The notes below the pieces were generated by a model, which made no database searches, was not told the origin of the DNA, and saw nothing but the letters and a program-made list of their open reading frames with translations. Positions 1 to 64,000 of a stretch of DNA of 64,000 nt are shown piece by piece. Within the stretch, counting starts at the first letter, position 1, and each line of letters starts with the position of its first letter. Source of the DNA: Promethearchaeota archaeon (GTDB lineage: Archaea > Asgardarchaeota > Heimdallarchaeia > Hodarchaeales > Hodarchaeaceae); NCBI GenBank assembly GCA_048938105.1, contig JBHLMN010000002.1, positions 346,214-410,213 on the forward strand, in the 5' to 3' direction. Made by a program: the position numbers and the translations under genes.

Positions 1-1
1 A

Positions 2-700
2 CAAAGATATGATGAAAAAACTCAGATGCTTTCAACTGTTAGTCATGACTTGAAATCTCCTATAGCAGCAATCCAAGGTTTTGCTGAAATATTAAGAGAC
101 GGATTAGCTGGAGAAGTAACTCCAGAGATGAAAAAACACCTAGAAATGATAGTATCTAACTCAAAGAGACTCTCGCGAATGGTAGAGAGTATTATGGAAT
201 ATGAGAAATATGATCAATCTGATTATATCACTCAACGAGAAACTTTTGATCTAATCGAGATAATACATGACGCTAAAATGTTGATTTTACCTCAGATGAT
301 TCATAAAGATCAGGAAATGCATATTTATACTCCTGATTCATTAGAGATGGTTGGTAATCGCGAACTTTTATTACGAGTATTACAAAATGTGTTGGATAAC
401 GCGGTAAAATACTCACCTCAAAAGAAAGGGAAAATTGAATTGTTTGCTGAAGAACAAAGCATTAAGGGTAACAAAATCATTAAAATTACTATAAAGGACA
501 ACGGATTTGGATTCAATGAGAAAAATTTAAAACGAGCATTTGAACCGTTTGCCCGTTTCGAACCAGGCTCAACCTCGACAGGCTTAGGATTATCAATAGT
601 TCATAAAATTGTTGAATCTATTCATGGAGGCTCAATAAAAATCACGTCACCAGGGAGGAAAAAAGGAACTACAGTCACCATTTTACTTCCAAAAACTTAG
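2..700 (+). CDS. Sensor histidine kinase, C-terminal HisKA + HATPase part (5' end lies outside the window)
   Basis: H-box SHDLKSPI, N-box NVLDNAVKY, G1 DNGFG, F box FEPF, G2 GLGL. The frame is open from the window edge. Confidence 0.93.
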   Translation, partial: QRYDEKTQMLSTVSHDLKSPIAAIQGFAEILRDGLAGEVTPEMKKHLEMIVSNSKRLSRMVESIMEYEKYDQSDYITQRETFDLIEIIHDAKMLILPQMIHKDQEMHIYTPDSLEMVGNRELLLRVLQNVLDNAVKYSPQKKGKIELFAEEQSIKGNKIIKITIKDNGFGFNEKNLKRAFEPFARFEPGSTSTGLGLSIVHKIVESIHGGSIKITSPGRKKGTTVTILLPKT

Positions 701-817
701 TTTTTAAAGGATGGTTTTTTCCTGATGAGAATAAACTGAAACCAGGATTCCTATAGTGATCTGATTTAATATTTTTTATTAAATAAGTGGCAGATTCAAA
801 AATAAGTCCATTAAGAT

Positions 818-1150
818 TTATTTATAGAAATCTAGTAAATTACTACTATTATTGTCCTCATCACGGGGATTTAAAATAATCCTGAAAAGATCCCATACAA
901 CCTCACTGGCGCATCTTCCACGTTCAGTTAAGGCGTAGAGAACCTCAAGTTCTTCCTTCCCCCGAATTTTAAAGATTAAATCAAGGTCAAGTAGTGTATC
1001 TAACCGAGACTTTACCTTGCTTGGGGAGGCTTGATGTTCTATAGATGAACAAATCTGTTTAAAAGTTCTACCATTTGGATTTAAATGGAGATATTGCATT
1101 ATTAGAAGAGAATACTCTTTTTCTAACTTCTTAAGTGGATTAATTTCCAA
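818..1150 (-). CDS. Winged-helix transcriptional regulator (HxlR/MarR-like)
   Basis: RTFKQI...SPSKVKSRLDTL...YALTERG is the typical HxlR wing pattern. Confidence 0.7.
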   Translation of the reverse strand: MEINPLKKLEKEYSLLIMQYLHLNPNGRTFKQICSSIEHQASPSKVKSRLDTLLDLDLIFKIRGKEELEVLYALTERGRCASEVVWDLFRIILNPRDEDNNSSNLLDFYK

Positions 1151-1353
1151 TGTTTGAATCTCATTTAGGAGTTTATTTCGAGAATGTAGTCATTCCTGAG
1201 GATTCTCGGGTTAATTTACAAGATTTACTTCAAGAAAGATGTCATTCTTGAAAACTTTTGGGTTCTTTATAAGATTGAGACATGACTAGTTCCTATTCCT
1301 AACGATCGATATTTCAAATAACTAATATAACCTCTCTTTAAGGGAGATTTATT

Positions 1354-2382
1354 ATGTCTTATGCTCCAGATAAAATGCAAGTACTACTTAAGAAACAAAA
1401 ATATCAACTTTATGGGAAAAATACAGCTGTTAAGAAGTGTACTTGGACGCATAACGCTTTAAGGGAAGATCGTTACTGTTTTAAACGATTTTATGGAATT
1501 CAATCTCATCGCTGTGTTCAGTTCTCCCCCACACTGATATGCAATTTTTCTTGTCAGTTTTGCTGGCGAATTCATGAATCTGATCTCAGTTTAAAAAATA
1601 TGTACAAGGATTATGATGTTACAGATATCCAGAGATTACCAGAAGTCTTTGATTCACCTGAGGAGGTTGTTAAGGGTATCTTACTAGGTCAACGTAAGAT
1701 TATCTGCGGATATAAACCATATATTAATAATCAGAAATATGAGGAGGCAATGGATCCTAAACATGCTACAATGAGTTTAACAGGAGAACCTTTTCTTTAT
1801 CCCTGGATCCCAGAGTTAATTCAAGAATTAAGAGAAAAAAATATGACTGTATTTATCGTTACCAACGGTAGCGTGCCTGAAACACTAAAATTGATTTTAG
1901 AAACAAAAATCTATCCTACTCAGCTGTACATTACTCTTCCTGCTCCAGGGATTAAGAATTTTATTCGCACACACCGTCCTTTAGAAGATGCTAAGTTGGT
2001 TTTAAATAAAATTTGGGAAACTCTCTCTATGATTGGGAAAGGAGTTCCTTTTCGAACTGTCGGGCGTTTAACAGTCGCTAAGGGACTCAATCTCATAGAT
2101 CCCCAAGGATATGCCCAAATGATTGAAGTAATGAATCCATCCTTTATTGAGATCAAAGGCGTTGTTCATGTCGGTGCTGCGGAGAAAAGGCTTCCCAGAT
2201 CTGTTATGCCATCCCATGATAACATTTACTCCTTTGCTCAAGAGTTAGAAATGTTAACAGATTATAAAATCGTTAGGGAATCCAAAGTCAGCCGTTTAGT
2301 AATATTATCGAATGGAAATAATCCTTTGATAATCCCAGAACTAAAAAATTCAGCTCCTATTCAACCAGAGAACAATATTTAA
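1354..2382 (+). CDS. taw1: 4-demethylwyosine synthase (TYW1/Taw1, radical SAM)
   Basis: AVKKCTWT, CFKRFYGIQSHRC, CNFSCQFCWR (CxxxCxxC), SLTGEP. Confidence 0.93.
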   Translation: MSYAPDKMQVLLKKQKYQLYGKNTAVKKCTWTHNALREDRYCFKRFYGIQSHRCVQFSPTLICNFSCQFCWRIHESDLSLKNMYKDYDVTDIQRLPEVFDSPEEVVKGILLGQRKIICGYKPYINNQKYEEAMDPKHATMSLTGEPFLYPWIPELIQELREKNMTVFIVTNGSVPETLKLILETKIYPTQLYITLPAPGIKNFIRTHRPLEDAKLVLNKIWETLSMIGKGVPFRTVGRLTVAKGLNLIDPQGYAQMIEVMNPSFIEIKGVVHVGAAEKRLPRSVMPSHDNIYSFAQELEMLTDYKIVRESKVSRLVILSNGNNPLIIPELKNSAPIQPENNI

Positions 2383-2588
2383 TTGAAAGATCATATAACA
2401 TGCTTTTTTAAGGGATAGTTTACATAATCAAGTAACAGTATGTCTTTTTAACCGAAAAGCGATATCATTCCGTGAATACAAAACTCACAAAGGATTCTTC
2501 TTTAAGATGGGCATCTCATGGTTCCTGAGGATTCAACAATGATTTGTGTTAAAAAAAAGGAACAATTAAATGAAATGAATTAGTAACA

Positions 2589-2804
2589 GTGGGTGATAAC
2601 AAGATGCAACTTGCAGAAAAATCAATAGAATCAATAACACGATTAAGGCTGAAATCTGGAACAGCCATTGAAATCCATATGATAACTCAAAATAAGGGTA
2701 CCAATCGAATGGTTATAGAGAAAGGCGAAGAAAGTCTTTCTCTTGAACAGGAGGAAATCTCTGAATTTATTACGTTGTTTAATGACTTTTTAGAAAGCTT
2801 TTAG
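2589..2804 (+). CDS. Small hypothetical protein, similar to the N-terminal domain of the next gene
   Basis: ORF of 71 aa; shares the IT..NR..IE..L.LE.EE..(E/D)F pattern with 2828..3838. Confidence 0.6.
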   Translation: MGDNKMQLAEKSIESITRLRLKSGTAIEIHMITQNKGTNRMVIEKGEESLSLEQEEISEFITLFNDFLESF

Positions 2805-2827
2805 AATTTGGTAGGAGCTGATCTTTA

Positions 2828-3838
2828 TTGGAAATTGAATATCAGAATAAATATGTAGTTACATGGTGTTTAGATCGGGATGGGCCTCGGATTTGTTTAC
2901 GAGTTATTACTAGAGAAGATGAAAATAGAACAATTGAGATCATTAGTGAGGATTTCATCTTAGAACTTGAAGATGAAGAAGCCAGAGATTTTCTTAATAT
3001 ATTAAACCAGATGGAAGCTACAAGTTCAATTAAGCCAGTAACTAAATATCCTGAGTATGAAACTCCTGAAATTGAAGAAGAACCCCTCGTTGAAGCTAAG
3101 ATTTCATCTGAAGTAGCACCAGAGATTGAAGAACCTGTAATACCTGAAATTGCACCAAAAGTTGTAGAATCAGGAGTAGCTGAAGTAGTACCAGAGGAAG
3201 CTGAAATTATTTCCCCAGAAGTCCCCGATTCTGCGGAAATAATTCAATTCTTAAAGCAATCAGAGCAGACTTACTCAGAAATCACTTCTAGTTCTCAAAC
3301 TGAGGACTCAGTTGAAGAACAAACCCAGCTGTCTGATGAAATTGATGTTGAAAGCATACAAGAGGAAGCTATCTCAGATTCAGCTCCGATCCAGAAAGTA
3401 TCAGAGGAGGTAGCAACAGATATTGAAACAGCATCCTTCTTTCAGGATTCTGTTTCGAAGAGTCCCTTGGAGATGATTCTTGAAGAAGATCAGAAAAAGG
3501 AAGAAATAGTAGCTGCAGATAGCTCATCTTTATCAGAACAAAATGCAGAAGAAACTTCAGATGAATATCCAGAAACTAAAGTCATATATACTCCTGATGA
3601 CCTCCAAACGGAATCATTCTTCAGTAAATTTGATACAAGTCGTACAGTGGATCTTTTGCAAAAAACTGAACCCGAATCCGAGTCTGCTCCCGAACCTAAG
3701 CGAGTAGTTGAATTGGAACCTACACCAAAATTTGTTAAAAAGGAGCCAACACTAACAGAAGCAGAACGAAGGGCTGCAATTGAAAAAGAGAGAGCTGAAA
3801 GAAAACGAAGGTTGTGGGAACTAACACGTGGATTCTAA
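2828..3838 (+). CDS. Hypothetical protein: small folded N-domain, long acidic disordered region, C-terminal charged helix
   Basis: 336-aa ORF with a GGAG SD-like motif; E/P/S-rich middle; terminal EAERRAAIEKERAERKRRLWELTRGF. Confidence 0.75.
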   Translation: MEIEYQNKYVVTWCLDRDGPRICLRVITREDENRTIEIISEDFILELEDEEARDFLNILNQMEATSSIKPVTKYPEYETPEIEEEPLVEAKISSEVAPEIEEPVIPEIAPKVVESGVAEVVPEEAEIISPEVPDSAEIIQFLKQSEQTYSEITSSSQTEDSVEEQTQLSDEIDVESIQEEAISDSAPIQKVSEEVATDIETASFFQDSVSKSPLEMILEEDQKKEEIVAADSSSLSEQNAEETSDEYPETKVIYTPDDLQTESFFSKFDTSRTVDLLQKTEPESESAPEPKRVVELEPTPKFVKKEPTLTEAERRAAIEKERAERKRRLWELTRGF

Positions 3839-3891
3839 TTGAATTAGCAGTTTTATCTAGCATTTAAACTAAGATAAGAGTCCCTTTAAAG

Positions 3892-4536
3892 ATGGAAACC
3901 TCTAGAACAACCATTTCTGCTATAATCTTCGATGCAGGGGATATACTTGTCCATCAAATTCCAGATGATAAAGTGAAAGCTTGGAATAAGTTCTTAACTC
4001 ATTATCATAACTCAAAAATGGATAACAAAGAATATTTTACCCAATTATATGAAAAAGTTAGGACCTTGGGTATCGATTCCAATTTTGAAATAGTTTCACC
4101 CTATTTATCCACTGAACCAAGATTCAAGATTTCTTTAATTGAAGAATATGAAATAGAGAAATGGTGGAAAAATCCTGATCCGTGGCTCTTTGAAACGATA
4201 TCTAAATTCTGGAAGATTGGGTATAAGATTGGTATTTTAACAGATAGTGCTCTTTCTTCGAGAACTATTCGTGAAGTATTGTCTCAATTATCTCCATATG
4301 TTCACAAAATAGTGTCCTCTCGTGATGTTGGAGTTATGAAACCTGATAAACAAATGTACTCCACAATATTATCAGAACTAAAAACACCTCCCAACAAGTC
4401 CTTATTCATCGCTCATGATCCTGATGAAATAAAAGGAGCTTTAAATTCAGGACTCTTGTGTATAAATTTTGAGTACATAGGAAATTTAAAAAAATTATTT
4501 GAATTTATTAAAAGAAAATACGTTTTAGAGCAATAG
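3892..4536 (+). CDS. HAD-family hydrolase
   Basis: Motif I IIFDAGD, motif II ILTDS, KPD lysine, degenerate motif IV (IAHDPDEI..A..SG). Confidence 0.85.
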   Translation: METSRTTISAIIFDAGDILVHQIPDDKVKAWNKFLTHYHNSKMDNKEYFTQLYEKVRTLGIDSNFEIVSPYLSTEPRFKISLIEEYEIEKWWKNPDPWLFETISKFWKIGYKIGILTDSALSSRTIREVLSQLSPYVHKIVSSRDVGVMKPDKQMYSTILSELKTPPNKSLFIAHDPDEIKGALNSGLLCINFEYIGNLKKLFEFIKRKYVLEQ

Positions 4537-4547
4537 GTGTAAGAATA

Positions 4548-5741
4548 TTGTTAGAGAATAGTTCACTTCCATTTGTAGCAATATTACATGCTTATCAACC
4601 TCCTACTCAAGAAGCTAACATTCTGGATCGTATTGTCAAACGGTGTTATTTGCCAGTTGCACAGGCTTTGCAAAATAATCCTGATTTCAAAATTACCTTG
4701 AATATTAATGCTAGCCTTACAGAGATGCTTGAAGACGATTATTTAATAGTAATAGAGAAGTATGCAGAGTTAGCTCGGAATAACCAGATTGAATTTCTCG
4801 ATTCTGGGGCTTATCACCCCATTCTACCGTTAATATCTCAAAGAGAAGCACGAAAGCAGATTAAAATGAATAGAAAAATCAATTCACGTATTTTTGGCTC
4901 TGTTTGGAAACCTCGTGGATTATGGCCGCCTGAACTTGCAGTTTCTGAAACACTGGCGACTCTTGTGGAATCCCTAGGATATGAATATATGATTGTTCCA
5001 GAGATTGCTATTAGCTCAAATTCTCCTTTTCCTACCCCTTTACTCACTCGATTACTTGTCCATCCGAGTGCGCCAAAGCTTTTTCTCATTAACCGAAATC
5101 GTGAGGTTTCAAATAACATATCCTTTCACAGATATACTACAATCCAAAATGCGTTTGAGCATTTCAATAGGTTAAAAGCACTACAACCTAATGGGATATT
5201 AGTACTTGCAACAGATTTGGAGACCTTTGGAGAACATCATCGTAAATATGAAGAATTTTTGGTTCAAATCTTCCAGTCAACTGAGACTAAAGTGGTTTCT
5301 GAGATCTTGGATTTGCCAAAACAACCCATCGTGGAGTTCCGAAGCAGCAGTTGGAGTACCTCCGAAGAAGATTTGTATCGAGATATTCCATTCCCTCTTT
5401 GGGCTTACCCAGGTAATAGTATTCATGAGTTATTGAACTTTCATTTTGATTTACTTTCTGAAACTCTTGAATTATTGTTATCTAAAAAGGATGAAACAGA
5501 CTATGAGGTTAAAATGGCACTAAAAGCTGTTGCTAAAGCCCAACACTCATGTCAAACATGGTGGGCCTCTACTAAAGACCATTTTAGTAAGGAACTAATC
5601 AAAAAGGGTTTTGATGCTCAACAATCTGCATTAGAATTGACATTAATGGCGATTGGGTCTGAAATTGACCATGCAATTCCGAATGGACTATCCAATCGCC
5701 TTGAAAAGCGATTAACACGATATTTATCTCGTATTCGGTGA
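4548..5741 (+). CDS. Glycoside hydrolase family 57 protein
   Basis: HAYQP, YHPILPL, LWPPEL (nucleophile E), ATDLETFGEH (acid/base D), SSWS. Confidence 0.9.
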   Translation: MLENSSLPFVAILHAYQPPTQEANILDRIVKRCYLPVAQALQNNPDFKITLNINASLTEMLEDDYLIVIEKYAELARNNQIEFLDSGAYHPILPLISQREARKQIKMNRKINSRIFGSVWKPRGLWPPELAVSETLATLVESLGYEYMIVPEIAISSNSPFPTPLLTRLLVHPSAPKLFLINRNREVSNNISFHRYTTIQNAFEHFNRLKALQPNGILVLATDLETFGEHHRKYEEFLVQIFQSTETKVVSEILDLPKQPIVEFRSSSWSTSEEDLYRDIPFPLWAYPGNSIHELLNFHFDLLSETLELLLSKKDETDYEVKMALKAVAKAQHSCQTWWASTKDHFSKELIKKGFDAQQSALELTLMAIGSEIDHAIPNGLSNRLEKRLTRYLSRIR

Positions 5742-5773
5742 AATTTGTTAAAAATTAAGGGGCTGAAATTTAT

Positions 5774-7120
5774 TTGAAAGCAGAGACTCTTCTTCAGGAA
5801 TTAATACAATATAAGACAATAAATGATCCTACAAAGAAAATTCTTCCTCAACCCACAGTTTTGGATTATATTCAAAAAGAGGTAAAAACTTGGAATCCAG
5901 ATTTCAATGCTCATATATTAGAAAGTCAAGGATATTCGTCACTCTATCTAGCAATAGATCCAAAAAATGTTGATATACTCTTCATGGGCCATCTTGATGT
6001 AGTTCCTGTTGGTGATGGATGGACATCAGATCCATTCATTCTTAGAATAGATTCAGAATCAGGTTTAGGATACGGTCGAGGCTCAAAAGACTGTAAAGGT
6101 TCAGTAGTTTCTGCTTTACTCATGTTAAAGAAGCTTTGCAGAGAAAATAGTCCTTCTTTAGAAAATCTAGGATTCTTTTTTTCCACTGATGAAGAAACCG
6201 GTGGACGAAATGGTGCACAAATCTTTTTTAATTATGTTAAAAAGCATGACATTCCACTTAAATGTGTAATTAACGTGGATGGTGGCCCAAGAGTAGTTTA
6301 CAAAAGACGAGCTGGCTTTGGAATCAAGGTGAATATCCCACCTAGAATTATCGAATCTTTTGGCCAGTTGAAAAAGCAAATATGTCACACACGTATCCTT
6401 GGTGACGACAATCGTCACAGTGCTTATTTTGTACGAGGTTGTGATACACACGCTATAGTTACACTATCTAAACTTCTTCACCTTCATCGAGACTGGATGA
6501 TCAAAGAAATTGATGGCCCTTGGATAAAAGGAAATGTAATTCCAGATTATATCGAAGCTAGGATTGTTAAGCTTACAAAAAAGATAGAATCTCCACTAGT
6601 ATCTTACGATGAGAATCTAACAAAGATTTTCCGTAAAATCCGTAGTATAATTCTACTTGACCTACCAACAGAGATTCCTAGCGAGTTTGGCATCACCGTC
6701 AATCCTAATCTTGTTTCTTATTCTGAAACTAATGGAACCGAAATTTATTTTGATGTTAGAGCATTTCTCTCCTCTAAAAAGACCAATATCTTGATCAATG
6801 CCTTTAAACAACGATTGGATGAGTTAGCTACTGAAGCTGAGATTTCCTGCCCAGGAACTTCAGGATATTTTCATACTCCAATAGACAATCCACTAGTAAG
6901 AGTGACATCAGATGTATTAGAAAAATATTCGTTGCCATCGGATCCTTGTGAACAGGAAGGAGCATCGGACGCACGTTATGCCTCTGATATTCCAGTTATT
7001 GATCTAGGCCCAAGAGGTGGAAATATACATGGAACTGATGAGTTTATTGATTTAGCTTCAATGAAAGAATTTTCCTCTATTTATGAGGAGATTGTTACAC
7101 GGCTACTTAATTATGTATAG
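5774..7120 (+). CDS. M20 family metallopeptidase (ArgE/DapE-like)
   Basis: GHLDVVP, GRGSKDCKG, DEETGG, NIHGTDE. Confidence 0.9.
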   Translation: MKAETLLQELIQYKTINDPTKKILPQPTVLDYIQKEVKTWNPDFNAHILESQGYSSLYLAIDPKNVDILFMGHLDVVPVGDGWTSDPFILRIDSESGLGYGRGSKDCKGSVVSALLMLKKLCRENSPSLENLGFFFSTDEETGGRNGAQIFFNYVKKHDIPLKCVINVDGGPRVVYKRRAGFGIKVNIPPRIIESFGQLKKQICHTRILGDDNRHSAYFVRGCDTHAIVTLSKLLHLHRDWMIKEIDGPWIKGNVIPDYIEARIVKLTKKIESPLVSYDENLTKIFRKIRSIILLDLPTEIPSEFGITVNPNLVSYSETNGTEIYFDVRAFLSSKKTNILINAFKQRLDELATEAEISCPGTSGYFHTPIDNPLVRVTSDVLEKYSLPSDPCEQEGASDARYASDIPVIDLGPRGGNIHGTDEFIDLASMKEFSSIYEEIVTRLLNYV

Positions 7121-7152
7121 GGATTAAGTCCAAAAGTGCGGATTTAATCCCT
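7119..7152 (+). terminator. Strong hairpin directly after the M20 peptidase stop
   Basis: AGGGATTAAGTCC-AAAAGTGC-GGATTTAATCCCT: 13-bp stem with one G-U pair. Confidence 0.55.
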
Positions 7153-7306
7153 TGGCGGGAAGCATTAATATTCTATTTGGTTTTCTCCTTCATGTGCATC
7201 TATATTTATCGTTTCCAAATATTAAGTGTTTTAATGAATCATGAGAGAATTTCGATATAATGAGATGAATATTTAAAAAAAAATGTAAGAATCCTTCATA
7301 AAAGCT

Positions 7307-8230
7307 GTGATGAATATGAAAATAAACAAAAAGCATCTCTTTTTCTCATTCATCTTTTTAATATTGATTTTAATACTAATTTCTGTACACAATCTTGGCC
7401 TTGATGATTCACTAGCAAACTATGTTAATGATATAACCGATTCTGATCTGACTTATTCTATACTTTTCGGTATGTTTATACAATTACTGACTTGGATTTT
7501 TATCGTCATAATTTTATTACTAATATGGAGTTCAATATTAGAAGCGTTAACTCCAAGAATGACGAAGACCGTCATCAACACATTGAGAGTGCTAGGAAGA
7601 ATGATAATCATACCATTCTGCATCATTGCTTATTTAAACAATTTTCCTGGATTTGAAGGTACATTATTAGGAATCTCAGCCATTTTAGGAACAGCCATAG
7701 GATTCGCATCAACAACAACCATGGGAAATTTCTTGGCTGGACTTTATATTATGGCCACACGTCCTTTTTTGATTGGTGATTATATTATTCTTCCTGATAG
7801 TAAAGTTGAGGGCCGTGTTAAAGAGATCACAGTGAATTATACCAAAATCACATTACCTACTGGTAATACCATATTTGTATCGAATAGTAAATTTTTAGGG
7901 CAATCTATCATCAATACAAGAACAACAGAGGATCAATTAATCCTTAAAAAGGGACAAAAAAAGCGATTTGTGTACCCTTTGATGTGGGGGGCTAATTCTG
8001 ACGAAAAACATGCGTGGGCTGTTGAAGCCATCGAAAAAACAGGGGAAGAATTTAAGGAAAGATTGACTGAACCCATTACATGGTATGTTTATTCACGGAC
8101 TAGACTAGATATAATCCACCAGGTCAATATAGTTTCTGATAGTGCAACTAAATTATTGGATTTAACTGGTGAGTTCATGACCGCGTTGACAAGAAATTAT
8201 GATGAAATCAGGGATAAATACAAAGACTAG
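7307..8230 (+). CDS. Small-conductance mechanosensitive channel (MscS family)
   Basis: TM helices, AIGFAS...GNFLAGLYI...RPFLIGDYI, EGRVKEITVNYT. Confidence 0.88.
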   Translation: MMNMKINKKHLFFSFIFLILILILISVHNLGLDDSLANYVNDITDSDLTYSILFGMFIQLLTWIFIVIILLLIWSSILEALTPRMTKTVINTLRVLGRMIIIPFCIIAYLNNFPGFEGTLLGISAILGTAIGFASTTTMGNFLAGLYIMATRPFLIGDYIILPDSKVEGRVKEITVNYTKITLPTGNTIFVSNSKFLGQSIINTRTTEDQLILKKGQKKRFVYPLMWGANSDEKHAWAVEAIEKTGEEFKERLTEPITWYVYSRTRLDIIHQVNIVSDSATKLLDLTGEFMTALTRNYDEIRDKYKD

Positions 8231-8408
8231 GATTCGTTGTAATTCTTAAAAAATTGTTTTAATTCTCTTAGACGTTTCTAATATCATGTATATTGACACA
8301 ATAAGTCATGGTTGTAATCACTTATTCACATGATAAGCACTCCTATAAGGTATTTATACTACTAAGAAATCATCAGGTTTCATAATCTCTCCAAGCCGAA
8401 GTGCATAG

Positions 8409-9509
8409 TTATAACCAACCTTTCTTCCAAAAATAAGTTAACATAACTATAGCAACCATTAACATAAAAAAAAGAGCCATAGGGTAACCAATAGGCCAAG
8501 TTAATTCGGGCATAGACTGAAAATTCATTCCATAGATACCTGAAATTACTGTCATAGGGATGACAATTGTAGCGATGACGGTCAACACTTTCATTACTTC
8601 ATTCATTTTATTACTAGTGCTGGAGAGATAAATGTCAAGCATACCTGTAACAATATCTCGGAGCGTTTCCACTGTATCGATCACATGGATAGTATGATCA
8701 TATACATCCCTAATGTACTTTTGGGTTTCAGTCTGTATCAATACTGATCCCCCACGTTCTAATCGGCTAATTAATTCTCTTAAGGGCCACACAGCTTTAC
8801 GTATAAAGATAATGTTCGTTTTTAGAGAATGTATTATTTGTAAAGTCTCAGTTCCAGGAGCTGTAACTACCTCTTCTTCTAAAAATTCAATTCGTTCGAT
8901 TAATCTTTCTAGAATCAAAAAATAATTATCAACAATAACATCAATTAATGCGTAAAAAAGGTGATCGGCGCCATAGGATCGAATCTTCCCCTTTTTCCCT
9001 CTTATACGTTCACGAATAGGATTAAATATATCTTCGGGCCTTTCTTGAAATGATAATACGTAATTTTCTCCAAGAATTAAACTGACTTGTTCAATGACAA
9101 CACTTTTTCGTTCCTCATTATATTTAAGCATTTTTAAAACTATGTAGAGGTGATTTTCATAATCATCAATCTTTGGCCTTTGATCTGTATTGAGGATATC
9201 CTCTAATAATAAAGGATGCAAATTAAAATATTCTCCAAACTTTTCTAAAATTAGAGTGTTATGTAATCCATCAATATTAATCCATGTTATGGTAGGTCTT
9301 TCCTTAAAAGGTAAGCATTCTTCCACGGTCTTAACTTCTTTTTCTTCACAAGTCTTTGCATCATAATCAAAAACTGTTATCTTTATCTCTTCTATTTTTT
9401 TATGTCCAAGAAAAATTGGAGTACCAGGAGGAAGGCCTACTTTCTTATGTCTTCTTTTAATAATAGCAGGTTTTTTTGTTGATTTTCCTTTTTCCATAAT
9501 TCGTGACAT
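8409..9509 (-). CDS. corA: Magnesium/cobalt transporter CorA
   Basis: GLPPG, LHPLLLEDI, NEVMKVLT, YGMNF signature, MPEL. Confidence 0.96.
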   Translation of the reverse strand: MSRIMEKGKSTKKPAIIKRRHKKVGLPPGTPIFLGHKKIEEIKITVFDYDAKTCEEKEVKTVEECLPFKERPTITWINIDGLHNTLILEKFGEYFNLHPLLLEDILNTDQRPKIDDYENHLYIVLKMLKYNEERKSVVIEQVSLILGENYVLSFQERPEDIFNPIRERIRGKKGKIRSYGADHLFYALIDVIVDNYFLILERLIERIEFLEEEVVTAPGTETLQIIHSLKTNIIFIRKAVWPLRELISRLERGGSVLIQTETQKYIRDVYDHTIHVIDTVETLRDIVTGMLDIYLSSTSNKMNEVMKVLTVIATIVIPMTVISGIYGMNFQSMPELTWPIGYPMALFFMLMVAIVMLTYFWKKGWL

Positions 9510-10116
9510 TAGATTGAATCTCCTTATTCAAATTTAAATTTCTCCTTAAGAATAAATGAAGGATTAATACTTTTAGATCAGAATATTTATTCAATCTGAT
9601 TTTATTCATCTTACGAAAGAAGATGGGTTAATCTGTTTTTGTCAGATCTCTTGATTTGTGATTATTATTAATATTATGTAAAATTTTTAATAAAGATACA
9701 GGTCATAATTATGTTACTTTCTTAGCCGCTATAATGGAATATAATACCTTCCTGTCATATGTTTTAAGTGGAAGTTTCTATCCCTATTGAGAGTTCCCCA
9801 TTCAACATCTCTATTAACCTATTTCCTATTCTCTATGTTTATTTCATTTTATGTTTAGCAATTGGAAAAAACATTTTTTATTTAATTTAACACTCGAATA
9901 GCCTTTTAGCTTTTAGGAGCAATATTTGAATTTTTATATTAGCTAAAGAACCCTTTTTAAAGACAGGCCAATTTTCTTCTCACTTTACTGAAAATAAAGA
10001 TTTTATCAATGAAATAAAATCATAATGTTTCAATGCGTACCGAAAATCTCACTATAATGCTTTTATTAAAATAATCCTCAATCATCTTAGAATTAGATAA
10101 AAAGGTGTTTAAAAAA

Positions 10117-10488
10117 ATGAGCGAAAAAAAGATGAAAGAAGCGGAAAAGAAAAAGCAAGAAGCAATGAAAAAGCTCAAAGAAGTAGAAGAACTTGAGAGA
10201 AAATCGGTGAAAAAAAGAAAAGAAGCGGAAGTGAAAGAAAGGGAAGCTGAGAAAAAAACACAAGAAGCAATCAAGAAGCGTGAAGAAGAAGAAAAGAAGC
10301 AAAAGAAAGAAGCTGAACACAAACGTAAGGAAACTGAGAAGAAAGCTAAAAAAGAAGAGGAGAAACGAAAAAAAGAAGCTGAACACAAACGTAAGGAAAC
10401 TGAGAAGAAAGCTAAAAAAGAAGAGGAAAGAGTGAAGAAGGAAGCTGAGAAGAAACTAAAAGAGACTGAAAAGAGACTGAAAACGTAA
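10117..10488 (+). CDS. Lys/Glu-rich low-complexity helical protein
   Basis: ATG at 10117 follows AAGGTG; almost entirely K/E/A/R; internal 22-aa repeat. Confidence 0.7.
   Translation: MSEKKMKEAEKKKQEAMKKLKEVEELERKSVKKRKEAEVKEREAEKKTQEAIKKREEEEKKQKKEAEHKRKETEKKAKKEEEKRKKEAEHKRKETEKKAKKEEERVKKEAEKKLKETEKRLKT
10306..10427 (+). repeat. 56-nt exact direct repeat, period 66 nt, inside the K/E-rich gene
   Basis: aaagaagctgaacacaaacgtaaggaaactgagaagaaagctaaaaaagaagagga at 10306-10361 and 10372-10427. Confidence 0.9.
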
Positions 10489-10537
10489 TAACGAATCCTA
10501 ATATGTATTTTTATTTAAGTAATTTTTAAGGAAATCT

Positions 10538-10558
10538 ACCTTGGACTAACTCCAAGGT
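10538..10558. terminator. Perfect 8-bp hairpin between the two convergent K/E-rich genes
   Basis: ACCTTGGA-CTAAC-TCCAAGGT. Confidence 0.45.
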
Positions 10559-10748
10559 TCAAATTGTAACTCCAAAAACTTAAGGAATTTACTCAAATTA
10601 TAAAAAAATAAAATTAAGGGTGTATTGGGATTAAATAATGGCAAATGAATTTTACAGAGAAATATTCAAATTTGTATATTAGCTTCTACACCGAAAGATA
10701 TGTTAGTTCCCTTAAATAGATGCTAATCTACTCTTTTTTATTATTGAT

Positions 10749-10934
10749 CTATTTTCTTTCTTCATCAGCTAGGGATTTTGTAGCTTCTTCCAATTTTTTT
10801 TCCGCTTCTGCAAACTTCATTCTTGCTTCATTTTTCTTTTTCTCTGCCTTCTTTTTGAACTTCTCTGCCTCTTTTAGTTTTCCTATTGCTTCCTGTTTCT
10901 TCCTTTCTGCTTCTTTGAGCTTTTTTTCACTCAT
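10749..10934 (-). CDS. Small Lys/Glu-rich protein, paralog of 10117..10488
   Basis: MSEKKLKEAERKKQEA vs MSEKKMKEAEKKKQEA; AAGGTGA SD-like motif upstream. Confidence 0.7.
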   Translation of the reverse strand: MSEKKLKEAERKKQEAIGKLKEAEKFKKKAEKKKNEARMKFAEAEKKLEEATKSLADEERK

Positions 10935-11153
10935 TTTCTCACCTTAATTTGGAAATCTTCATTCGCTACTAATTATATAATTAATAAAGGTTTATTTCTA
11001 ATAAATTAATTATATAGATTTCATGATCACAAACTTATTCTTCAGAATGTGACTCTTTCTACTCTTCATTTAAGAGAGGAAATAATACATGTGGTAGTAT
11101 GGTTTAGTTCACTTGGATTGATTAAGCCACTTCGTTACTCTTGAAGGATATTC

Positions 11154-11438
11154 GTGGGTTATTTCAACTTTAGGCCTGAAATAACCTACAGGTTTTCTAA
11201 AATTGATAAATCTATTTCCCATGGAATGACATTATGGAATTCAATTCGAAGATTTGGCAAAAAAAGAGGTAGTACGATTGTCAATCTCACTGGTAAGATC
11301 GTTTTCGGGCCTTTAGTAGATAAAAAAGTAATAATTATTGCTGATGTTGATCCATTCAAAGCAATCGAAGAGGAACAAAACCTTGATAAAAGTAGGCATT
11401 ATTCTCAATTTGATATCTTAAACAAACCCTTGACTTGA
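11154..11438 (+). pseudogene. C-terminal remnant of a nitrilase (carbon-nitrogen hydrolase)
   Basis: GSTIVNLTGKIVFGPL...IIIADVD...NLDKSRHYSQFDIL matches the nitrilase tail (GS.I..P.G..LAGPL...ADLD...D..GHYSRPD); the catalytic E-K-C region is absent. Confidence 0.55.
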
Positions 11439-11462
11439 TTAATTTTTGTGGATGAACCAGCA

Positions 11463-11759
11463 ATGAAGATCAAACAAAAGAAAATTAAGAAGGAAAAAGT
11501 AGATACCACGAATTGGGGATCTTGGGGTTGTGAGCCATCTACTTTTGATTGGGAATATCAGGAAGACGAAACTGCTTACGTATTTGAGGGTAAGGTTATT
11601 GTAAAAACACCTACCGATGAAATAGAAGTGAAAGGTGGGTCTTTAGTGCAATTTCCGAAAGGATTAAAGTGTACTTGGAATGTAATTGAACCAATACGTA
11701 AAGTTTACACATTTCAGAAATTTGATTGGGCTGCTTGGGAAAAATCCCTAGAAGACTAG
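11463..11759 (+). CDS. Cupin protein (DUF861/EutQ-like)
   Basis: WGCEPSTFDWEY..DETAYVFEG...FPKGLKCTW. Confidence 0.85.
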   Translation: MKIKQKKIKKEKVDTTNWGSWGCEPSTFDWEYQEDETAYVFEGKVIVKTPTDEIEVKGGSLVQFPKGLKCTWNVIEPIRKVYTFQKFDWAAWEKSLED

Positions 11760-14122
11760 ATTTGGTTTTCAGAAGTTATCTCTTCTTGGTCATCTTTCAT
11801 TTCCTTAGATAAAGGTGAGTCTTTCTTTACTTTCTTTGGATTTAACACCCGTCCACAATGAGTACAAACAGGATATTTTGTTCTCCAACTGCCTCCACAG
11901 TAATGACAAGTTTTTACTCGCCTTAAGATACGATTGGCTAGTCTCGTATATAATCCCCATAGCAAAGCCAAAATTCCTGCTGCTGCTCCGATCCAAGCAC
12001 CAATATCACTCTCTAAAAATAACCACATCAACCATTCAACTAAGAAATTTAGTTTTGTTTGTAAATGAATGGTCATGTTGGTCTCTGCAGGGTAGTATCC
12101 CTCTTTTTGTACCAAAAAGAAGCAAAATAAATCACTTTTAGTTTGACTAGAGTCAAGAATGATTGGATTTTCTCTATTAGAGGTATAGAGGGATTGATTA
12201 GTTAAAAATAGAGATTTATCTAAAGACTCGGAATCGATTATTGCATAGTATTTAATATTGGCGCGAAGTAGGCCAGTAGTATCACGGACTTCAAAATAAA
12301 TGGTAATTTTATCACCTTGAATTGGTATGATAGGATCGACAAGAACTTTCATTGTTAATGAACGAAGAACTAAGTATGATGCTTGGAGATTAAAAAATTC
12401 GACATTTTGATGAGAAAGATGTATTGAGAATGTAAAGGGTCCTTCCTGCGAAATCGAGAAATTATAATGAGTAGAATAATTTGCTTCAGCTGTTATTGTG
12501 GGTGTTGCTATTACTGTGTTTAATGATTCAGCAGGTACACTTAATAGAAGTTTAGTATTAATAGATAATCCAGAAGAGATTTCATTATTGAGGGGAAGAA
12601 TTTGAATAAATATACTCTGATTATCTCGTACAGTTATTGGAGTATTATATTCTAATGAAAGTTGAAAAGGAAAAATCGATCCTAATCCGTTGAGAGCGAA
12701 AATATTGGCTTTAATTAACGATCCTTGGGATGAATTGTCAAATAAATATAAACCAAGAGAGACTGAGTAAAAAGCATAGAAATATCCAGATGTTCTATTT
12801 ACACTATTTGCAGCTTGACCACCTATTGAGGTACTATAGGCTTCTATTGTAAGATAATCCCATAGAAGGATAGCTAACCTTTGTAGCTGCTTACCAAAAG
12901 TTCTAAAATCAGGGGATAAAGTGGACGAAGAATACCAATTAGCCATTCGGGACAGTAAACTTATGAAAGCGAATTGATCACTGATGTATATTCGGTTACT
13001 AGGATATATTGCTAAAGGTATTAAATCATAAGTTGTCATCTTATCATAATATAAAATGTCATTATATCTGAAGAGAACCTGTATATCTGTCAAAAGGCGA
13101 ACTAGATTGCCATGGTACAAATTAGCGAAAAATGGATCGAAAAAATCATAAATTTCTCTCTCTCCCTCTGTACTGAAATCTTTTATTTGATTAAAGAAGT
13201 ATTCTAACAGGTATAGACTGTCTCTAAAATAAAAGAAACTTTTGTTATTTTGATAATGAAATTTTCCTAAGAGCTGATCTCTTTCAGCATGAAGAAAACC
13301 AAAATTTAAACCCATATTATATGATAAACTATAATCTAAGAATCCCTCTTTATTATTCATAGTCATGTTCTCAAGATGAAAAATTCTATCTGTAAATTCA
13401 AGAACTTTGTCATCAAGAGTTTTATATAATAACTCCTGATAAATTGTCATAGCCATTAATTGGTCTTGGAGGAAGGCAATTGGGGACATAGATCCTGGAA
13501 TTGGAGTATCTGTCGGGTCTAACAGAATAAAACTTTGCAAGTAAGCAGCAGGAGGTTGTCCACGAACATTAAGTTCAAGCGCTTGCATGATATCATTTAC
13601 TATTTCAATTGAAGATGCATTATGGGATGTATCAAGTGTTAACAGCGCTTTTGCTATCCAAAGATTCATATTTGTAGAAACATTTCTATTCCCATCTTTC
13701 AAAATGTAAAAAAGGCCTTCAACGGTTTTAGCCAGTGTTTCCTTGGAGTTTATCAGATCCGTTGTGAGAATAAGATCAAAATCTGAAAGAATTTCATCTG
13801 ATATTTGTGAGGATATCTGAACTGAATTTAAAGCAGTTACCGCTTGGCATATAATCTCTACAGCACTTGATAAATCATTTTTAAGAAATTCTTTAACATT
13901 CCAGCTATCTATTAAGTATTCAATAACTTCCTCTTGTTGTTGTATTGCATTAGATGAGATTTGAGTTGTACGGGTAGTAGAACTGGGGAGTAGGAGTTCT
14001 GGATCAAATTCTCCCTGCTGGGTAAATGAAGAATTAATTACCTTTATTTCTAAAGAAGAAAGCAAATAAATTAGAACTACTATCAAGAGGATGATTCTCT
14101 TTTTCATATTTTTTTTTGACAT
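11756..14122 (-). CDS. Large secreted/membrane-anchored protein with C-terminal TM segment and cytoplasmic zinc ribbon
   Basis: N-terminal signal peptide (KKRIILLIVVLIYLL), beta-rich distal region, TM helix near residue 710, CHYC...CTHC. Confidence 0.75.
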   Translation of the reverse strand: MSKKNMKKRIILLIVVLIYLLSSLEIKVINSSFTQQGEFDPELLLPSSTTRTTQISSNAIQQQEEVIEYLIDSWNVKEFLKNDLSSAVEIICQAVTALNSVQISSQISDEILSDFDLILTTDLINSKETLAKTVEGLFYILKDGNRNVSTNMNLWIAKALLTLDTSHNASSIEIVNDIMQALELNVRGQPPAAYLQSFILLDPTDTPIPGSMSPIAFLQDQLMAMTIYQELLYKTLDDKVLEFTDRIFHLENMTMNNKEGFLDYSLSYNMGLNFGFLHAERDQLLGKFHYQNNKSFFYFRDSLYLLEYFFNQIKDFSTEGEREIYDFFDPFFANLYHGNLVRLLTDIQVLFRYNDILYYDKMTTYDLIPLAIYPSNRIYISDQFAFISLLSRMANWYSSSTLSPDFRTFGKQLQRLAILLWDYLTIEAYSTSIGGQAANSVNRTSGYFYAFYSVSLGLYLFDNSSQGSLIKANIFALNGLGSIFPFQLSLEYNTPITVRDNQSIFIQILPLNNEISSGLSINTKLLLSVPAESLNTVIATPTITAEANYSTHYNFSISQEGPFTFSIHLSHQNVEFFNLQASYLVLRSLTMKVLVDPIIPIQGDKITIYFEVRDTTGLLRANIKYYAIIDSESLDKSLFLTNQSLYTSNRENPIILDSSQTKSDLFCFFLVQKEGYYPAETNMTIHLQTKLNFLVEWLMWLFLESDIGAWIGAAAGILALLWGLYTRLANRILRRVKTCHYCGGSWRTKYPVCTHCGRVLNPKKVKKDSPLSKEMKDDQEEITSENQI

Positions 14123-14641
14123 GTGATTAACCTCTTTCTAATCAAATTTTCTCAGATTGATGAATAGAAAAGCGGAGTGCGATGAATATAGTAAATTTAG
14201 TATTTTCTGGTGAAAAATGAAGGATTCTAAATGTCACATTATTAATCATTAAAACTCCAAATACATCATTATTAGGTTTACTAATCAGTTTATTTTTTTA
14301 TCTGGACTTTCTATGTTTGGGTAATCACATTGGGAAATTAATCCTTCGGAGTGTAAGAGGAGTAAAAAGTGATTCCTGACTCATTATCAGTACTTAACAT
14401 GGCATGAAAATCGTCATAAGAAGTAGGGATAGTGTATTGCATATCTGCATTTTTATTAATCTTTAACAATAGATATTTTTCAATTTCAACCTTAGTCAGT
14501 TTAATTTAATATTATTGATACTAATTTAATTACTTGTGAAAGATCTCATTAAAAATGAATGATTTTATACTCAAAACTAGTTGCTTAAATTCGTCAATTA
14601 GATGACAGAACATGTCATATAAGATTTCTCGAGGCTAGGTT

Positions 14642-15643
14642 ATGGATAGAATCATAGAATGTGTACCCAATTTTTCAACTTCTGATCCTGCAGTAATAAA
14701 AGCGATTACTGACGCAATTAAAGCTGTTAGAGATATTAAGTTATTGAATGTAGATCCAGATGTTGATTATAATAGAGTTGTTATTACATTTGTGGGGACC
14801 CCGGAATCAGTTGGAGAGGCTGCATTCCAAGGCATTGCTAAAGCTACTGACCTTATTGATATGAGAAAACACAAAGGTGAACATCCTAGGATAGGAGCAG
14901 CAGATGTTTGCCCATTCGTTCCTGTCAAAGGAGTGACAGATGATGAATGCATTCAAATAGCTCATCAAACTGCTAAAAGAATCTCTAATGAATTGAAAGT
15001 TCCTACTTACTTATATGCAAAAGCAGCTACCACCAAAGAAAGAGTGAGATTACCCGACATTCGTAAAGGAGAATATGAAGGATTACGTGAAAAAATAGTG
15101 GATCCTAAATGGAAACCTGATTTTGGGGAACCTGTCTTCAATGAACGTTCAGGAGCATATGTCATTGGGGCTAGAGATTTTCTCATTGCTTATAATGTAA
15201 ACATCGGTTCCGAAGATGTAGAGATAGCTACTGAAATTGGCCGTACTGTTCGAGAATCGGGGTGGTGGGTGGAAAAAGATGGACAGAAAGTGCGAGAACC
15301 AGGATTGTTCAAAGGGATTCAAGGTATGGGAGTGACTCTCGAGAGACCAGATCGCAAATTAACGCAAGTTTCAATGAATGTAATGAATTATAGAGGATTA
15401 ACGAAACCCCATGAAGTATTTGAGGAAATCAAAAGACTAGCTACTGAAAAAGGCGCAAAAGTGACAGGAAGCGAAATTGTTGGTTTGATCCCTCTCGAAG
15501 CTATTTTAATGGCTGGAAAATACTATGCACCAGATGAAGAAGAGGAAGATAGTTTAATTAAAATCGCTATTGCAAATCTTGGTTTGAGTGATCTTGATGA
15601 GTTCATTCCTGATCAGAAGATTATAGAGTTGATGATTAAATGA
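14642..15643 (+). CDS. ftcD: Glutamate formiminotransferase
   Basis: ECVPNFS, DYNRVVIT, HKGEHPRIGAADVCPFVP, GARDFLIAYN, QVSMN, GSEIVGL. Confidence 0.95.
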   Translation: MDRIIECVPNFSTSDPAVIKAITDAIKAVRDIKLLNVDPDVDYNRVVITFVGTPESVGEAAFQGIAKATDLIDMRKHKGEHPRIGAADVCPFVPVKGVTDDECIQIAHQTAKRISNELKVPTYLYAKAATTKERVRLPDIRKGEYEGLREKIVDPKWKPDFGEPVFNERSGAYVIGARDFLIAYNVNIGSEDVEIATEIGRTVRESGWWVEKDGQKVREPGLFKGIQGMGVTLERPDRKLTQVSMNVMNYRGLTKPHEVFEEIKRLATEKGAKVTGSEIVGLIPLEAILMAGKYYAPDEEEEDSLIKIAIANLGLSDLDEFIPDQKIIELMIK

Positions 15644-16269
15644 CTAATGGAAATCTAGTTGATCTATCTGTTTCGGAATTTATTGAAGAAGTAGCATCAG
15701 ATAAGCCAGCACCAGGAGGGGGAAGTGTAAGTGCCTTAGGTGGCGCTTTGGGTGCTGCTTTAGCAGTCTTAGTTGGGAAAGCAACTATTGGAAAAGAAAA
15801 GTTCAAAGAAGTTCAAGAAGAAATGGAAAATGTGGTTTCAAGAGGAACAGAACTCCATCAAAGACTTAATAAATTAGTGGATGAGGACACTAATGCTTTT
15901 AATCAAATTTTAAAAGCATATAGAATGCCTAAAGATGAACCAGACGTTCGGTCAACAGCAATACAAAATGCATTAATTAGAGCAGCTGAAGTTCCTCTAG
16001 AGGTCGCAAAGCTTAGCTTCGAGGCATTAGACTTAATATTGGTTGTTGCTGAGAGGGGAAATAAGAATGCAATTACGGATGCAGGCGTTGCCGCTTTATT
16101 TGCAGACTCTGCAGTCAGAGGAGCAATATTCAACGTTAAAATAAATATATTAAGTATTAAAGATGAAGAAATAAAATCTAAATTTAAACAAGATATAGAA
16201 AAAATAATGATTGAGCTTTATTCTAAAAGAGAAGCAATAATAAAAGTTGTTGAAGCCGAGCTTGCCTGA
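15640..16269 (+). CDS. Formiminotetrahydrofolate cyclodeaminase
   Basis: ASDKPAPGGGSVSA, DEDTNAF, GNKNAITDAG, NVKINI; ATGA overlap with ftcD. Confidence 0.92.
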   Translation: MTNGNLVDLSVSEFIEEVASDKPAPGGGSVSALGGALGAALAVLVGKATIGKEKFKEVQEEMENVVSRGTELHQRLNKLVDEDTNAFNQILKAYRMPKDEPDVRSTAIQNALIRAAEVPLEVAKLSFEALDLILVVAERGNKNAITDAGVAALFADSAVRGAIFNVKINILSIKDEEIKSKFKQDIEKIMIELYSKREAIIKVVEAELA

Positions 16270-16325
16270 TTTCATCAATTTTTTCGGAGTTTACAATATA
16301 TGTGCTCTAATCGGAGTTTGCTCTA

Positions 16326-17183
16326 ATGGTAATGATCTTAGATGGAAAAGCCACAGCACAAAGGTTGAGAGAAGAATTAAAAGTTAGAATAAAGAAGTTA
16401 GAATGGCGACCAACCTTAGGTATTGTTTGCGTTGGTAGCAGCCCAGCTTCAGTTATTTATGCTAAGAACCAAGCCAAAGCATGTGAAGAGATCGAAATTG
16501 ATGCTGAGATTTATCAATTCGATAGAATTAAAGAGTTAAGGTTGATTCAATTTATTTCAAATAAGTTGAAAGACAAAGATGCGATAATTGTGCATTTACC
16601 ACTCCCAAATGGGATGAATACCGAGAAAATTTTTAATGCGATTCGTCCTGATCAAGATGTTGATGGATTACATTATGTTAATGTTGGTCGCCGATTATTT
16701 GATTATGAAGATGTCTTTTACCCTTGTACACCATTAGGGTGTATAGAGATCCTTGATCGCTATAATATTGAAATTGAAGGAAAACATGCTGTAGTTGTTG
16801 GTAGATCTCATTTGGTGGGACGGCCATTAGCAACTATGTTAGAAAAGCGAAATGCAACAGTCACACAATGTCACTCCCGTAGCAAACCTCTATCAAAATA
16901 CACTCTACTTGCTGATATCCTTGTTACAGCAATTGGTAAAGCAAAACTCATTAAAGCAGATATGATAAAAAAAGGCGTTGTTGTGATTGATGTTGGTATG
17001 AACCGTGATGAAACTGGTAAGCTTTGTGGTGATGTTGATTTTGCCAATGTAAAAGAGAAATGTAGTTTTATTACTCCAGTTCCAGGTGGGATTGGTCCAA
17101 TGACAGTTGCAGAATTATTATCTAATACAGTTCTTGCTTCAGAACGTAAACAAAGGAAAAAACAACACAAAATATTAATGTAA
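16326..17183 (+). CDS. folD: Bifunctional methylene-THF dehydrogenase/cyclohydrolase
   Basis: LDGKA, DVDGLH, PCTPLG, VVVGRS..VGRP, IDVG, GDVDF, TPVPGGIGPMT. Confidence 0.96.
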   Translation: MVMILDGKATAQRLREELKVRIKKLEWRPTLGIVCVGSSPASVIYAKNQAKACEEIEIDAEIYQFDRIKELRLIQFISNKLKDKDAIIVHLPLPNGMNTEKIFNAIRPDQDVDGLHYVNVGRRLFDYEDVFYPCTPLGCIEILDRYNIEIEGKHAVVVGRSHLVGRPLATMLEKRNATVTQCHSRSKPLSKYTLLADILVTAIGKAKLIKADMIKKGVVVIDVGMNRDETGKLCGDVDFANVKEKCSFITPVPGGIGPMTVAELLSNTVLASERKQRKKQHKILM

Positions 17184-17249
17184 ATTCATAATAAAAAAGA
17201 ATGGGATTAATTACTCATTAATAAGAATATACGAGACGTCTGAAAACCA

Positions 17250-18044
17250 ATGAATCTATCTGTAAATGAAATCTATAATAAGAATTGCCTTGAAGGCCTG
17301 GATCAGATAAAACCTGAAAGCGTGGATCTCTTACTAACAGATCCCCCTTTTGGAATAGACTTTGACAAAGTTGGGTCTCAGTATAATAGAAAGCAGAAAG
17401 AATTGGGACGATTTTATACAGAAATACATGGAGATTATTATGATTTTACCCTTCAATGGCTTCAAGCTGCTTGGAAAGCAATGAAACCAACCGCAAATGG
17501 ATTTATTTTTTCAGGATGGAATCGTCTTGGAGATATCCTAAACGCATTAACAGAGATAGGTTTTAGGTTGGTTAATCATCTTATTTGGAAATACCAATTC
17601 GGTGTTTTTACAAAAAAACGTTTTGTCACAAGTCATTACCACATACTTTACTTTACAAAGCTTGCAGCAAAGGAAGACAGTAATCGTACCTTCAATCGTA
17701 TATCTGAATATTCAAGTTCTCTAGGTAAACTATATTTTGAAGATGTTTGGAGAATTAAAAGGGACTATCAGAAGGGTGGGGAAAAAACTCCAACACGGCT
17801 ACCATTAGCAGTAACAGATAAATGTATTCGAATGGGGAGTAATGAAGGGGACATTGTGTTAGAACCTTTTTTAGGAAGTGGTTCTGTGGTCATATCATGT
17901 ATCAAATACAACAGACGCTATATAGGTTTTGAAATTTCAGAAAAAATTTTCACCATTGCTAAAAAGCGGATTGAAAAAATGCAAAATCATCTTGAGGGAA
18001 GAAGCTACAAGCTCGACGATTGGTTGATAAAACCTAAGAACTGA
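17250..18044 (+). CDS. Orphan beta-class N4-C/N6-A DNA methyltransferase
   Basis: N-terminal DPPF (motif IV), C-terminal LEPFLGSGS (motif I), IGFE. Confidence 0.88.
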   Translation: MNLSVNEIYNKNCLEGLDQIKPESVDLLLTDPPFGIDFDKVGSQYNRKQKELGRFYTEIHGDYYDFTLQWLQAAWKAMKPTANGFIFSGWNRLGDILNALTEIGFRLVNHLIWKYQFGVFTKKRFVTSHYHILYFTKLAAKEDSNRTFNRISEYSSSLGKLYFEDVWRIKRDYQKGGEKTPTRLPLAVTDKCIRMGSNEGDIVLEPFLGSGSVVISCIKYNRRYIGFEISEKIFTIAKKRIEKMQNHLEGRSYKLDDWLIKPKN

Positions 18045-18069
18045 ATTCTATTAACTTATGGGATGAATT

Positions 18070-19083
18070 GTGGTTTATCTAGTCACTGGTGGCACAGGAT
18101 TAATCGGAAGTTTCATAGTAGAAAGACTTGCGAATGACACACATTATAACAATGGGGAATGTCGTGTAATTGTACGAACACCAGAAAGTAAAGCTGCAAT
18201 CATGAATCAAGGGCTTATTCCAATAAAAGCGGATCTTAATGATCTGAACAGTTTAAAAAACGCAATGAAAGATGTTGAGGTTGTTTATAACCTTGCTGCT
18301 GTAGCTTCTGATTGGGCTAGTAAGAAACAATTATTTAAAGTTAATGTGGAGGGAATGGAAAATTTATTGGAGGCTTGTCTTAATACTAACACTGATCCAT
18401 TCCTAGCACATACAAGTTCGACTGGAGTTTATGGACATTTTATTCCTAAGATTCCGATTGATGAGAACTACAAATTTAATCCCACTAGTACATATCAGAA
18501 GAGCAAATATCACCAAGAAAAGGCAATTTGGGATATCTGTGATAAGGAAGGCTGGAAAAACTTTGGTATCCTCCGCCCTCCGAGTGTCATAGGTCCTAGA
18601 GATACAAAAACGATTTTAGGTATCTTTAAAGCAGTATATGAGCGAAAATTTCCCATTCTACGTAATGGAAGGGGGTACTTAACATTTATTCACCCTCTTG
18701 ATTTATGTTCAGCCTTGTTGCTACTTTACGAAAATAAACACCAAGCAAAAGGCCAAGCTTTCAATTTGAAATCATTTGAATGTCGTTTAATCGATTTTCT
18801 TGATTATATTGTAAAAACGATTTCTCCTCCCAAACCACCTAAACATGTCAGCTATCGAATGGTGTATACTATCGCTGTCCTTTCAGAGATATACGTTAAA
18901 TTAACAGGAAGACATACTACTTTAAACCGTTATCGGGTTACTAAATTTGCATTATCACGGAGATATATCGATCAAAAAATTAAGGACGTATTGGGTTTCA
19001 AGCCACAAAAGACCATGGAAGCAACCATAGACGAAGCATATAAATGGTTAGTTCAACATAATCTATATCCACCCGCTCATTAA
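18070..19083 (+). CDS. NAD-dependent epimerase/dehydratase (extended SDR, 3-beta-HSD-like)
   Basis: TGGTGLIG, NLAA, SSTGVYG, YQKSK, LRPPSVIGP. Confidence 0.9.
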   Translation: MVYLVTGGTGLIGSFIVERLANDTHYNNGECRVIVRTPESKAAIMNQGLIPIKADLNDLNSLKNAMKDVEVVYNLAAVASDWASKKQLFKVNVEGMENLLEACLNTNTDPFLAHTSSTGVYGHFIPKIPIDENYKFNPTSTYQKSKYHQEKAIWDICDKEGWKNFGILRPPSVIGPRDTKTILGIFKAVYERKFPILRNGRGYLTFIHPLDLCSALLLLYENKHQAKGQAFNLKSFECRLIDFLDYIVKTISPPKPPKHVSYRMVYTIAVLSEIYVKLTGRHTTLNRYRVTKFALSRRYIDQKIKDVLGFKPQKTMEATIDEAYKWLVQHNLYPPAH

Positions 19084-19274
19084 GGCAATAGATACAATTA
19101 TTCCATTAATACTGATATAAACTAAAGGATATATATGAGATTAAGCAAAACAGGGATAAGACATATGTTAAAAACAATCATTGTGTAAATATTATTTAAA
19201 GTAAGTTTTTTCATTTAAGAGAAGAGTAACTTCATGTTAAAACCATTTATCGAATTTTGCGGTCAAGGTTCTTA

Positions 19275-20186
19275 ATGATGTCCTCTGAAGATGTTGATCC
19301 GATCGTCGATGCTAAAGTTCTGCTGATAGAGGACTCTCGTGATCATCAATTCCTATTTCTTAAGCGCTTAAGTAAGTTTGGCCTAAAAAAAGTTGTAGTT
19401 TGCGAAACAGGGGAATTAGGTGTTGAAAAAATTAAGTCTGATCCATCATTCGATATAGTTCTTGTTGATTACTCACTTCCAGGCAAATCTGGGATTGAAG
19501 TAATTAGGGAGATTAGAAGACTAAATCCTGAAACACCTATTATTATGATCACAGGTTTAGGATCTGAAAAGATAGCAGTACAGGCAATGAAGCTCGGGGT
19601 ACAGGATTATCTCACAAAGGATGATTTTTTAACAAGTAACACGAACATAAAGCACATTTTCACCCAAATTTTATTAGAACATCGTGCTCAGCAGGAAATG
19701 ATACTTGCTAGACGGTTAAAAGCTAAACCAGAACAATTATCAGTTTCAGTGTATAAATTTGGCCAGTTTGGTCCAGAACCGTTTCTCACATCACATCTCC
19801 CTTTTGAAGAGTCATTTTCAGAAAGAGAAAAAGAAAATTTTCTCATAAAAATCGGAACTCATTATATGACTGCAACAGGTGCGGGACATGAGTATTCAAG
19901 AGGATTGTTTGAATTACCTGTTCCGAATTATGAAAAGTATAGAGGATTGGTATTTGGATTTCGAATGGCTGAAAAATATCATAACGATGTACGCATACAT
20001 GGGAATAAAGCAGAGAATTATGGCCTAATAGTAATCTTATTCCCAGTACTATATCGCTCGATTCTACCAAACAGATCAACAATTGAGAAACGCTTAGATG
20101 AACTTTTGTCAGCTTATTCAGATATGGGAGAATTAGATGAACATTTTATTGCCCGAACTAAGAATGTTTTCTTTGAATCTCAGTAA
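19275..20186 (+). CDS. Response regulator receiver domain fused to an uncharacterised (possibly longin-like) C-terminal domain
   Basis: LLIEDS, VDYSLPG (phosphoacceptor D), ITG, YLTK; the C-domain begins VSVYKFGQFGPEP. Confidence 0.85.
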   Translation: MMSSEDVDPIVDAKVLLIEDSRDHQFLFLKRLSKFGLKKVVVCETGELGVEKIKSDPSFDIVLVDYSLPGKSGIEVIREIRRLNPETPIIMITGLGSEKIAVQAMKLGVQDYLTKDDFLTSNTNIKHIFTQILLEHRAQQEMILARRLKAKPEQLSVSVYKFGQFGPEPFLTSHLPFEESFSEREKENFLIKIGTHYMTATGAGHEYSRGLFELPVPNYEKYRGLVFGFRMAEKYHNDVRIHGNKAENYGLIVILFPVLYRSILPNRSTIEKRLDELLSAYSDMGELDEHFIARTKNVFFESQ

Positions 20187-20293
20187 TAGTCGAATAACTA
20201 GGCTTATTCTATTATCAATAATGTTTTTTCTCCTTCTTTCGTTCGATAAATTAGATATATAAGAATCAAAATGAAACATTTTGTGATTAAATT

Positions 20294-20950
20294 ATGAGAT
20301 ATATCATTGTGAAAATAATAGGAGTACCTTTCTTAATTCTTTTCATGAATCTTGGCTTCATTTTAGTAGCTAGGGAAGTATTCAGCAATCTTTCAACAAT
20401 AGTCCCAATTCTTCTTCTTGATGCATTTATCTGTATAGATATCATTATAAGACCAATTTCTGCAAAAAAAGATAAGTTTAATCGATTTATTAGTGCAATT
20501 TCATTTTTATTAATACCAATCTGGTTTACATTACCATATTTTGAGTTCAAAGTGCTAATTTCTAAAAGTCTTCCTTCCTTCATATTAAATTGTGTATCAA
20601 TAATTGGAACTGTATTACTTGTTTTCGGAGGCCTTCTCTTGTTATTTAACCGGATACATCTAGGAAAATATGGCGGTCCAAAGCTTGTAATTGAAGAAGA
20701 ACACCAGCTAATAACCACAGGTCTGTATAAATTTGTTCGACACCCTATGTATTCTGGATTCTTAATCTTATTTTTTGGTTACTCTTTAGCTTTCGGGAGT
20801 ATTCTCATGACAATTACGATAACAACTGTTTTATTTCTAATATTTAAAACACGAATGGATATTGAGGAAAAACTACTAATAACAGAGTTCGGTGAAGAGT
20901 ATTCTACATATATGAAGCGAACTAAGCGGTTGTTCCCTTTATTGTATTAA
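20294..20950 (+). CDS. Isoprenylcysteine carboxyl methyltransferase (ICMT/PEMT) family membrane protein
   Basis: HQLITTGLYKFVRHPMY, EEKLL..FGEEY..Y. Confidence 0.9.
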   Translation: MRYIIVKIIGVPFLILFMNLGFILVAREVFSNLSTIVPILLLDAFICIDIIIRPISAKKDKFNRFISAISFLLIPIWFTLPYFEFKVLISKSLPSFILNCVSIIGTVLLVFGGLLLLFNRIHLGKYGGPKLVIEEEHQLITTGLYKFVRHPMYSGFLILFFGYSLAFGSILMTITITTVLFLIFKTRMDIEEKLLITEFGEEYSTYMKRTKRLFPLLY

Positions 20951-21022
20951 TAATTGTTTTTTAATTCAAGAAAGACTAAATCTCAGGGCATTACACATAT
21001 AGTAATTATAGGAGGTCAGAAA

Positions 21023-21901
21023 ATGGGAATAGAAAAAACTTCCAGTTACCATGAAGTTGAACTTATTGAAGAAGAAGCATCAGCTCTCTATGAGTTGGAG
21101 GAAATAACTAGATTGAAAATACCAAGTGGGAAATGTGGATTTTATAACTCAGGTTTCAAATTTAAAGACAAAAAAATTATCGGATTAAGCCTTCATCATA
21201 GAGAAATGTCCTATCTGCCTGGATGTATAGGTAATTTTCGCTACATTCAGAAATTGTATTTACGTGACAATCAACTAAGCGCTCTCCCTGATTGGATAGG
21301 TGACTTGCAAAATTTAAAGAATTTAGATGTATTCAATAACCAAATAAAATCCTTACCCAAGAGTATAGGAAAATTAGTGAACCTAGAGAGACTAGATTTA
21401 TCACGAAATCAGACGAAGAAATTACCAAAAAGCATAGGAAATCTAAAGAGGCTTAAGAGGTTAGGCTTGTTACATGTTCAATTGGAGTGTCTCCCACAAT
21501 CTATTGGAGAGTTAATAAACCTCCGAGATTTATGTGCAAACATAAATTACTTGAAATCATTACCTGAGTCACTTGGAAATTTAACCAAGCTTAAAGATTT
21601 AAGTCTTCATAAAAATCAATTAATAGCTGTTCCAGAAACTCTGGGAAACTTACAAAACCTAGAAGTATTAAGTTTACATAATAATAAATTGACTTTTCTT
21701 CCTGATAGCATTGGAAAATTAACTGAATTGAAAACATTAAGACTTGAGAATAATCGTTTGAATACACTGCCTTTAAATATTAAAAACTTAAAAAACCTTC
21801 AAAGTCTATGGATTGGCAATAATTTATTTGATAAGTTGTCTGACGAATTGGAAAACTGGATTAAATACCTGAAATCCTCAGGATGTAAGGTTAGGAGATA
21901 G
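21023..21901 (+). CDS. Leucine-rich repeat protein (about nine 23-aa LRRs)
   Basis: Repeated LPxxIGxLxxLxxLxLxxNxL; ATG at 21023 follows GGAGG. Confidence 0.93.
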   Translation: MGIEKTSSYHEVELIEEEASALYELEEITRLKIPSGKCGFYNSGFKFKDKKIIGLSLHHREMSYLPGCIGNFRYIQKLYLRDNQLSALPDWIGDLQNLKNLDVFNNQIKSLPKSIGKLVNLERLDLSRNQTKKLPKSIGNLKRLKRLGLLHVQLECLPQSIGELINLRDLCANINYLKSLPESLGNLTKLKDLSLHKNQLIAVPETLGNLQNLEVLSLHNNKLTFLPDSIGKLTELKTLRLENNRLNTLPLNIKNLKNLQSLWIGNNLFDKLSDELENWIKYLKSSGCKVRR

Positions 21902-21984
21902 ACAAAAATCATAAAAATAAAAGATGCCAGAATATAATTAAGTTAATTTGTAGAGTTTACCTAAGAATCCCATAGTGATCAATT

Positions 21985-23163
21985 ATGCCCATAAACCTGA
22001 ATCGTGAAGCACAAGTTGAATGGGATAAGTACTTAGAGGCCTCTTCAATCGATGACCAGATTTTTCACTTGGAAAGATTTCTTGGGGTCTGCGTGAAACA
22101 TAAGGGAGTCGAGAAACACTTAGCTATGGCTAAAACTAAATTAAAGAAGCTCAAAGCCCAAAAAGCGAAACTAACTAAATCAAAAAAAGGTTCAGGGGAA
22201 AAATGGCTTGTTCCTAAGGGAGAAGATGCCCAAATTGCAATAATAGGGAATGTTAATTCTGGAAAATCATCCGTTCTGAATGTTCTTGCTCAATCAGAGG
22301 CAGCGAAGGTAGGATCATATCCTTTTACAACAGTTAAACCAGAAGTGGGATCGATCACAGCAAACGGAGCACGTCTGCAGCTCGTAGAACTACCTGCATT
22401 GGTGGAAGGAAGCGTGAAGGGCGAGATGTCTGGAAAATTGGTTTTAGCAGGGATTCGTAATGCTGACTGTGTGCTGATTACAGTAGATTTATCGAAAGAT
22501 CCAGTTCAGCAGCTTCAGATTATTCTAACTGAACTAAGCAATGGAAAAATTCGCTTGAACATGTCAAAGCCTCCTGTGACTATCGAGAAAGTTGGTTCAG
22601 GTAATATCCAAGTGTTTAATGAACATTTTTTTGAGGGTGAAGGAGGGAAAGAGGCTGTAATTGAGGTTATGCGGGGTAATGGCTTTCTGAATGCCATTGT
22701 ACGTTTTCATGGGCCTGTTACAGTTGATCAATTTCTAGATGCACTCGATAAGACGATAACTTACCTTCCTGCCATAATTGTGGCCACAAAAGGAGACTTA
22801 GAAGGGTCTAGGCTGAAATACGAAACCCTTATTCAGTTTATAAACGGGTCCAACTTTAATTTTCAGGTCATACCAACATCTACTTTACAAAATGAGGGAT
22901 TTGAGGGAATGGAGGAAATTATATTCAATCAACTAGGAAAAATCCGTGTCTTTACTAGGGATGCTAAAGGAGAGATTGCTGAAAGACCTATCATATTGAA
23001 AAAAGGAAGTACAGTTGAAAATGCTATCCAAGTGTTAAGTAAAAAAATGTTGAAATTCTTCCGTTTCACTCGTATTTGGGGAAGTTCGGCAAAGTTTGAT
23101 GGAGAGAAAGTGGGATTGGATCGTGTTTTACACGATGGAGACGTGATTCAAGTTTTTGCGTAG
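21985..23163 (+). CDS. DRG/OBG-family GTPase with TGS domain
   Basis: G1 GNVNSGKS, G2 YPFTT, G4 TKGD, TGS tail IWGSSAKFDGEKVG...LHDGDV. Confidence 0.9.
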   Translation: MPINLNREAQVEWDKYLEASSIDDQIFHLERFLGVCVKHKGVEKHLAMAKTKLKKLKAQKAKLTKSKKGSGEKWLVPKGEDAQIAIIGNVNSGKSSVLNVLAQSEAAKVGSYPFTTVKPEVGSITANGARLQLVELPALVEGSVKGEMSGKLVLAGIRNADCVLITVDLSKDPVQQLQIILTELSNGKIRLNMSKPPVTIEKVGSGNIQVFNEHFFEGEGGKEAVIEVMRGNGFLNAIVRFHGPVTVDQFLDALDKTITYLPAIIVATKGDLEGSRLKYETLIQFINGSNFNFQVIPTSTLQNEGFEGMEEIIFNQLGKIRVFTRDAKGEIAERPIILKKGSTVENAIQVLSKKMLKFFRFTRIWGSSAKFDGEKVGLDRVLHDGDVIQVFA

Positions 23164-23284
23164 ACAAAATTACCATAAGAAAGATTCAGTTTCTTTGCGA
23201 AAATCAAAAAAGTTTTAAATGTTTGCGTCACTTATTCAAACAGAGCAATATTTGTGCAAATAATACTCAAGACTGATCCCTAAG

Positions 23285-24301
23285 ATGGAGCAACAGAGTT
23301 CCCTTCCCGTTGATGAAAATGCCTTTCCAAGATTTCTTGAAGGTAAAGATTTCTATTCAATGTTTTTTGAAGCTTTCAATAAGTTAGCAAGATATATTGA
23401 TCTGATTAATGATATCAATGTATTTCCTGTGCCTGACGGTGATACTGGAATTAATATGTACCAGACTTTTAGATCAATTGTTAATGAAATTAAAAATGTT
23501 AAGGAAAGTAATCATTGTGGTAAGATCATTTCTGCTGCATCTCTTGGAGCTTTTCGGGGTAGTGTTGGTAATTCTGGAATTATCCTAGCAGAATATTTTC
23601 GTGGTTTAGAAAAGATCTGTGGATATTTTTATACTATTGACAGTGTCTTATTTGCTAGGGGATTAAAATCAGCAGCTACCCTAGCCTATCAAGCTGTAGA
23701 GCATCCTAAGGAGGGAACTATTCTTACTGTAGCCCGAATAATCGCAGAAACAGCTATGAAGTGGGCTAATACTTTAATTAGTCCTTATGAGTTACTTTTT
23801 TTAGTTTTTGATAAGGCAAAAATAGCTTTACTAGACACTCATCGTCTTTTGCATGAAGCAAACTTCGCTGGAGTTGTTGATGCAGGAGCAATAGGTTTAG
23901 TCCTCATCTTTGAGGGATTTATTAGCGCACTAGTTCGTAAACCCCAAATTATTATCACCTCATTTCAAACCATTGATGAGGATTTACTTCCATTTTTAAA
24001 ACCAAAAATCAATTCACAAGAGAATAACCCAGAATTTGAGTTAATCTTTAGAATTAGTAATTTAATGAAGCCTTTAGATCTCATTAAAGTTGAGCTTAGG
24101 AAGGAAGGAAACTGCCTTTTAGTTATCAGTAATGATTCATTATCAGAAATTAAAGTTCATATTCATTGTTCTAATCCCAACAAAGTTATAAGCAAAATGA
24201 GAAGTTTTGTTGGTTCTTTCGAATTAATTTCGATTCAGGCATTACATGAGCAAAATCTCGAGCTCATTGAACGTATTGAAAAGACTGTAAAAGTTGATTA
24301 G
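23285..24301 (+). CDS. fakA: Fatty acid kinase catalytic subunit (DAK2/FakA-like; lacks the C-terminal domain)
   Basis: INVFPVPDGDTGINM, GNSGIIL, AYQAV..PKEGTILTV, GVVDAGA, KVHIH. Confidence 0.88.
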   Translation: MEQQSSLPVDENAFPRFLEGKDFYSMFFEAFNKLARYIDLINDINVFPVPDGDTGINMYQTFRSIVNEIKNVKESNHCGKIISAASLGAFRGSVGNSGIILAEYFRGLEKICGYFYTIDSVLFARGLKSAATLAYQAVEHPKEGTILTVARIIAETAMKWANTLISPYELLFLVFDKAKIALLDTHRLLHEANFAGVVDAGAIGLVLIFEGFISALVRKPQIIITSFQTIDEDLLPFLKPKINSQENNPEFELIFRISNLMKPLDLIKVELRKEGNCLLVISNDSLSEIKVHIHCSNPNKVISKMRSFVGSFELISIQALHEQNLELIERIEKTVKVD

Positions 24302-24303
24302 CA

Positions 24304-25191
24304 TTGAAAGTTGGTATCGTTACCGATTCAATGAGTGATTTATCTCCTGAGCTTGCTAAAAAATATGGGATTGTAATTGTGCCTGGAACAGTGTTTATTG
24401 ATAATAACCCTTATCGTAGCGGAATCGATATATTTCCAAGTGATATTGAAGACCTTATAATAGAAAATAGTAAGAAAATAAGCACAGGAGCACCTTCTGC
24501 AGCAGAATATTACAACGCCTATACACACCTTTATGATATTGTGGATATTATTCTAAGTATTCATAGTCCTAGTAAGGTTACAGCTACTTCGAGTGTGGCA
24601 AGAGTTGCAGCTAAACGATTAGAAGATCCAACGAGAGTAATTAGATTCGAATGTGGTGTTGGATCCTTGGGGTTAGGCTTAACCGCAATTGCAGCGGCTA
24701 TCACAGCAAAACAAGTGAGGGAACTATCAGAACTACTTCAAAGAGTCGCAGAATACTGTGAGAGGATTCAGATCATTGGAACCCTTGATTCATTCAAATA
24801 TCTTCAGAGAAGCGGACGAGTCAAACTAAAAATTACTGGTTTTCTGGCGAATGCTCTCTCTGTTAAACCTGTATTAATGATGCACGGAGATGATATTATT
24901 CTTTTAGAAAAACCACGAAATCGGCAAAAGGCTCTTGATTTTATGATTGAATCAGTGATTAAAAATATTGACATGAAATGTATCCCGAAAATGATAGGAA
25001 TAGGCCATTTCAGTTGTGTTGAAGAAGCGAGAGGAGTTGAGGGTATTATCAGACAGAATTTTCCTGAACATGAGATTATCCAGGGAAACGTTGATCCAAT
25101 GATCGTTGCTCATACAGGCCCAGGGTTGATCTTGCTTTCATTTTTCGGTACATTAGATAATTCAGATAGAGGAGAAAGCATCAATGATTGA
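24304..25191 (+). CDS. fakB: DegV-family fatty-acid-binding protein (FakB)
   Basis: IVTDSMSDL, STGAPS, YLQRSGR, LSVKPVL, AHTGPG. Confidence 0.9.
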   Translation: MKVGIVTDSMSDLSPELAKKYGIVIVPGTVFIDNNPYRSGIDIFPSDIEDLIIENSKKISTGAPSAAEYYNAYTHLYDIVDIILSIHSPSKVTATSSVARVAAKRLEDPTRVIRFECGVGSLGLGLTAIAAAITAKQVRELSELLQRVAEYCERIQIIGTLDSFKYLQRSGRVKLKITGFLANALSVKPVLMMHGDDIILLEKPRNRQKALDFMIESVIKNIDMKCIPKMIGIGHFSCVEEARGVEGIIRQNFPEHEIIQGNVDPMIVAHTGPGLILLSFFGTLDNSDRGESIND

Positions 25192-25861
25192 AGTCCTAGT
25201 AGCAGGATTTTTTGGATATCTGATGGGGTCAATTTTCATTTCCTATTTTCTAGTTTATTTTGTCAAAGGAATCGATTTGACGAAAGTAGGAACTGGTCAA
25301 TTAGGCGCATCAAATACTGGGCGAATTTTAGGATGGCCAGTAATGATTCTTGTGGGTTTATTTGATATTTTTAAAGCAGCCTTTGCTCTTTTCGTCATAA
25401 CGTTTTTTTTTGGATCTTCTCCTTGTTATGGGGCTACAATTATCCTTAGTAGCTGCGGTATTATTATTGGGCATACTCATTCGCTTCTGATCTATTTACA
25501 TAAAAGGGAATGGTGTGGAGGAAAGGGTGGAGCTCCTCTCGGTGGTGTGATCTTTTTTCTTTCTTGGGAGAGTTTTTTGATTCTTTATTTCTTTTTAATG
25601 CCTTTGATCCAACTTGGGAAAAGACTGTGGAAAAAACAAAGCATATATGAAAACTTCATTCCCAATGCTATTGTTGGGTTTTTCACTCCCTTTGTCGTTT
25701 TATATTTAACTGGTAATCCGCTTTACGTATTTTTAATCCTATTGCTACTAGGAATTATTGTTTATTCCGAGAGAGAAAAGGTCAAGAGTATTTTATTCCC
25801 TAATTCAGATGATAAAGATTCTATATCAAGTTCTTATCTTGGGATTAATAAGAGCTATTAA
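25184..25861 (+). CDS. plsY: Acyl-phosphate:glycerol-phosphate acyltransferase PlsY-like
   Basis: YLMGSI, DLTKVGTGQLGASNTGR (motif 1), DIFK, GH, GGKGGA (motif 2); multiple TM helices. Confidence 0.85.
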   Translation: MIEVLVAGFFGYLMGSIFISYFLVYFVKGIDLTKVGTGQLGASNTGRILGWPVMILVGLFDIFKAAFALFVITFFFGSSPCYGATIILSSCGIIIGHTHSLLIYLHKREWCGGKGGAPLGGVIFFLSWESFLILYFFLMPLIQLGKRLWKKQSIYENFIPNAIVGFFTPFVVLYLTGNPLYVFLILLLLGIIVYSEREKVKSILFPNSDDKDSISSSYLGINKSY

Positions 25862-26042
25862 AATGTTCATCATAAAAAAGCTAAAAATATACTCTAAAAG
25901 TGACCCAAACAGTATAAAAATTCCATTAGCTCATATTTCCTCAGACCAAGCGGCTCAGAGCAATACTAAAACTTAGTTTTTGCAATAAGCAGCTTCATAA
26001 GAAAAATAGTTCAGTCATTATCAAGACCTAGAGTGATTTTTT

Positions 26043-28826
26043 ATGGATGAATATTGGCATTCAGAGAATCTCAACGTTTTATTCGATCAATTGGGAGTGG
26101 ATGATAGTGGTTTATCGGATGCAGACGCTGAACAAAGACTCAGACAATATGGCCTAAATGAATTAGAGCGAGCAGAGAAGAAACATCCGATATTTCTTTT
26201 TTTTGCTCAATTCACAGATCCATTAGTTATAATTTTACTTGCTGCTTTGGTTATATCAGTCAGTATAGGGATTTTTTCTCCTGATGAGCATCAGCGATTG
26301 GAGTATTTCATTGATGCTCTTGCGATTTCCGCCATAATAACGTTCAACGCGTTTTTTGGGTTTATTCAAGAGTACAAAGCCGAGAAATCAATTGAAGCAC
26401 TGAAATCAATGGCAGCTCCCTTTACCACAGTCGTTCGTGAGGGGAAGAAGCAGAGAATTGAAGCCCAATATCTTGTACCTGGAGATGTCATCATAATAGA
26501 AGAAGGAGACAAGATTCCTGCGGATGGCCGCCTGCTTGAATCGCATTCTTTGCGCGTCGATGAATCCGCGCTTACTGGAGAGTCTTTTCCTGCTGCAAAA
26601 GAAGCAATGAGTCAACCTATGCCCTATGCACCAATCGCGGATCGTGAAAATTCAGTATATAGTGGTACTAATGTTACAAGAGGTCGTGGTCAAGCTTTAA
26701 TTATTAAAACTGGCATGCAAACCGAGTTTGGTAAGATTGCAAAAGGTTTATTGGAAGAAAAGGTTGAAGAAACTCCTCTTCAAAAGAGATTAGCTACTCT
26801 CGGAAAATGGATTGGAATAGCTAGTTTGACCATTTGTGCTATCATATTCATCATCGGTGTGCTTCTACAGCGAGGAGCTATTGAAATGTTCATTGTTGCT
26901 GTTGGTTTAGCTGTAGCAGCTGTTCCAGAGGGCCTTCCTGCTGTTGTTACACTTGCCTTAGCTCTTGGAGTTCAACGTATGAGTCGGAAAAATGCTATTA
27001 TTAGACGACTTCCCTCTGTTGAGACCCTAGGTTCAACAACAGTCATTTGCTCCGATAAAACTGGAACTCTTACGAGAAACAAAATGACTGTTCGGAAAAT
27101 TCTTACTGTAGATGATGAATACAATGCTTCTAAAAACACTCCTATGAATGATGTACTTAGTTTGATTCTTACCATCGGTTCAGAATGCAACAATGCACAG
27201 CTTGCAGATTCTGAAAGGAAGAATGAGGGGGAATCAAAGGAAGTTGATATTGGTGATCCGACAGAAATTGCCATATTAAGAGTCGCAGAAAGAATGAACA
27301 TGTTTGATTCGACGAAAGTACGATATAAGCGATTGTATGAGGTACCCTTTGATTCTGACTCGAAACGTATGAGTGTATTAGTACAAAACCTCCAGGGGGA
27401 ATACTTTGTATTCACGAAGGGAGCTCCTGATGTTCTAATTAGCTTATGCGCATATTACTTCTCTAATGGAGAAATTAAACCTCTTAATGATGAAACACGT
27501 GTTAAATTAGAAGAAGCAGAGCAGAATCTTGCAAAGACTGGTTATCGAATGCTTGGAATGGCTTTTAAATCTGTAGATCCAAAAACAGCCAAAATTGACA
27601 AAATCTTATTATCCGAGGATACCGAAGAGATTGAGTCTCAACTGGTCTATGTTGGAGCCATGGCTATCATGGATCCTCCAAGAAAGGGTACCAAGGCTGC
27701 CATTGAAACTTGTAAGAATGCAGGTATTCGACCAGTCATGATTACTGGTGATCATCTTAAAACAGCTGTCGCGGTGGCAGCTGAAATCGGATTAGTGTCA
27801 TCGAACGAGCCAACACGATCAATGGAAGGAAGTGAATTGGCTAAAATTAGTGATGAAGAGCTTGCAAGAGTAGTTATGGATGTAAATATTTTTGCTCGGG
27901 TATCACCAGAACACAAACTCAAACTAGTTTCTGCTTTAAAATCCCATAATGAGATTGTTGCTATGACTGGGGATGGAGTTAATGATGCACCTGCTTTAAA
28001 ACATGCTGATATAGGAGTAGCAATGGGTATTGCTGGAACAGATGTATCAAAAGAAGCCTCAGACATGATTTTAGCGGACGATGATTTTTCAACCATTATT
28101 GGTGCAGTTCTTGAAGGAAGAACGATATATGATAATATGAGAAAATTTATTCTCTACTTGCTTTCCTGTAATGCAGGGGAAATTGCAGTTATGTTTTTTG
28201 GAATTCTTCTCACATCACTCATTTTTCAGACACCAATATTGCCTCTTCTTGCAATTCAAATTCTTTGGGTTAATTTAATAACTGATGGACTTCCAGCTCT
28301 TGCAATGGGAGTTGATCCCCCTGACCCTGATGTTATGATCAGACAACCACGCGATCCTAAAGAGCCAATTCTCACACGAAAGTCAGTGTTTTTCATAATA
28401 TATTCAGGATTCATTATTGCAGTTGGAACATTATTCTTATTTTTCTTATATATGTATTCTGATGTTTTTACTGGTCAGCTTCCTTCTGAAGACACTCGAA
28501 TCCGTGCACAAACAGTTGCTTTTACAATGCTGATTATGTTTCAGATGATTATGGCTATAAACATTCGGAAAGAAGAGCATTCATTACTTGGGAAAGAGTT
28601 CGTTCGAAATCCTTACCTTTTACTTGCTATTGCAAGTTCAGTCGTTCTTCATATATTAATAGTCTACATTCCTTTTTTCCAACCATTTTTTAACACTATT
28701 GAACTTAATCCTTTTGATTGGTTTATGATAATTGCTCTTGGGAGTATTCTTATAATAGTGGATGAAGTACGAACATTCATCGCACATAAAATACCTCGGT
28801 TACAAAAGATAGCAGGATACTGGTGA
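26043..28826 (+). CDS. P-type IIA (SERCA-like) Ca2+-transporting ATPase
   Basis: TGES, PEGL, DKTGT, KGAPD, GDGVND; M5 LSCNAGE and M6 WVNLITDG Ca-site residues. Confidence 0.93.
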   Translation: MDEYWHSENLNVLFDQLGVDDSGLSDADAEQRLRQYGLNELERAEKKHPIFLFFAQFTDPLVIILLAALVISVSIGIFSPDEHQRLEYFIDALAISAIITFNAFFGFIQEYKAEKSIEALKSMAAPFTTVVREGKKQRIEAQYLVPGDVIIIEEGDKIPADGRLLESHSLRVDESALTGESFPAAKEAMSQPMPYAPIADRENSVYSGTNVTRGRGQALIIKTGMQTEFGKIAKGLLEEKVEETPLQKRLATLGKWIGIASLTICAIIFIIGVLLQRGAIEMFIVAVGLAVAAVPEGLPAVVTLALALGVQRMSRKNAIIRRLPSVETLGSTTVICSDKTGTLTRNKMTVRKILTVDDEYNASKNTPMNDVLSLILTIGSECNNAQLADSERKNEGESKEVDIGDPTEIAILRVAERMNMFDSTKVRYKRLYEVPFDSDSKRMSVLVQNLQGEYFVFTKGAPDVLISLCAYYFSNGEIKPLNDETRVKLEEAEQNLAKTGYRMLGMAFKSVDPKTAKIDKILLSEDTEEIESQLVYVGAMAIMDPPRKGTKAAIETCKNAGIRPVMITGDHLKTAVAVAAEIGLVSSNEPTRSMEGSELAKISDEELARVVMDVNIFARVSPEHKLKLVSALKSHNEIVAMTGDGVNDAPALKHADIGVAMGIAGTDVSKEASDMILADDDFSTIIGAVLEGRTIYDNMRKFILYLLSCNAGEIAVMFFGILLTSLIFQTPILPLLAIQILWVNLITDGLPALAMGVDPPDPDVMIRQPRDPKEPILTRKSVFFIIYSGFIIAVGTLFLFFLYMYSDVFTGQLPSEDTRIRAQTVAFTMLIMFQMIMAINIRKEEHSLLGKEFVRNPYLLLAIASSVVLHILIVYIPFFQPFFNTIELNPFDWFMIIALGSILIIVDEVRTFIAHKIPRLQKIAGYW

Positions 28827-28846
28827 ATAATTGATGTAAAGAAAGA

Positions 28847-28878
28847 TTAGGTTCGATTATTCAATGACTTGAACCTAA
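28847..28878 (+). terminator. Hairpin after the P-type ATPase
   Basis: TTAGGTTCGA...TTGAACCTAA, 10-bp stem with one G-U pair, 20 nt after the stop. Confidence 0.45.
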
Positions 28879-29009
28879 AGATGGAAAATACTAATAAATA
28901 AAGAGAAGACAAAAAACAAGGATATCAATGATGTAAAGTGTCTTTAAGAACGAGTACTCTTTTGAAAATATAAACAAATAACTCACTTTCAGAAAGATGG
29001 GGTACACAA

Positions 29010-30518
29010 TTGGTTTCAATACTAAGAACCAGAGTTTCTCGCATATCTAATGCAGTGATATTTTTCGCATTAGCTTTGGTTCAAATCGTGATTGTTTCAT
29101 GGATTAGTATTAGCCAAGAGGCGAAACCAGAATTTTTGGAATTCCAATGGATTACTCAGTGGCATTTTTTAGGTTTTTATATTTCTATCAACCCTATGGC
29201 TGATCCTAGATTCACTGTTTTGTTAATAGTACTAACGGCTGGGCTGCAATTATTATTATTAGGATTTCTGGTAAATGTTGTGTTTTCAAATAAAAATATG
29301 GTTCAGATTTACCCTGAACCGTTATATGGTCCTTCTTATGCTCCTGAAGAAGCTCCATTGGTTGATAAAACAATCGAACTAGTAACAAGAGTTTCAAAAA
29401 AGGTGAGAATTAAAGTTAAAAAGATCTTTGTTTATCGAAAAGCGGTACCTAACGCATTTTCTCTTGATCTTCTGCCAATTCCTTTTTTTCGAAGACCATA
29501 CTTAGTTCTTAACACTAATGTTTTAGAAATTCTGAATGATAACGAAATTGAGGCAGTTATTGCTCATGAACTTGCCCACGTTAAAAATAGTGATAGTCTA
29601 ATTCGATTAATATTATCTATTCCCCGTTTGTTCCTTAATCTTGTTTATATCTTTATATACCTACAAATCGTTACAGGTATATTAGTTGCAATTTTTGATA
29701 CTTTTAATCCTGGAATAGCCTTAGAACGAGTTATTTTCCTGGGATTAATGTATTTGATTATAGCAATTGTCACAAAAATAACAGTTCATTTTCTTTCCTC
29801 CGCTAATCGTCAGGCTGAATATCTGGCAGATTATTTTGCAGCTACTTTGGTTGGTTCAGATGTTTTAATTAACTCTTTAATTCATCTAGGCCAACGGAGT
29901 GAAACAATGCAAGTGCTATCCCGAGAGATTGAGTGGCTTGCGAGTCTTTCAGAAGAGAAAAAGCCTTCTAGTACATTTCTAGGGAGGATTTATCAGCGGT
30001 TTCCCAAAACACAACTCAATGAGGATGTTGCTCGTGAAATTGCCCCAAAAATCTTCTTAGAAGAGAAACTTGAAGAGCTTGTGACTCATTACGGTATAGA
30101 TCTAGATATAGGGGAGAGGATACAGCTTGTAAATAGGGCTGTTCCTGTTTTACTAAAAAAGAGAGCTAAATATTTTATATCATTAGAAAAAAAAAGAGAA
30201 AAAGAAAATGAAGTAGACTTAACTCCTAGCATTCTAAAAGCAAAAACAATCGATTGGCGACATTTTGACTACAATGCCAGTCAAACCCTCGAAGACGAGG
30301 AAATTGAAAGTTTTATTGCCACGTTAATTGCTCAACCAGATAAAATGGTTTTTGAGCACGAGCTTTTTCAAACACCAGAAAAAGACGGTGATCACCCAAA
30401 CTTTCGAGAAAGAATTCTTAGAATCTTCCGTATCTTTCATCTGAATGAGTATGAGAAGATTGTAGAGCAAATTGCCTCTGAAATCCCATCAAAAGTCGTT
30501 TCTGATTCTCAATCATAA
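29010..30518 (+). CDS. M48/HtpX-like membrane zinc protease with a large cytoplasmic insertion
   Basis: PNAF, AVIAHELAH (HEXXH), QAEYLAD, HPNFRERI; TM helices. Confidence 0.88.
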   Translation: MVSILRTRVSRISNAVIFFALALVQIVIVSWISISQEAKPEFLEFQWITQWHFLGFYISINPMADPRFTVLLIVLTAGLQLLLLGFLVNVVFSNKNMVQIYPEPLYGPSYAPEEAPLVDKTIELVTRVSKKVRIKVKKIFVYRKAVPNAFSLDLLPIPFFRRPYLVLNTNVLEILNDNEIEAVIAHELAHVKNSDSLIRLILSIPRLFLNLVYIFIYLQIVTGILVAIFDTFNPGIALERVIFLGLMYLIIAIVTKITVHFLSSANRQAEYLADYFAATLVGSDVLINSLIHLGQRSETMQVLSREIEWLASLSEEKKPSSTFLGRIYQRFPKTQLNEDVAREIAPKIFLEEKLEELVTHYGIDLDIGERIQLVNRAVPVLLKKRAKYFISLEKKREKENEVDLTPSILKAKTIDWRHFDYNASQTLEDEEIESFIATLIAQPDKMVFEHELFQTPEKDGDHPNFRERILRIFRIFHLNEYEKIVEQIASEIPSKVVSDSQS

Positions 30519-31540
30519 AGAACTTTTTCCAACATGGCAGGAATTGACCGTTCGTCGGGTGTCATTAAATATAGCTTGATATTAGGTAATTTTCTAAGTT
30601 TTCCTATGATGGGAGTAGTGAGTTGAAGTGTTTGGCGTCGTGGAGTAAGTATAATTCGAACATCCTCTATTCGGCTAAGAATGGGTAGAAAATCCATCCC
30701 ACTAGTGGCAAGAAGATCGGAAATAATAATAAGTGTTTTTTTACGTCCAATTTGATGAGAAAATTCTTTATTTGCTGCGAGTAATGCTGAAAAGATATCT
30801 GTTTTTCCCCCAGAACGAATATTGACTAATTTGGTAATAATATCCTGTGTGGTCATTTGTGAGTCAATGAATCTTTTAAAAACTTCTGGTTGGGTATCAA
30901 ATCCAATCAAGGATATTTCTTTTATATTGAGCGTTAAGCTAAACAAAATAGATGTGAGAATAATCAGTTTGAGATAAGATAATACTGAATGACTCTTATC
31001 GATTAGTAATACTACATATTTTTGTTTCCAAATTCTTTTATTACAAATAACATGATTATACGTAAAATAAGAGTCCCCTGAAAGAAGGAAATTTACAATC
31101 GTTTTTTCTAGATCCCATGTTCTACCAGGAATATAGGGTATTTTTATAGGGTATCTTGAACGATCAATTGCATGAAAAATTCTCTTTGCATGCTTAAATA
31201 ACTTAGGAATAAGCTTTTGTAAGAGAATCTGCTTTTCCTTAGGTGAAAAGTGCTCTTTAATTTGAAAAAATAAAGAATTGGACTCTAAAATGAAGTTAAA
31301 ATTGGTAGAATCAATTTGCAATACTTCTGCGACAGTTCGTGGATAATTTTCAGCTAAAATTTCAATGACTCGGATGTTTTGTGTTTCTAAAGCTTGTTGT
31401 GTAAATTCCAAAGCAGTTTCAATATTTAATTTGTTTTGTAATTGATACTCATAGAGTTTTTCAAGTAAATAGGTAGGAGGTTCTGTATCATGAATGGTTC
31501 GCGAACGAGAAGCGGGAGCAATGTCCCGCCTTAAGATTTT
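30509..31540 (-). CDS. VWA (MIDAS) domain protein; frame open for 43 codons upstream of the TTG at 31411, probably translated as a -1 frameshift extension of the AAA gene
   Basis: LLIDKSHSV (DxSxS), GKTDI, IISDL; no stop and no ATG/GTG/TTG in frame between 31567 and 31412. Confidence 0.85.
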   Translation of the reverse strand, partial: KILRRDIAPASRSRTIHDTEPPTYLLEKLYEYQLQNKLNIETALEFTQQALETQNIRVIEILAENYPRTVAEVLQIDSTNFNFILESNSLFFQIKEHFSPKEKQILLQKLIPKLFKHAKRIFHAIDRSRYPIKIPYIPGRTWDLEKTIVNFLLSGDSYFTYNHVICNKRIWKQKYVVLLIDKSHSVLSYLKLIILTSILFSLTLNIKEISLIGFDTQPEVFKRFIDSQMTTQDIITKLVNIRSGGKTDIFSALLAANKEFSHQIGRKKTLIIISDLLATSGMDFLPILSRIEDVRIILTPRRQTLQLTTPIIGKLRKLPNIKLYLMTPDERSIPAMLEKVLYD

Positions 31541-31546
31541 TTTGGG
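31510..31546 (-). other. Candidate -1 programmed ribosomal frameshift cassette
   Basis: mRNA: UCC CCA AAA AAA UCU UAA; slippery C CCA AAA (31546-31540) and A AAA AAA (31543-31537); stem AGGCGGGA/UCCCGCUU (31531-31510) with loop CAUUGC. Confidence 0.7.
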
Positions 31547-32376
31547 GAAAAAATTGGTTCTGCGATTTCAAAAAGGCATTCTTCAACTGTTTTATTAATA
31601 TCTGGATGTAATTTGACTTTACCTGAATAAACTGCATAAATAGCAGGAAAAACAACATCTGGAGTTGTTGGTCTATTTTTCAGGAGTTGAGTAAGCTGAA
31701 TTGCGGCCCTTACACTTGCTCCTGCTTCGAAATTCGTGGATGATCGTGTTTGATCAGTAAAAAGGACAATTTTCGCTATGAGATCGTCATCAGTGTATTT
31801 TGTCCTTAGTTGAACGATCCTTTTTGCTTCATCCCCAGATTTGTGTTCTAAGCGAATTAAAATACATCTGTCAAAAAATGCTTCTGGTAATGGATTGGTT
31901 CCTATATATTCAGCAGGATTTCTAGCGAAAATTGAGTAAAATTCATCTTTTGCTTGAATTTGTCCAAGCTGGGGAATTTCAATTTTACGTTCATCCAAGG
32001 CTGCTAGAACTCCATTTATAGATTCACTCGGAGCACGATTAACTTCATTAAAGAAAAATAATCCTCCTTTTTGCATAGCATTTACCAATGGACCAGGGAT
32101 GAAACTTTCTTCGCCAAAACCTGTTTTCATGACCAAAGGTGGATCAAACCATCCCCTGAGATGAGTGATTGTGAGGTTCTCGTCACCATCAACTCGATAA
32201 AAAGGTTGTCCGAGAGCCATTGCAATTGTTTTTACTAATTCAGTCTTACCAACACCCGACTCTCCCTCAATAACAGTAGCAATTTGGCTATTAATTGCAG
32301 CAAGGATTAGCTGAATTTCTTCGTCGAGACCGATTAGATTCTCCTGACATTTTCTAAGAATAACTTTGGAATTCAT
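31531..32376 (-). CDS. MoxR/CoxD-like AAA+ ATPase
   Basis: Walker A GESGVGKT, Walker B variant FFFNEVNR, ARNP sensor region, LPEAFFDR arginine finger. Confidence 0.9.
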   Translation of the reverse strand: MNSKVILRKCQENLIGLDEEIQLILAAINSQIATVIEGESGVGKTELVKTIAMALGQPFYRVDGDENLTITHLRGWFDPPLVMKTGFGEESFIPGPLVNAMQKGGLFFFNEVNRAPSESINGVLAALDERKIEIPQLGQIQAKDEFYSIFARNPAEYIGTNPLPEAFFDRCILIRLEHKSGDEAKRIVQLRTKYTDDDLIAKIVLFTDQTRSSTNFEAGASVRAAIQLTQLLKNRPTTPDVVFPAIYAVYSGKVKLHPDINKTVEECLFEIAEPIFSPKKS

Positions 32377-32409
32377 TTTATAATCCCAAATAGAAGAATG
32401 GACTGTTTG

Positions 32410-34362
32410 TTAGTCAAGTTCTAGGATTGCTTTTTTCAGTTTAACCTGACCATCTTCTTCATTGAAGCTAACCCACCCTTCCGATTCAAGCTCCTTTAAT
32501 AAGCGTGTTGCAAAGATATTTTGAATAGCAACAGTTTTGGCAAGCTCTGTTAAATTTGCCTCTTGAATGTCCTGTAAAACAAATAATATGGCAAATTTAG
32601 GGTTTTTTGCAAGATTAATTCTTAATGTTTCGACTGCGGTCTTTAAATTAGCTGATTTTTCTTCCAGTTGTTGTTTTTCGGCAGATAGAGTTGAGATTGC
32701 AGATTCTTTTTCTTTTAATTCAGCTTTAATCTCTTTTAACTTCTTCTCGCTTTGTTCCCTCTCTATTTTTACGTCAATAAGCTGTGTTTGAAGATCTTTT
32801 ATCTTGTTTTCATATTTATCGCGTTCACGTGCGATCTCAGCTTGTTTGGAACGAGAAGCATCGGCTTGTTGCGCAATTTCTTTTTGTCTTTGTCTTAAAA
32901 TTTCCAAATCTTTTTGTTTCCCTTCTAACTCGCGGTCTTTTGTACTGAGTTGAGTTTTAAGGTCTACTAGCGATGTCTTTTGCTTTTCATGCTCAATTCT
33001 TAAATTTGTAAGAGCCTCTCGTAGTTCATTTCGATCAAATTCAATTGTTTGGATACGTTCGTCTTTTCCTTTTAGATCTATTTCTAAATCTTTAAGTCGA
33101 GCCTCTAATGATCGGTTAGAGCTTTGAAGGTCGTCAATGAGGTCTTGAGCACTGTCTAGTCTTTCTTGGATCTCCTCTACTTCTGATGTTTTTTCGCCCA
33201 AATCATGTTTTTGAGTAGTAATTTCTAAGGTTAGCATTTCAAAATTTTGTTTTACTTGTTTATATTCCTCTTTTAGCCTAATTAGCTGTTCTGAAAGTTT
33301 TTCAACTTCTTTCTCACTCATCTCTACCCTAAGATGTAGTTCTCTATTCTCATCTTCTTTCTGATCAAGAATTTGTCGTGTTTCTTCCAATTTACTACGA
33401 ATAGCCACTGCTTCTTGACTTGTTTCGCCTGAATCTAGTAATAAATCTTCATTTTCTTGTTCCAACTTTGAAATCTGTTCTTTAAGCTGTTTTTCGTTTT
33501 CCTCTATAACCTGTATCTTTTGGTCTACTTGTTTGATATAATCTTCTTTTGACTGGAGTTTTTGATTCAACATTGCCTCTTGTTTCTGAATTTCATTTTG
33601 AAGAGTTTCAACTGCTTTTTTTAGTTTTACATTCTCCTCGGAATGAGTGCTTAGTACTTTAACCTCTGATTTCAAGTTTTCAATTTCAATATTGTTTTTA
33701 GAAGTTATATTCTCAATTTCTTGATCTTTATTCCCAATAACCTCTTGGAGTTGCTCTATTTCGAGTCGTGCGGACATTAATGCATTACCAACAGTTTCAA
33801 ATTCACTTTCCATCTTTTCACGGTCTTGAATAGCCTTTTTCAATTCACGTTGAGCTTCATCAAGCGATTCTTGGAGTCTGTTCAAATCTTCGATTTGTGA
33901 TGAAACCTTTCCTGAGTCAATTCCAGATTGGTTTCTCAATTGAGCAATTTCTGTTTCCTTTTCATCAAGTAGAATATGAAGATCGTCAATTTTCATTTCT
34001 AAGGCATTAATTTCTGATATTTTCTCTTTCAACTCCTGATTTTCTTCCTTGAGTCTTTCAAATTCCTCATTAGAGATAAATGTGGTCTCTGAATCAATAT
34101 CGGAGCCAACTAAATCTAGATTGTCTATTCCTCTCAATCCTATTTTCGAAAATTCCGTGTGGGCTGATTTGTTAATTGATTGCATATGCATTTTGAGCTT
34201 TTCAACCAGATCCTCTACATCTCCAATTGAATAATAAGACTTGGGCTGTTGTTGTAGATTTTTAATTACAGATTTAGCTTCGGATGATATCCTTTGATCT
34301 AGGCGTCGTTCTTGTTCTGCAATACTTTTAATAAAGAGCAATTTGGGATTTTTGCGTTCCAA
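32410..34362 (-). CDS. Long coiled-coil protein with C-terminal winged helix
   Basis: About 500 aa of heptad-rich E/K/Q/L sequence; tail NLTELAKTVAIQ...LLKELESEGWV. Confidence 0.8.
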   Translation of the reverse strand: MERKNPKLLFIKSIAEQERRLDQRISSEAKSVIKNLQQQPKSYYSIGDVEDLVEKLKMHMQSINKSAHTEFSKIGLRGIDNLDLVGSDIDSETTFISNEEFERLKEENQELKEKISEINALEMKIDDLHILLDEKETEIAQLRNQSGIDSGKVSSQIEDLNRLQESLDEAQRELKKAIQDREKMESEFETVGNALMSARLEIEQLQEVIGNKDQEIENITSKNNIEIENLKSEVKVLSTHSEENVKLKKAVETLQNEIQKQEAMLNQKLQSKEDYIKQVDQKIQVIEENEKQLKEQISKLEQENEDLLLDSGETSQEAVAIRSKLEETRQILDQKEDENRELHLRVEMSEKEVEKLSEQLIRLKEEYKQVKQNFEMLTLEITTQKHDLGEKTSEVEEIQERLDSAQDLIDDLQSSNRSLEARLKDLEIDLKGKDERIQTIEFDRNELREALTNLRIEHEKQKTSLVDLKTQLSTKDRELEGKQKDLEILRQRQKEIAQQADASRSKQAEIARERDKYENKIKDLQTQLIDVKIEREQSEKKLKEIKAELKEKESAISTLSAEKQQLEEKSANLKTAVETLRINLAKNPKFAILFVLQDIQEANLTELAKTVAIQNIFATRLLKELESEGWVSFNEEDGQVKLKKAILELD

Positions 34363-34488
34363 AATTCAATACCTTCTTTAATAATCAGAAGAGTTCCAAA
34401 TAATTTGCAATAATATATCTTTTGGCTGATTTCAACTATTATATAGTCAGTAGAATTCTTGAAGTAAATTCTGAATTGAATTTAGTAA

Positions 34489-35094
34489 TTATTCAACGTC
34501 TGTTTCTGTATCTTCATCAGTTTTTGAGGGTGTCAAATTCTCCTTCAATGATTTTAGCTCTTGTTCAAAATCTCTGTAACGACCTTGATATAAATTGGCT
34601 AATGCTAAATCTAAGTGTGAAGTCTTACTCTCAGGTTCATAACCGAGAATGCTTAGTAGTTTAAAATTGATTTGCTGAAAGTCTTTTAATAAATGTGGGA
34701 GGCGTTCTAAGTCCTTATTAACAGCATCAAACATCTTTAAGGCACTTATTTCACAGGTAGTGAGATTCTGAGTAAAAGATTCAACTTGAGGTTGAAGAAC
34801 CACTCTTAATCGATAACGAATCTCATCTTTACTAATTGTAGTTTCTTGTGCTAGTATCTCCGCCCATTCAAGAATGGTCTCAAAATTCCTTAATCCATTC
34901 TTCTCTAGTTTTATCCAGTTTAAAACTGTCTCCAATGCATCTTCAACAGTAGCTAGCTGTTTATACAGCTCATCACGATTATGTAAAGATTGATTCTTAA
35001 GCAGATCCAATGATTGGTGTAAATCTGCTAAATAATCTTGATAAATTTTTTCTTTTTGCTCATCTGGGGCAGTCATTTTCATCTCTTCTCTCAT
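34489..35094 (-). CDS. Hypothetical alpha-helical protein
   Basis: 201-aa ORF, co-oriented with neighbours; no recognisable motif. Confidence 0.65.
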   Translation of the reverse strand: MREEMKMTAPDEQKEKIYQDYLADLHQSLDLLKNQSLHNRDELYKQLATVEDALETVLNWIKLEKNGLRNFETILEWAEILAQETTISKDEIRYRLRVVLQPQVESFTQNLTTCEISALKMFDAVNKDLERLPHLLKDFQQINFKLLSILGYEPESKTSHLDLALANLYQGRYRDFEQELKSLKENLTPSKTDEDTETDVE

Positions 35095-35228
35095 AGGATG
35101 GTTAAGAAGTGGGATAGAGGGAAGTTATTCTTTTCTAGAGTTAATACAGAGCTAGTAGTTTTAAAGGTATTCGTAAAGGGCCACCTCAAAACAAAAAAAT
35201 TTTGTCAAATCAAGAAATTGATTTCCTC

Positions 35229-37613
35229 CTAGAGAATTTTAGCCAAGATCAGTGGAACCTGACCTATTGCAACTCCTCCATCACCACAGGGTATCTTTTT
35301 ATGCATAATCGAGAAATTAGAATTACCATATTTGGAAATATACTTGTAAAATTCAGTAAAAATCACACGATTATAACAAACTCCTCCTGACATCCCAATT
35401 TTCGTAATCCCATGTTTATCAGCAAGATCCAAGGCAACCTCCGCAAACTTTCTAGCAATGGCTTTTTCTGCTAACAATGCCAATTTATTACGATTTTCTT
35501 TTCGTTGGATTCGCTCCCACAGGTTGTAAATGAGGGATGAGGTTTGAATTTCAACAACGCCATTTGTTGTGAGCTTTTCAGTTAATTCAAACTCGAAATC
35601 AATTGGTTTTCCTATTGCTTTTTCAGCAAAGGATTCTAGTTTAATTGCAGGTTCCCCTTCATAAGTTCGGTTCTTTGCTGCACCTAAGAGAACACTGACG
35701 GCATCTAGTAGCCGTCCGCAGCTCGATGTCATATTAACACCAGCAGAAGATTTATGAATTAAGATTTTTTCTAGCTGTTGAGCTACAATAGAATAATCAA
35801 ATGATTTGGGGATCCATGATAACCAGGGGTTCTTTTGAAATCCTTTAGTTACTTCTTGAAACGAATAATTCGAAAGAAGAATACCTAGAAGAACTCTATA
35901 TGGATGGGACACAGCTTGGTCTCCACCTAGAAGAATTTGGTTTTCTAAGTGGGCTATCCGCTCATATTCCGAATAATTACCTAATAGTATTTCTCCTCCC
36001 CAAATTCTACCATCTTCACCATACCCAGTTCCGTCTATAGCTGCACAAATTATCTTTTCTTCAGGATCGATTTTAGCATCTAAGGCCAAAGCACCTAAAT
36101 GCGCAAAATGGTGTTGAAATTGGTAAAAAGGGATATTTAGTTCCGATGAGAGTTGTTGGCCTAATTTTGAAGTAAAGAATTGCGGATGAAGGTCACCACC
36201 AATGGCCTCAAGTGATTTAACCCCTAATAATTCTTTCATATGGTCTATAGTCGCTTTAAAAAAGTCTAGGTTTTCGATTGTGGTCATATGACCAATGTGT
36301 TGGGTTGGAAAACACCGAATCCCAATTCCTAAAACTCCTACATTATACATCTCTGCTCCGAGTGCAAGAACTATACGACCATTAGAAGACCATGGTAATT
36401 GGATAGGTTCAGGAACATAACCCCTGCTTCTCCGTATAAGCAATGGGTGTTCTGATTCGTTAAACATATGAAGTCGCATAATACTGTCATCAGCTCGTTG
36501 ATATATCTCCCTATCATGTAAAAGAAGATAATCTGCAACTGATGCAAGCTGATGTTGAATATTATCATTATCTATTAGGATTGGGATGTTACTAGGATTA
36601 CCTGAAGTCATGATGAGAGCAGGATCGATAATATTTTCCAAAATTAAAAAGTGAATACCTGCATATGGTAATAAAACACCAATGTTATGTAAACCAGGTG
36701 AAATGAAAGACGAAAGAGGGAATTCCTGTTTCTTTTCAAGTAGTAGAATGGGACGCATGAGAGATTGAAGTAATTTTGCCTCAGTAGGGGTATAATCGGC
36801 AAAACTCTGTACTCTATATAGATCAGGTGACATAACAGCAAAAGGTTTATCCCCACGTGCGCCTTTCCACCTCCTCAATTTTAGAATAGGATCGTCCATT
36901 GTAGTATAACTAGCAAGATGGGTACCACCTATCCCCTTTATTGCAAGAATTTTCCCTTCATCTAATATTTTAACAACATCAAGCCAATCGTTTCGAAATT
37001 CATCTTTATTTAAGACAATGTCACCAGATTTGTCTGCTAGATAATACTTTGGCCCGCAATTCCAACAACAAGTCGTTTGAGCGTGAAATCTTCGGTCGAT
37101 AGGATTAGTATATTCATCTAAGCATTCGGGACATAATGGAAATTTATCCATAACTGTTCGTGATCTATCATAAGGAAGTGAAGTAATAACTGTGTAACGA
37201 GGCCCACAATCGACACAAGAAGTAAATGGGTAATTTATACGTCGAGAATCAAATTTCATATCAGAGAGGCACTTATTACAAATAGGAAGATCAGGAGGGA
37301 TGTAAGAACCCTCAACACTGCGTGTTAGTGAGCTGGGAGCGATTTGAAATGAATCATATTGAGCAAGGTTTACGTTTGGAGGATTATAAGCGATTTTGAA
37401 GGTTTCATAACGCGCAAGAGCTGGTTTATGATTTTTCAGAGTTTTAATAAAAGCTTCAATTTGTTTTTTATTCCCTTTGACTTGAATTTCAACACCAGCG
37501 TCCCCTCGATTTTGTACAAAGCCCTTCATTTCATGTTTATGTGCAATATTATAAACGAATGGACGAAAACCAATTCCTTGAACCACACCATTAATCATTA
37601 TTCGGCAGAACAC
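35229..37613 (-). CDS. hypF: Hydrogenase maturation carbamoyltransferase HypF
   Basis: GVVQGIGFRPF acylphosphatase, two CxxC zinc fingers, KGIGG, DLHP, QHH.AH, DGTGYG, GDGG. Confidence 0.96.
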   Translation of the reverse strand: MFCRIMINGVVQGIGFRPFVYNIAHKHEMKGFVQNRGDAGVEIQVKGNKKQIEAFIKTLKNHKPALARYETFKIAYNPPNVNLAQYDSFQIAPSSLTRSVEGSYIPPDLPICNKCLSDMKFDSRRINYPFTSCVDCGPRYTVITSLPYDRSRTVMDKFPLCPECLDEYTNPIDRRFHAQTTCCWNCGPKYYLADKSGDIVLNKDEFRNDWLDVVKILDEGKILAIKGIGGTHLASYTTMDDPILKLRRWKGARGDKPFAVMSPDLYRVQSFADYTPTEAKLLQSLMRPILLLEKKQEFPLSSFISPGLHNIGVLLPYAGIHFLILENIIDPALIMTSGNPSNIPILIDNDNIQHQLASVADYLLLHDREIYQRADDSIMRLHMFNESEHPLLIRRSRGYVPEPIQLPWSSNGRIVLALGAEMYNVGVLGIGIRCFPTQHIGHMTTIENLDFFKATIDHMKELLGVKSLEAIGGDLHPQFFTSKLGQQLSSELNIPFYQFQHHFAHLGALALDAKIDPEEKIICAAIDGTGYGEDGRIWGGEILLGNYSEYERIAHLENQILLGGDQAVSHPYRVLLGILLSNYSFQEVTKGFQKNPWLSWIPKSFDYSIVAQQLEKILIHKSSAGVNMTSSCGRLLDAVSVLLGAAKNRTYEGEPAIKLESFAEKAIGKPIDFEFELTEKLTTNGVVEIQTSSLIYNLWERIQRKENRNKLALLAEKAIARKFAEVALDLADKHGITKIGMSGGVCYNRVIFTEFYKYISKYGNSNFSIMHKKIPCGDGGVAIGQVPLILAKIL

Positions 37614-37935
37614 TGATTTCCCACTTGTATCAGCGAAATTAATACCTATTCTTATGTTTAACTGACTTAATTTCTATATAGGAAGGATATCTCATAATGC
37701 AGGAGGAAAGAAACATAAAGAATGTAAATTCTCTCTTTCTTCCTTTTATAAGAAATAATACATGGATATAGGGAAGATGATTATAACGCAGTACTAAATG
37801 TTTCTTAATTACACTTCAAAAGTAAGCCTTTGTATGCAAACAGACATCAATTAGATGAAGTATTCATCTTGCAGCTGAAATATAAACGCGACAACTTCAA
37901 ATAAGAAAGAAAGTTGACCAATGTTAATTTCTAAA

Positions 37936-37964
37936 AGGGGACTGACTGAGTTTATGAGTCCCTT
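37936..37964 (+). promoter_or_regulatory. Imperfect hairpin about 90 nt upstream of the FadF/HdrD-like gene
   Basis: AGGGGACT...AGTCCCTT. Confidence 0.3.
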
Positions 37965-38051
37965 AAATCGTAATCTGACATAAAATAGTATCTTAGGACG
38001 AATCTGTCGAATTATAATTTAAAAATATCAAATAATCTTGTAAATCCCGTA

Positions 38052-40196
38052 TTGGTGGACTTAATGATTCAAGAAGTACTTTCCATTCTTCAAGAACCAG
38101 GGAGAGAAGCTTATTGGCCCCGTCATATAGAATTGTACGGACACCAACTTGGTTTCTTAATCTATATCAGTGCAGCAATCGCTGTTCTAATAGTCTTAAT
38201 TGGTATATATCGCGGAATGCGTGTTTGGTTCCAAGGAAAATATGATAAGGAAGGTCAAAAGTTCATCCCATTTTTCATAAGTCTTGTCCTTACAGTTTTT
38301 AAGAACATTTTCTCACAATCATTTCTTAAAAGATTGTATTACGGTATTGGAATGGGGATTACTAAACGTGAGACGAGGCAATGGTATAGTTTTATTACCC
38401 ACGGGATGATTATGCTAGGTTTCCTAGGAGCTGCAATTGCGACTATAATCTCTACTATCCATGAGTGGATTTTGCATGAGGAACTTCTGGTTGGTTCTCT
38501 ATATATAGCACATTCACTTTTTGCCGATTTAGCGGGATTACTTTTATTCTTGGGAACTGTCTTGGCATTGATAAAACGATACGTTATGGAACGTAATTAT
38601 TACACACGAGCAGGTTATGAGGATCTTTTTCTGTTATTGTTGCTTCTTTGGGTTAGTATTTCAGGCTTCTTTATGGAAGCAACTCGTATTGTATATGGTT
38701 TTGTAAATCAAGCTGAAATTGGTTTTGAGAGAGTTTCATTTATTGGATATCCACTCGCATTAATTCTCCAAACCCTATCACCTACTAATGGGCAAATATT
38801 TGCCTTGCACCTTTCTTTCTATCTTTCACATCTAGCTGTAGCGTTCATTGGCGCAGCGTATCTAACATATGGTAAATTCTTCCATATTGGAGTAGGTCTT
38901 GCTAATATCGTTCTTACAGACATGAAGTCACCAGCGGGACAGTTACAATTCGACCCTGAAGGCATTAAATCAATAGAAGATTTTACATTTTTTCAATTGT
39001 TTGAAACGTCAGCTTGCATGAAGTGCCATTTTTGTCATAATTATTGTCCTGCTCAGGATTCAGGTGAACCATTGTCTCCGTTAAAAATCATTCAAGACAT
39101 AAAAAATTGGGGTAGGAAACAATATGGTTTAATCAATTCTAATAAAAATGTTCCCATTATCGGTGATGGATCAGGAATTACTGCAGATGTCTTGTGGGCT
39201 TGTGTTACTTGTTATGCCTGCACAAATGCGTGTCCTCATCTCATTGGACACGTTAATATGATTGTTGGGATGCGTGCTACTTTGATTGAGGAGGGTGAAA
39301 TACCTGCAACATTTACTACAATGCTCGAAAGTGCTTATAATTATGGTAATATCTGGGATCAACCAAAACGTGACCGAGTGAAATGGTTAAAAGAAGGAAC
39401 GTTACCCAGTATAAAAGAGTCAGAATCAAAGTTACTTTGGCTTCCTGGAGATACTCTAGCTTACGATCCAAGAAATCAAAAGGTCGCTCGAGCAACTTAT
39501 GAGGTGTTTTCCAAAGCAGGTCTTGATTTTGGGACACTTGGTGAAACAGAGAAAAACGATGGTAATGAAATGAGACGATTAGGTGAGGAAGCATTATTCC
39601 AAATGCTTGCTGAGGATAACATCAGTATGTTCAAGAAAAATAAGGTTAAAAAAATTGTTACATCCTCACCTCATACCTATAATGCCATTAGAAATGAGTA
39701 TCCAGAGTATGGAGGAGAATTTGAAGTTATCCATTACACAGAACTATTGGTTGAGCTTATTGAAAAGGGGAAGATAAAGTTCACTAATAAATTAAATTAT
39801 GAAGTAACATATCACGATCCCTGTTATCTTGGCAGGTATAATGATATTTATGATGCCCCTCGTAAGATAATAGAACTCCTTCCAGGTGTAGAAATGAAAG
39901 AGATGCCAAATCATGGTCAATTCAGTTACTGCTGCGGAGGAGGTGGCGGTGGTATGTTTCGTGAGACTCCAGAGTGGGTGACTACACGTATCTCTGAACA
40001 CCGAGTATTAGAAGCTAAAGAAACATTAGACTCATTTTCAAGGGGTAAAAAAGATGATAAAGCCAAACAAAAGATTCTAATAACAGCTTGCCCTTTTTGT
40101 ACAAGTATGTTAACCGATGCTTCAAAAACTCAGCAATTAGAAGGGGATATTGAAATTAAAGATTTAATAGAATTAGTTCTCGAAGCTATAGAATAA
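38052..40196 (+). CDS. Membrane-bound Fe-S oxidoreductase (NarI-like cytochrome b + 2x[4Fe-4S] + CCG domains; FadF/HdrED-like)
   Basis: TM helices with His, GKFFH, CMKCHFC...CP, CVTCYAC...CP, YHDPCYLGR, CCGGGGG, ACPFC. Confidence 0.88.
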   Translation: MVDLMIQEVLSILQEPGREAYWPRHIELYGHQLGFLIYISAAIAVLIVLIGIYRGMRVWFQGKYDKEGQKFIPFFISLVLTVFKNIFSQSFLKRLYYGIGMGITKRETRQWYSFITHGMIMLGFLGAAIATIISTIHEWILHEELLVGSLYIAHSLFADLAGLLLFLGTVLALIKRYVMERNYYTRAGYEDLFLLLLLLWVSISGFFMEATRIVYGFVNQAEIGFERVSFIGYPLALILQTLSPTNGQIFALHLSFYLSHLAVAFIGAAYLTYGKFFHIGVGLANIVLTDMKSPAGQLQFDPEGIKSIEDFTFFQLFETSACMKCHFCHNYCPAQDSGEPLSPLKIIQDIKNWGRKQYGLINSNKNVPIIGDGSGITADVLWACVTCYACTNACPHLIGHVNMIVGMRATLIEEGEIPATFTTMLESAYNYGNIWDQPKRDRVKWLKEGTLPSIKESESKLLWLPGDTLAYDPRNQKVARATYEVFSKAGLDFGTLGETEKNDGNEMRRLGEEALFQMLAEDNISMFKKNKVKKIVTSSPHTYNAIRNEYPEYGGEFEVIHYTELLVELIEKGKIKFTNKLNYEVTYHDPCYLGRYNDIYDAPRKIIELLPGVEMKEMPNHGQFSYCCGGGGGGMFRETPEWVTTRISEHRVLEAKETLDSFSRGKKDDKAKQKILITACPFCTSMLTDASKTQQLEGDIEIKDLIELVLEAIE

Positions 40197-40293
40197 TAAA
40201 AGCTCCAATAGGTTATTTTTGATTTCAAAAAGAAAAATTAAACAAAATCAAGATTAATAGAAAAAAAAAGGTATAGAAAAGGAAAGAAGGACT

Positions 40294-40689
40294 TTATCCT
40301 TCACTTGCACAAAGCTCATCATATTCGTCTGGTGTCATGAGTTTTCCTAATTCTTCATCGAGATTTGATGGTTTAACACGAAGTAACCAGGTTTTGTATG
40401 GATCTTCATTTAACATCTCTGGAGAGTCTTCCACTTCCTCATTAACCTCAATGATCTCTCCAGAGATAGGACTATAAATATCTGATACCGCTTTTACGCT
40501 CTCGACGGAACCATAAACTTCTCCAAATGTTACAGTATCACCAACTTCTGGAAGTTCCACGAAGACAATATCTTTTAGCGCCTTTTGGGCGTAATCAGTT
40601 ATTCCAATTAAACATGATCCATCATCTTCTACTCTGACCCAATCATGTTCTTTATAGTATTTAGCTTTACTATCCAATTCATAGGACAT
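40294..40689 (-). CDS. gcvH: Glycine cleavage system H protein (lipoyl carrier)
   Basis: EHDWV, GITDYAQ, VESVKAVSD (lipoyl Lys), NEDPY. Confidence 0.95.
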   Translation of the reverse strand: MSYELDSKAKYYKEHDWVRVEDDGSCLIGITDYAQKALKDIVFVELPEVGDTVTFGEVYGSVESVKAVSDIYSPISGEIIEVNEEVEDSPEMLNEDPYKTWLLRVKPSNLDEELGKLMTPDEYDELCASEG

Positions 40690-41349
40690 TATAACCAACT
40701 TCATTTATGGATTTGTAATATGAAAATAACCATCAAGCAATTTCATGGATCTATTTTTTATATCTTTGCTTCTTAATTGGAAAAGAGAAATACCTTCTTT
40801 TATTCTCTTTCCGTATATTTTATATTTTTGTGAACTAACAAAGAAACACTGGGTAATAAGAGGGAAAGTACATTATATGTGCAGAAGAAATAAAACTTAG
40901 CATCCAATTATATATATATACTAAATTAACAGACTATTCATTCAATTGGATCAAAAAATCTGATAATAAAACTTCTTTAGAACCAGTGAATTTAATTCTA
41001 ATGAAAAGAATGTACATGAAGTTCATCATGATAAAATAGTTAGAAAGTGATTATAATGGCAATATTCTGCAGAAATGTATTATTAACAATAGTAAAGGAA
41101 AAAAATATCGTTGATTACAAGAAAGATTAAAATGGAAATACGAAATAATTTTTTCACACCCTGAGGTTTTATAAAACTGTTTCTACTCATCTCATTGGTT
41201 CATGATACGTGTGATTATATTGGGTTATGCAACCATGGGTGTAATCGTTGGATTAAATCAGAGTAATACTAAATCCAAAAACAAAGCTATAAATAAATCT
41301 GGATCATCTGAGAGAAGATGAAACAATTTCATCAAGGTGATGTATAAAA

Positions 41350-42477
41350 ATGCTTAATACGGAACCCCACGTCCTTAATCAGGAGACGTTAAGTTCTAGT
41401 GCTGAATCAATTATCAAGGCATGCTATCAATGTGGTAATTGTACTAGTGTATGCCCCTTACGAAGGGTTTCCAAATTCAATCCACGTAGGTTCATACATA
41501 AAGCCCAATTAGGTGGGACTCTAACTGATGATGAATTAACAATGTGCTTAACGTGTGCAAAATGTTTAGAGGTGTGTCCTCAGGAGGTTAACATTCCTGA
41601 ATTCATACGGTTATCACGTGAAGAAACAGTAATCGATGAAAAAAGTTTCGCTCATCATAATGTTTTCAATCTACTGCAGATTTTCATGGCAGAAATGACA
41701 GAAAAGGGAATGGAATTTGATTACGAAGGTGAAATAGACCCAAATTCTAACATTGCATATTTTCCTGGATGCGTCGATCTATTTGATCGTTTTTTAGGTT
41801 TAGAAAAGACTAAATTTCATCCAATTGGGCAAAGTGCAATAAATATAATGAATAAAGTGGGAATTAAACCTAATGTCATTTCTCTTAAGTGTTGTGGTCA
41901 CGATGCTTATTGGACTGGGGATACTGACTCCTTCAATAAAGTTCAGCAATTTAACGTGACTATGATCAAAGAATCAAACATTAAAACACTCGTAACTTCT
42001 TGTGCTGAGTGTTTTTACACATTCAGTGAATTATACGATCTTGACATAAAAATTCAACATATTTCTCAATTCATTGAGGAACACCAAGCTGCACTTGGTT
42101 TTAAGGGAGAAGATGTCACATTAACATATCATGATCCTTGCCGACTTGGTAGGTTTATGAAAGTATATGATAGTCCAAGAACTGTATTAAAAAATACAGG
42201 TGCAACATTAAAAGAGTTACCCCTAAATAAACAATTTACAAATTGTTGTGGGGTATCAGCTTGGCTTAGATGCGATGATCAATCACGTGTAGTAATGTTA
42301 AATAAATTAGAAGAAGCAAAACAGGTAGTTGGTAATGATGGAACACTTACGGTAGCATGTACAAAATGTTTTGCTCATTTAAATTGTGTATTAGAAGATA
42401 GAGAACCTCAACATGATTATCAGCTTCAAGTAAAAGAATTGGGAATGATTATTGACGAAATTTCAACTAAAAAGTAG
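41350..42477 (+). CDS. Soluble HdrD-like (HdrC + CCG) Fe-S protein
   Basis: CYQCGNCTSVCP, CLTCAKCLEVCP, FPGC, CCG, YHDPC, CCG. Confidence 0.88.
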   Translation: MLNTEPHVLNQETLSSSAESIIKACYQCGNCTSVCPLRRVSKFNPRRFIHKAQLGGTLTDDELTMCLTCAKCLEVCPQEVNIPEFIRLSREETVIDEKSFAHHNVFNLLQIFMAEMTEKGMEFDYEGEIDPNSNIAYFPGCVDLFDRFLGLEKTKFHPIGQSAINIMNKVGIKPNVISLKCCGHDAYWTGDTDSFNKVQQFNVTMIKESNIKTLVTSCAECFYTFSELYDLDIKIQHISQFIEEHQAALGFKGEDVTLTYHDPCRLGRFMKVYDSPRTVLKNTGATLKELPLNKQFTNCCGVSAWLRCDDQSRVVMLNKLEEAKQVVGNDGTLTVACTKCFAHLNCVLEDREPQHDYQLQVKELGMIIDEISTKK

Positions 42478-42496
42478 TAATTGAGAGGTAAACAGA

Positions 42497-45400
42497 ATGT
42501 CAGAAGAAAAAATCGGTTCAGTAGCAGTTATAGGTGGAGGAATTGCTGGTATTCAAGCTTCTCTGGATCTTGCAGATCAAGGATTTAAAGTATACCTATT
42601 GGAGAGCAATCCAAGTATCGGTGGGAGAATGGTTCAACTAGATAAGACCTTTCCGACTCTTGATTGCGCGATGTGTATCCTCGGGCCAAAACTAGTAGAT
42701 GTGCAACGTCACCCGAATATTGAACTACTAACTTACTGTGAACCCCAAAACCTTTCCGGTTCAGCTGGAAATTTTACTCTCAAATACCTGAAAAAAGCCC
42801 GTTATGTTGATGAAGCTAAATGTACAGGTTGTGGGGTTTGTGAAGAAAAATGTCCTGTATGGGTATATGATGATTTTAATGAAGGTCTCACACGGAAGGA
42901 TAAGAAGGGAAGAGAAAGAGCTGGAAGAAAAAATATCTCCATTCCATTCCCACAAGCGGTCCCCAAGGTAGCCTATATTCATGCTGAAACTTGTAGATTT
43001 CTTCAAAAAGGGAAATGTGGAGTTTGTAAAAAGAATTGTGGACCTGAGGCAATTGATTTTGATCAGAAAGATGAAGAATGTGAAATAAATGTCGGAGCGG
43101 TCATAACAACAACAGGATTCGATCCTTTTGATGTTAAGAAGATTGAAAGACTCCATTTCGGGGAATATCCAAATGTTTTCACAACCCTGCAGTTTGAAAG
43201 ACTTCTCAGTGCATCAGGCCCAACAGGAGGAGAAGTAATAAGACGATCAGATGGGAAACATCCAAAAAAGGTTGCTTTCCTACAGTGTGTGGGTTCTCGA
43301 GATTTATCTATTGATAGGAGTTACTGTTCCGCAGCTTGTTGCATGTATGCAATCAAAGAGGCCATAATGGCCAAAGAACACGATCTTGGCTTGGAGGTAT
43401 ATATAATATATATGGATATCCGTGCCTTTGGGAAGGGTTTTGATGAATTCTATCGTCGAGCAATTAATGAATTTAATATCCATTTTATCAATTCTCGTGT
43501 TTATGAAATACAAGAAGACCCAGAAACCCATAATCTGTTATTAAAGTATGAAAACTTCGTAGGTACTCCAGGAATTACCACAGAAGAAATGGATATGGTG
43601 GTACTATCTACTGGTATGGATACAAGTTCCCAGACTGACTATTTAAAGGAGTGTCTCCATCTCGAACTTGATGAGTACGGATTTGTCAAAACAGATCCAA
43701 TTAAACCAATTGAAACTAACGTTCCTGGGGTATACGTATGTGGTGTTGCTTCTGGGCCAAAAGATATTCCCGATACCGTTGCTCAGGCCAGTGGAGCCGC
43801 TGCTAAAGCCTCTATATTGTTAAAAAACGTCAGAGGAACACAAATTGAAGAAGTTAAGCTACCTAGGCCTTTAAAGGTGAGTCCTGAAGACGAAGCTCGT
43901 GTGGGTGTGTTCGTTTGCCATTGTGGGCATAATATTGCTTCCGTTGTTGATGTTAAAGCAGTCGCAGAATATGCTGAAACATTCCCAAATGTGAAATATG
44001 CCACTGATCCCATGTATGCATGCGCAGCAGATACTCAGTTATTAATTAAAGAAAAAATTAAAGAACATAATTTGAATAGAATAATTGTTGCTTCTTGTAC
44101 ACCTAGAACTCATGAACCCTTATTTAGGAGCACACTTCAAGAAGTAGGACTGAATGAGTTCCTTTTTGATCTTACAAATCTTCGGGAACATATCTCGTGG
44201 GTTCATCCACACCAAGAAGAGGATGCAACTGAAAAAGCAAAAGATATGATTAGAGGTGCTCTAGCTCGTACATGTCGGCTCGAACCCCTTTTAAAAGAGA
44301 AAATTCCTATTATCCAAAAAGCAGTCGTTATTGGAGGAGGCGTCACGGGAATGACCTGTGCACTTGACATCGCAAGAGGCGGGTACGAAGTTTATCTCAT
44401 AGAAAAGGAAGATCAATTAGGTGGGGAACTTCTTCAAATCCCACAGCTTCATCAGGGTCTTAAAGGAAAAGAGATAGTTGATGATTTAGTAAGTCAAGTT
44501 GAAAATGAACGCAATATCACTGTTTTCACTAATGCTGAAATAGAGGACATTAGCGGAGCTGTTGGGAATTTCAAAGCAACAATAAAAGGTCAAGAGATCG
44601 AATTTGGAGCCGCAGTAATTGCTACTGGGGCTGAACCATTTATTCCTAATGGATATTACCAATATGGAAAGAATTCTAATGTATTAACTCAACGAGAGTT
44701 TGAACTAGAGTTTGATAATTTAGACCCTCAAACTGTTGTCATGATTCAATGTGTTGGCTCTCGTGAAGAAGAACCTCCAAGATCTTATTGCTCACGGATT
44801 TGTTGTACTACTGCTATTAAGAACAGTATTCGTATCAAAGAAAGAAATCCAAACGCAAATGTATTCGTTCTTTACAAAGATATCCGAACTTACGGAACCC
44901 TTGAGGAATTGTATCTGAAATCAAGACAACTCGGGGTTGTTTACATCCGTTACAATGATGATCAAAAACCAGAAGTTCACTCCGATGGCAAGGTAGAAGT
45001 ATTTGACCAAACACTAGGGGAATTCCTTCAGATAAATCCAGATCTTATTTTACTTAGCACTCCTCTGGTTCCAAAACCAAATGAAGATCTTAGCCAAAAG
45101 TTTAAGGTACCTCGTGGGGCTGATCATTACTTCTTAGAAGCACATGTAAAATTACGTCCAATTGACTTTGCTACAGATGGAGTATTCCTTGCTGGTACTG
45201 CCCACTATCCGAAATTCACGAATGAAAGTATTTACCAAGCAAGCGGTGCAGCAGTCAGGGTTATGGCGCTATTAGCACTAGGTTACCTTCTTTCCGAAGG
45301 TGCCATTTCTGAGGTTGATCAAGATGTTTGTCGAGGTTGTGGAAGATGTGCTGAAATTTGTCCATTTAAAGCGATTGAGCTCCAAGAAAAAGTAGTAGAA

Positions 45401-45616
45401 TTGGAAACAAAGACTCTCAAGACAGTTAAGGCTTTCGTTAATCCAGGAGTATGTAAAGGCTGTGGTCTTTGCGTAGTAACATGTCCTGTGAGTGCTATTA
45501 CAATAAATCACTTCCAAGACGAAACAATTGAAGCTCAAGTTAATGCTATTCTTACTAAACCAGAGGTAACAGCTTCCTCGTCAAATACAGGACAACCACC
45601 AGTGGAGGCGCCTTAA
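42497..45616 (+). CDS. hdrA: Large HdrA-family flavoprotein with two FAD/Fe-S modules
   Basis: GGGIAG, LDKTFPTLDC, QCVGSRD, YCSAACC, CHCG, second GGGVTG/QCVGSR/YCSRICC, C-terminal ferredoxin motifs. Confidence 0.93.
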   Translation: MSEEKIGSVAVIGGGIAGIQASLDLADQGFKVYLLESNPSIGGRMVQLDKTFPTLDCAMCILGPKLVDVQRHPNIELLTYCEPQNLSGSAGNFTLKYLKKARYVDEAKCTGCGVCEEKCPVWVYDDFNEGLTRKDKKGRERAGRKNISIPFPQAVPKVAYIHAETCRFLQKGKCGVCKKNCGPEAIDFDQKDEECEINVGAVITTTGFDPFDVKKIERLHFGEYPNVFTTLQFERLLSASGPTGGEVIRRSDGKHPKKVAFLQCVGSRDLSIDRSYCSAACCMYAIKEAIMAKEHDLGLEVYIIYMDIRAFGKGFDEFYRRAINEFNIHFINSRVYEIQEDPETHNLLLKYENFVGTPGITTEEMDMVVLSTGMDTSSQTDYLKECLHLELDEYGFVKTDPIKPIETNVPGVYVCGVASGPKDIPDTVAQASGAAAKASILLKNVRGTQIEEVKLPRPLKVSPEDEARVGVFVCHCGHNIASVVDVKAVAEYAETFPNVKYATDPMYACAADTQLLIKEKIKEHNLNRIIVASCTPRTHEPLFRSTLQEVGLNEFLFDLTNLREHISWVHPHQEEDATEKAKDMIRGALARTCRLEPLLKEKIPIIQKAVVIGGGVTGMTCALDIARGGYEVYLIEKEDQLGGELLQIPQLHQGLKGKEIVDDLVSQVENERNITVFTNAEIEDISGAVGNFKATIKGQEIEFGAAVIATGAEPFIPNGYYQYGKNSNVLTQREFELEFDNLDPQTVVMIQCVGSREEEPPRSYCSRICCTTAIKNSIRIKERNPNANVFVLYKDIRTYGTLEELYLKSRQLGVVYIRYNDDQKPEVHSDGKVEVFDQTLGEFLQINPDLILLSTPLVPKPNEDLSQKFKVPRGADHYFLEAHVKLRPIDFATDGVFLAGTAHYPKFTNESIYQASGAAVRVMALLALGYLLSEGAISEVDQDVCRGCGRCAEICPFKAIELQEKVVELETKTLKTVKAFVNPGVCKGCGLCVVTCPVSAITINHFQDETIEAQVNAILTKPEVTASSSNTGQPPVEAP

Positions 45617-45631
45617 GAGACGGTGATAAAA

Positions 45632-46081
45632 ATGGCTAAAGCTACAACTAAACCACAAAAAGTTTTAGGAGAGTCTTTTGAACCAACGATTATTGTTTTC
45701 GCTTGCAATTGGTGTTCCTATGCTGGAGCAGATCTAGCTGGAGTTTCTCGTTTAACATATCCTACAAATGTCCGTATAGTGCGTGTAATGTGTTCTGGAC
45801 GAGTTGACCCCTCTTTCATATTCAAAGCTTTCCTCAAAGGAGCAGATGGAGTCCTAATTGCAGGGTGCCATCCAGGGGATTGCCATTATCTTGAGGGAAA
45901 TTTAAGTGCGGAAGTTCGTATAAATAATACCATAGAATCGTTAAAAATATTGGGTTGGGAACCTGGCCGTCTTCGTCTTGAATGGATCTCTGCATCTGAA
46001 GGAAAACGATTTGCTCAAGTCATGAGTGAGTTTACACAACAAATAAAGGAGCTTGGACCCATAAAAACTATTAAAACATAA
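45632..46081 (+). CDS. mvhD: MvhD/FlpD [2Fe-2S] subunit
   Basis: CNWCSYAGAD, MCSGRV, GCHPGDCHY, WISASE. Confidence 0.93.
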   Translation: MAKATTKPQKVLGESFEPTIIVFACNWCSYAGADLAGVSRLTYPTNVRIVRVMCSGRVDPSFIFKAFLKGADGVLIAGCHPGDCHYLEGNLSAEVRINNTIESLKILGWEPGRLRLEWISASEGKRFAQVMSEFTQQIKELGPIKTIKT

Positions 46082-46096
46082 ATAGGTGAAATCATA

Positions 46097-47317
46097 ATGG
46101 CAACTTCAACACAAACAGGATCAAAAAAAGCATATGTCGTAAAGCCTGAAGTATTTAGTACAATAAAGAAATTTGGAGCATTTGACGTTTCTGCTTGCTT
46201 TTCATGTGGCCAATGTACGGTCACATGCCCTTTATCAGTAAGTGGAAGTGAATTTCCAAGGAAAATCATTCGATATGCTGTTCTGGGTTTGGAAGAGAAA
46301 ATATTATCACAGACAGAACCTTGGTTATGCTACTACTGTGGAAACTGCTCAACAACGTGTCCAAGTCAGGCTGAGCCTGGTGAATTTATGATGGCAACCC
46401 GTAGATACCTTACATCGAGATATGACTGGACAGGTTTGTCTAAAAGATTCTATCTATCTGAAAGATGGGAATTTGGCGCTCTCATTGGACTAGCTCTTCT
46501 CATACTTGGTATCTTTGTTGTTTCTACGTTAATGGGTATTAGTACAATGAAAGCAGATGGAGTTTCAATCGATGCTTTTGCCCCCCCCGAGTGGATACAC
46601 CTTGGAGATCTTGTTTTATTAGGTGTTTTATCGGTTCTTCTCCTTTCAAATGCCTTTAGAATGTTTTATTTTGTTATGTTGAAGGATGATAGCGTGAAAG
46701 TTCCATTCAAGCTCTATATAACATCAATAGGGGCATACATTAAATTTGCATTTAGTGCTTTGACACAATATCGATGGGCTAGTTGTGATAATAAATGGCG
46801 ATGGATTAAACACCTAATTCTCGTATCAGGATATGTCATAATGTTTTCTTTAGTGATTGTCTTCCTTAAAAATCCCTTTGCAGGTTTAGCTTGGTTTCCA
46901 GCAGAATTACAACCGTTAATCCCAAAGCTTCAGATAGATGATACGACATGGCATTGGACATCACTTCTAGGCTATTATGGGACAGCAGCATTACTTTTTG
47001 TGACACTTGAATCAATGTGGAGTCGTTATAAGAAAAGAGAGGAGATTCATAAATTCTCACATACCTCGGACTGGATATTCTTAATTCTGTTGTTTCTAAC
47101 TGCTTTGACTGGGATTTTTCTTCACTTATTCCGGCTTATGAACTTAACCTATCCAAGCTATTTCATCTATGTGATTCACCTTATGATAGCTGGACCTATG
47201 CTGATAGTGGAAGTCCCATTTGGGAAATGGTCACACATGCTCTATAGACCCTTGGCAGTTTATTTTGCAACCGTGAAAGAAAAGGCTAGGCTGATAGCAG
47301 CCTCAGCATCATTGTAA
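46097..47317 (+). CDS. QmoC-like protein (HdrC-type 2x[4Fe-4S] + cytochrome b membrane domain)
   Basis: CFSCGQCTVTCP, PWLCYYCGNCSTTCP, TM helices with His, PFGKWSHMLYRP. Confidence 0.85.
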   Translation: MATSTQTGSKKAYVVKPEVFSTIKKFGAFDVSACFSCGQCTVTCPLSVSGSEFPRKIIRYAVLGLEEKILSQTEPWLCYYCGNCSTTCPSQAEPGEFMMATRRYLTSRYDWTGLSKRFYLSERWEFGALIGLALLILGIFVVSTLMGISTMKADGVSIDAFAPPEWIHLGDLVLLGVLSVLLLSNAFRMFYFVMLKDDSVKVPFKLYITSIGAYIKFAFSALTQYRWASCDNKWRWIKHLILVSGYVIMFSLVIVFLKNPFAGLAWFPAELQPLIPKLQIDDTTWHWTSLLGYYGTAALLFVTLESMWSRYKKREEIHKFSHTSDWIFLILLFLTALTGIFLHLFRLMNLTYPSYFIYVIHLMIAGPMLIVEVPFGKWSHMLYRPLAVYFATVKEKARLIAASASL

Positions 47318-47371
47318 ACCACAAATTTCCCTTTTTTTTCTATAAGCTAAAACTAGATCAAATCAATAATC

Positions 47372-48397
47372 CTAACCTAAAATTCTTTTAACTATTATTG
47401 TTTCTTTTTTATCCTCAATTTTAAGGAAATAGATAATTCCACTTGTATTTGTGGGCTTAAATTCAATAGAAACATCTTTTTTTGGAGCCCATTTCTCTAT
47501 TTTTGAGACAAGAATGTCCTTTCCAAAAAATCCCTGAGATTCATAAATTTTAAGAAGAGGATTAATAATCACATCTGAGCTATTATTACGAACTGTTACC
47601 TGAACCAATCTATTGTCAAAATGTTTTATATCGACGATTTCAACGCGTTCTGGTTCTAAAGCTAGAGTAACTTCTGGTCTGGCTTTATTAATCTCATGAT
47701 TTTTCCCCATGGGTATTGAAAATCGTAGTTTGGGTTTATTTTGATGTAATTGAATCGGTGATTCTTGAATGTCAGATTCTAGTCCAGCGATTTCTTCTTG
47801 GGATCTCCTTTCAAGGACCTTATCAAGTTCAGTGATAGGGATTTTCGGAATTAATGATATGCAAAGGTTTCTCAGTTGATACTCAATGTCTTTCGCTTTC
47901 TTTTTCAGAAAATCCCTAATCTCAGACTCTTCTTCCATTTTAAGGTGATTTTCCACAAGGAAACATAGGTTTTCACCAATAGAGTCTTTTATCCTTGTCT
48001 TCAGTTCATGTAATATCTCTTGAGCAACGAAAGAGACTGTTGAAGGAGCCTTAACGATTAAAACAAACCTTTCTGCTTGCCACTTTTCAGAATCCATTCC
48101 AGAACGTCTTTTAGCTCTTCTAGTCTGGCATAAAATGAGGGTTGCACAGTAGATAATACCTCTCAATTCTAAATCAATAGAGATAAACTTCTCTGATTCC
48201 AAAAATTTATCTTGGTGCCACCAGATACTATGTATTGAAATGATCTTCTTTTCCTCTTTGTTATATAATAATCCTGGTGGATAAGTAAAAAGTGGAATAT
48301 GTCCTTGTACTTCGTCAAAAAAGTAGAGAAAAAATCCATAAGAATCATCAGTAATTGATTGATCATTTGTGGTTAAAAAATGATCGCGATTACTCAT
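47372..48397 (-). CDS. Hypothetical protein; N-terminal longin/uDENN-like domain and C-terminal beta-sandwich
   Basis: FFLYFFDEVQGHIPLFTYP start; C-terminal VQVTVRNNS...VSIEF...YFLKIED. Confidence 0.65.
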   Translation of the reverse strand: MSNRDHFLTTNDQSITDDSYGFFLYFFDEVQGHIPLFTYPPGLLYNKEEKKIISIHSIWWHQDKFLESEKFISIDLELRGIIYCATLILCQTRRAKRRSGMDSEKWQAERFVLIVKAPSTVSFVAQEILHELKTRIKDSIGENLCFLVENHLKMEEESEIRDFLKKKAKDIEYQLRNLCISLIPKIPITELDKVLERRSQEEIAGLESDIQESPIQLHQNKPKLRFSIPMGKNHEINKARPEVTLALEPERVEIVDIKHFDNRLVQVTVRNNSSDVIINPLLKIYESQGFFGKDILVSKIEKWAPKKDVSIEFKPTNTSGIIYFLKIEDKKETIIVKRILG

Positions 48398-48702
48398 ACT
48401 TAGATTTTTCTCCTTTTTTTCATGATTAGGTTAATTTAGGATAGTTTTTAAAAATTTATATGCTATGATACATACTTTTTTTAATATTTAAATCTTTTTG
48501 TGACCTTTTTGTATTTAATATATTTAAGTCAACATCAAACGATCATTTAAAGGACTTGAAGGGAAATTCACAGGTTTGATTAGCAATTAGGAAATATCAC
48601 GATATTTCTTTCTAGAAAATTCATGTATTACTTCTGAAACGACTGTCTAAACATTTTAATGGCTTTTTCTAGAGAGAATTTGATAGGAGTTAATAGAAAG
48701 AG

Positions 48703-49212
48703 TTGATTCAAACTAAGCATCTTGTAGTATTAGGGGTAGGTAATGAGATTAGAATGGATGATGGAGCTGGAATCAGGGTTGTTGAACGTCTAGAACGAGA
48801 TTCAAGCTTAGAACACTTGAATATTTCATTTAAATATTTAAATACAGGGGGATTTGACATCTTAGATGAAATCGATGGTTATAAAAGAGCAATAATTGTT
48901 GATGCTGCCTCTATGACTGACCAGGGGTTAAAACCCGGAGAATTCTTCTATATAAGTGACTTAAGTGAATATAGCACAGGACACCTTATTGGGGTATCTT
49001 CCCATGGAATAGGTGTACTTCAAATTTTAAGATATGCTAAAGTAGGGGGATATAGAGTTCCACATCAGATTGAGGTCTATGGTATACAAGTTAAAGAGAC
49101 TGGTTATTTCAGTGAGAAATTAACCCCTGAAGTCGCAGAGGGAGTTGAGAATTTAGTTAATATATTAAGAGAGCGAATTTTGAAAGTTTTTTCTGATTAT
49201 AACGAGGGTTAA
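48703..49212 (+). CDS. Hydrogenase maturation protease
   Basis: LGVGNEIRMDDGAG, IVDAA, SSHG. Confidence 0.9.
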   Translation: MIQTKHLVVLGVGNEIRMDDGAGIRVVERLERDSSLEHLNISFKYLNTGGFDILDEIDGYKRAIIVDAASMTDQGLKPGEFFYISDLSEYSTGHLIGVSSHGIGVLQILRYAKVGGYRVPHQIEVYGIQVKETGYFSEKLTPEVAEGVENLVNILRERILKVFSDYNEG

Positions 49213-49227
49213 ATCGTTTTCCTATCA

Positions 49228-50738
49228 TCATTTCCAATAATCTTTCATAATCTTTTGGGCACAGGAATAACCTGCCATAATCGCTCCAGAAAAACCCCCA
49301 CTTCCAGTCCAAGCTGATGCACAACACAAATTCCGTATAGGTGGTTTCCGGATATTGTGCTTCATTGGTTCAACTTGATTAAGTGTTTGAGCGAAGGCAT
49401 ATACCGTCCCTTCAAGATTTAATGTATATCGAAGCATAGTTTTTGGAGTAGCTACTTCATGATAAATGATTATGTTTTTTATACCAGGAATAACTTTATC
49501 TAATCTATCGATGAAAATTTTTGCCACCTCTTCTTTTTTACTATCATATTCTGTTTTATCTAGTCGATTTCAGTGATTTAAGTAATCAATATAACAAATT
49601 ACTCCTGTATAAATTCCTTCATCATTGATCTGAGAATCTATCATACTATAATCAACAAATGTGAACCCTTTCTTTGAGTAGTCACCGCTTTTCTCTCGTG
49701 GATAGAAATCTTTCAATTTGGTGAGATCTTCGGAAAGAACGAATATGGAATACGCGTTATGCCCTAGAGTTACAGGAGGTTTAGAAAAAACAAGATATAA
49801 TGAGAGTATTGAGCATGCTAGTTTAAGAGAATTAACTCTCTTTTGGTATTCCGTATTTTGAAGTTGTGGAACTAATTCATTGACAACGTTTGGAAGAGCT
49901 GCATTTGCTAATACCACTTTTGCATGAACACAGAATTCTTCGTGATCTTTCGTATTCTTTTGCTTTGTTTGCGTATATTTAACTCCAATGGCACTATCCT
50001 TTTCAGTGATAATTTCTGTAGCCAGATGTTTTAGTATAATGGTACCATTATTATTTGAAATAACACTGGCTAAGTGATCTGAAAGTGTTTGTGATCCTCC
50101 TTTGATAAAATGTCCACCTCCAGTAAAATAACTAATCTGAGAGGCAGAAAAGAAAATCAAGGAGAGGCCATAAGGATCATCATGATAATACCCTAAATTT
50201 TCAGTTAAAACGAATTTTAGATCTTCATTATCAGTGATTGTGTCAAGGTACTCCCCAATACTTGTTTGACTAATAGAGGCTAGTTTTTCTAAGTTTCCTT
50301 CTACAAGATAATCATAAATTTGCTTGATATCCTTAAAAAAAGTATCCACAGCATCTTTTTCATCTGGAAATGCTTTTGAGAGAACATCTTTAACTTCAGG
50401 AATATTTTGTGGTATTGAAATATCAAATTTACCATTTGTTATTCGGAAAATTCTGGAACTCTAATAAATTTGACCTTGTTATTTACTTCTAGTTCTTCAA
50501 ATATATGGTTTTTAGGGTCAAATGCGTTATCTATCCCGTCCATCTCATGTAATCCGACTTCAAATCCAGTTTTTTTGCCCTGAATTTTTCTATGAAAGAC
50601 AGTGGCACATCCCCCTACTTTTTCGTGTTGTTCAATTAGAAATACCTTCTTCCCTTCTTTGGCTAGTTTCGCTCCTGCAGTCAGTCCTGCAAGGCCTGAA
50701 CCAATGATGATCACGTCATATTCCTGCATTATCATCAT
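49228..50738 (-). pseudogene. Disrupted phytoene dehydrogenase-like FAD oxidoreductase (one frameshift and one in-frame stop)
   Basis: IIIGSGLAGL...EQH..VGG; 1-nt deletion near 50447 (restoring it gives EFFRITNGKFDISIP); in-frame TGA at 49570-49572 then NRLDKTEYDSKKEEVAK; ATPKT, GGFSGA. Confidence 0.85.
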
Positions 50739-50895
50739 TTCCAGTTGAAATATTAAGTTTTAGTAAATAAGAAGCTAGCTATATCTATATTAATATTTTA
50801 TGTAAATACTTAAAGAAAAACAGAATATCTGCCAAATTAATAGAAAATAAATTGAGGGAAAAAAATAAAAAACCAAACTCATCTATCTAGGTTAA

Positions 50896-52431
50896 ATGAA
50901 TGAATTTGAATATCAGATTATAGATGTTTATGACAATATTAATCTGAAGGGAGGAGTTTTACAAAATTTACCTGCTTATTTGATAGTGTCATTCAATATT
51001 GAAAGAGAAGTTAAATACACCTTCATTGCAGAATCTCCTAAAGGTGAAATTACAGGTAATATATCGGGGAAAGCACAACCTGGTTTTAATCATCATTGGC
51101 GCGTTCCAATTCTTGAAGAACCAGGGAACTGGAAAATTGAGATTCATTTACATTTTGATAAGCCAGTGGGGATGATTCGTGAGGTTATTCCGATTCATGT
51201 TCCTTCAAACATATTCGAGTATCAGTTAGATGAGGAGGCCTCATGGGATGAAGGTTATTTAAAGGATTTAAGTGTACCAACTCAAGATGAAATTCAATAT
51301 GTTGATGTAACCTCCAGGTTCACCGAACTGGACGCTCATTGGTTACAAATAGATCCAGAACTAAAGATCTGGCGTTACATCCACCAAGACGTCGAAAGTA
51401 AACTAAAAGAAGAACGTTTTTTCCCGATTCTACTCATTCATGGTTTTCATTCAAACTATTCAACATGGAACTGGATGGTGAGATATCTATGGGCAGATGG
51501 TTTTCGTAATATTTTTGCAATGGCTTTATATGATGATACTCTAGGAGTAGAAACGAATACTCATCATCTTGAGAATGTTATTTACGAAATTTTACATCTA
51601 ACTAATCAAGAAGCGCTATATATCATTGGGCATTCGCTAGGAGGTCTTATTGGGAGATTCTTCGTTAAAACTTTTGATCCTAGAAAGGTTAAACTGCTGG
51701 TGACAATTGGTTCTCCCCATTTATGTGGTCTATCAAGATTACCAAGATTAGTTGCATTCAATATTATTAATCGAAGAGCTCAAATTACTAAGCGGGATCT
51801 AGAATTACATCCGTCAAGCACACTAAAAAAAACTCAAAAGATATTTACAGAAGCAGACTTGTATCTTCTGTCAATGGTCAATATCTGTGGCACAAAAGTT
51901 CGAGGAGGGGACACTGGGTTCAAATTTAAGGATAACCTTGTACCAGACATGATTAATCTTGGTGTGAACTATATACACACATCATTACATAAGAATAAAG
52001 ACACCTACAGCATTATACACAACCTAGTTTTTGGAAAATCGATTATTTATAAAATTCGTTTACTATATATCACCCCTAAAGTTGAGTCTCCAAAAAAGGG
52101 TAAAATTTATCTAAACTTCAGACCTAAGGGGCAGAAAGATTATCAACCATATCCATTCAAAGATTACATACTATTAGAGGAGAATAAACCCTATATTCCT
52201 CAAATCCCAATGATTGTCTTTACCTATTTGAGAAGCGAAAAGAATGTCAAATACGAACGGTTAGAAATTCAGATCTGTGATAAGAAAAAGCAAATATTAG
52301 CAGAAGATGAAATAATATTTGCTCTAGGCGCGAATAAACGGGTCAGTGATCATTTTAGTCTTGAAACAGGAACAGGATATGTAATTCAATTTGCTGTATA
52401 TTCGTATCGGCTTCATTATGGTCTTGAATAA
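50896..52431 (+). CDS. Alpha/beta-hydrolase (lipase/esterase-like) with extra N- and C-terminal beta domains
   Basis: LLIHGF, GHSLGG nucleophile elbow, TIGSPH. Confidence 0.82.
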   Translation: MNEFEYQIIDVYDNINLKGGVLQNLPAYLIVSFNIEREVKYTFIAESPKGEITGNISGKAQPGFNHHWRVPILEEPGNWKIEIHLHFDKPVGMIREVIPIHVPSNIFEYQLDEEASWDEGYLKDLSVPTQDEIQYVDVTSRFTELDAHWLQIDPELKIWRYIHQDVESKLKEERFFPILLIHGFHSNYSTWNWMVRYLWADGFRNIFAMALYDDTLGVETNTHHLENVIYEILHLTNQEALYIIGHSLGGLIGRFFVKTFDPRKVKLLVTIGSPHLCGLSRLPRLVAFNIINRRAQITKRDLELHPSSTLKKTQKIFTEADLYLLSMVNICGTKVRGGDTGFKFKDNLVPDMINLGVNYIHTSLHKNKDTYSIIHNLVFGKSIIYKIRLLYITPKVESPKKGKIYLNFRPKGQKDYQPYPFKDYILLEENKPYIPQIPMIVFTYLRSEKNVKYERLEIQICDKKKQILAEDEIIFALGANKRVSDHFSLETGTGYVIQFAVYSYRLHYGLE

Positions 52432-52436
52432 TCTCA

Positions 52437-53267
52437 CTATTGATAGAATTCAATTAGATCTTGAATTTGGGTTGGAGGGACACGAGTAAGTTTGTGGAGT
52501 AACTTATTGAATTCGTTCTGTTTGTTTGAAGAAACAGTAATATCTTCAATCTTTTTGTTAAATTTTAACTCAAGAAATTTAATATAATGTTTTTCTGTTT
52601 GTAGAAACAAGTTTCGTAATGAATACATAATATTATTAGTTATTTCTCTAGCTTTAGGGAAGAAATCAGCATCAGATTCAGTCCATCCCCCTTTGCGAGA
52701 ATATTGATGAAAATAGACTGGTTTTCCAAAGGAAATTGAGATATAGGATCCAAATTTTGGAATAATTGTCCCTGGTCTCAAAACTTCAGCTGTTCCATGA
52801 ATGTATACTGGCATTACTGGGATTTTACCATTTGTGGTGAGAACGATTCTACCGATTCCTGTGCGCCCTTCTTCAGCTAAGCTAAAATAGTCATGAAATG
52901 GGGTTCTATGAATTCGTCTACCTTGAGGAGTTATTAACACAGCAAAACCTTCTAATACGGATTTAGAGCTATAATCAAGGGCAGGTTTTGGATTCTCTCG
53001 GAAAATCGGTATTGCTCCTAAAATTAAGAGTATTCGACCAAAAAGTGTTCCTAACAGAATTTTTCCCGAGGCGATGAAGCCAAGGAATTTTCTTGGTCCA
53101 AAAGGTGAGAGAATGGCACTAATAACCATAAAACCGTCCAAATGAGATTGATGATTAATACACAAGATAATACCTTTACCTTCGGGAAATTTGTCTAAGT
53201 TCTCTCCTCCAATTATTTCAAACCGAAAAAAAAATCGAATAACTCGGGGTAAAAACGGTGTTAACAT
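52437..53267 (-). CDS. plsC: 1-acyl-glycerol-phosphate acyltransferase (PlsC family)
   Basis: NHQSHLD (HX4D), GAIPIFR, TPQGRR, VMPVYIHGT, FGKP. Confidence 0.85.
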   Translation of the reverse strand: MLTPFLPRVIRFFFRFEIIGGENLDKFPEGKGIILCINHQSHLDGFMVISAILSPFGPRKFLGFIASGKILLGTLFGRILLILGAIPIFRENPKPALDYSSKSVLEGFAVLITPQGRRIHRTPFHDYFSLAEEGRTGIGRIVLTTNGKIPVMPVYIHGTAEVLRPGTIIPKFGSYISISFGKPVYFHQYSRKGGWTESDADFFPKAREITNNIMYSLRNLFLQTEKHYIKFLELKFNKKIEDITVSSNKQNEFNKLLHKLTRVPPTQIQDLIEFYQ

Positions 53268-53371
53268 CAGGTACAGAGCTCTCCTTAGAAAAGACCACGG
53301 TTTATAAGAGTGTGCATTGATTGAAATAGATTATACCACCCTTAGGTGAAAATATTAGGTAGACTAGAAGT

Positions 53372-55081
53372 CTACCTAGACTCTGATTCTTCTCGTAAAG
53401 CTCTCTTGAGTACTTTACCGACTGAAGTGAGAGGTAATTCTTCTCTAAATTCCCATAATGTTGGTTTTTCATATTTAGACAAGTTTTCAATGGCAAAGAT
53501 TTTGATATCTTCTTCTATCTCATAAGTAAATTTAATTCCTTTCTTCAATACTACATAAGCTTTGACAATCTGGCTTCCAGGACGATTTGGATCATCTAGG
53601 CCAATAATTGTGGCTAACTCAATATCAGGATGCTTAGATAAGACATCACCGACATGAACACTGAAGACTTTGTAGCCACTGATGATAAGCATGTCTTTAA
53701 GCCTGTCAACAATCTGAATATACCCATCATCATCCATAATACCAACATCCCCAGTGTGGAACCAACCCTCTTTGATTGTCTTTTCTGTTGCTTGTTGATT
53801 GTAGAAATAGCCGCGAGTAATAGTACGGCCTTTAATCAAAATTTCCCCTGGTTCTCCAGTATTCAATTCTTCTCCTGACTCTATATCGACTATTTTTACT
53901 AATGTATCGGGGAGAGGTAGTCCAATTTTTCCCACTTTTTTCTTACCAAAAAAAGGATTGGAAATATTTGTTGTTGTTTCGGTCAGTCCATACAATTCCA
54001 TCACTTTATTCTCTGCTTGCATATGCTTTTCAAAATCTCTGATCATTTCTGCAGGAAAAGGTGCCGCGGCCGAAATATAGACAGTAATATTGTCTAAAAC
54101 GTCCTTTGGAATCTCTTTGGATTTGGGGTTATTCATTATCATCCCGTAAAGAGTGGGGACATTTCCCAATATTGTGGGTTGTTTTTCGATCATTGATTTG
54201 ATAATATGATCCGTATCTCGTGGATTAGGAATCAGAATCTGACTACCCGCTACCCATACCGCTTGGGTCGCCACAATTAATCCCCCAATATGGAACATGG
54301 GGAAAGCTGATAGTGCCACTTCTTTGTCGTCCATAGAACACCAATGTGTGAATTGAGTATGCATAGCAATAATATTACTATGAGTTAGTTCTGCTCCTTT
54401 TGGGGCTCCTGTAGTGCCTCCTGTATATTGTAGTAAAGCTAAATCGTTGCTTACATCAATTTCGACTTTCTTGACATTAATAGATGTATTTATTATGATG
54501 TCTGAGAATTTGAATACCTTTTTTCCAGGCCAATCATCCACTTTCCCCTTTGGGATTTTACCAATTAGTTTTCCAAAAAAAACAGCTATTTTGTTTAATC
54601 CCATATATTCTGAAATGTTCGTGGCAATGACAATCTCAAGAGTAGCAATATCATCCAATATTTTCTTCAATCGTTTATCATAAATAACATCCATAGTCAC
54701 GATAACTTTACTCTTACTGTTGTTCAATTGATATGTAACCTCGTTTTCACTTAAAAGAGGATTTAACCCCGAGGCTACAGCACCAGCAAGAAGAGTACCA
54801 AAATGAGCAATCAGATACTGAGGACAATTAGGTAAACAAATCGAGACCACATCTCCTCTCTCCACTCCATTTTGTTGTAAGAAGGAAGCAAATTTCTGTA
54901 CTAGTTCTAGAAGTTCTCTATAAGTAATCTCCCTGTTCAGCATCCAACAAGCAGGTTTATCAGGGAATTTACTCATAACACGAGTATAAAGAACACCAAG
55001 ACTTTCAGTTGGGTATTCTAGATTATTTTTTACATGTGAATCCCATGATTTCATCCACAAATCTGGAGTAATTTTCGACAT
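53372..55081 (-). CDS. Long-chain fatty acid--CoA ligase (FadD-like)
   Basis: YTGGTTGAPKG, YGLTE, FHTGD, DRLKD, LPLTSVGK; likely start MSKITP at 55081. Confidence 0.92.
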   Translation of the reverse strand: MSKITPDLWMKSWDSHVKNNLEYPTESLGVLYTRVMSKFPDKPACWMLNREITYRELLELVQKFASFLQQNGVERGDVVSICLPNCPQYLIAHFGTLLAGAVASGLNPLLSENEVTYQLNNSKSKVIVTMDVIYDKRLKKILDDIATLEIVIATNISEYMGLNKIAVFFGKLIGKIPKGKVDDWPGKKVFKFSDIIINTSINVKKVEIDVSNDLALLQYTGGTTGAPKGAELTHSNIIAMHTQFTHWCSMDDKEVALSAFPMFHIGGLIVATQAVWVAGSQILIPNPRDTDHIIKSMIEKQPTILGNVPTLYGMIMNNPKSKEIPKDVLDNITVYISAAAPFPAEMIRDFEKHMQAENKVMELYGLTETTTNISNPFFGKKKVGKIGLPLPDTLVKIVDIESGEELNTGEPGEILIKGRTITRGYFYNQQATEKTIKEGWFHTGDVGIMDDDGYIQIVDRLKDMLIISGYKVFSVHVGDVLSKHPDIELATIIGLDDPNRPGSQIVKAYVVLKKGIKFTYEIEEDIKIFAIENLSKYEKPTLWEFREELPLTSVGKVLKRALREESESR

Positions 55082-55659
55082 ATTTCTCACACTGATCTGC
55101 TTCATTCGATCGTAGTAAAAAATTATGATTGCAAAGTTCTGAAATGACTCATTAAGAATATTTCGATTATCTAATTGGTAAAATAACATGATTTCATGAG
55201 CGGTATCTTTATTCTATGAGACGAAAATGTTTCTATTCCTATAAAAAATTGAAAAATGGTCATCTCCCTTCTACAAAGATATTTTAAAAGCTATTTTAAC
55301 TGAATCTATATCATGAGAGTTGGGTACATTAAAGCTAATACAGTTAAATCCCATATCTGTAAATTCATGAAACAACTCTACCACTTCACTGATAATCATT
55401 GTATCTAATGCTACTCTAATGTTACCAAGTACAGTTAATTCAATATCACCTTAAATAGTGAAGGATTCATTTTTCTATTCTTCTAAATTCAGATACTTTC
55501 AAACCAGTTATTGAAGTTAATAATCTTTTTAATTCTTTAATTTTCAGATAATTAAACAAGATTGTATTGTTCATTATATAATTTATAGATAATACATTTT
55601 ACTAAGAAAAAAAGTTATAAATAATATTCCGTTCAAACAAACATTAATTACAATCAGAG

Positions 55660-56562
55660 GTGATTTGTATTCTTCAGCAAGTTGATTTTTCACCCTTAAT
55701 ATCCTTCATCGAATCATTAAGTCCCATTGTAATTACAATCACAGTATTTATTGCTTTTTTATTTTCACTGTGGTTCGTTGGGAGAATTCTGAAGTTTTTC
55801 ATCAGAAGAACTAAACGAATACCTACTGAAGCTCGAAATGGTGTTAGAAATTTTATATCAATACTACAGATATTCATAGGTTTTGTTGGTATTGCATTAA
55901 TATTTGATGTGGATCCTCAGTTAATTGTTAACACATCGACATTAGTTGCTACAGCAATTGGGTTCGCTAGTACATCTATTGCAGCAAACGTAGTTGGAGG
56001 ATTATATCTAATCATCACTCGTCCTTTTGGGGTAGGAGATTTCATTAGTGCCCAAGGAAATGAAGGAATCGTAATTGAGATCGGTTTACTATATACTGAG
56101 GTAATGCAACTTAATAAAACAGTCGTAACAATTCCTAACAGTAATTTGTTGACAGCATCTGTCCTAAATTCGAATATCATTCTTAGAAAAGATGAGAGTA
56201 CAGAAAAAAAGGAAAAAAGATATTCTATACCAGGATTCATTGGAAATGCTTTCAGAGAACCTTTTAGACAAAAGGAGATTGTTAGATATACAACTAAAAT
56301 TGAAGTAACCTATTCAGTAATTGATCCTCCTCTTACTACTAAAGAATTGGAAAACAGACTAACGACTACTCTAAAGGAAATATCTAACTCGCTTTTTGGA
56401 TATCCAATTGAATACTATTTTGGTGCCTTTACTTTCCGACAAGAGGTATATTTTATAATCACTGCAACCGATGCCAATCAATTATTTGACAACTATTCAC
56501 AATTTCTTGAACAAATCTGGAGGGGAATATTTCCTGAATTAGGAGGAGGTGCTTCTAAATGA
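55660..56562 (+). CDS. MscS-family channel
   Basis: AIGFAS...NVVGGLYL..RPFGVGD, IPNS. Confidence 0.85.
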   Translation: MICILQQVDFSPLISFIESLSPIVITITVFIAFLFSLWFVGRILKFFIRRTKRIPTEARNGVRNFISILQIFIGFVGIALIFDVDPQLIVNTSTLVATAIGFASTSIAANVVGGLYLIITRPFGVGDFISAQGNEGIVIEIGLLYTEVMQLNKTVVTIPNSNLLTASVLNSNIILRKDESTEKKEKRYSIPGFIGNAFREPFRQKEIVRYTTKIEVTYSVIDPPLTTKELENRLTTTLKEISNSLFGYPIEYYFGAFTFRQEVYFIITATDANQLFDNYSQFLEQIWRGIFPELGGGASK

Positions 56563-57389
56563 CATTTTTTCAAGCAGATACAGAACCACTTCTTGATCTA
56601 CCGTTGGAACTTAGGATTTTAATCTTCTTTTTATCCATTGTTGGAATATTTATTCTTCAACGAATCCTACAATTCATCATAACACGAACAGTGAGAAAAA
56701 CGGAAAAAGTATCACCTGATGCAGCTAATGGATTAAAAGTCATAGTTAGATTAGGAGCCGCGGTTTTGATCCTTTATGCTTTTATTTTCACATTAGAGAT
56801 GCCTCCAGAAGTCTCATTTGCCCTTTCAACCTTCCTAGGAGCAGCAGTGTCATTCGCTTCAGTTCAATCAGTTCAAAATTTTATTGCTGGATTCTATTTG
56901 CTCTTCAGTCGGCCATTTGAAATTGATGATCTAGTGAAGTTTGGGAATTCTGAAGGAAAGGTCGTTCAAATAACTTTAAATTACACTAAAATTCAAACAT
57001 TTGATTCTGTGTTTCATCTCATACCAAATAGGAATATATTAAGTGCTAATATTGTCAATTATTCCAGAAAAGTGAAGAAGCAAACTCAGGAGCAATCAAG
57101 TTTGAAAAGCCTTCGTACAGTATCAAATTTAATCTATGATGCGAAAAGAGAAGTTATTCATTATTCATTTCAATATCCATTTCCTTTAGGCGATCTAGGT
57201 GATGTTAAAGAGAAATTAGAGGATATTTTCAAGGCCTACCAAAAAAAATTTGGCTATCAACCAAAATTAGACCTTTATAAGATTGATTACGCTTTTTGGT
57301 TTAATATTCTTATTATTGCTGATCAAGCTGATAAAATAATTGACAATATATCATCTTTTGTTAGAGATATGAATGTAAAATTCTATTAA
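56559..57389 (+). CDS. MscS-family channel
   Basis: VSFAS...NFIAGFYL..RPFEIDD, EGKV, IPNR; ATGA overlap with the previous gene. Confidence 0.85.
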   Translation: MTFFQADTEPLLDLPLELRILIFFLSIVGIFILQRILQFIITRTVRKTEKVSPDAANGLKVIVRLGAAVLILYAFIFTLEMPPEVSFALSTFLGAAVSFASVQSVQNFIAGFYLLFSRPFEIDDLVKFGNSEGKVVQITLNYTKIQTFDSVFHLIPNRNILSANIVNYSRKVKKQTQEQSSLKSLRTVSNLIYDAKREVIHYSFQYPFPLGDLGDVKEKLEDIFKAYQKKFGYQPKLDLYKIDYAFWFNILIIADQADKIIDNISSFVRDMNVKFY

Positions 57390-57447
57390 ATCCCAATATT
57401 GAACTGATTTTGTGTATTGAGGATTACATCGCTCTTCATATGACAGT

Positions 57448-58491
57448 CTATCCTATCCCTTTGGCTACTTTTTTGTAAAACTCAATATTTTCAGAGATGG
57501 TTTGCATTACAGGCAAGCCATAAGGACATTTTTTCTCACATTCCCCGCATTGGTTGCATTTATTCCAGCTATCCACAGCAGGAGGCATCCACCGATTAAG
57601 GAATTCTTCACGGGGCCATAAGCGCCACATTCCTTTCGTAATCATCAACATTTGAATATACACACCTTGGGGGCAAGGTTGACACTCCCCACATTGTCTA
57701 CAAAGTTTCTTATTTAATTCCGTATGAATAGTTTCCATCATTTCTCGATCTTGTGATGTTAAATCCCAAGGTCTTTGCACGATCTCTACAATCTCTTCGA
57801 TCTCGGAGACTTTTTCAACCCCAGCTACAGGTAAAACTGTATCAAATTGCAGTAAGTACTTAATTGCTACATTAGCATTATTTATACTTCCACCTGCAAA
57901 TGGTTTCATCGCTACGAATCCCACATCATGTCTCTTGGCTAATGTTAGCAATTCTTCTGCAGGTTCGTTTCTTATGAAATTGAAAGGAAATAAAACTGTA
58001 GAAAAATCTTCTGAAATGATCGCTTTTCGAGCTATTTCTAATGAATGACTACTAATACCAATATAATTTATTTTACCCTCTTCCAAGGCTTGGTGTGCGG
58101 CTTCCATTGCTCCATCAGCTTTAAATAATTGCTTAAATGCACTAGGAGTACTAACATTATGGAATTGCCAGATGTCGATATAGTCTGTTTGTAAGTTAGA
58201 CAAGCTTTTCTTTAAACATTCATTGGCCATATCTTTATCTCGCCATCCTGTTTTTGTGGCAATGATTATATCATTGCGATAATCAGTAATAGCTTTTCCT
58301 ATGCGTTCCTCACTAGTTCCATAGGCAATTGATGTATCAATATAACTAATCCCTAACTCAAAGCACCGTTGGAGCACCTTTATCGCTTCATCTTCGGGTG
58401 GCCTTTGAATGGGAATACCTCCAATGCCAACCCTTGAAACCTTAAGGTTTGTCCTTCCTAACCTTATAGTTTTCATTCTAAAAAACCTCAT
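57448..58491 (-). CDS. Aldo/keto reductase with C-terminal 4Fe-4S dicluster
   Basis: LGRTNLKVS, IDTS.AY, IATK, MKPFAGG, CRQCGECQPCP, CNQCGECEKKCP. Confidence 0.9.
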   Translation of the reverse strand: MRFFRMKTIRLGRTNLKVSRVGIGGIPIQRPPEDEAIKVLQRCFELGISYIDTSIAYGTSEERIGKAITDYRNDIIIATKTGWRDKDMANECLKKSLSNLQTDYIDIWQFHNVSTPSAFKQLFKADGAMEAAHQALEEGKINYIGISSHSLEIARKAIISEDFSTVLFPFNFIRNEPAEELLTLAKRHDVGFVAMKPFAGGSINNANVAIKYLLQFDTVLPVAGVEKVSEIEEIVEIVQRPWDLTSQDREMMETIHTELNKKLCRQCGECQPCPQGVYIQMLMITKGMWRLWPREEFLNRWMPPAVDSWNKCNQCGECEKKCPYGLPVMQTISENIEFYKKVAKGIG

Positions 58492-58558
58492 TCATCTGTT
58501 ATTCATCTTATATATTATTTTAAGGCATTATAGTGATTTAATTAAGTGATTTCATTAT

Positions 58559-59533
58559 TTATTTTTTATAGACAAGAATAATTTCAAAATCATTGAATTC
58601 TGGTATTAATTTTGCCAAATTAACTGCAATGGTGGAACTAGCATAAAAACGGAAATTAAGTCGAAGTGGAATGTCTTTCCACCCCAAATTTACACATTCT
58701 TTAGCAAGTTCAAGAAACATCCTCCTCCATGCATTATGATATCCTGGTCGTACTGCTGAAAATCTCAATAAGATTCGTTCTTCCTCACCACTAAGAACAG
58801 TTGTTCCTGGTTGAACTCTCAGAATGGCTCCTGTAGCCACTACTTGATTTTTATGAAAAATCAGTACAACATTCCCATCTTTGAGGACTTTATTCTTGAA
58901 ATAGTTCATTGCTACTTCTTGGGTTAAAAATTGCCAATTTGGATCTACTTTGCATAGTTCAATTAACGACTCAAGATCATCCAGGGTTGCAGCTCGACAG
59001 GTGAATGAAGAAATTTCATCTGTTATTTTCCACTTGCAAACTTCATTAATATTGAAATCATAAGAGTAGTAGTACAGACGCTCTTTTTCAAAGAATCCTC
59101 TTTTTTCAAAAAATTTTATTCTTTCTTCAATCCCTTCTATATCGAGCACTTGGGGAGCAGTAATTTCATCGGTAAGTTCCCGCTGTAGTAAATATGCTAA
59201 GACTTCATCAAAGATTTTCTCTTGTACTTCACTTGGACAAGCTGGTAGAGCCCAAGGAAAACTAATATGTGTTCTACCTGCATGCGAAGTTGAGTCTGTA
59301 GCTTGTACGTACGCTAATGGTTCATCACTTTCTGTTAGTGCATATATAGTTGTTTTTGGGTCTTTTTTTTGGTCTTTATATCGTGCTCTGATCTCTTCAC
59401 CTGAAACAGTGCGACCTGTTACTTCTGAATAAATTTTCGCTTGGAGTTCTTCAAGTCCTTGGTTTGGTTCATATTCTCGATAAATTACTTTCATTTTTTT
59501 TTCCTTTATATCATGTGTATTCATCATAGTCAA
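58559..59533 (-). CDS. Tandem GNAT-fold-like hypothetical protein, paralog of 60513..61448
   Basis: YREYEPNQGLEE, LAYVQ, FPWAL, FFEKRGF. Confidence 0.6.
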   Translation of the reverse strand: MTMMNTHDIKEKKMKVIYREYEPNQGLEELQAKIYSEVTGRTVSGEEIRARYKDQKKDPKTTIYALTESDEPLAYVQATDSTSHAGRTHISFPWALPACPSEVQEKIFDEVLAYLLQRELTDEITAPQVLDIEGIEERIKFFEKRGFFEKERLYYYSYDFNINEVCKWKITDEISSFTCRAATLDDLESLIELCKVDPNWQFLTQEVAMNYFKNKVLKDGNVVLIFHKNQVVATGAILRVQPGTTVLSGEEERILLRFSAVRPGYHNAWRRMFLELAKECVNLGWKDIPLRLNFRFYASSTIAVNLAKLIPEFNDFEIILVYKK

Positions 59534-59569
59534 TTAGATTTTGAATAAAGCATTTAATTCACTGGAATT

Positions 59570-60481
59570 TTAAGTTAAGTGATAGCATGAGTATTGTAAA
59601 TGACTTTTCTTTGTCTCTATGGCTACTTTATATTGATCAAAGTAATTATTCTTGATAAAATCAGTGAAAGTGTAAATTGGGAAGTTAGAATGATTATCTA
59701 TTATTTCAGTCAGAATTTCAATTGCATATTTGTAATCTTGCCTAATTATTTGCTTTAATGTTGGGCAAGAGATAAGAGATCCAAGTTTCTTGTAATATTC
59801 CTTTATACGATAGCTCCATTCACCACGATTTCGTCGATCTAACCTATATATTATTGGTGTTGCAATCTCCCTAAGATTAAGAGATTTAGATGAGACATAT
59901 TGCCAAAAAACTAGAGGAAACGAATATCCTGCATGATCAAGAGTATTTGGAAGGTATTTTGCTCTATAACCTTTTAATCCACAAAAAGCATCTGTTAATT
60001 CCAGATTAAAGCACTTATTGATTATTTTTGTTATTAGCATGTTTATGACATAACGATCAATTGGGACTTTTGTATTCTGATGCCAAAAACGATAGGAAAG
60101 ATAGCGACTTGTGGAAACCAAATCAATATTAGAATTAGAATCAAGAAGATCTAAGATCTCCTTAATGCTAAAAGGGGCATGTTGACAATCAGCATCAAAT
60201 GTGATCAAAACATCATATTTTGATTTTGTTTGCTGAAATAGTGTCAGAATTGAATTACCATACCCTAGGGGCCCATCCCAATGCCTGATGTATTTGAAAG
60301 GATATTGCCTTGCTAACTTTTGATAAATTTCTCTAGATTTATCAGTACTCCCATCATCTAATAGTAACACAGTTATTTCATATTTTGAACATTCTGAAGT
60401 TAAAAATTCATAAAGAGAATGAAGGCACTCGGAAATGTATGCTTGTTCATTATAGAGAGGAATTCCAATTAATACTTTCAT
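59570..60481 (-). CDS. GT2 glycosyltransferase (DPM synthase-like)
   Basis: IPLYNE, DDGSTD, GYG, FDADCQH, TDAFCG.K. Confidence 0.88.
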   Translation of the reverse strand: MKVLIGIPLYNEQAYISECLHSLYEFLTSECSKYEITVLLLDDGSTDKSREIYQKLARQYPFKYIRHWDGPLGYGNSILTLFQQTKSKYDVLITFDADCQHAPFSIKEILDLLDSNSNIDLVSTSRYLSYRFWHQNTKVPIDRYVINMLITKIINKCFNLELTDAFCGLKGYRAKYLPNTLDHAGYSFPLVFWQYVSSKSLNLREIATPIIYRLDRRNRGEWSYRIKEYYKKLGSLISCPTLKQIIRQDYKYAIEILTEIIDNHSNFPIYTFTDFIKNNYFDQYKVAIETKKSHLQYSCYHLT

Positions 60482-60512
60482 TTATATTTATTCTCCATCT
60501 CAGCTCACTGCT

Positions 60513-61448
60513 CTAATCAGGAAAGACATAAAGAACAGCAATTTCCTCAATAGTGTCTTGTAATTGTGCCAGATGGATTGCATTCATTGAATACCCAAAA
60601 AATAATGTGCTAATTCTTAAAGGAAGATTCTGCCAACCACTCTTGAGGCAATCTTTAGCAACTTCAATAACCAACCGTTTCCAAGCATGAGGATGGTTTA
60701 GTCGTGTTGCTGATGTTAAACCGATTATTTCAAGTCCTTTATCTTTTCCTTTTGTTAATTTTCTACGATATGGAAGTCCTACAGAGACTATTTGGCTATC
60801 TTTAAGTATTATTTTGTTATGATCATCCTTTAGAAAGGTACTTTCAACGTAGTATTTTGCCTCCTCAACACTAGGAAAAACATCATACATGTAATTATCC
60901 GCATGACAGACTTCTATTATTTGGCCAAGATCTTCAGGTGTACCTGAACGACACACATAAGAGGCAATTTCAGTATTCATCTCCCAATTAAGAACATCCA
61001 TTACATCGAAATCAACACTATAAACATAAAGATGTTCCTTTTCAATAAATCCTTTCCTCTGAAAAAATGTAATGCGTTCATTAGTGGTAGGTGTATCAAA
61101 TACAACTTCCCCTGCTAGTACTTGGGGATGAATAGTGTCCTTTAACCACGTTACTAACTCATCAAAGATTTTTTCTTGAGCTTCAGGAGGGCAATCCGTT
61201 AGAGCCCAAGGATAGCTAATAATATATGTGCCTGGTCTTGCAGCCCATTTACTGGTTTGAACATATGCTAAAAGCTTATTATCTTTCGTTAAAACATAAC
61301 GGGCACTTAGTGGATCTCTCTTCTCCCCTTTGAAGCGCCTTTTGATTTCCTCTGCATCTGCAGGAAGTCCTGACACTTCCATATAGACTTTTGCTTGTTG
61401 TTCTTCTAATCCTTGATTGGGTTCATAATGACGATAAATTAAATTCAT
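60513..61448 (-). CDS. Tandem GNAT-fold-like hypothetical protein, paralog of 58559..59533
   Basis: YRHYEPNQGLEE, LAYVQ, YPWAL, FFQRKGF. Confidence 0.6.
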   Translation of the reverse strand: MNLIYRHYEPNQGLEEQQAKVYMEVSGLPADAEEIKRRFKGEKRDPLSARYVLTKDNKLLAYVQTSKWAARPGTYIISYPWALTDCPPEAQEKIFDELVTWLKDTIHPQVLAGEVVFDTPTTNERITFFQRKGFIEKEHLYVYSVDFDVMDVLNWEMNTEIASYVCRSGTPEDLGQIIEVCHADNYMYDVFPSVEEAKYYVESTFLKDDHNKIILKDSQIVSVGLPYRRKLTKGKDKGLEIIGLTSATRLNHPHAWKRLVIEVAKDCLKSGWQNLPLRISTLFFGYSMNAIHLAQLQDTIEEIAVLYVFPD

Positions 61449-61480
61449 TACTATTCATTCTCCTTAATTTTCGCAGTTAA

Positions 61481-61518
61481 TGACAATGATTGTAATCATT
61501 GTCAATAATTGTAATCAT
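61481..61518. promoter_or_regulatory. Perfect 11-2-11 palindrome plus an extra partial copy; candidate operator between divergent genes
   Basis: TGACAATGATT-GT-AATCATTGTCA (61481-61504); ATTGTAATCAT recurs at 61508-61518. Confidence 0.7.
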
Positions 61519-61636
61519 ATTTATTTAGTTTACCATTGTGGCTAACCTTTATCTAATATCAGAATAGCCTCTGAAATAAGGCCTGTTCACTAAATTTTAG
61601 ATTAAATTCACTATATTTTTCCATGAGGACCTCATA

Positions 61637-62314
61637 ATGAAGAACACTGATGAATTAAACCAAGAATCATCAGATTATTGTTTTTACATTACATATAAAC
61701 CTCAAAATGTGAAGTTTGTGTCAAAAAAGGAATTGGATTTAATCAAAGAACATTATCTGATTATTTCTGCTTTACGAGATACTGTAATGAGTGTGAAAGA
61801 TATTCACAATCTATTTCTAGATCAAAAAACTGGAGAATATGCTTATACATTGAAAACTATTTATCGACATTTAGAAAAATTAGTTGATGCAGGGATAGTA
61901 ACAGCTGCAGGCTATCGGGAAAGAACAGGAACACGATCATGTGAAAAAGTCTACTGTAGAACAGCGAAAATTTTTTACCCTGAAATTAAGGAGGAAGACC
62001 TAAAATGGTGGGAACTAAAAGATGGAGAAAAATACGCCCAAATATTCAGAGTAACATTAACAGAGCTATTACAAACATCAGAACCAGACGAAAAATCATT
62101 TAACAAATTATTCAAACAATTATCCCTACTACAAACAAAAGCAAAAAAAGATCTATTCGAAAAAGCAAGAAATGACACAGAATTAGCGGACTCCTTAAGT
62201 CAAATTGACATTAATAAATTGAATTCCATTGCTGATTTAGCAAGTGTCCTTAAAATTATCTTACAAGAACCAGATTTACTTAATCAGTTACGAAGTCTTC
62301 TAAACATGCAATAA
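61637..62314 (+). CDS. Winged-helix transcriptional regulator (ArsR/Fur-like HTH)
   Basis: MSVKDIH...TLKTIYRHLEKLVDAGIV...KVYCRTA. Confidence 0.75.
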   Translation: MKNTDELNQESSDYCFYITYKPQNVKFVSKKELDLIKEHYLIISALRDTVMSVKDIHNLFLDQKTGEYAYTLKTIYRHLEKLVDAGIVTAAGYRERTGTRSCEKVYCRTAKIFYPEIKEEDLKWWELKDGEKYAQIFRVTLTELLQTSEPDEKSFNKLFKQLSLLQTKAKKDLFEKARNDTELADSLSQIDINKLNSIADLASVLKIILQEPDLLNQLRSLLNMQ

Positions 62315-62497
62315 TCACACAAAAAGACTTGAATACTTCACAAAAGCGGAGAGAATATATTTCATACCTTACAAAGTGTACAGATCAAAACTCTCTCGTC
62401 CTTTTTTTGATGTGGAACCAACTCTCCTCAACCGAAGTAAAAGATAGAAGGTTCTTCACTAAATGAGTGATTGAAACTAGCTAAATTACCATTGATT

Positions 62498-63199
62498 TCA
62501 CAAGTAAGAATCGGATATGATCTGGCCATCTTCCATCTTAATTAACCGCATCCCAGAGGTGAGGAACTCATCATCATGGGTCACACAGATAATGGTTTTC
62601 CCCTGTGTCTGATTGAGTGTGATCAAAAGATTCATGATTTCTTGACCCATCGCAGAATCGAGATCCCCTGTAGGCTCATCCGCTAGAATAATGACGGGAT
62701 CATTTGCCAGCGCACGCGCAATTCCGACTCGCTGCTTTTCTCCACCCGAAAGTTCATGAGGTAGATGATGGTAGCGTTTCTCTAGGTTGACGAGCTTTAG
62801 TAGCTCTAAGGCCCGTGGTTCACGATATTTACGTTTTACCCCGCTGATAAGCATGGGTAACTCAACATTTTCGAGGGCACTGAGAACGGGATGAAGATTG
62901 AAGAACTGAAATACAAAACCAAGTTGATTTCGACGAAGCCAGGATAATTCAGGATCGCTTAGAATTGCCAAATTAGCCCGTTGAAATCGAATTGCTCCTG
63001 ATGATGACCGCTCAAGTCCTGCCATGACATTTAATAAAGTGGATTTGCCGCTTCCCGACGGCCCCATTACAACAACGAACTCTCCTTGATGAATCGTGAG
63101 ATTAACATCAGTGAGAGCATCAATCGTATGGTTTCCAATGGTATAGCGTTGGTTCACGTTTTCTAATTCTAGTAAGATCTGTTTTGTTGTAGTACTCAT
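62498..63199 (-). CDS. ABC transporter ATP-binding protein (LolD/MacB-type)
   Basis: [33 protein letters not shown]. Confidence 0.93.
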
Positions 63200-63201
63200 G
63201 G

Positions 63202-63888
63202 TTAATCACCTTGTGTAGGAACAATGGTTGCGATCCCATCTTGAATCTTGATTTTAACTTGATTTCGGATACCTCCTTGACGCAGGATAGCTTCTGGAAT
63301 GCGAAGGGTACCCTGCTCATCAACAAAAATCACCTCTTCCCGCTCTGAACTAGTTTCAGAAGGATCCGTTGCTCGATGTAATCCCACAATTCTACCATCT
63401 AAGATACGTAGGGATTTATCAGTCATCTTAGAAAACCGATTATCATGAGTAACCACGCTAAAGGTTTTTCCGTGTTGTTTATTCAGTAATTTGAAGTATT
63501 CAATGATTTCAAATGTTGCTACGCTATCTAACTCACCTGTTGGTTCATCAGCAAGCACAATCGCGGGATCATTAGCCAAAGCAACCGCAATTCCCGTCCC
63601 TTGGGCTTCACCCCCAGACAGTTGGGAAGGTTTGTGGTTAAACCGACGTTCTAACCCGATATCTGTAAGCAATTGTCTTGCACACTGTTTTTGTTGCTCA
63701 TGGCTCCAACGGCCAGCCAACTTCATGGGTAATATCACATTTTTTACAGCTGTCAGATTCCAGACCAAATTGAGTTCGGGTAACTGGTACAGAAATCCCA
63801 TCTTATGTCGACGGTATAGGGTTAATTGTAGATCCGTCATTTTTGTAATCACCTCATCATCTAAGATGATATCACCAGTAGAGGGTTT
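63202..63888 (-). pseudogene. 5'-truncated LolD-type ABC ATPase with C-terminal AbrB-like domain
   Basis: Homology starts at KPSTGDIIL; an in-frame TAG lies just upstream and there is no Walker A; LSGGEAQG, LADEPTG; tail VDEQGTLRIPEAI. Confidence 0.75.
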
Positions 63889-64000
63889 GTAACAGCTGAT
63901 TTGATACTAGGTTTTACTAGTAGAATCTAGGCAAATATTACGAGATTTCTCAGTTAGAAAAAGAAATGTAAACCGAGGAAAAGAGAAAAAAAGAGGGTGA

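Follow-up and report, generated by a model that had tools for sequence, protein, structure and literature searches.

Three co-directional genes on the forward strand occupy positions 23285–25861 of the 64,000-nucleotide stretch of DNA analyzed here (the window). They code for a FakA-like kinase (gene 1, 23285–24301, +, 338 aa), a DegV/FakB-like carrier (gene 2, 24304–25191, +, 295 aa, TTG start), and a PlsY-fold membrane acyltransferase (gene 3, 25184–25861, +, 225 aa). The tight linkage given in the preliminary description is confirmed by direct reading of the sequence and by the family matches: genes 1 and 2 are separated by 2 nt (24302–24303), and genes 2 and 3 overlap by 8 nt (25184–25191, ATGATTGA). 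The TTG start of gene 2 finds support in the conserved DegV N-terminus (MK.GIVTDS), which starts exactly at that codon, and an SD-like AGGAG lies 6–15 nt 5′ of the ATG of gene 3.

The preceding GTPase gene is closed by a terminator-like hairpin followed by a T-run (23116–23151). The 121 nt upstream of the kinase gene (23164–23284, +) are AT-rich and may act as an archaeal promoter; direct reading of the sequence shows a TATA-like TTTTAAAT at 23213–23220. A scan for sigma-70 promoters, a model not relevant to archaea, gave sites no more numerous than in shuffled sequence, and no tRNA or Rfam elements were found in the window. The linkage of the three genes is not due to chance, because their order recurs in related genomes and two of them are fused in a sister family (see following). 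The interpretation that we favor, with some reserve as to the chemistry, is that they constitute a single operon encoding a minimal fatty-acid kinase coupled to a PlsY-type acyltransferase.

Domains and active sites of the three proteins

Gene 1 matches the Pfam domains Dak2 (99 bits) and FakA-like_M (40 bits), both above the gathering cut-offs, and the FakA_N structures 7RM7 and 8VIP match it at E = 2e-35 with PDGDTG aligned. It covers the first ~320 positions of the 530–550-residue FakA and YloV models, stopping at about position 302–319 of 530–549. Positions 1–302 of TIGR03599 (YloV, 530 positions) are matched with 228 bits, below the 396-bit cut-off, and the match to NF038248 (FakA) is also below its cut-off (168 bits vs 975). 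The C domain of FakA (PF13684, DegV-like and FakB-binding) was not found in the whole genome, which is 99% complete. This two-domain layout is common to the 24 closest relatives of the kinase, whereas the bacterial matches have three domains. A split FakA was considered and rejected, because no PF13684 match was found elsewhere in the genome and the downstream gene is a true DegV (170 bits) and not a detached FakA C domain. Judged by its domain content, gene 1 is a two-domain FakA-like kinase, laid out as the FakA_NL construct of Staphylococcus aureus, and not a full FakA. Its initial designation as a DAK2/FakA-like gene therefore holds for the Dak2 and middle domains, but not for the C domain or the zinc-ligand Cys.

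The Asp-x-Asp Mg-ATP site (DGDTG) is present in gene 1 and conserved across all Asgard and bacterial rows of the alignment, and the HxH motif of the FakA middle domain is retained. In contrast, the column of the zinc-ligand Cys (C240 of the Cys-His-His site C240, H282, H284 of S. aureus) holds Glu in 12/12 sequences of the family to which this genome belongs, whereas Cys is retained in families f2, f4, and f7. In S. aureus FakA, C240A and C240S cripple the enzyme (PMC9136124); a Glu at this position could still ligate a metal. FakA_NL (residues 1–327; Subramanian et al. 2022, PMC9136124) has the same N and L/M domains (~330 residues), is dimeric, and is an active fatty-acid kinase in vitro, with a KM for FakB that is 11-fold higher (0.99 vs 0.09 µM). 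Because FakA_NL is active and both DGDTG and HxH are retained, a two-domain kinase can work. Yet FakA_NL is artificial and has weakened affinity for FakB, whereas the archaeal kinase is natural and under selection (dN/dS 0.15–0.18), and it may have evolved direct docking of DegV.

The assignment of gene 2 as a DegV/FakB gene is sustained. It matches Pfam DegV (PF02645) with 170 bits for a cut-off of 27 and TIGR00762 with 190 bits for a cut-off of 99.7, and it falls below the FakB1 equivalog cut-off (92 bits vs 350). It is matched by 23 solved DegV/FakB structures, including S. aureus FakB2 (4X9X, E = 2e-20), and its identity to characterized FakBs is 24%–29%. The FakB carboxylate network consists of Thr, Ser, and His, with an Arg at the tunnel mouth (PMC10848957); in the alignment, the Thr, Ser, Arg, and His of FakB2 (4X9X) correspond to Thr, Thr, Arg, and His. 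By these residues, the carrier looks competent for binding a fatty-acid carboxylate. Its dN/dS is 0.20–0.28.

Gene 3 matches Pfam G3P_acyltransf (PF02660) with 79 bits (cut-off 24) and TIGR00023 with 66.8 bits, below the equivalog cut-off of 137.2. Its AlphaFold2 model (pLDDT 92, pTM 0.88) has as sole Foldseek matches the PlsY structures 5XJ5–5XJ8, with TM scores of 0.70 (query) and 0.77–0.81 (target) and a probability of 1.00. It shares with the PlsY of Aquifex aeolicus (PDB 5XJ5–5XJ9; Li et al. 2017, PMC5700162, from which the roles of the acyl-phosphate and glycerol-3-phosphate [G3P] pocket residues are taken) the seven-helix fold and the acyl-phosphate site, namely His92, the hydroxyl at position 41 (Thr replaced by Ser), and the Gly-Gly-Lys-Gly loop, as well as Arg45 and Lys104. 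In gene 3 numbering, His97, Ser43, and G112-G113-K114-G115 show little or no variation across the clade. It differs from the Aquifex enzyme by a 5-residue insert before the GGKG loop and a 9-residue insert before the Ser142 region, and owing to the latter, two alignments disagree on the Ser142 column. The dN/dS of gene 3 is 0.21–0.35.

The pocket of the acceptor is altered, with S35T, N37Q, H177E, and N180K relative to Aquifex PlsY. Among the six side chains that hold G3P (Ser35, Arg45, Lys104, and Asn180 as the phosphate clamp; Ser142 and His177 at the 2-OH), Ser35, His177, and Asn180 are changed. Thr35, Gln37, Glu177 (Asp in a few sequences), and Lys180 vary little or not at all within the clade of this family and are rare among ~120 other PlsY representatives. 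In gene 3 numbering, the three changed side chains are those of Thr37, Glu196, and Lys199. In Aquifex PlsY, all substitutions tried at H177, as well as N180A/Q/H/D, strongly impair activity, and S35T keeps 17% of it (PMC5700162). Judging from these residues, gene 3 is not an ordinary G3P acyltransferase, and its G3P pocket is remodeled in a clade-conserved manner. Hence, the label PlsY-like is justified by family, fold, and acyl-phosphate site but does not extend to an ordinary G3P enzyme.

Distribution and origin of the cassette

The same three genes are found in the same order in nine related genomes. Within the family of the present genome, the kinase-DegV-PlsY order occurs at eight loci in seven genomes, and it is also found in at least six genomes of a second Heimdall-group family (f7), where the proteins are canonical (PlsY 161 bits, DegV 246, Dak2 145). 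In a sister family, four clusters consist of a single protein of 571–588 aa (one ORF) that includes PlsY, Dak2, and FakA_M, and DegV is an adjoining, overlapping gene 3′ of this fusion in both of the loci that were read. The synteny across Asgard genomes that the preliminary description proposed to examine is thus present, as a recurrent order and as a fused form. Among 19 genomes sampled in the family, 18 gave either all three genes or none; the other one (G135) lacks only a Dak2 match and has the locus on a 3-kb contig. The cassette was not found in 10 of these 19 genomes, one of which is single-contig and 96% complete. Therefore, it looks accessory and cannot be essential for membranes in this family, which speaks against a role as the main membrane pathway.

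PlsY itself is present in 72/82 genomes of the Heimdall-group class. Its count depends on the query: for family f3, it is 6/29 with the divergent window protein, an undercount, and 31/31 with the family model. In other families of the class, a genome has at least seven DegV matches, and the PlsY matches number up to 13. In a family of the other class sampled (f14), the PlsY proteins have ~400 aa and lie in tandem arrays without a DegV or Dak2 partner. As part of the best explanation, we regard the cassette, with moderate confidence, as an old trait of the Heimdall-group class that is vertically kept and dispensable in this family.

Contamination of the genome bin is estimated at 7.25%, and the three protein families are mainly bacterial, so that contamination from a bacterium, a chimeric assembly, or a recent transfer now in decay had to be considered. 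The contig, however, has at least 410 kb with archaeal or eukaryote-like genes and carries CarS along with the cassette, and the window contains a wyosine/Tyw1-type radical SAM gene. The GC content of the three genes (0.35–0.38) is close to that of the window (~0.35), in line with the earlier statement that the surrounding genes are archaeal and of similar composition. The flanks (DRG GTPase, P-type ATPase, M48) are common to two relatives, the closest homologs all bear the names of Asgard MAGs, and all three genes are under purifying selection (dN/dS 0.15–0.35). In the FakA tree, a branch with 99% support divides all the Asgard kinases from 47 bacterial three-domain FakAs; because the tree is unrooted and its bacterial side consists of the 47 best bacterial matches, it does not distinguish old transfer from shared ancestry. 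In the PlsY tree, 64 of 137 inner forks have less than 80% support, and the backbone is therefore too poor to name a bacterial donor. The phylogenies thus separate the Asgard kinases from the bacterial ones but give no origin for PlsY. Together, contig size, composition, synteny, homolog names, tree, and selection make contamination very unlikely and a contaminant, join, or decaying transfer a reading of nearly negligible probability. The cassette is native, and the initial claim of a bacterial-type kinase-carrier-PlsY set in an archaeon stands.

Predicted chemistry and the acceptor of the acyl chain

The preliminary description had proposed a search of the genome for glpK or gpsA and for cdsA. 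GlpK is present (712 bits, above the 590-bit cut-off), which predicts that G3P can be made; GpsA was not found in the genome and was rejected as the G3P source, and the CdsA-like match is weak. The genome also contains two G1PDH-like genes, GGGPS, CarS, and five genes of the PlsC family, one of them within the window. From the gene content, the cell probably makes both G3P (GlpK) and glycerol-1-phosphate (G1P; G1PDH-like genes). The search of the 99%-complete genome gave no PlsX, which leaves the kinase as the only predicted source of acyl-phosphate, and a PlsY fed by PlsX was rejected for the same reason. In this sense, the proposed route can be called ACP-independent. It is self-contained as regards the kinase-carrier-PlsY set, but not as regards the second acylation and the head-group steps, which need PlsC-family genes elsewhere and the weak CdsA-like match.

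From gene identities, fold, motif states, linkage, fusion, selection, and phyletic pattern, we infer all the chemical steps that follow. The DegV protein would hold a free fatty acid with the carboxylate exposed. The Dak2 domain of the two-domain kinase, a natural equivalent of FakA_NL, would bind ATP-Mg, its middle domain would dimerize around a Glu-His-His metal site, and the kinase would phosphorylate the carboxylate to give acyl-phosphate. With no FakA C domain available, the carrier is likely to dock straight onto the kinase domain, in the manner of DhaK on DhaL. The labile acyl-phosphate would then pass to the seven-helix PlsY-like membrane enzyme, which would ester-link the acyl chain to a phospho-glycerol-type acceptor with release of phosphate. 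Since the acceptor pocket is rebuilt in a way conserved within this Hodarchaeales-type clade, an altered acceptor preference is expected, with G1P as first candidate and G3P possible. Since the cassette is dispensable in the family, its likely role would be to scavenge free fatty acids or to recycle them, with ester-linked lipid as the product. Against this mechanism, the scores of the three proteins fall short of the respective NCBIfam equivalog cut-offs (FakA, FakB1, and PlsY), and the predicted active sites depart from the known ones at the zinc Cys of the kinase (Glu) and at H177 and N180 of PlsY (Glu and Lys).

The closest known system is FakA/FakB-PlsY of Firmicutes (S. aureus, Streptococcus suis, and Bacillus subtilis YloV/DegV; PDB 7RM7, 7W7H, 4X9X), which is alike in the DGDTG of Dak2, the HxH of the middle domain, the separate DegV carrier with a Thr/Ser/His/Arg carboxylate site, and a PlsY-fold protein as the likely consumer. 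In the Firmicute FakA, however, FakB docks on a C domain, which in the S. suis model also receives the fatty acid, and the zinc ligand is Cys. Moreover, no PlsX was found in the Asgard genome, hence no exchange with acyl-ACP is predicted, and its three genes form one operon (PlsY and kinase being one protein in the sister family) in a host with ether-lipid genes. FakA has been described by the S. suis authors as an evolutionary mimic of DhaK/DhaL, in which the Dak2 (DhaL) nucleotide subunit likewise acts on a substrate held in a separate EDD-fold subunit; here, the holder is a DegV with a lipid tunnel instead of DhaK, the FakA middle domain is present, and there is no DhaM/PTS partner.

The route to lysophosphatidic acid put forward initially agrees with the acyl-phosphate site and the kinase motifs, yet with residues of the pocket changed, among them H177 and N180, lysophosphatidic acid on G3P is not assured, and the acceptor may be G3P, G1P, or another compound. 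The canonical bacterial pathway, in which FakAB makes acyl-phosphate, PlsY acylates position 1 of G3P, and a PlsC-like enzyme gives phosphatidic acid, is favored by the presence of GlpK and of PlsC-family genes, by the retained Arg45 and Lys104 of the clamp, by the same operon with a fully canonical PlsY in f7, and by the lack of stereospecificity of bacterial PlsY (PMC13400652). We nevertheless find it unlikely, if still worth serious attention, because the nearly invariant changes S35T, N37Q, H177E/D, and N180K affect positions that bind the phosphate and 2-OH of G3P, where Aquifex PlsY tolerates little, and because GpsA was not found. Conversely, the Thr35/Gln37/Glu177/Lys180 variant might be specialized for G1P or for an ether lyso-lipid such as GGGP, so that scavenged fatty acids would end up in ester lipids, or in mixed ester/ether lipids, with the archaeal stereo-backbone, and the unfused kinase and DegV might represent the ancestral state of fatty acid kinase, preceding the fusion of a DegV copy as FakA_C. 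This suggestion is speculative and, in our opinion, has a low probability.

Acyl-phosphate could also be made as proposed and serve ends other than membrane building, in fatty-acid detoxification or buffering or in signaling, or else in the acylation of a non-glycerol acceptor (a phospho-alcohol or an ether lyso-lipid). The accessory distribution of the cassette and the remodeled pocket fit this, as do the numerous DegV and PlsY matches in other families, which suggest diversified substrates; S. aureus Fak, too, affects fatty-acid resistance and virulence regulation. However, two basic clamp residues are kept and a third is gained (Lys180), as fits a phosphorylated small acceptor, and the operon contains no pointer to another one, so that such roles appear decidedly improbable. 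The carrier and kinase might, finally, use another carboxylic acid, for example an isoprenoid acid leading to an isoprenoyl ester lipid, given that the host has isoprenoid ether lipid genes (GGGPS, CarS, G1PDH-like) and that 24%–29% identity to characterized FakBs does not fix the specificity of the tunnel. Yet the ligands of characterized DegV/FakB proteins are all fatty acids, and we consider this idea highly doubtful. Transfer of a scavenged fatty acid to a phospho-glycerol-type acceptor thus remains the preferred reading.

Implications for Asgard lipids

Eukaryotes use acyl-CoA GPATs and are not known to use PlsY or Fak. The enzymes of the cassette are not the ancestors of these GPATs, and archaeal PlsY is not linked to eukaryotic enzymes in published trees (PMC6431249), so that the relevance to the lipid transition at eukaryogenesis, as first suggested, is reduced to an indirect link. 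If gene 3 were specialized for G1P or GGGP, cells with the cassette would provide a present-day case of the hybrid membrane that has been invoked for the lipid transition from archaea to eukaryotes. According to PMC13400652, the first cultured Lokiarchaeon showed archaeal lipids only, by a method that, as its authors note, could miss esters, and Coleman et al. judged archaeal PlsY and PlsC unlikely to act in membrane synthesis (PMC6431249).

Asgard PlsY is already published, and no paper linking Fak to PlsY was found in the literature. The earlier reports of orphan archaeal PlsY (cited as Villanueva et al. 2017; Coleman et al. 2019, PMC6431249; Manoharan et al. 2019, PMC6737245) concern the same gene family and phylum in the context of the lipid divide. 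They describe PlsY/PlsC alone, without PlsX and with the acyl donor unexplained; in the present cassette, PlsY is physically joined, by gene linkage or by fusion, to the kinase predicted to make that donor. A kinase that naturally has two domains is also relevant to the dispute over what the C and middle domains of bacterial FakA do (PMC9136124 vs PMC10848957).

In conclusion, an Asgard archaeon of Hodarchaeales type natively carries what is, on balance, probably a cut-down and remodeled bacterial-type route from free fatty acid to a glycerol phosphate ester, the chemistry being deduced. The capacity of Asgard archaea for fatty-acyl ester lipids has been an open question since 2017–2019, and one obstacle was a PlsY without a source of acyl-phosphate, PlsX being absent. 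The question now comes down to three proteins that can be cloned and to a coupled assay that has been published (PMC13400652), and the remodeled acceptor pocket turns it into a sharp, falsifiable choice between G3P and G1P. The conserved operon, with its PlsY-kinase fusion in one lineage, is predicted to supply the missing acyl donor.

Gene layout and native origin

The operon is composed of three co-directional genes, coding for a FakA-like kinase (23285-24301; 338 aa; Pfam Dak2, 99 bits, and FakA-like_M, 40 bits), a DegV/FakB-like carrier (24304-25191; 295 aa; DegV, 170 bits), and a PlsY-like acyltransferase (25184-25861; 225 aa; G3P_acyltransf/PlsY, 79 bits). Two bases lie between the TAG stop of the kinase gene and the TTG start of the DegV gene; this start is credible because the conserved N-terminus of DegV begins at that codon. 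The second and third genes share an 8-nt overlap, ATGATTGA, and an AGGAG lies 6-15 nt 5′ of the third start. Direct reading of the sequence agrees with the preliminary description on both junctions, and the linkage of kinase, DegV, and PlsY genes reported there is borne out by ORFs, Pfam families, and junctions alike. A search of this genome gave one copy of each of the three families. The flanks (20294-23163 and 26043-30518) code for an ICMT/PEMT-type membrane methyltransferase, an LRR protein, a DRG-type GTPase (MMR_HSR1 + TGS), a P-type ATPase (PMR1/SERCA-like, 754 bits for a cut-off of 798 bits), and an M48 protease.

Contamination and chimerism of the contig, as well as decay of the genes, were set aside. 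The contig spans at least 410 kb, in a bin of 5.85 Mb that is 99% complete with a contamination estimate of 7%. The GC content of the three genes (0.35-0.38) is in line with the window. Among the other window genes are those for a radical SAM enzyme of the wyosine/Tyw1 type, for HypF, and for Hdr-like proteins, and the archaeal lipid gene CarS lies ~60 kb from the operon on the same contig. The nearest homologs of the kinase and of the PlsY-like protein are all in MAGs labelled Hod-, Heimdall-, Thor-, Odin-, or "Prometh"-archaeota, and three of the flanking genes (for the DRG-type GTPase, the P-type ATPase, and the M48 protease) also flank the operon in two relatives. In pairwise comparisons, the kinase has a dN/dS of 0.15-0.18, DegV of 0.20-0.28, and PlsY of 0.21-0.35. 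In the kinase tree (unrooted and with narrow sampling), a branch with 99% support separates all Asgard sequences from 47 bacterial three-domain FakAs, and the family of the window genome (f1) is a single clade with 100% support. In the PlsY tree, this family and its sister family, where PlsY is fused to the kinase, are grouped on a long stem with 98% support, in a backbone without resolution. Both trees exclude a recent transfer and name no donor; neither is rooted or broadly sampled.

A two-domain kinase and an altered PlsY pocket

The kinase aligns with the YloV model (530 positions) only over 1-302 and with the FakA model (549 positions) only over 3-319, and a search of the whole genome found no FakA C domain (FakA_C, PF13684). 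Its 24 closest relatives (~230-367 residues) all lack this domain, 22 of them having both Dak2 and the middle domain (FakA_M), and the next matches are bacterial proteins of ~540 residues with three domains each. Judging from its predicted domains, the window kinase is a natural counterpart of FakA_NL, a laboratory truncation of Staphylococcus aureus FakA (residues 1-327) that is dimeric and active as a fatty acid kinase, with an apparent KM for FakB1 of 0.99 µM versus 0.09 µM for the full enzyme (Subramanian et al., PMC9136124). Because FakA_NL is active, the loss of the C domain need not abolish kinase activity. The DGDTG (Mg-ATP) and HxH motifs are both kept in the alignment. A Cys and two His form a structural zinc site in FakA (PMC10848957, PMC11617999); the column of this Cys has Glu in all 12 kinases of the family and retains Cys in other Asgard families, and a Glu-His-His metal site is plausible in the former. 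A 353-aa protein from a JGI metagenome (P0123) also has Dak2 and FakA_M without the C domain; the canonical Cys is present, and its domains score highly. It is placed among the bacterial three-domain FakAs in the kinase tree, and may represent the truncated layout beyond the Asgard clade, or another archaeal lineage.

The DegV protein matched 23 solved DegV/FakB structures. The Thr, Ser, His, and Arg that bind the fatty-acid carboxylate in FakB (PMC10848957) are aligned, from S. aureus FakB2 (4X9X), with Thr, Thr, His, and Arg in the window protein. In the model proposed for S. suis, the fatty acid passes to FakA_C, which forms the reaction pocket together with the N-terminal domain, FakA_N (PMC10848957). 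As no FakA_C was found in this genome, the simplest inference is that DegV would dock directly on the Dak2 domain, in the manner of DhaK on DhaL.

The AlphaFold2 model of the PlsY-like protein (48-sequence alignment; pLDDT 92, pTM 0.88) has the PlsY structures 5XJ5-5XJ8 as sole Foldseek matches (TM 0.70 on the query and 0.77-0.81 on the target, probability 1.00), the next best having E = 2.4. In Aquifex PlsY, the acyl-phosphate site comprises His92, Thr41, and the backbone of 104-107, and the G3P pocket a phosphate clamp of Ser35, Arg45, Lys104, and Asn180, with Ser142 and His177 contacting the 2-OH (PMC5700162). Pairwise, multiple, and profile alignments agree that the window protein retains His92, a hydroxyl at 41 (as Ser), GGKG, Arg45, and Lys104, and that Ser35 is replaced by Thr, Asn37 by Gln, His177 by Glu (Asp in a few), and Asn180 by Lys. 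All these states vary little or not at all across a small clade (4 clusters at E < 1e-30 and 14 at E < 1e-10, among 1.84 billion representatives), and the altered ones are almost absent in ~120 other PlsY representatives, which mostly have H-x-x-N. In the Aquifex enzyme, S35T leaves 17% of the activity, His177 cannot be replaced by any side chain, and N180A/Q/H/D cost most of the activity (PMC5700162). We read the altered acceptor pocket as conserved remodelling, not decay. It is still polar and basic, which fits a small phosphorylated acceptor, and G1P would be the obvious candidate, because two of the changes sit at or near the stereocentre contacts. Ordinary bacterial PlsY takes both G1P and G3P (PMC13400652).

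Distribution across the phylum

Linkage was scanned in 300 genomes of the phylum. Within f1, PlsY-like and DegV are each present in 9 of the 19 genomes and Dak2 in 8; the carriers are the same genomes, the single missing Dak2 falling on a 3-kb contig. The order kinase-DegV-PlsY is found in all eight loci long enough to tell (seven genomes). None of the three was found in the remaining ten genomes, one of which is a single contig and 96% complete. Another of these ten, G192, has no DegV or Dak2, and has two weaker matches to the PlsY family model (E 2e-17) that were missed with the window PlsY as query, possibly a different PlsY type. Hence, the cassette looks accessory in this family.

In the sister family of the same order, PlsY, Dak2, and FakA_M are in a single ORF (585-598 aa), directly followed by DegV with a 4-nt overlap, next to an Arf-like GTPase gene and archaeal Nre genes; four clusters of a large protein database contain this fusion. 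The kinase is placed after the C-terminus of PlsY, which we infer to be cytoplasmic, as it should be if the 7-helix topology opens the active site to the cytoplasm. A further family of the Heimdall-group class (f7) has the same three-gene order with canonical proteins (PlsY 161, DegV 246, Dak2 145, and FakA_M 83 bits), including the canonical PlsY motifs GSGN...R and HRENI. The PlsY family model matches 72 of the 82 genomes of the class, including all those outside f1. From this recurrence, the kinase-DegV-PlsY system is a class-wide, old trait, of which the window version is the most derived form.

Bacteria typically have 1-4 copies of FakB. Two families of the class have at least 7 scored DegV matches per genome and as many as 29 candidates, and PlsY reaches 13 matches per genome in f7. 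These copy numbers, far above the bacterial norm, suggest diversified lipid substrates. Such paralog expansions are found in several Heimdall-group families (e.g., genomes G122, G258, G288, and G026). Genomes of one of these families (f3) have many DegV, 2-5 PlsY genes, and two short Dak2-only proteins (~210-240 aa, no FakA middle domain), a third kinase architecture (in G026, L052:5218-5847 (+) and L053:5835-6518 (-)). In a family of another class (f14), the PlsY-like domain is N-terminal in ~400-aa proteins (L050:4716-5921 (-); L051, G173:C6:54000-66000) whose C-terminal ~200 residues have no Pfam match. These genes are often in tandem arrays of 3-4 copies and their motif 3 is also non-canonical; no DegV was found in f14 genomes, and DhaL-type Dak2 is present in only 2 of 68.

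Lipid genes and the predicted pathway

The genome encodes GlpK (712 bits, above the cut-off), two G1PDH-like proteins (345 and 280 bits; this family scores best, but its cut-off of 413 bits is not reached), a GGGPS-family protein, CarS, five PlsC-family acyltransferases, a marginal ACP-like ORF (83 aa), and a weak CdsA-like match. With GlpK and the G1PDH-like genes present, both G3P and G1P are plausibly available in the cell. The better G1PDH-like gene (G000:C52:399494-400597; L059:494-1597, -) has an open frame of 368 codons whose first ATG/GTG/TTG is 65 codons in, within the conserved domain, which points to an atypical start codon or to an error in the sequence. Neither PlsX nor GpsA was found in this 99%-complete genome, and the kinase is the sole predicted source of acyl-phosphate. 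One PlsC-family gene (PF01553) is in the window, 27 kb downstream of the operon (52437-53267 (-), 276 aa); it could code for a second-step acyltransferase, but its scores come nowhere near an equivalog cut-off. At least one gene of this family is present in each of the 23 genomes of the order.

In the pathway that we favor, with some reserve, as a whole, a free fatty acid would be bound by DegV and phosphorylated by the two-domain dimeric kinase using ATP. The PlsY-like enzyme would then transfer the acyl group from acyl-phosphate, in ester linkage, to an acceptor of the glycerol-phosphate type, probably with an altered preference, and PlsC-like enzymes might add the second chain; steps after the first acylation are possible. 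Each reaction is predicted from the observed genes and motifs. The preliminary description had inferred a self-contained fakA-fakB-plsY route, which is supported in part: the native linked set stands, but the kinase lacks FakA_C and the G3P pocket of PlsY is altered.

Asgard PlsY and PlsC homologs have been published (PMC6431249, PMC6737245; cited by PMC13400652), and Coleman et al. considered a role of archaeal PlsY/PlsC in membrane synthesis unlikely (PMC6431249); no PlsX was found. The main texts of open papers searched gave no report of an Asgard archaeon with a fatty acid kinase of its own, and none on DegV in Heimdall-group archaea; the one Asgard paper found that mentions fatty acid kinase uses the B. 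subtilis enzymes as a reagent. This window adds the derived Hodarchaeales-type form (remodelled PlsY pocket, Glu in place of the zinc-binding Cys), the fusion of PlsY and kinase in the sister family, and a distribution within f1 that is nearly all-or-none and takes in about half of the genomes. The window enzymes are not ancestral to the eukaryotic ones, and the operon makes the long-standing question of Asgard ester lipids directly testable.

Follow-up and report, generated by a model that had tools for sequence, protein, structure and literature searches.

Among described systems, a -1 shift at the linker between an AAA and a VWA domain is known from the Mg/Co-chelatase genes termed fs-chlD (Antonov et al. 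2013, PMC3711429; Kuznetsov et al. 2022, PMC9227772), a precedent that an earlier sequence-only reading of the present DNA had invoked and that is indeed real. As in fs-chlD, the -1 shift would here let a single gene encode two subunits, a short AAA+ form and a long AAA+-VWA form. Slippery sites are A-rich in both, downstream structures have been described for fs-chlD genes, and both are annotated as two adjoining genes and possess in-frame fused relatives; archaeal fs-chlD cases (Methanocaldococcus, Methanococcus) exist as well. The differences are nonetheless clear. The ATPase encoded here is of the AAA_5/MoxR class and lacks Mg_chelatase (PF01078), the neighbouring genes encode a coiled-coil/winged-helix protein and an M48 peptidase instead of tetrapyrrole enzymes, and one genome contains two paralogous cassettes that differ in their slip sites. 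Pfam searches of the 281-aa ATPase detected no Mg_chelatase match at E<=0.1, with the PF01078 matches of its own genome falling only in other genes, while the CobN/ChlH large subunit (PF02514) yielded 0 matches in this 99%-complete genome in a search that was positive in 5 known control genomes. Frameshifted chlD is the precedent that comes closest; based upon these domain searches, however, the ATPase-VWA gene is not a chelatase.

Within the Archaea, a 2021 review (PMC8211752) reported a single -1 frameshift, that of the Saccharolobus solfataricus alpha-L-fucosidase gene fucA1, in which programmed -1 frameshifting at A_AAA_AAT joins two ORFs (PMC1616953; PMC8211752). It resembles the present locus in being an archaeal -1 shift at an A-run, and its heptamer is the one found in ortholog L010. 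However, fucA1 produces one functional enzyme and a short product without a known role, and the case is limited to one species, without conservation at the level of a genus or phylum. A further group of relatives, NorQ/NorD, CbbQ/CbbO, RavA/ViaA and CoxD/CoxE, likewise has a VWA/MIDAS partner following an AAA_5/AAA_3 ATPase. In sequence, NorQ and CbbQ rank with the best single-domain matches of our ATPase, and in fold the NorD VWA domain ranks with the best matches of its partner. Unlike the present pair, these are separate, independently initiated genes, and the literature searched contained no MoxR-VWA pair linked by a frameshift. In E. coli dnaX, A_AAA_AAG followed by a hairpin yields two AAA+ isoforms (tau and gamma) that co-assemble at a fixed stoichiometry, although there the frameshift creates the short form, whereas here it would create the long one. 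One in-frame relative with an A10 run (P0004, locus L061) would operate in the dnaX manner.

Layout of the locus and its predicted proteins

The locus lies within a 64,000-nucleotide stretch of DNA from an Asgard (Hodarchaeales) archaeon, referred to as the window, and comprises the following features (window coordinates).

32410..34362, minus strand: 650-aa protein with coiled coils and, at its C-terminus, a MarR-type winged helix, upstream and co-oriented; upstream in 18/18 orthologous loci
31531..32376, minus strand: 0-frame ORF for the MoxR-class AAA+ ATPase (short product, 281 aa; Pfam AAA_5 and AAA_3)
31537..31543, minus strand: slippery heptamer A_AAA_AAA (A7 run; codons CCA AAA AAA) in X_XXY_YYZ phase
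31531..31533, minus strand: 0-frame stop TAA, one codon past the heptamer, ending the short product (from the sequence)
31510..31531, minus strand: putative stimulatory hairpin (RNAfold, core conservation, rare codons)
30509..31567, minus strand: -1 frame of 352 codons, linker, helical domain and VWA domain (Pfam, AF2 model, Foldseek)
31409..31411, minus strand: TTG, the first start-type codon of the VWA frame (ORF inspection)
29010..30518, plus strand: membrane M48-family peptidase, convergent and downstream, in 19/19 loci; its stop overlaps the VWA stop

The AAA ORF ends with ATT TTT TCC CCA AAA AAA TCT TAA (minus strand), and the -1 frame starts at 31567, just past a TGA at 31570-31568, and runs to a stop at 30511-30509. 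A shift at the A7 run would join 280 residues of the ATPase to 342 of the 352 -1-frame codons, giving a fusion of 622 aa. Every statement made earlier about the letters holds: the end of the AAA ORF, the A7 run, the -1 opening at 31567, the 281-aa and approximately 622-aa product sizes, and the absence of ATG, GTG or TTG from the VWA frame ahead of an internal TTG (31411). Two features by which we judged a frameshift cassette, a heptamer in the 0-frame phase (A_AAA_AAA at 31543-31537) and an overlapping, conserved -1 ORF without its own start, are both met by the locus. Lacking RNA and protein data, we regard it as quite probable from sequence that the AAA+ ATPase gene forms one recoded gene with the VWA gene behind it, which lacks a start codon. 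Since the VWA half lacks its own start codon in these genomes, its annotation as a separate gene misstates it.

The proposed identities, a MoxR-type ATPase and a VWA partner, are borne out by Pfam. The 281-aa ORF matches AAA_5 (6e-22, 78.5 bits) and AAA_3 (5e-14, 52.7 bits) and carries a Walker A motif (GESGVGKT) and a Walker B motif, FFFNE, with Asn replacing the usual Asp, which satisfies the expectation of an AAA_5/AAA_3 core with Walker A and the catalytic Glu. Its best single-domain sequence matches in the PDB are NorQ, CbbQ and the midasin AAA modules, and an NCBIfam search returned only sub-threshold matches to GvpN and MadB. The -1 ORF consists of a linker (residues 1-30), a helical domain (32-133) and a VWA domain (about 140-352; VWA_2, 6.5e-11, or VWA_CoxE) with the MIDAS motif DKSHS...T...D, and the further expectations of an adjoining, co-oriented VWA/MIDAS protein and of a C-terminal VWA domain with MIDAS past a linker are thus met. 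Its AF2 model has a pLDDT of 79.6, and the top Foldseek matches of the VWA part are the Rea1 MIDAS domain and the NorD VWA domain; searches of the PDB with this part by sequence or profile gave nothing below E = 0.1.

Other archaea commonly encode natural in-frame AAA_5-VWA proteins of approximately 600 aa, which are collinear with the pair across the junction. As these fused homologs have no adjoining stand-alone ATPase gene, the short form is not universally needed. Their existence, along with the error-prone nature of homopolymers, is also what could speak for an artefact, namely a plain fused gene misassembled at the run, or for decay into a recent frameshifted pseudogene. Both are effectively refuted: in roughly 30 independent assemblies at 50-100% identity the VWA frame is likewise at -1 and neither frame is broken, and purifying selection on both ORFs is evident, contrary to decay. 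The earlier reading had named an A8 run in the DNA as grounds for abandoning the frameshift. Logan contigs from 3 other DNA runs (one other sample, two other studies) cross the A7 run with 0 gaps and no indel, so that independent DNA assemblies agree on A7; in one contig, a G>A substitution at 31530 converts the outer G.U pair of the hairpin to A-U. The DNA sequence across the run is correct.

The slippery run and the downstream hairpin

We compared 19 orthologous loci from the same genus (50-86% aa identity) and 11 additional junction-spanning contigs from public genome and metagenome collections. The VWA frame is placed at -1, an A-run of A6-A15 stands just ahead of the AAA stop, and A_AAA_AAN is codon-phased in 19/19 orthologs and 11/11 contigs. 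An A6 run has only a single permissive phase, and it is this phase that is found in all seven A6 orthologs. The 0-frame stop follows 0-8 codons past the run in all orthologs. The conserved -1 transition and in-phase A-rich run for which an alignment had been proposed are therefore both found, with the caveat that the orthologs share ancestry, so these counts overstate independence. Neither an in-frame fusion nor a conserved independent start was present among the orthologous loci, and a search of 5.8 billion clusters revealed no in-frame variant of the ortholog group among the longer proteins; the best match was 54% identical.

In three orthologs (L006, L013 and L014) the -1 frame opens just 10 nt ahead of the stop; hence, the shift must happen at the run. 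The upstream T-run (ATT TTT TCC) was rejected as a shift site because five orthologs (L006, L007, L012, L013 and L014) have a -1-frame stop between it and the A-run. The sequence-only reading had pointed to two overlapping heptamers, and both are in phase. C_CCA_AAA, present only in the window and in L003, was rejected as part of the signal since it is not conserved, whereas A_AAA_AAN is.

Downstream of the run, the GC-rich 8-bp hairpin claimed earlier is present at 31531-31510. Its core arms, GCGGGA (31529-31524) and TCCCGC (31517-31512), enclose the loop CATTGC and are flanked by outer G.U and A-U pairs, with a folding energy of -13.3 kcal/mol (RNAfold). The hairpin begins 5 nt and its GCGGG core 7 nt from the A7 run, within the 5-9 nt past the heptamer in which a stable structure was expected. 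This spacing is kept: GCGGG lies exactly 7 nt past the heptamer in 18/18 distinct hairpin-bearing loci, which include 15/19 orthologs. The stem core is invariant in 14/14 aligned loci, the sequence of the surrounding linker is variable, and the Arg and Pro codons of the stem are CGG and CCC in 18/18 loci, compared with genome usages of 7.2% and 14.7%, respectively. Insofar as codon choice can show it, with rare CGG and CCC retained in all 18 loci, the stem is under RNA-level constraint, although its conservation could also partly reflect the encoded R-D...P-A residues.

Structure of this strength is uncommon beside A-runs. The genome contains 15,326 runs of A6 or longer, and a structure of -12 kcal/mol or below is found within the next 32 nt at just 23 of them, among which the present site ranks 16th. 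The hairpin motif occurs nowhere else in the 5.85-Mb genome. The junction in the window is among the top 0.6% most stable windows of its own locus, and junctions fall among the 5% most stable own-locus windows at 14/19 loci (median 0.9%); taken alone, the hairpin has z = -1.5 against shuffles. The combination of A-run and hairpin is more than chance. The compensatory stem changes that had been asked for do not occur in the core of this pair (hereafter pair A), which is invariant instead, and the expectation of a structure backed by such changes is not met. Only the outer stem pair varies among orthologs (GC, AU or GU), and the covariation score was reached by 54/500 shuffles, a test that is uninformative because the stem core never varies. 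The small UUCG hairpin that was also claimed exists in the window, but it is found nowhere else and was rejected as part of the signal for lack of conservation.

Origin of the long product

If the VWA protein were made from an ordinary second gene, its translation could use TTG 31411 or a non-canonical codon as the start, or follow termination at the AAA stop by reinitiation. Besides the TTG itself, such a start is suggested by a TTG overlapping the TGA stop in L010, by an in-frame upstream ATG in L009 and L018 and, in the paralogous cassette (pair B), by an ATG of its own approximately 10 nt past the stop in families f4 and f22 and by TTGA overlaps in several TGA cases. However, no start codon in the VWA frame is conserved among the orthologs; the first one is scattered from -67 to +572 nt, the latter value being that of L006. 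Furthermore, TTG 31411 is preceded by the conserved block LLEKIYEYQLQ and by a helix whose pLDDT exceeds 80, and it is itself probably unused, judging by conservation and the structure model, because it sits at residue 53, inside a conserved and confidently folded helical domain. Two ordinary genes would also leave the in-phase heptamer, the fixed spacer and the rare-codon stem unexplained, and we consider them highly improbable.

A shift in the RNA itself is harder to dismiss. An RNA polymerase stuttering on the T7/A7 run would add one A, and the resulting A8 mRNAs would encode the fusion, leading to the same two products. The spread of run lengths among orthologs, A6 to A15, is compatible with this, as is the finding that efficiency increased with poly-A length in fs-chlD cassettes (PMC3711429). 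In addition, the hairpin is lost or eroded in three lineages with A10-A15 (L007, L017, L019, L011, L059 and L066), as expected if long runs need no ribosomal stimulator. At these loci the run alone can suffice, leaving room for polymerase slippage, and they may mark a shift to it. They also possess the approximately 9 or more A/T residues by which we judged transcriptional slippage, a length not attained by the A7 run of the window or the A6 runs of seven orthologs, which are short for such slippage, judging from bacteria. Moreover, strict heptamer phase and a fixed 7-nt hairpin spacing are relevant for a ribosome but not for a polymerase, and pair B often has only U_UUU adjoining the stop. 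For the locus as a whole, slippage of the polymerase is thus an unlikely source of the long product.

The preferred reading is ribosomal frameshifting, although both the ribosomal, as opposed to transcriptional, nature of the slip and its efficiency are inferred and unproven. Ribosomes translating the AAA+ ORF would arrive at A_AAA_AAA (31543-31537) with the GCGGGA/UCCCGC hairpin, 5-7 nt downstream, positioned at the mRNA entry channel. The majority would continue through TCT TAA and release the 281-aa ATPase. A fraction would slip by -1, with tRNA-Lys re-pairing from AAA to AAA and the last base of the heptamer being read twice, and would then decode ATC TTA AGG CGG GAC onward into a 622-aa ATPase-linker-helical-VWA (MIDAS) protein. 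Aragorn identified only 20 tRNAs in the whole genome, tRNA-Lys UUU and CUU among them; the presence of tRNA-Lys(UUU) and the like logic of pair B may be counted in favour of frameshifting. By analogy with NorQ/NorD, CbbQ/CbbO and ChlI/ChlD, the short and long products would presumably co-assemble into an AAA+ ring with one or a few tethered MIDAS domains, an inference that remains unproven; that an ATPase hexamer would bind the VWA partner is likewise inferred, from NorQD and CbbQO structures. The neighbouring coiled-coil/MarR-winged-helix protein is possibly a client or scaffold, and the client of such a ring may be this protein.

The paralogous pair and its implications

Pair B, the paralogous ATPase-VWA pair of the same genome, has U_UUU_UUA, a stop and a hairpin. 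Across the Asgard phylum, a -1 layout is found in 33/40 sampled pair B loci; their slip sites are U_UUU_UUA or U_UUU plus the stop, and a hairpin again follows. Two pairs of the pair B stem exhibit compensatory change, with a score reached by 9/500 shuffles.

Midasin/Rea1 is a further point of comparison, as it too combines AAA_5 modules with a tethered MIDAS domain. Its summed sequence score for the ATPase, 131 bits, is the highest, but three modules contribute to it with 30-40 bits each, which per module equals the NorQ score. Midasin ancestry is accordingly not shown and only speculative, since the per-domain score is no better than that of NorQ and the Foldseek margins over generic VWA domains are small. 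It is conceivable, but decidedly doubtful, that ATPase/MIDAS frameshift coupling is an ancient, phylum-wide Asgard trait, with a U_UUU(+stop) cassette in most lineages and a Heimdallarchaeia-specific A_AAA_AAN copy, which builds an AAA_5 ring bearing a covalently tethered MIDAS domain, as eukaryotic midasin/Rea1 does within a single polypeptide, and is perhaps a prokaryotic stage toward midasin/Rea1.

Firstly, the single-gene logic of a short AAA+ plus a long AAA+-VWA product would be extended from the chelatases to the MoxR chaperone class, which suggests that covalently tethering one MIDAS adaptor per ring is a recurrent route to fixed stoichiometry. Secondly, the A6/A7 loci with a hairpin and the A10-A15 loci without one would form a natural mutant series for the trade-off between stimulator and run length. 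Lastly, in the archaeal lineage closest to the eukaryotes, a genus-conserved cassette together with a paralog kept in much of the Asgard phylum would provide the strongest comparative case for programmed frameshifting.

Junction architecture and integrity of the A7 run

The sequence-only reading had proposed that a -1 slip at an A-run near the end of a MoxR-class AAA+ ORF yields both a 281-aa ATPase and an ATPase-VWA fusion. Upon re-reading, all of its statements concerning the sequence at the junction held up, and so did the fusion length of 622 aa. The elements of the junction are:

32376-31531, minus strand: AAA+ ORF of 281 aa with an ATG start and the 3' end CCA ATT TTT TCC CCA AAA AAA TCT TAA
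31543-31537, minus strand: A7 run, slippery site A_AAA_AAA
31531-31510, minus strand: hairpin of 8 bp (core GCGGGA, loop CATTGC, TCCCGC), starting 5 nt past the A7 run
From after the TGA at 31570-31568 to 30509, minus strand: -1-frame VWA ORF, 352 open codons
31411, minus strand: TTG, the first ATG/GTG/TTG of the VWA frame, 122 nt beyond the AAA stop

In Pfam, the first ORF matches AAA_5 (6e-22) and AAA_3, and the -1 ORF matches VWA_2 and VWA_CoxE with an intact MIDAS motif (DKSHS). The hairpin was reproduced by RNAfold at -13.3 kcal/mol. The Walker B motif is hhhhNE rather than hhhhDE, both in the window (FFFNE, 31531-32376) and in a paralogous ATPase of the same genome (LFINE, L028:563-1429), and likewise in fused archaeal relatives.

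We consider the junction feature to be real and the proposed reading to be supported, with hairpin-stimulated ribosomal -1 frameshifting at A_AAA_AAA as its probable mechanism. Within this genome (5.85 Mb, 35% GC), only 23 of 15,326 runs of A6 or longer have a structure at least as stable as -12 kcal/mol in the 32 nt after them. The junction site is at rank 16, and its hairpin motif is unique in the genome. That the frame transition is an artefact can hardly be entertained, since the A7 run is crossed without a gap by Logan contigs of a further sample within the same study and by contigs of two other studies representing related strains (5 and 51 substitutions). These are contigs rather than raw reads; nonetheless, they give the run length as A7 without an indel, which makes a homopolymer assembly error very unlikely. 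In one of the other-study contigs, a G>A change at 31530 replaces the stem's outer G.U pair with A-U.

Conservation of the proposed slip site and hairpin

Orthologs were compared from 19 same-genus genomes (50-86% identity). Every one of the 19 loci places the VWA in the -1 frame with respect to the AAA, has a run of A6-A13 just 5' of the AAA stop, and holds A_AAA_AAN in the X_XXY_YYZ phase. The latter includes 7/7 A6 runs, a length that permits just one of three phases. The same pattern is found in all 11 further junction-spanning contigs from public genome and metagenome collections, and thus the conserved -1 transition and slippery run anticipated from the sequence are both borne out. In three orthologs (L006, L013, L014), the -1 frame opens merely 10 nt 5' of the stop, so that the shift window must be the A-run itself. 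Just 5' of the A-run there is also a T-run (ATT TTT TCC, 31544-31553, Ile-Phe-Ser), which is T5-T9 in the orthologs. It is excluded as a conserved shift site because five orthologs hold a -1-frame stop between the two runs, and it could be a remnant of the U-run slip site of the paralogous pair.

Independent initiation of the VWA protein appears quite improbable, given that the first start codons of its frame are scattered from -67 to +572 nt among the orthologs. From N to C terminus, the alignment has an invariant KK (the run), R-D..P-A (the stem), a variable linker and a conserved block LLEKIYEYQLQ, all upstream of the window's TTG. An AlphaFold2 model of the -1 ORF (pLDDT 79.6) has residues 1-30 disordered and a helical domain from residue 32 (pLDDT >80); according to this model, a start at the TTG (residue 53) would truncate the domain, because it begins at residue 32.

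The hairpin is present in 15 of the 19 loci, and in each of them GCGGG follows the end of the heptamer after a spacer of 7 nt. The compensatory stem changes sought as a further check were not found: the aligned loci give no covariation signal because the stem core never varies. Constraint at the RNA level is nonetheless indicated by the Arg and Pro codons within it, which are CGG and CCC in 18/18 distinct loci (genome usage, 7.2% of Arg and 14.7% of Pro codons, respectively), and the outer pair, the third base of the next Ala codon, is variable (GC/AU/GU). The junction window is in the top 5% most stable of its own locus in 14/19 loci (median 0.9%).

The hairpin is kept in 15/15 loci with A6-A9. 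Its 5' arm is absent or eroded at the longest runs, namely L007 (A10), L019 (A10), L017 (A11), L011/L059 (A13) and L066 (A15), L059 and L066 being further junction contigs. In the VWA tree, the long-run loci occupy three separately supported places: L007 is nested in a clade with A7 and hairpin, L011 is sister to L012 (A7 plus hairpin), and L017 and L019 form a lineage of their own. Either the longer run compensates for the lost stimulator or the long-run lineages moved to transcriptional slippage. Slippage of this kind would have the same outcome at the window gene, where we regard it as unlikely; what weight it retains comes mainly from these A10-A15 lineages, which may have switched to it in the absence of an intact hairpin.

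A second cassette in a paralogous pair

The genome encodes a second MoxR-VWA pair (contig C18, locus L028, 563-2499) with its own -1 cassette (junction L028:1421-1470). Its ATPase is 37% identical to that of the window, its 0 frame ends CGT TTT TTA TAA with U_UUU_UUA in phase, and its VWA is a start-less -1 frame. The hairpin (AATCCCG..CGGGATT, 6 nt after the stop) differs from the window's. Across 18 genus members the cassette is nearly invariant, and the stem has compensatory changes at two pairs (observed score reached by 9/500 shuffles). Of 250 Asgard genomes sampled, 165 hold this pair, and its layout was surveyed in 40 loci (L076-L115) from about 22 Asgard families:

33/40 loci: VWA in the -1 frame, with the 0 frame reading NAT TTT, 0-1 codon, stop; mostly without an early start
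Family f22 (L100), also f4 outside the 40-locus survey: own ATG in the +1 frame
Family f24, two of three loci (L101, L102): in-frame fusion
Family f24, third locus (L112): +1 frame, without an early start

The T-run is missing in 3 of the 33 (L092, f15; L107, f29; L109, f5). Ordinary translational coupling is possible at L107 because a TTG overlaps the TGA stop, and it could also occur where other TGA cases form TTGA overlaps. The downstream hairpins are family-specific (GGAGG/CCTCC, GGGAATTC/GAATTCCC, AGGACAT/ATGTCCT), and the enrichment of downstream structure is real yet weaker outside Heimdallarchaeia (top 5% in 29/64 loci). One contig of an f20 genome with 11% contamination (G084:C119:1330-2433) is 92% identical to the Hodarchaeales protein of this pair and is probably mis-binned. 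Although outside the finding itself, this picture across the phylum leaves no room for reading the window junction as chance or error.

Known systems, gene context and fused relatives

The closest precedent is frameshifted chlD, which produces a small AAA+ chelatase subunit and a medium AAA+-VWA subunit through a -1 shift at A-rich sites, also in Methanocaldococcus and Methanococcus (PMC3711429, PMC9227772). Membership of the window gene in the chlD/chelatase family is ruled out, as Pfam finds no Mg_chelatase domain in it and its 99%-complete genome has no CobN/ChlH. Judged by its sequence, the ATPase is of the AAA_5/MoxR class; NorQ, CbbQ and single midasin modules score 30-40 bits each against it, and the best fold matches of the VWA model are Rea1 MIDAS and NorD, by small margins. 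Full-text literature searches yielded nothing relevant on frameshifting with MoxR/VWA or with Asgard, and a 2021 review reports a single case of -1 programmed frameshifting for Archaea (PMC8211752).

The upstream neighbour, a 650-aa coiled-coil/MarR-wHTH protein, is kept in 18/18 loci. An M48 peptidase in convergent orientation is kept in 19/19. Two genes upstream, also on the minus strand, is a HypF carbamoyltransferase gene (hydrogenase maturation; 35229-37613), and a P-type cation ATPase (26043-28826, plus strand) lies downstream on the other strand. With introns allowed, aragorn reports only 20 tRNAs in the whole genome, one of them with anticodon CTA and the label Pyl, which could be either spurious or a genuine suppressor-type tRNA.

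The predicted AAA_5-VWA fusion is a real architecture insofar as 342 such proteins (roughly 500-630 aa) were recovered from other archaea (Bathyarchaeia, Methanomethylicia and Thermoplasmata) in a search for longer proteins. They are collinear with the AAA plus -1 ORF and 38-54% identical over the ATPase. No in-frame form belonging to the Hodarchaeales ortholog group itself came up in that search. One in-frame relative, P0004 (L061:1086-2921), carries A10 at the corresponding place in its linker, where a -1 slip would terminate after 5 codons; this logic is dnaX-like, and which product needs the slip is reversed compared to the window gene. In the two contexts examined, P0045 (two near-identical places) and P0003, no stand-alone ATPase gene adjoins the fused gene. 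A DUF2284 (predicted metal-binding) gene adjoins both (L073, L074, L075), and the P0045 loci, from Methanomethylicia, also adjoin MttB-family methyltransferases. These neighbours hint at a role of the fused homologs in cofactor or metal maturation. As for the window gene, it is by analogy only that its two products would form a hetero-oligomer whose stoichiometry is set by the shift, and this role is an inference.
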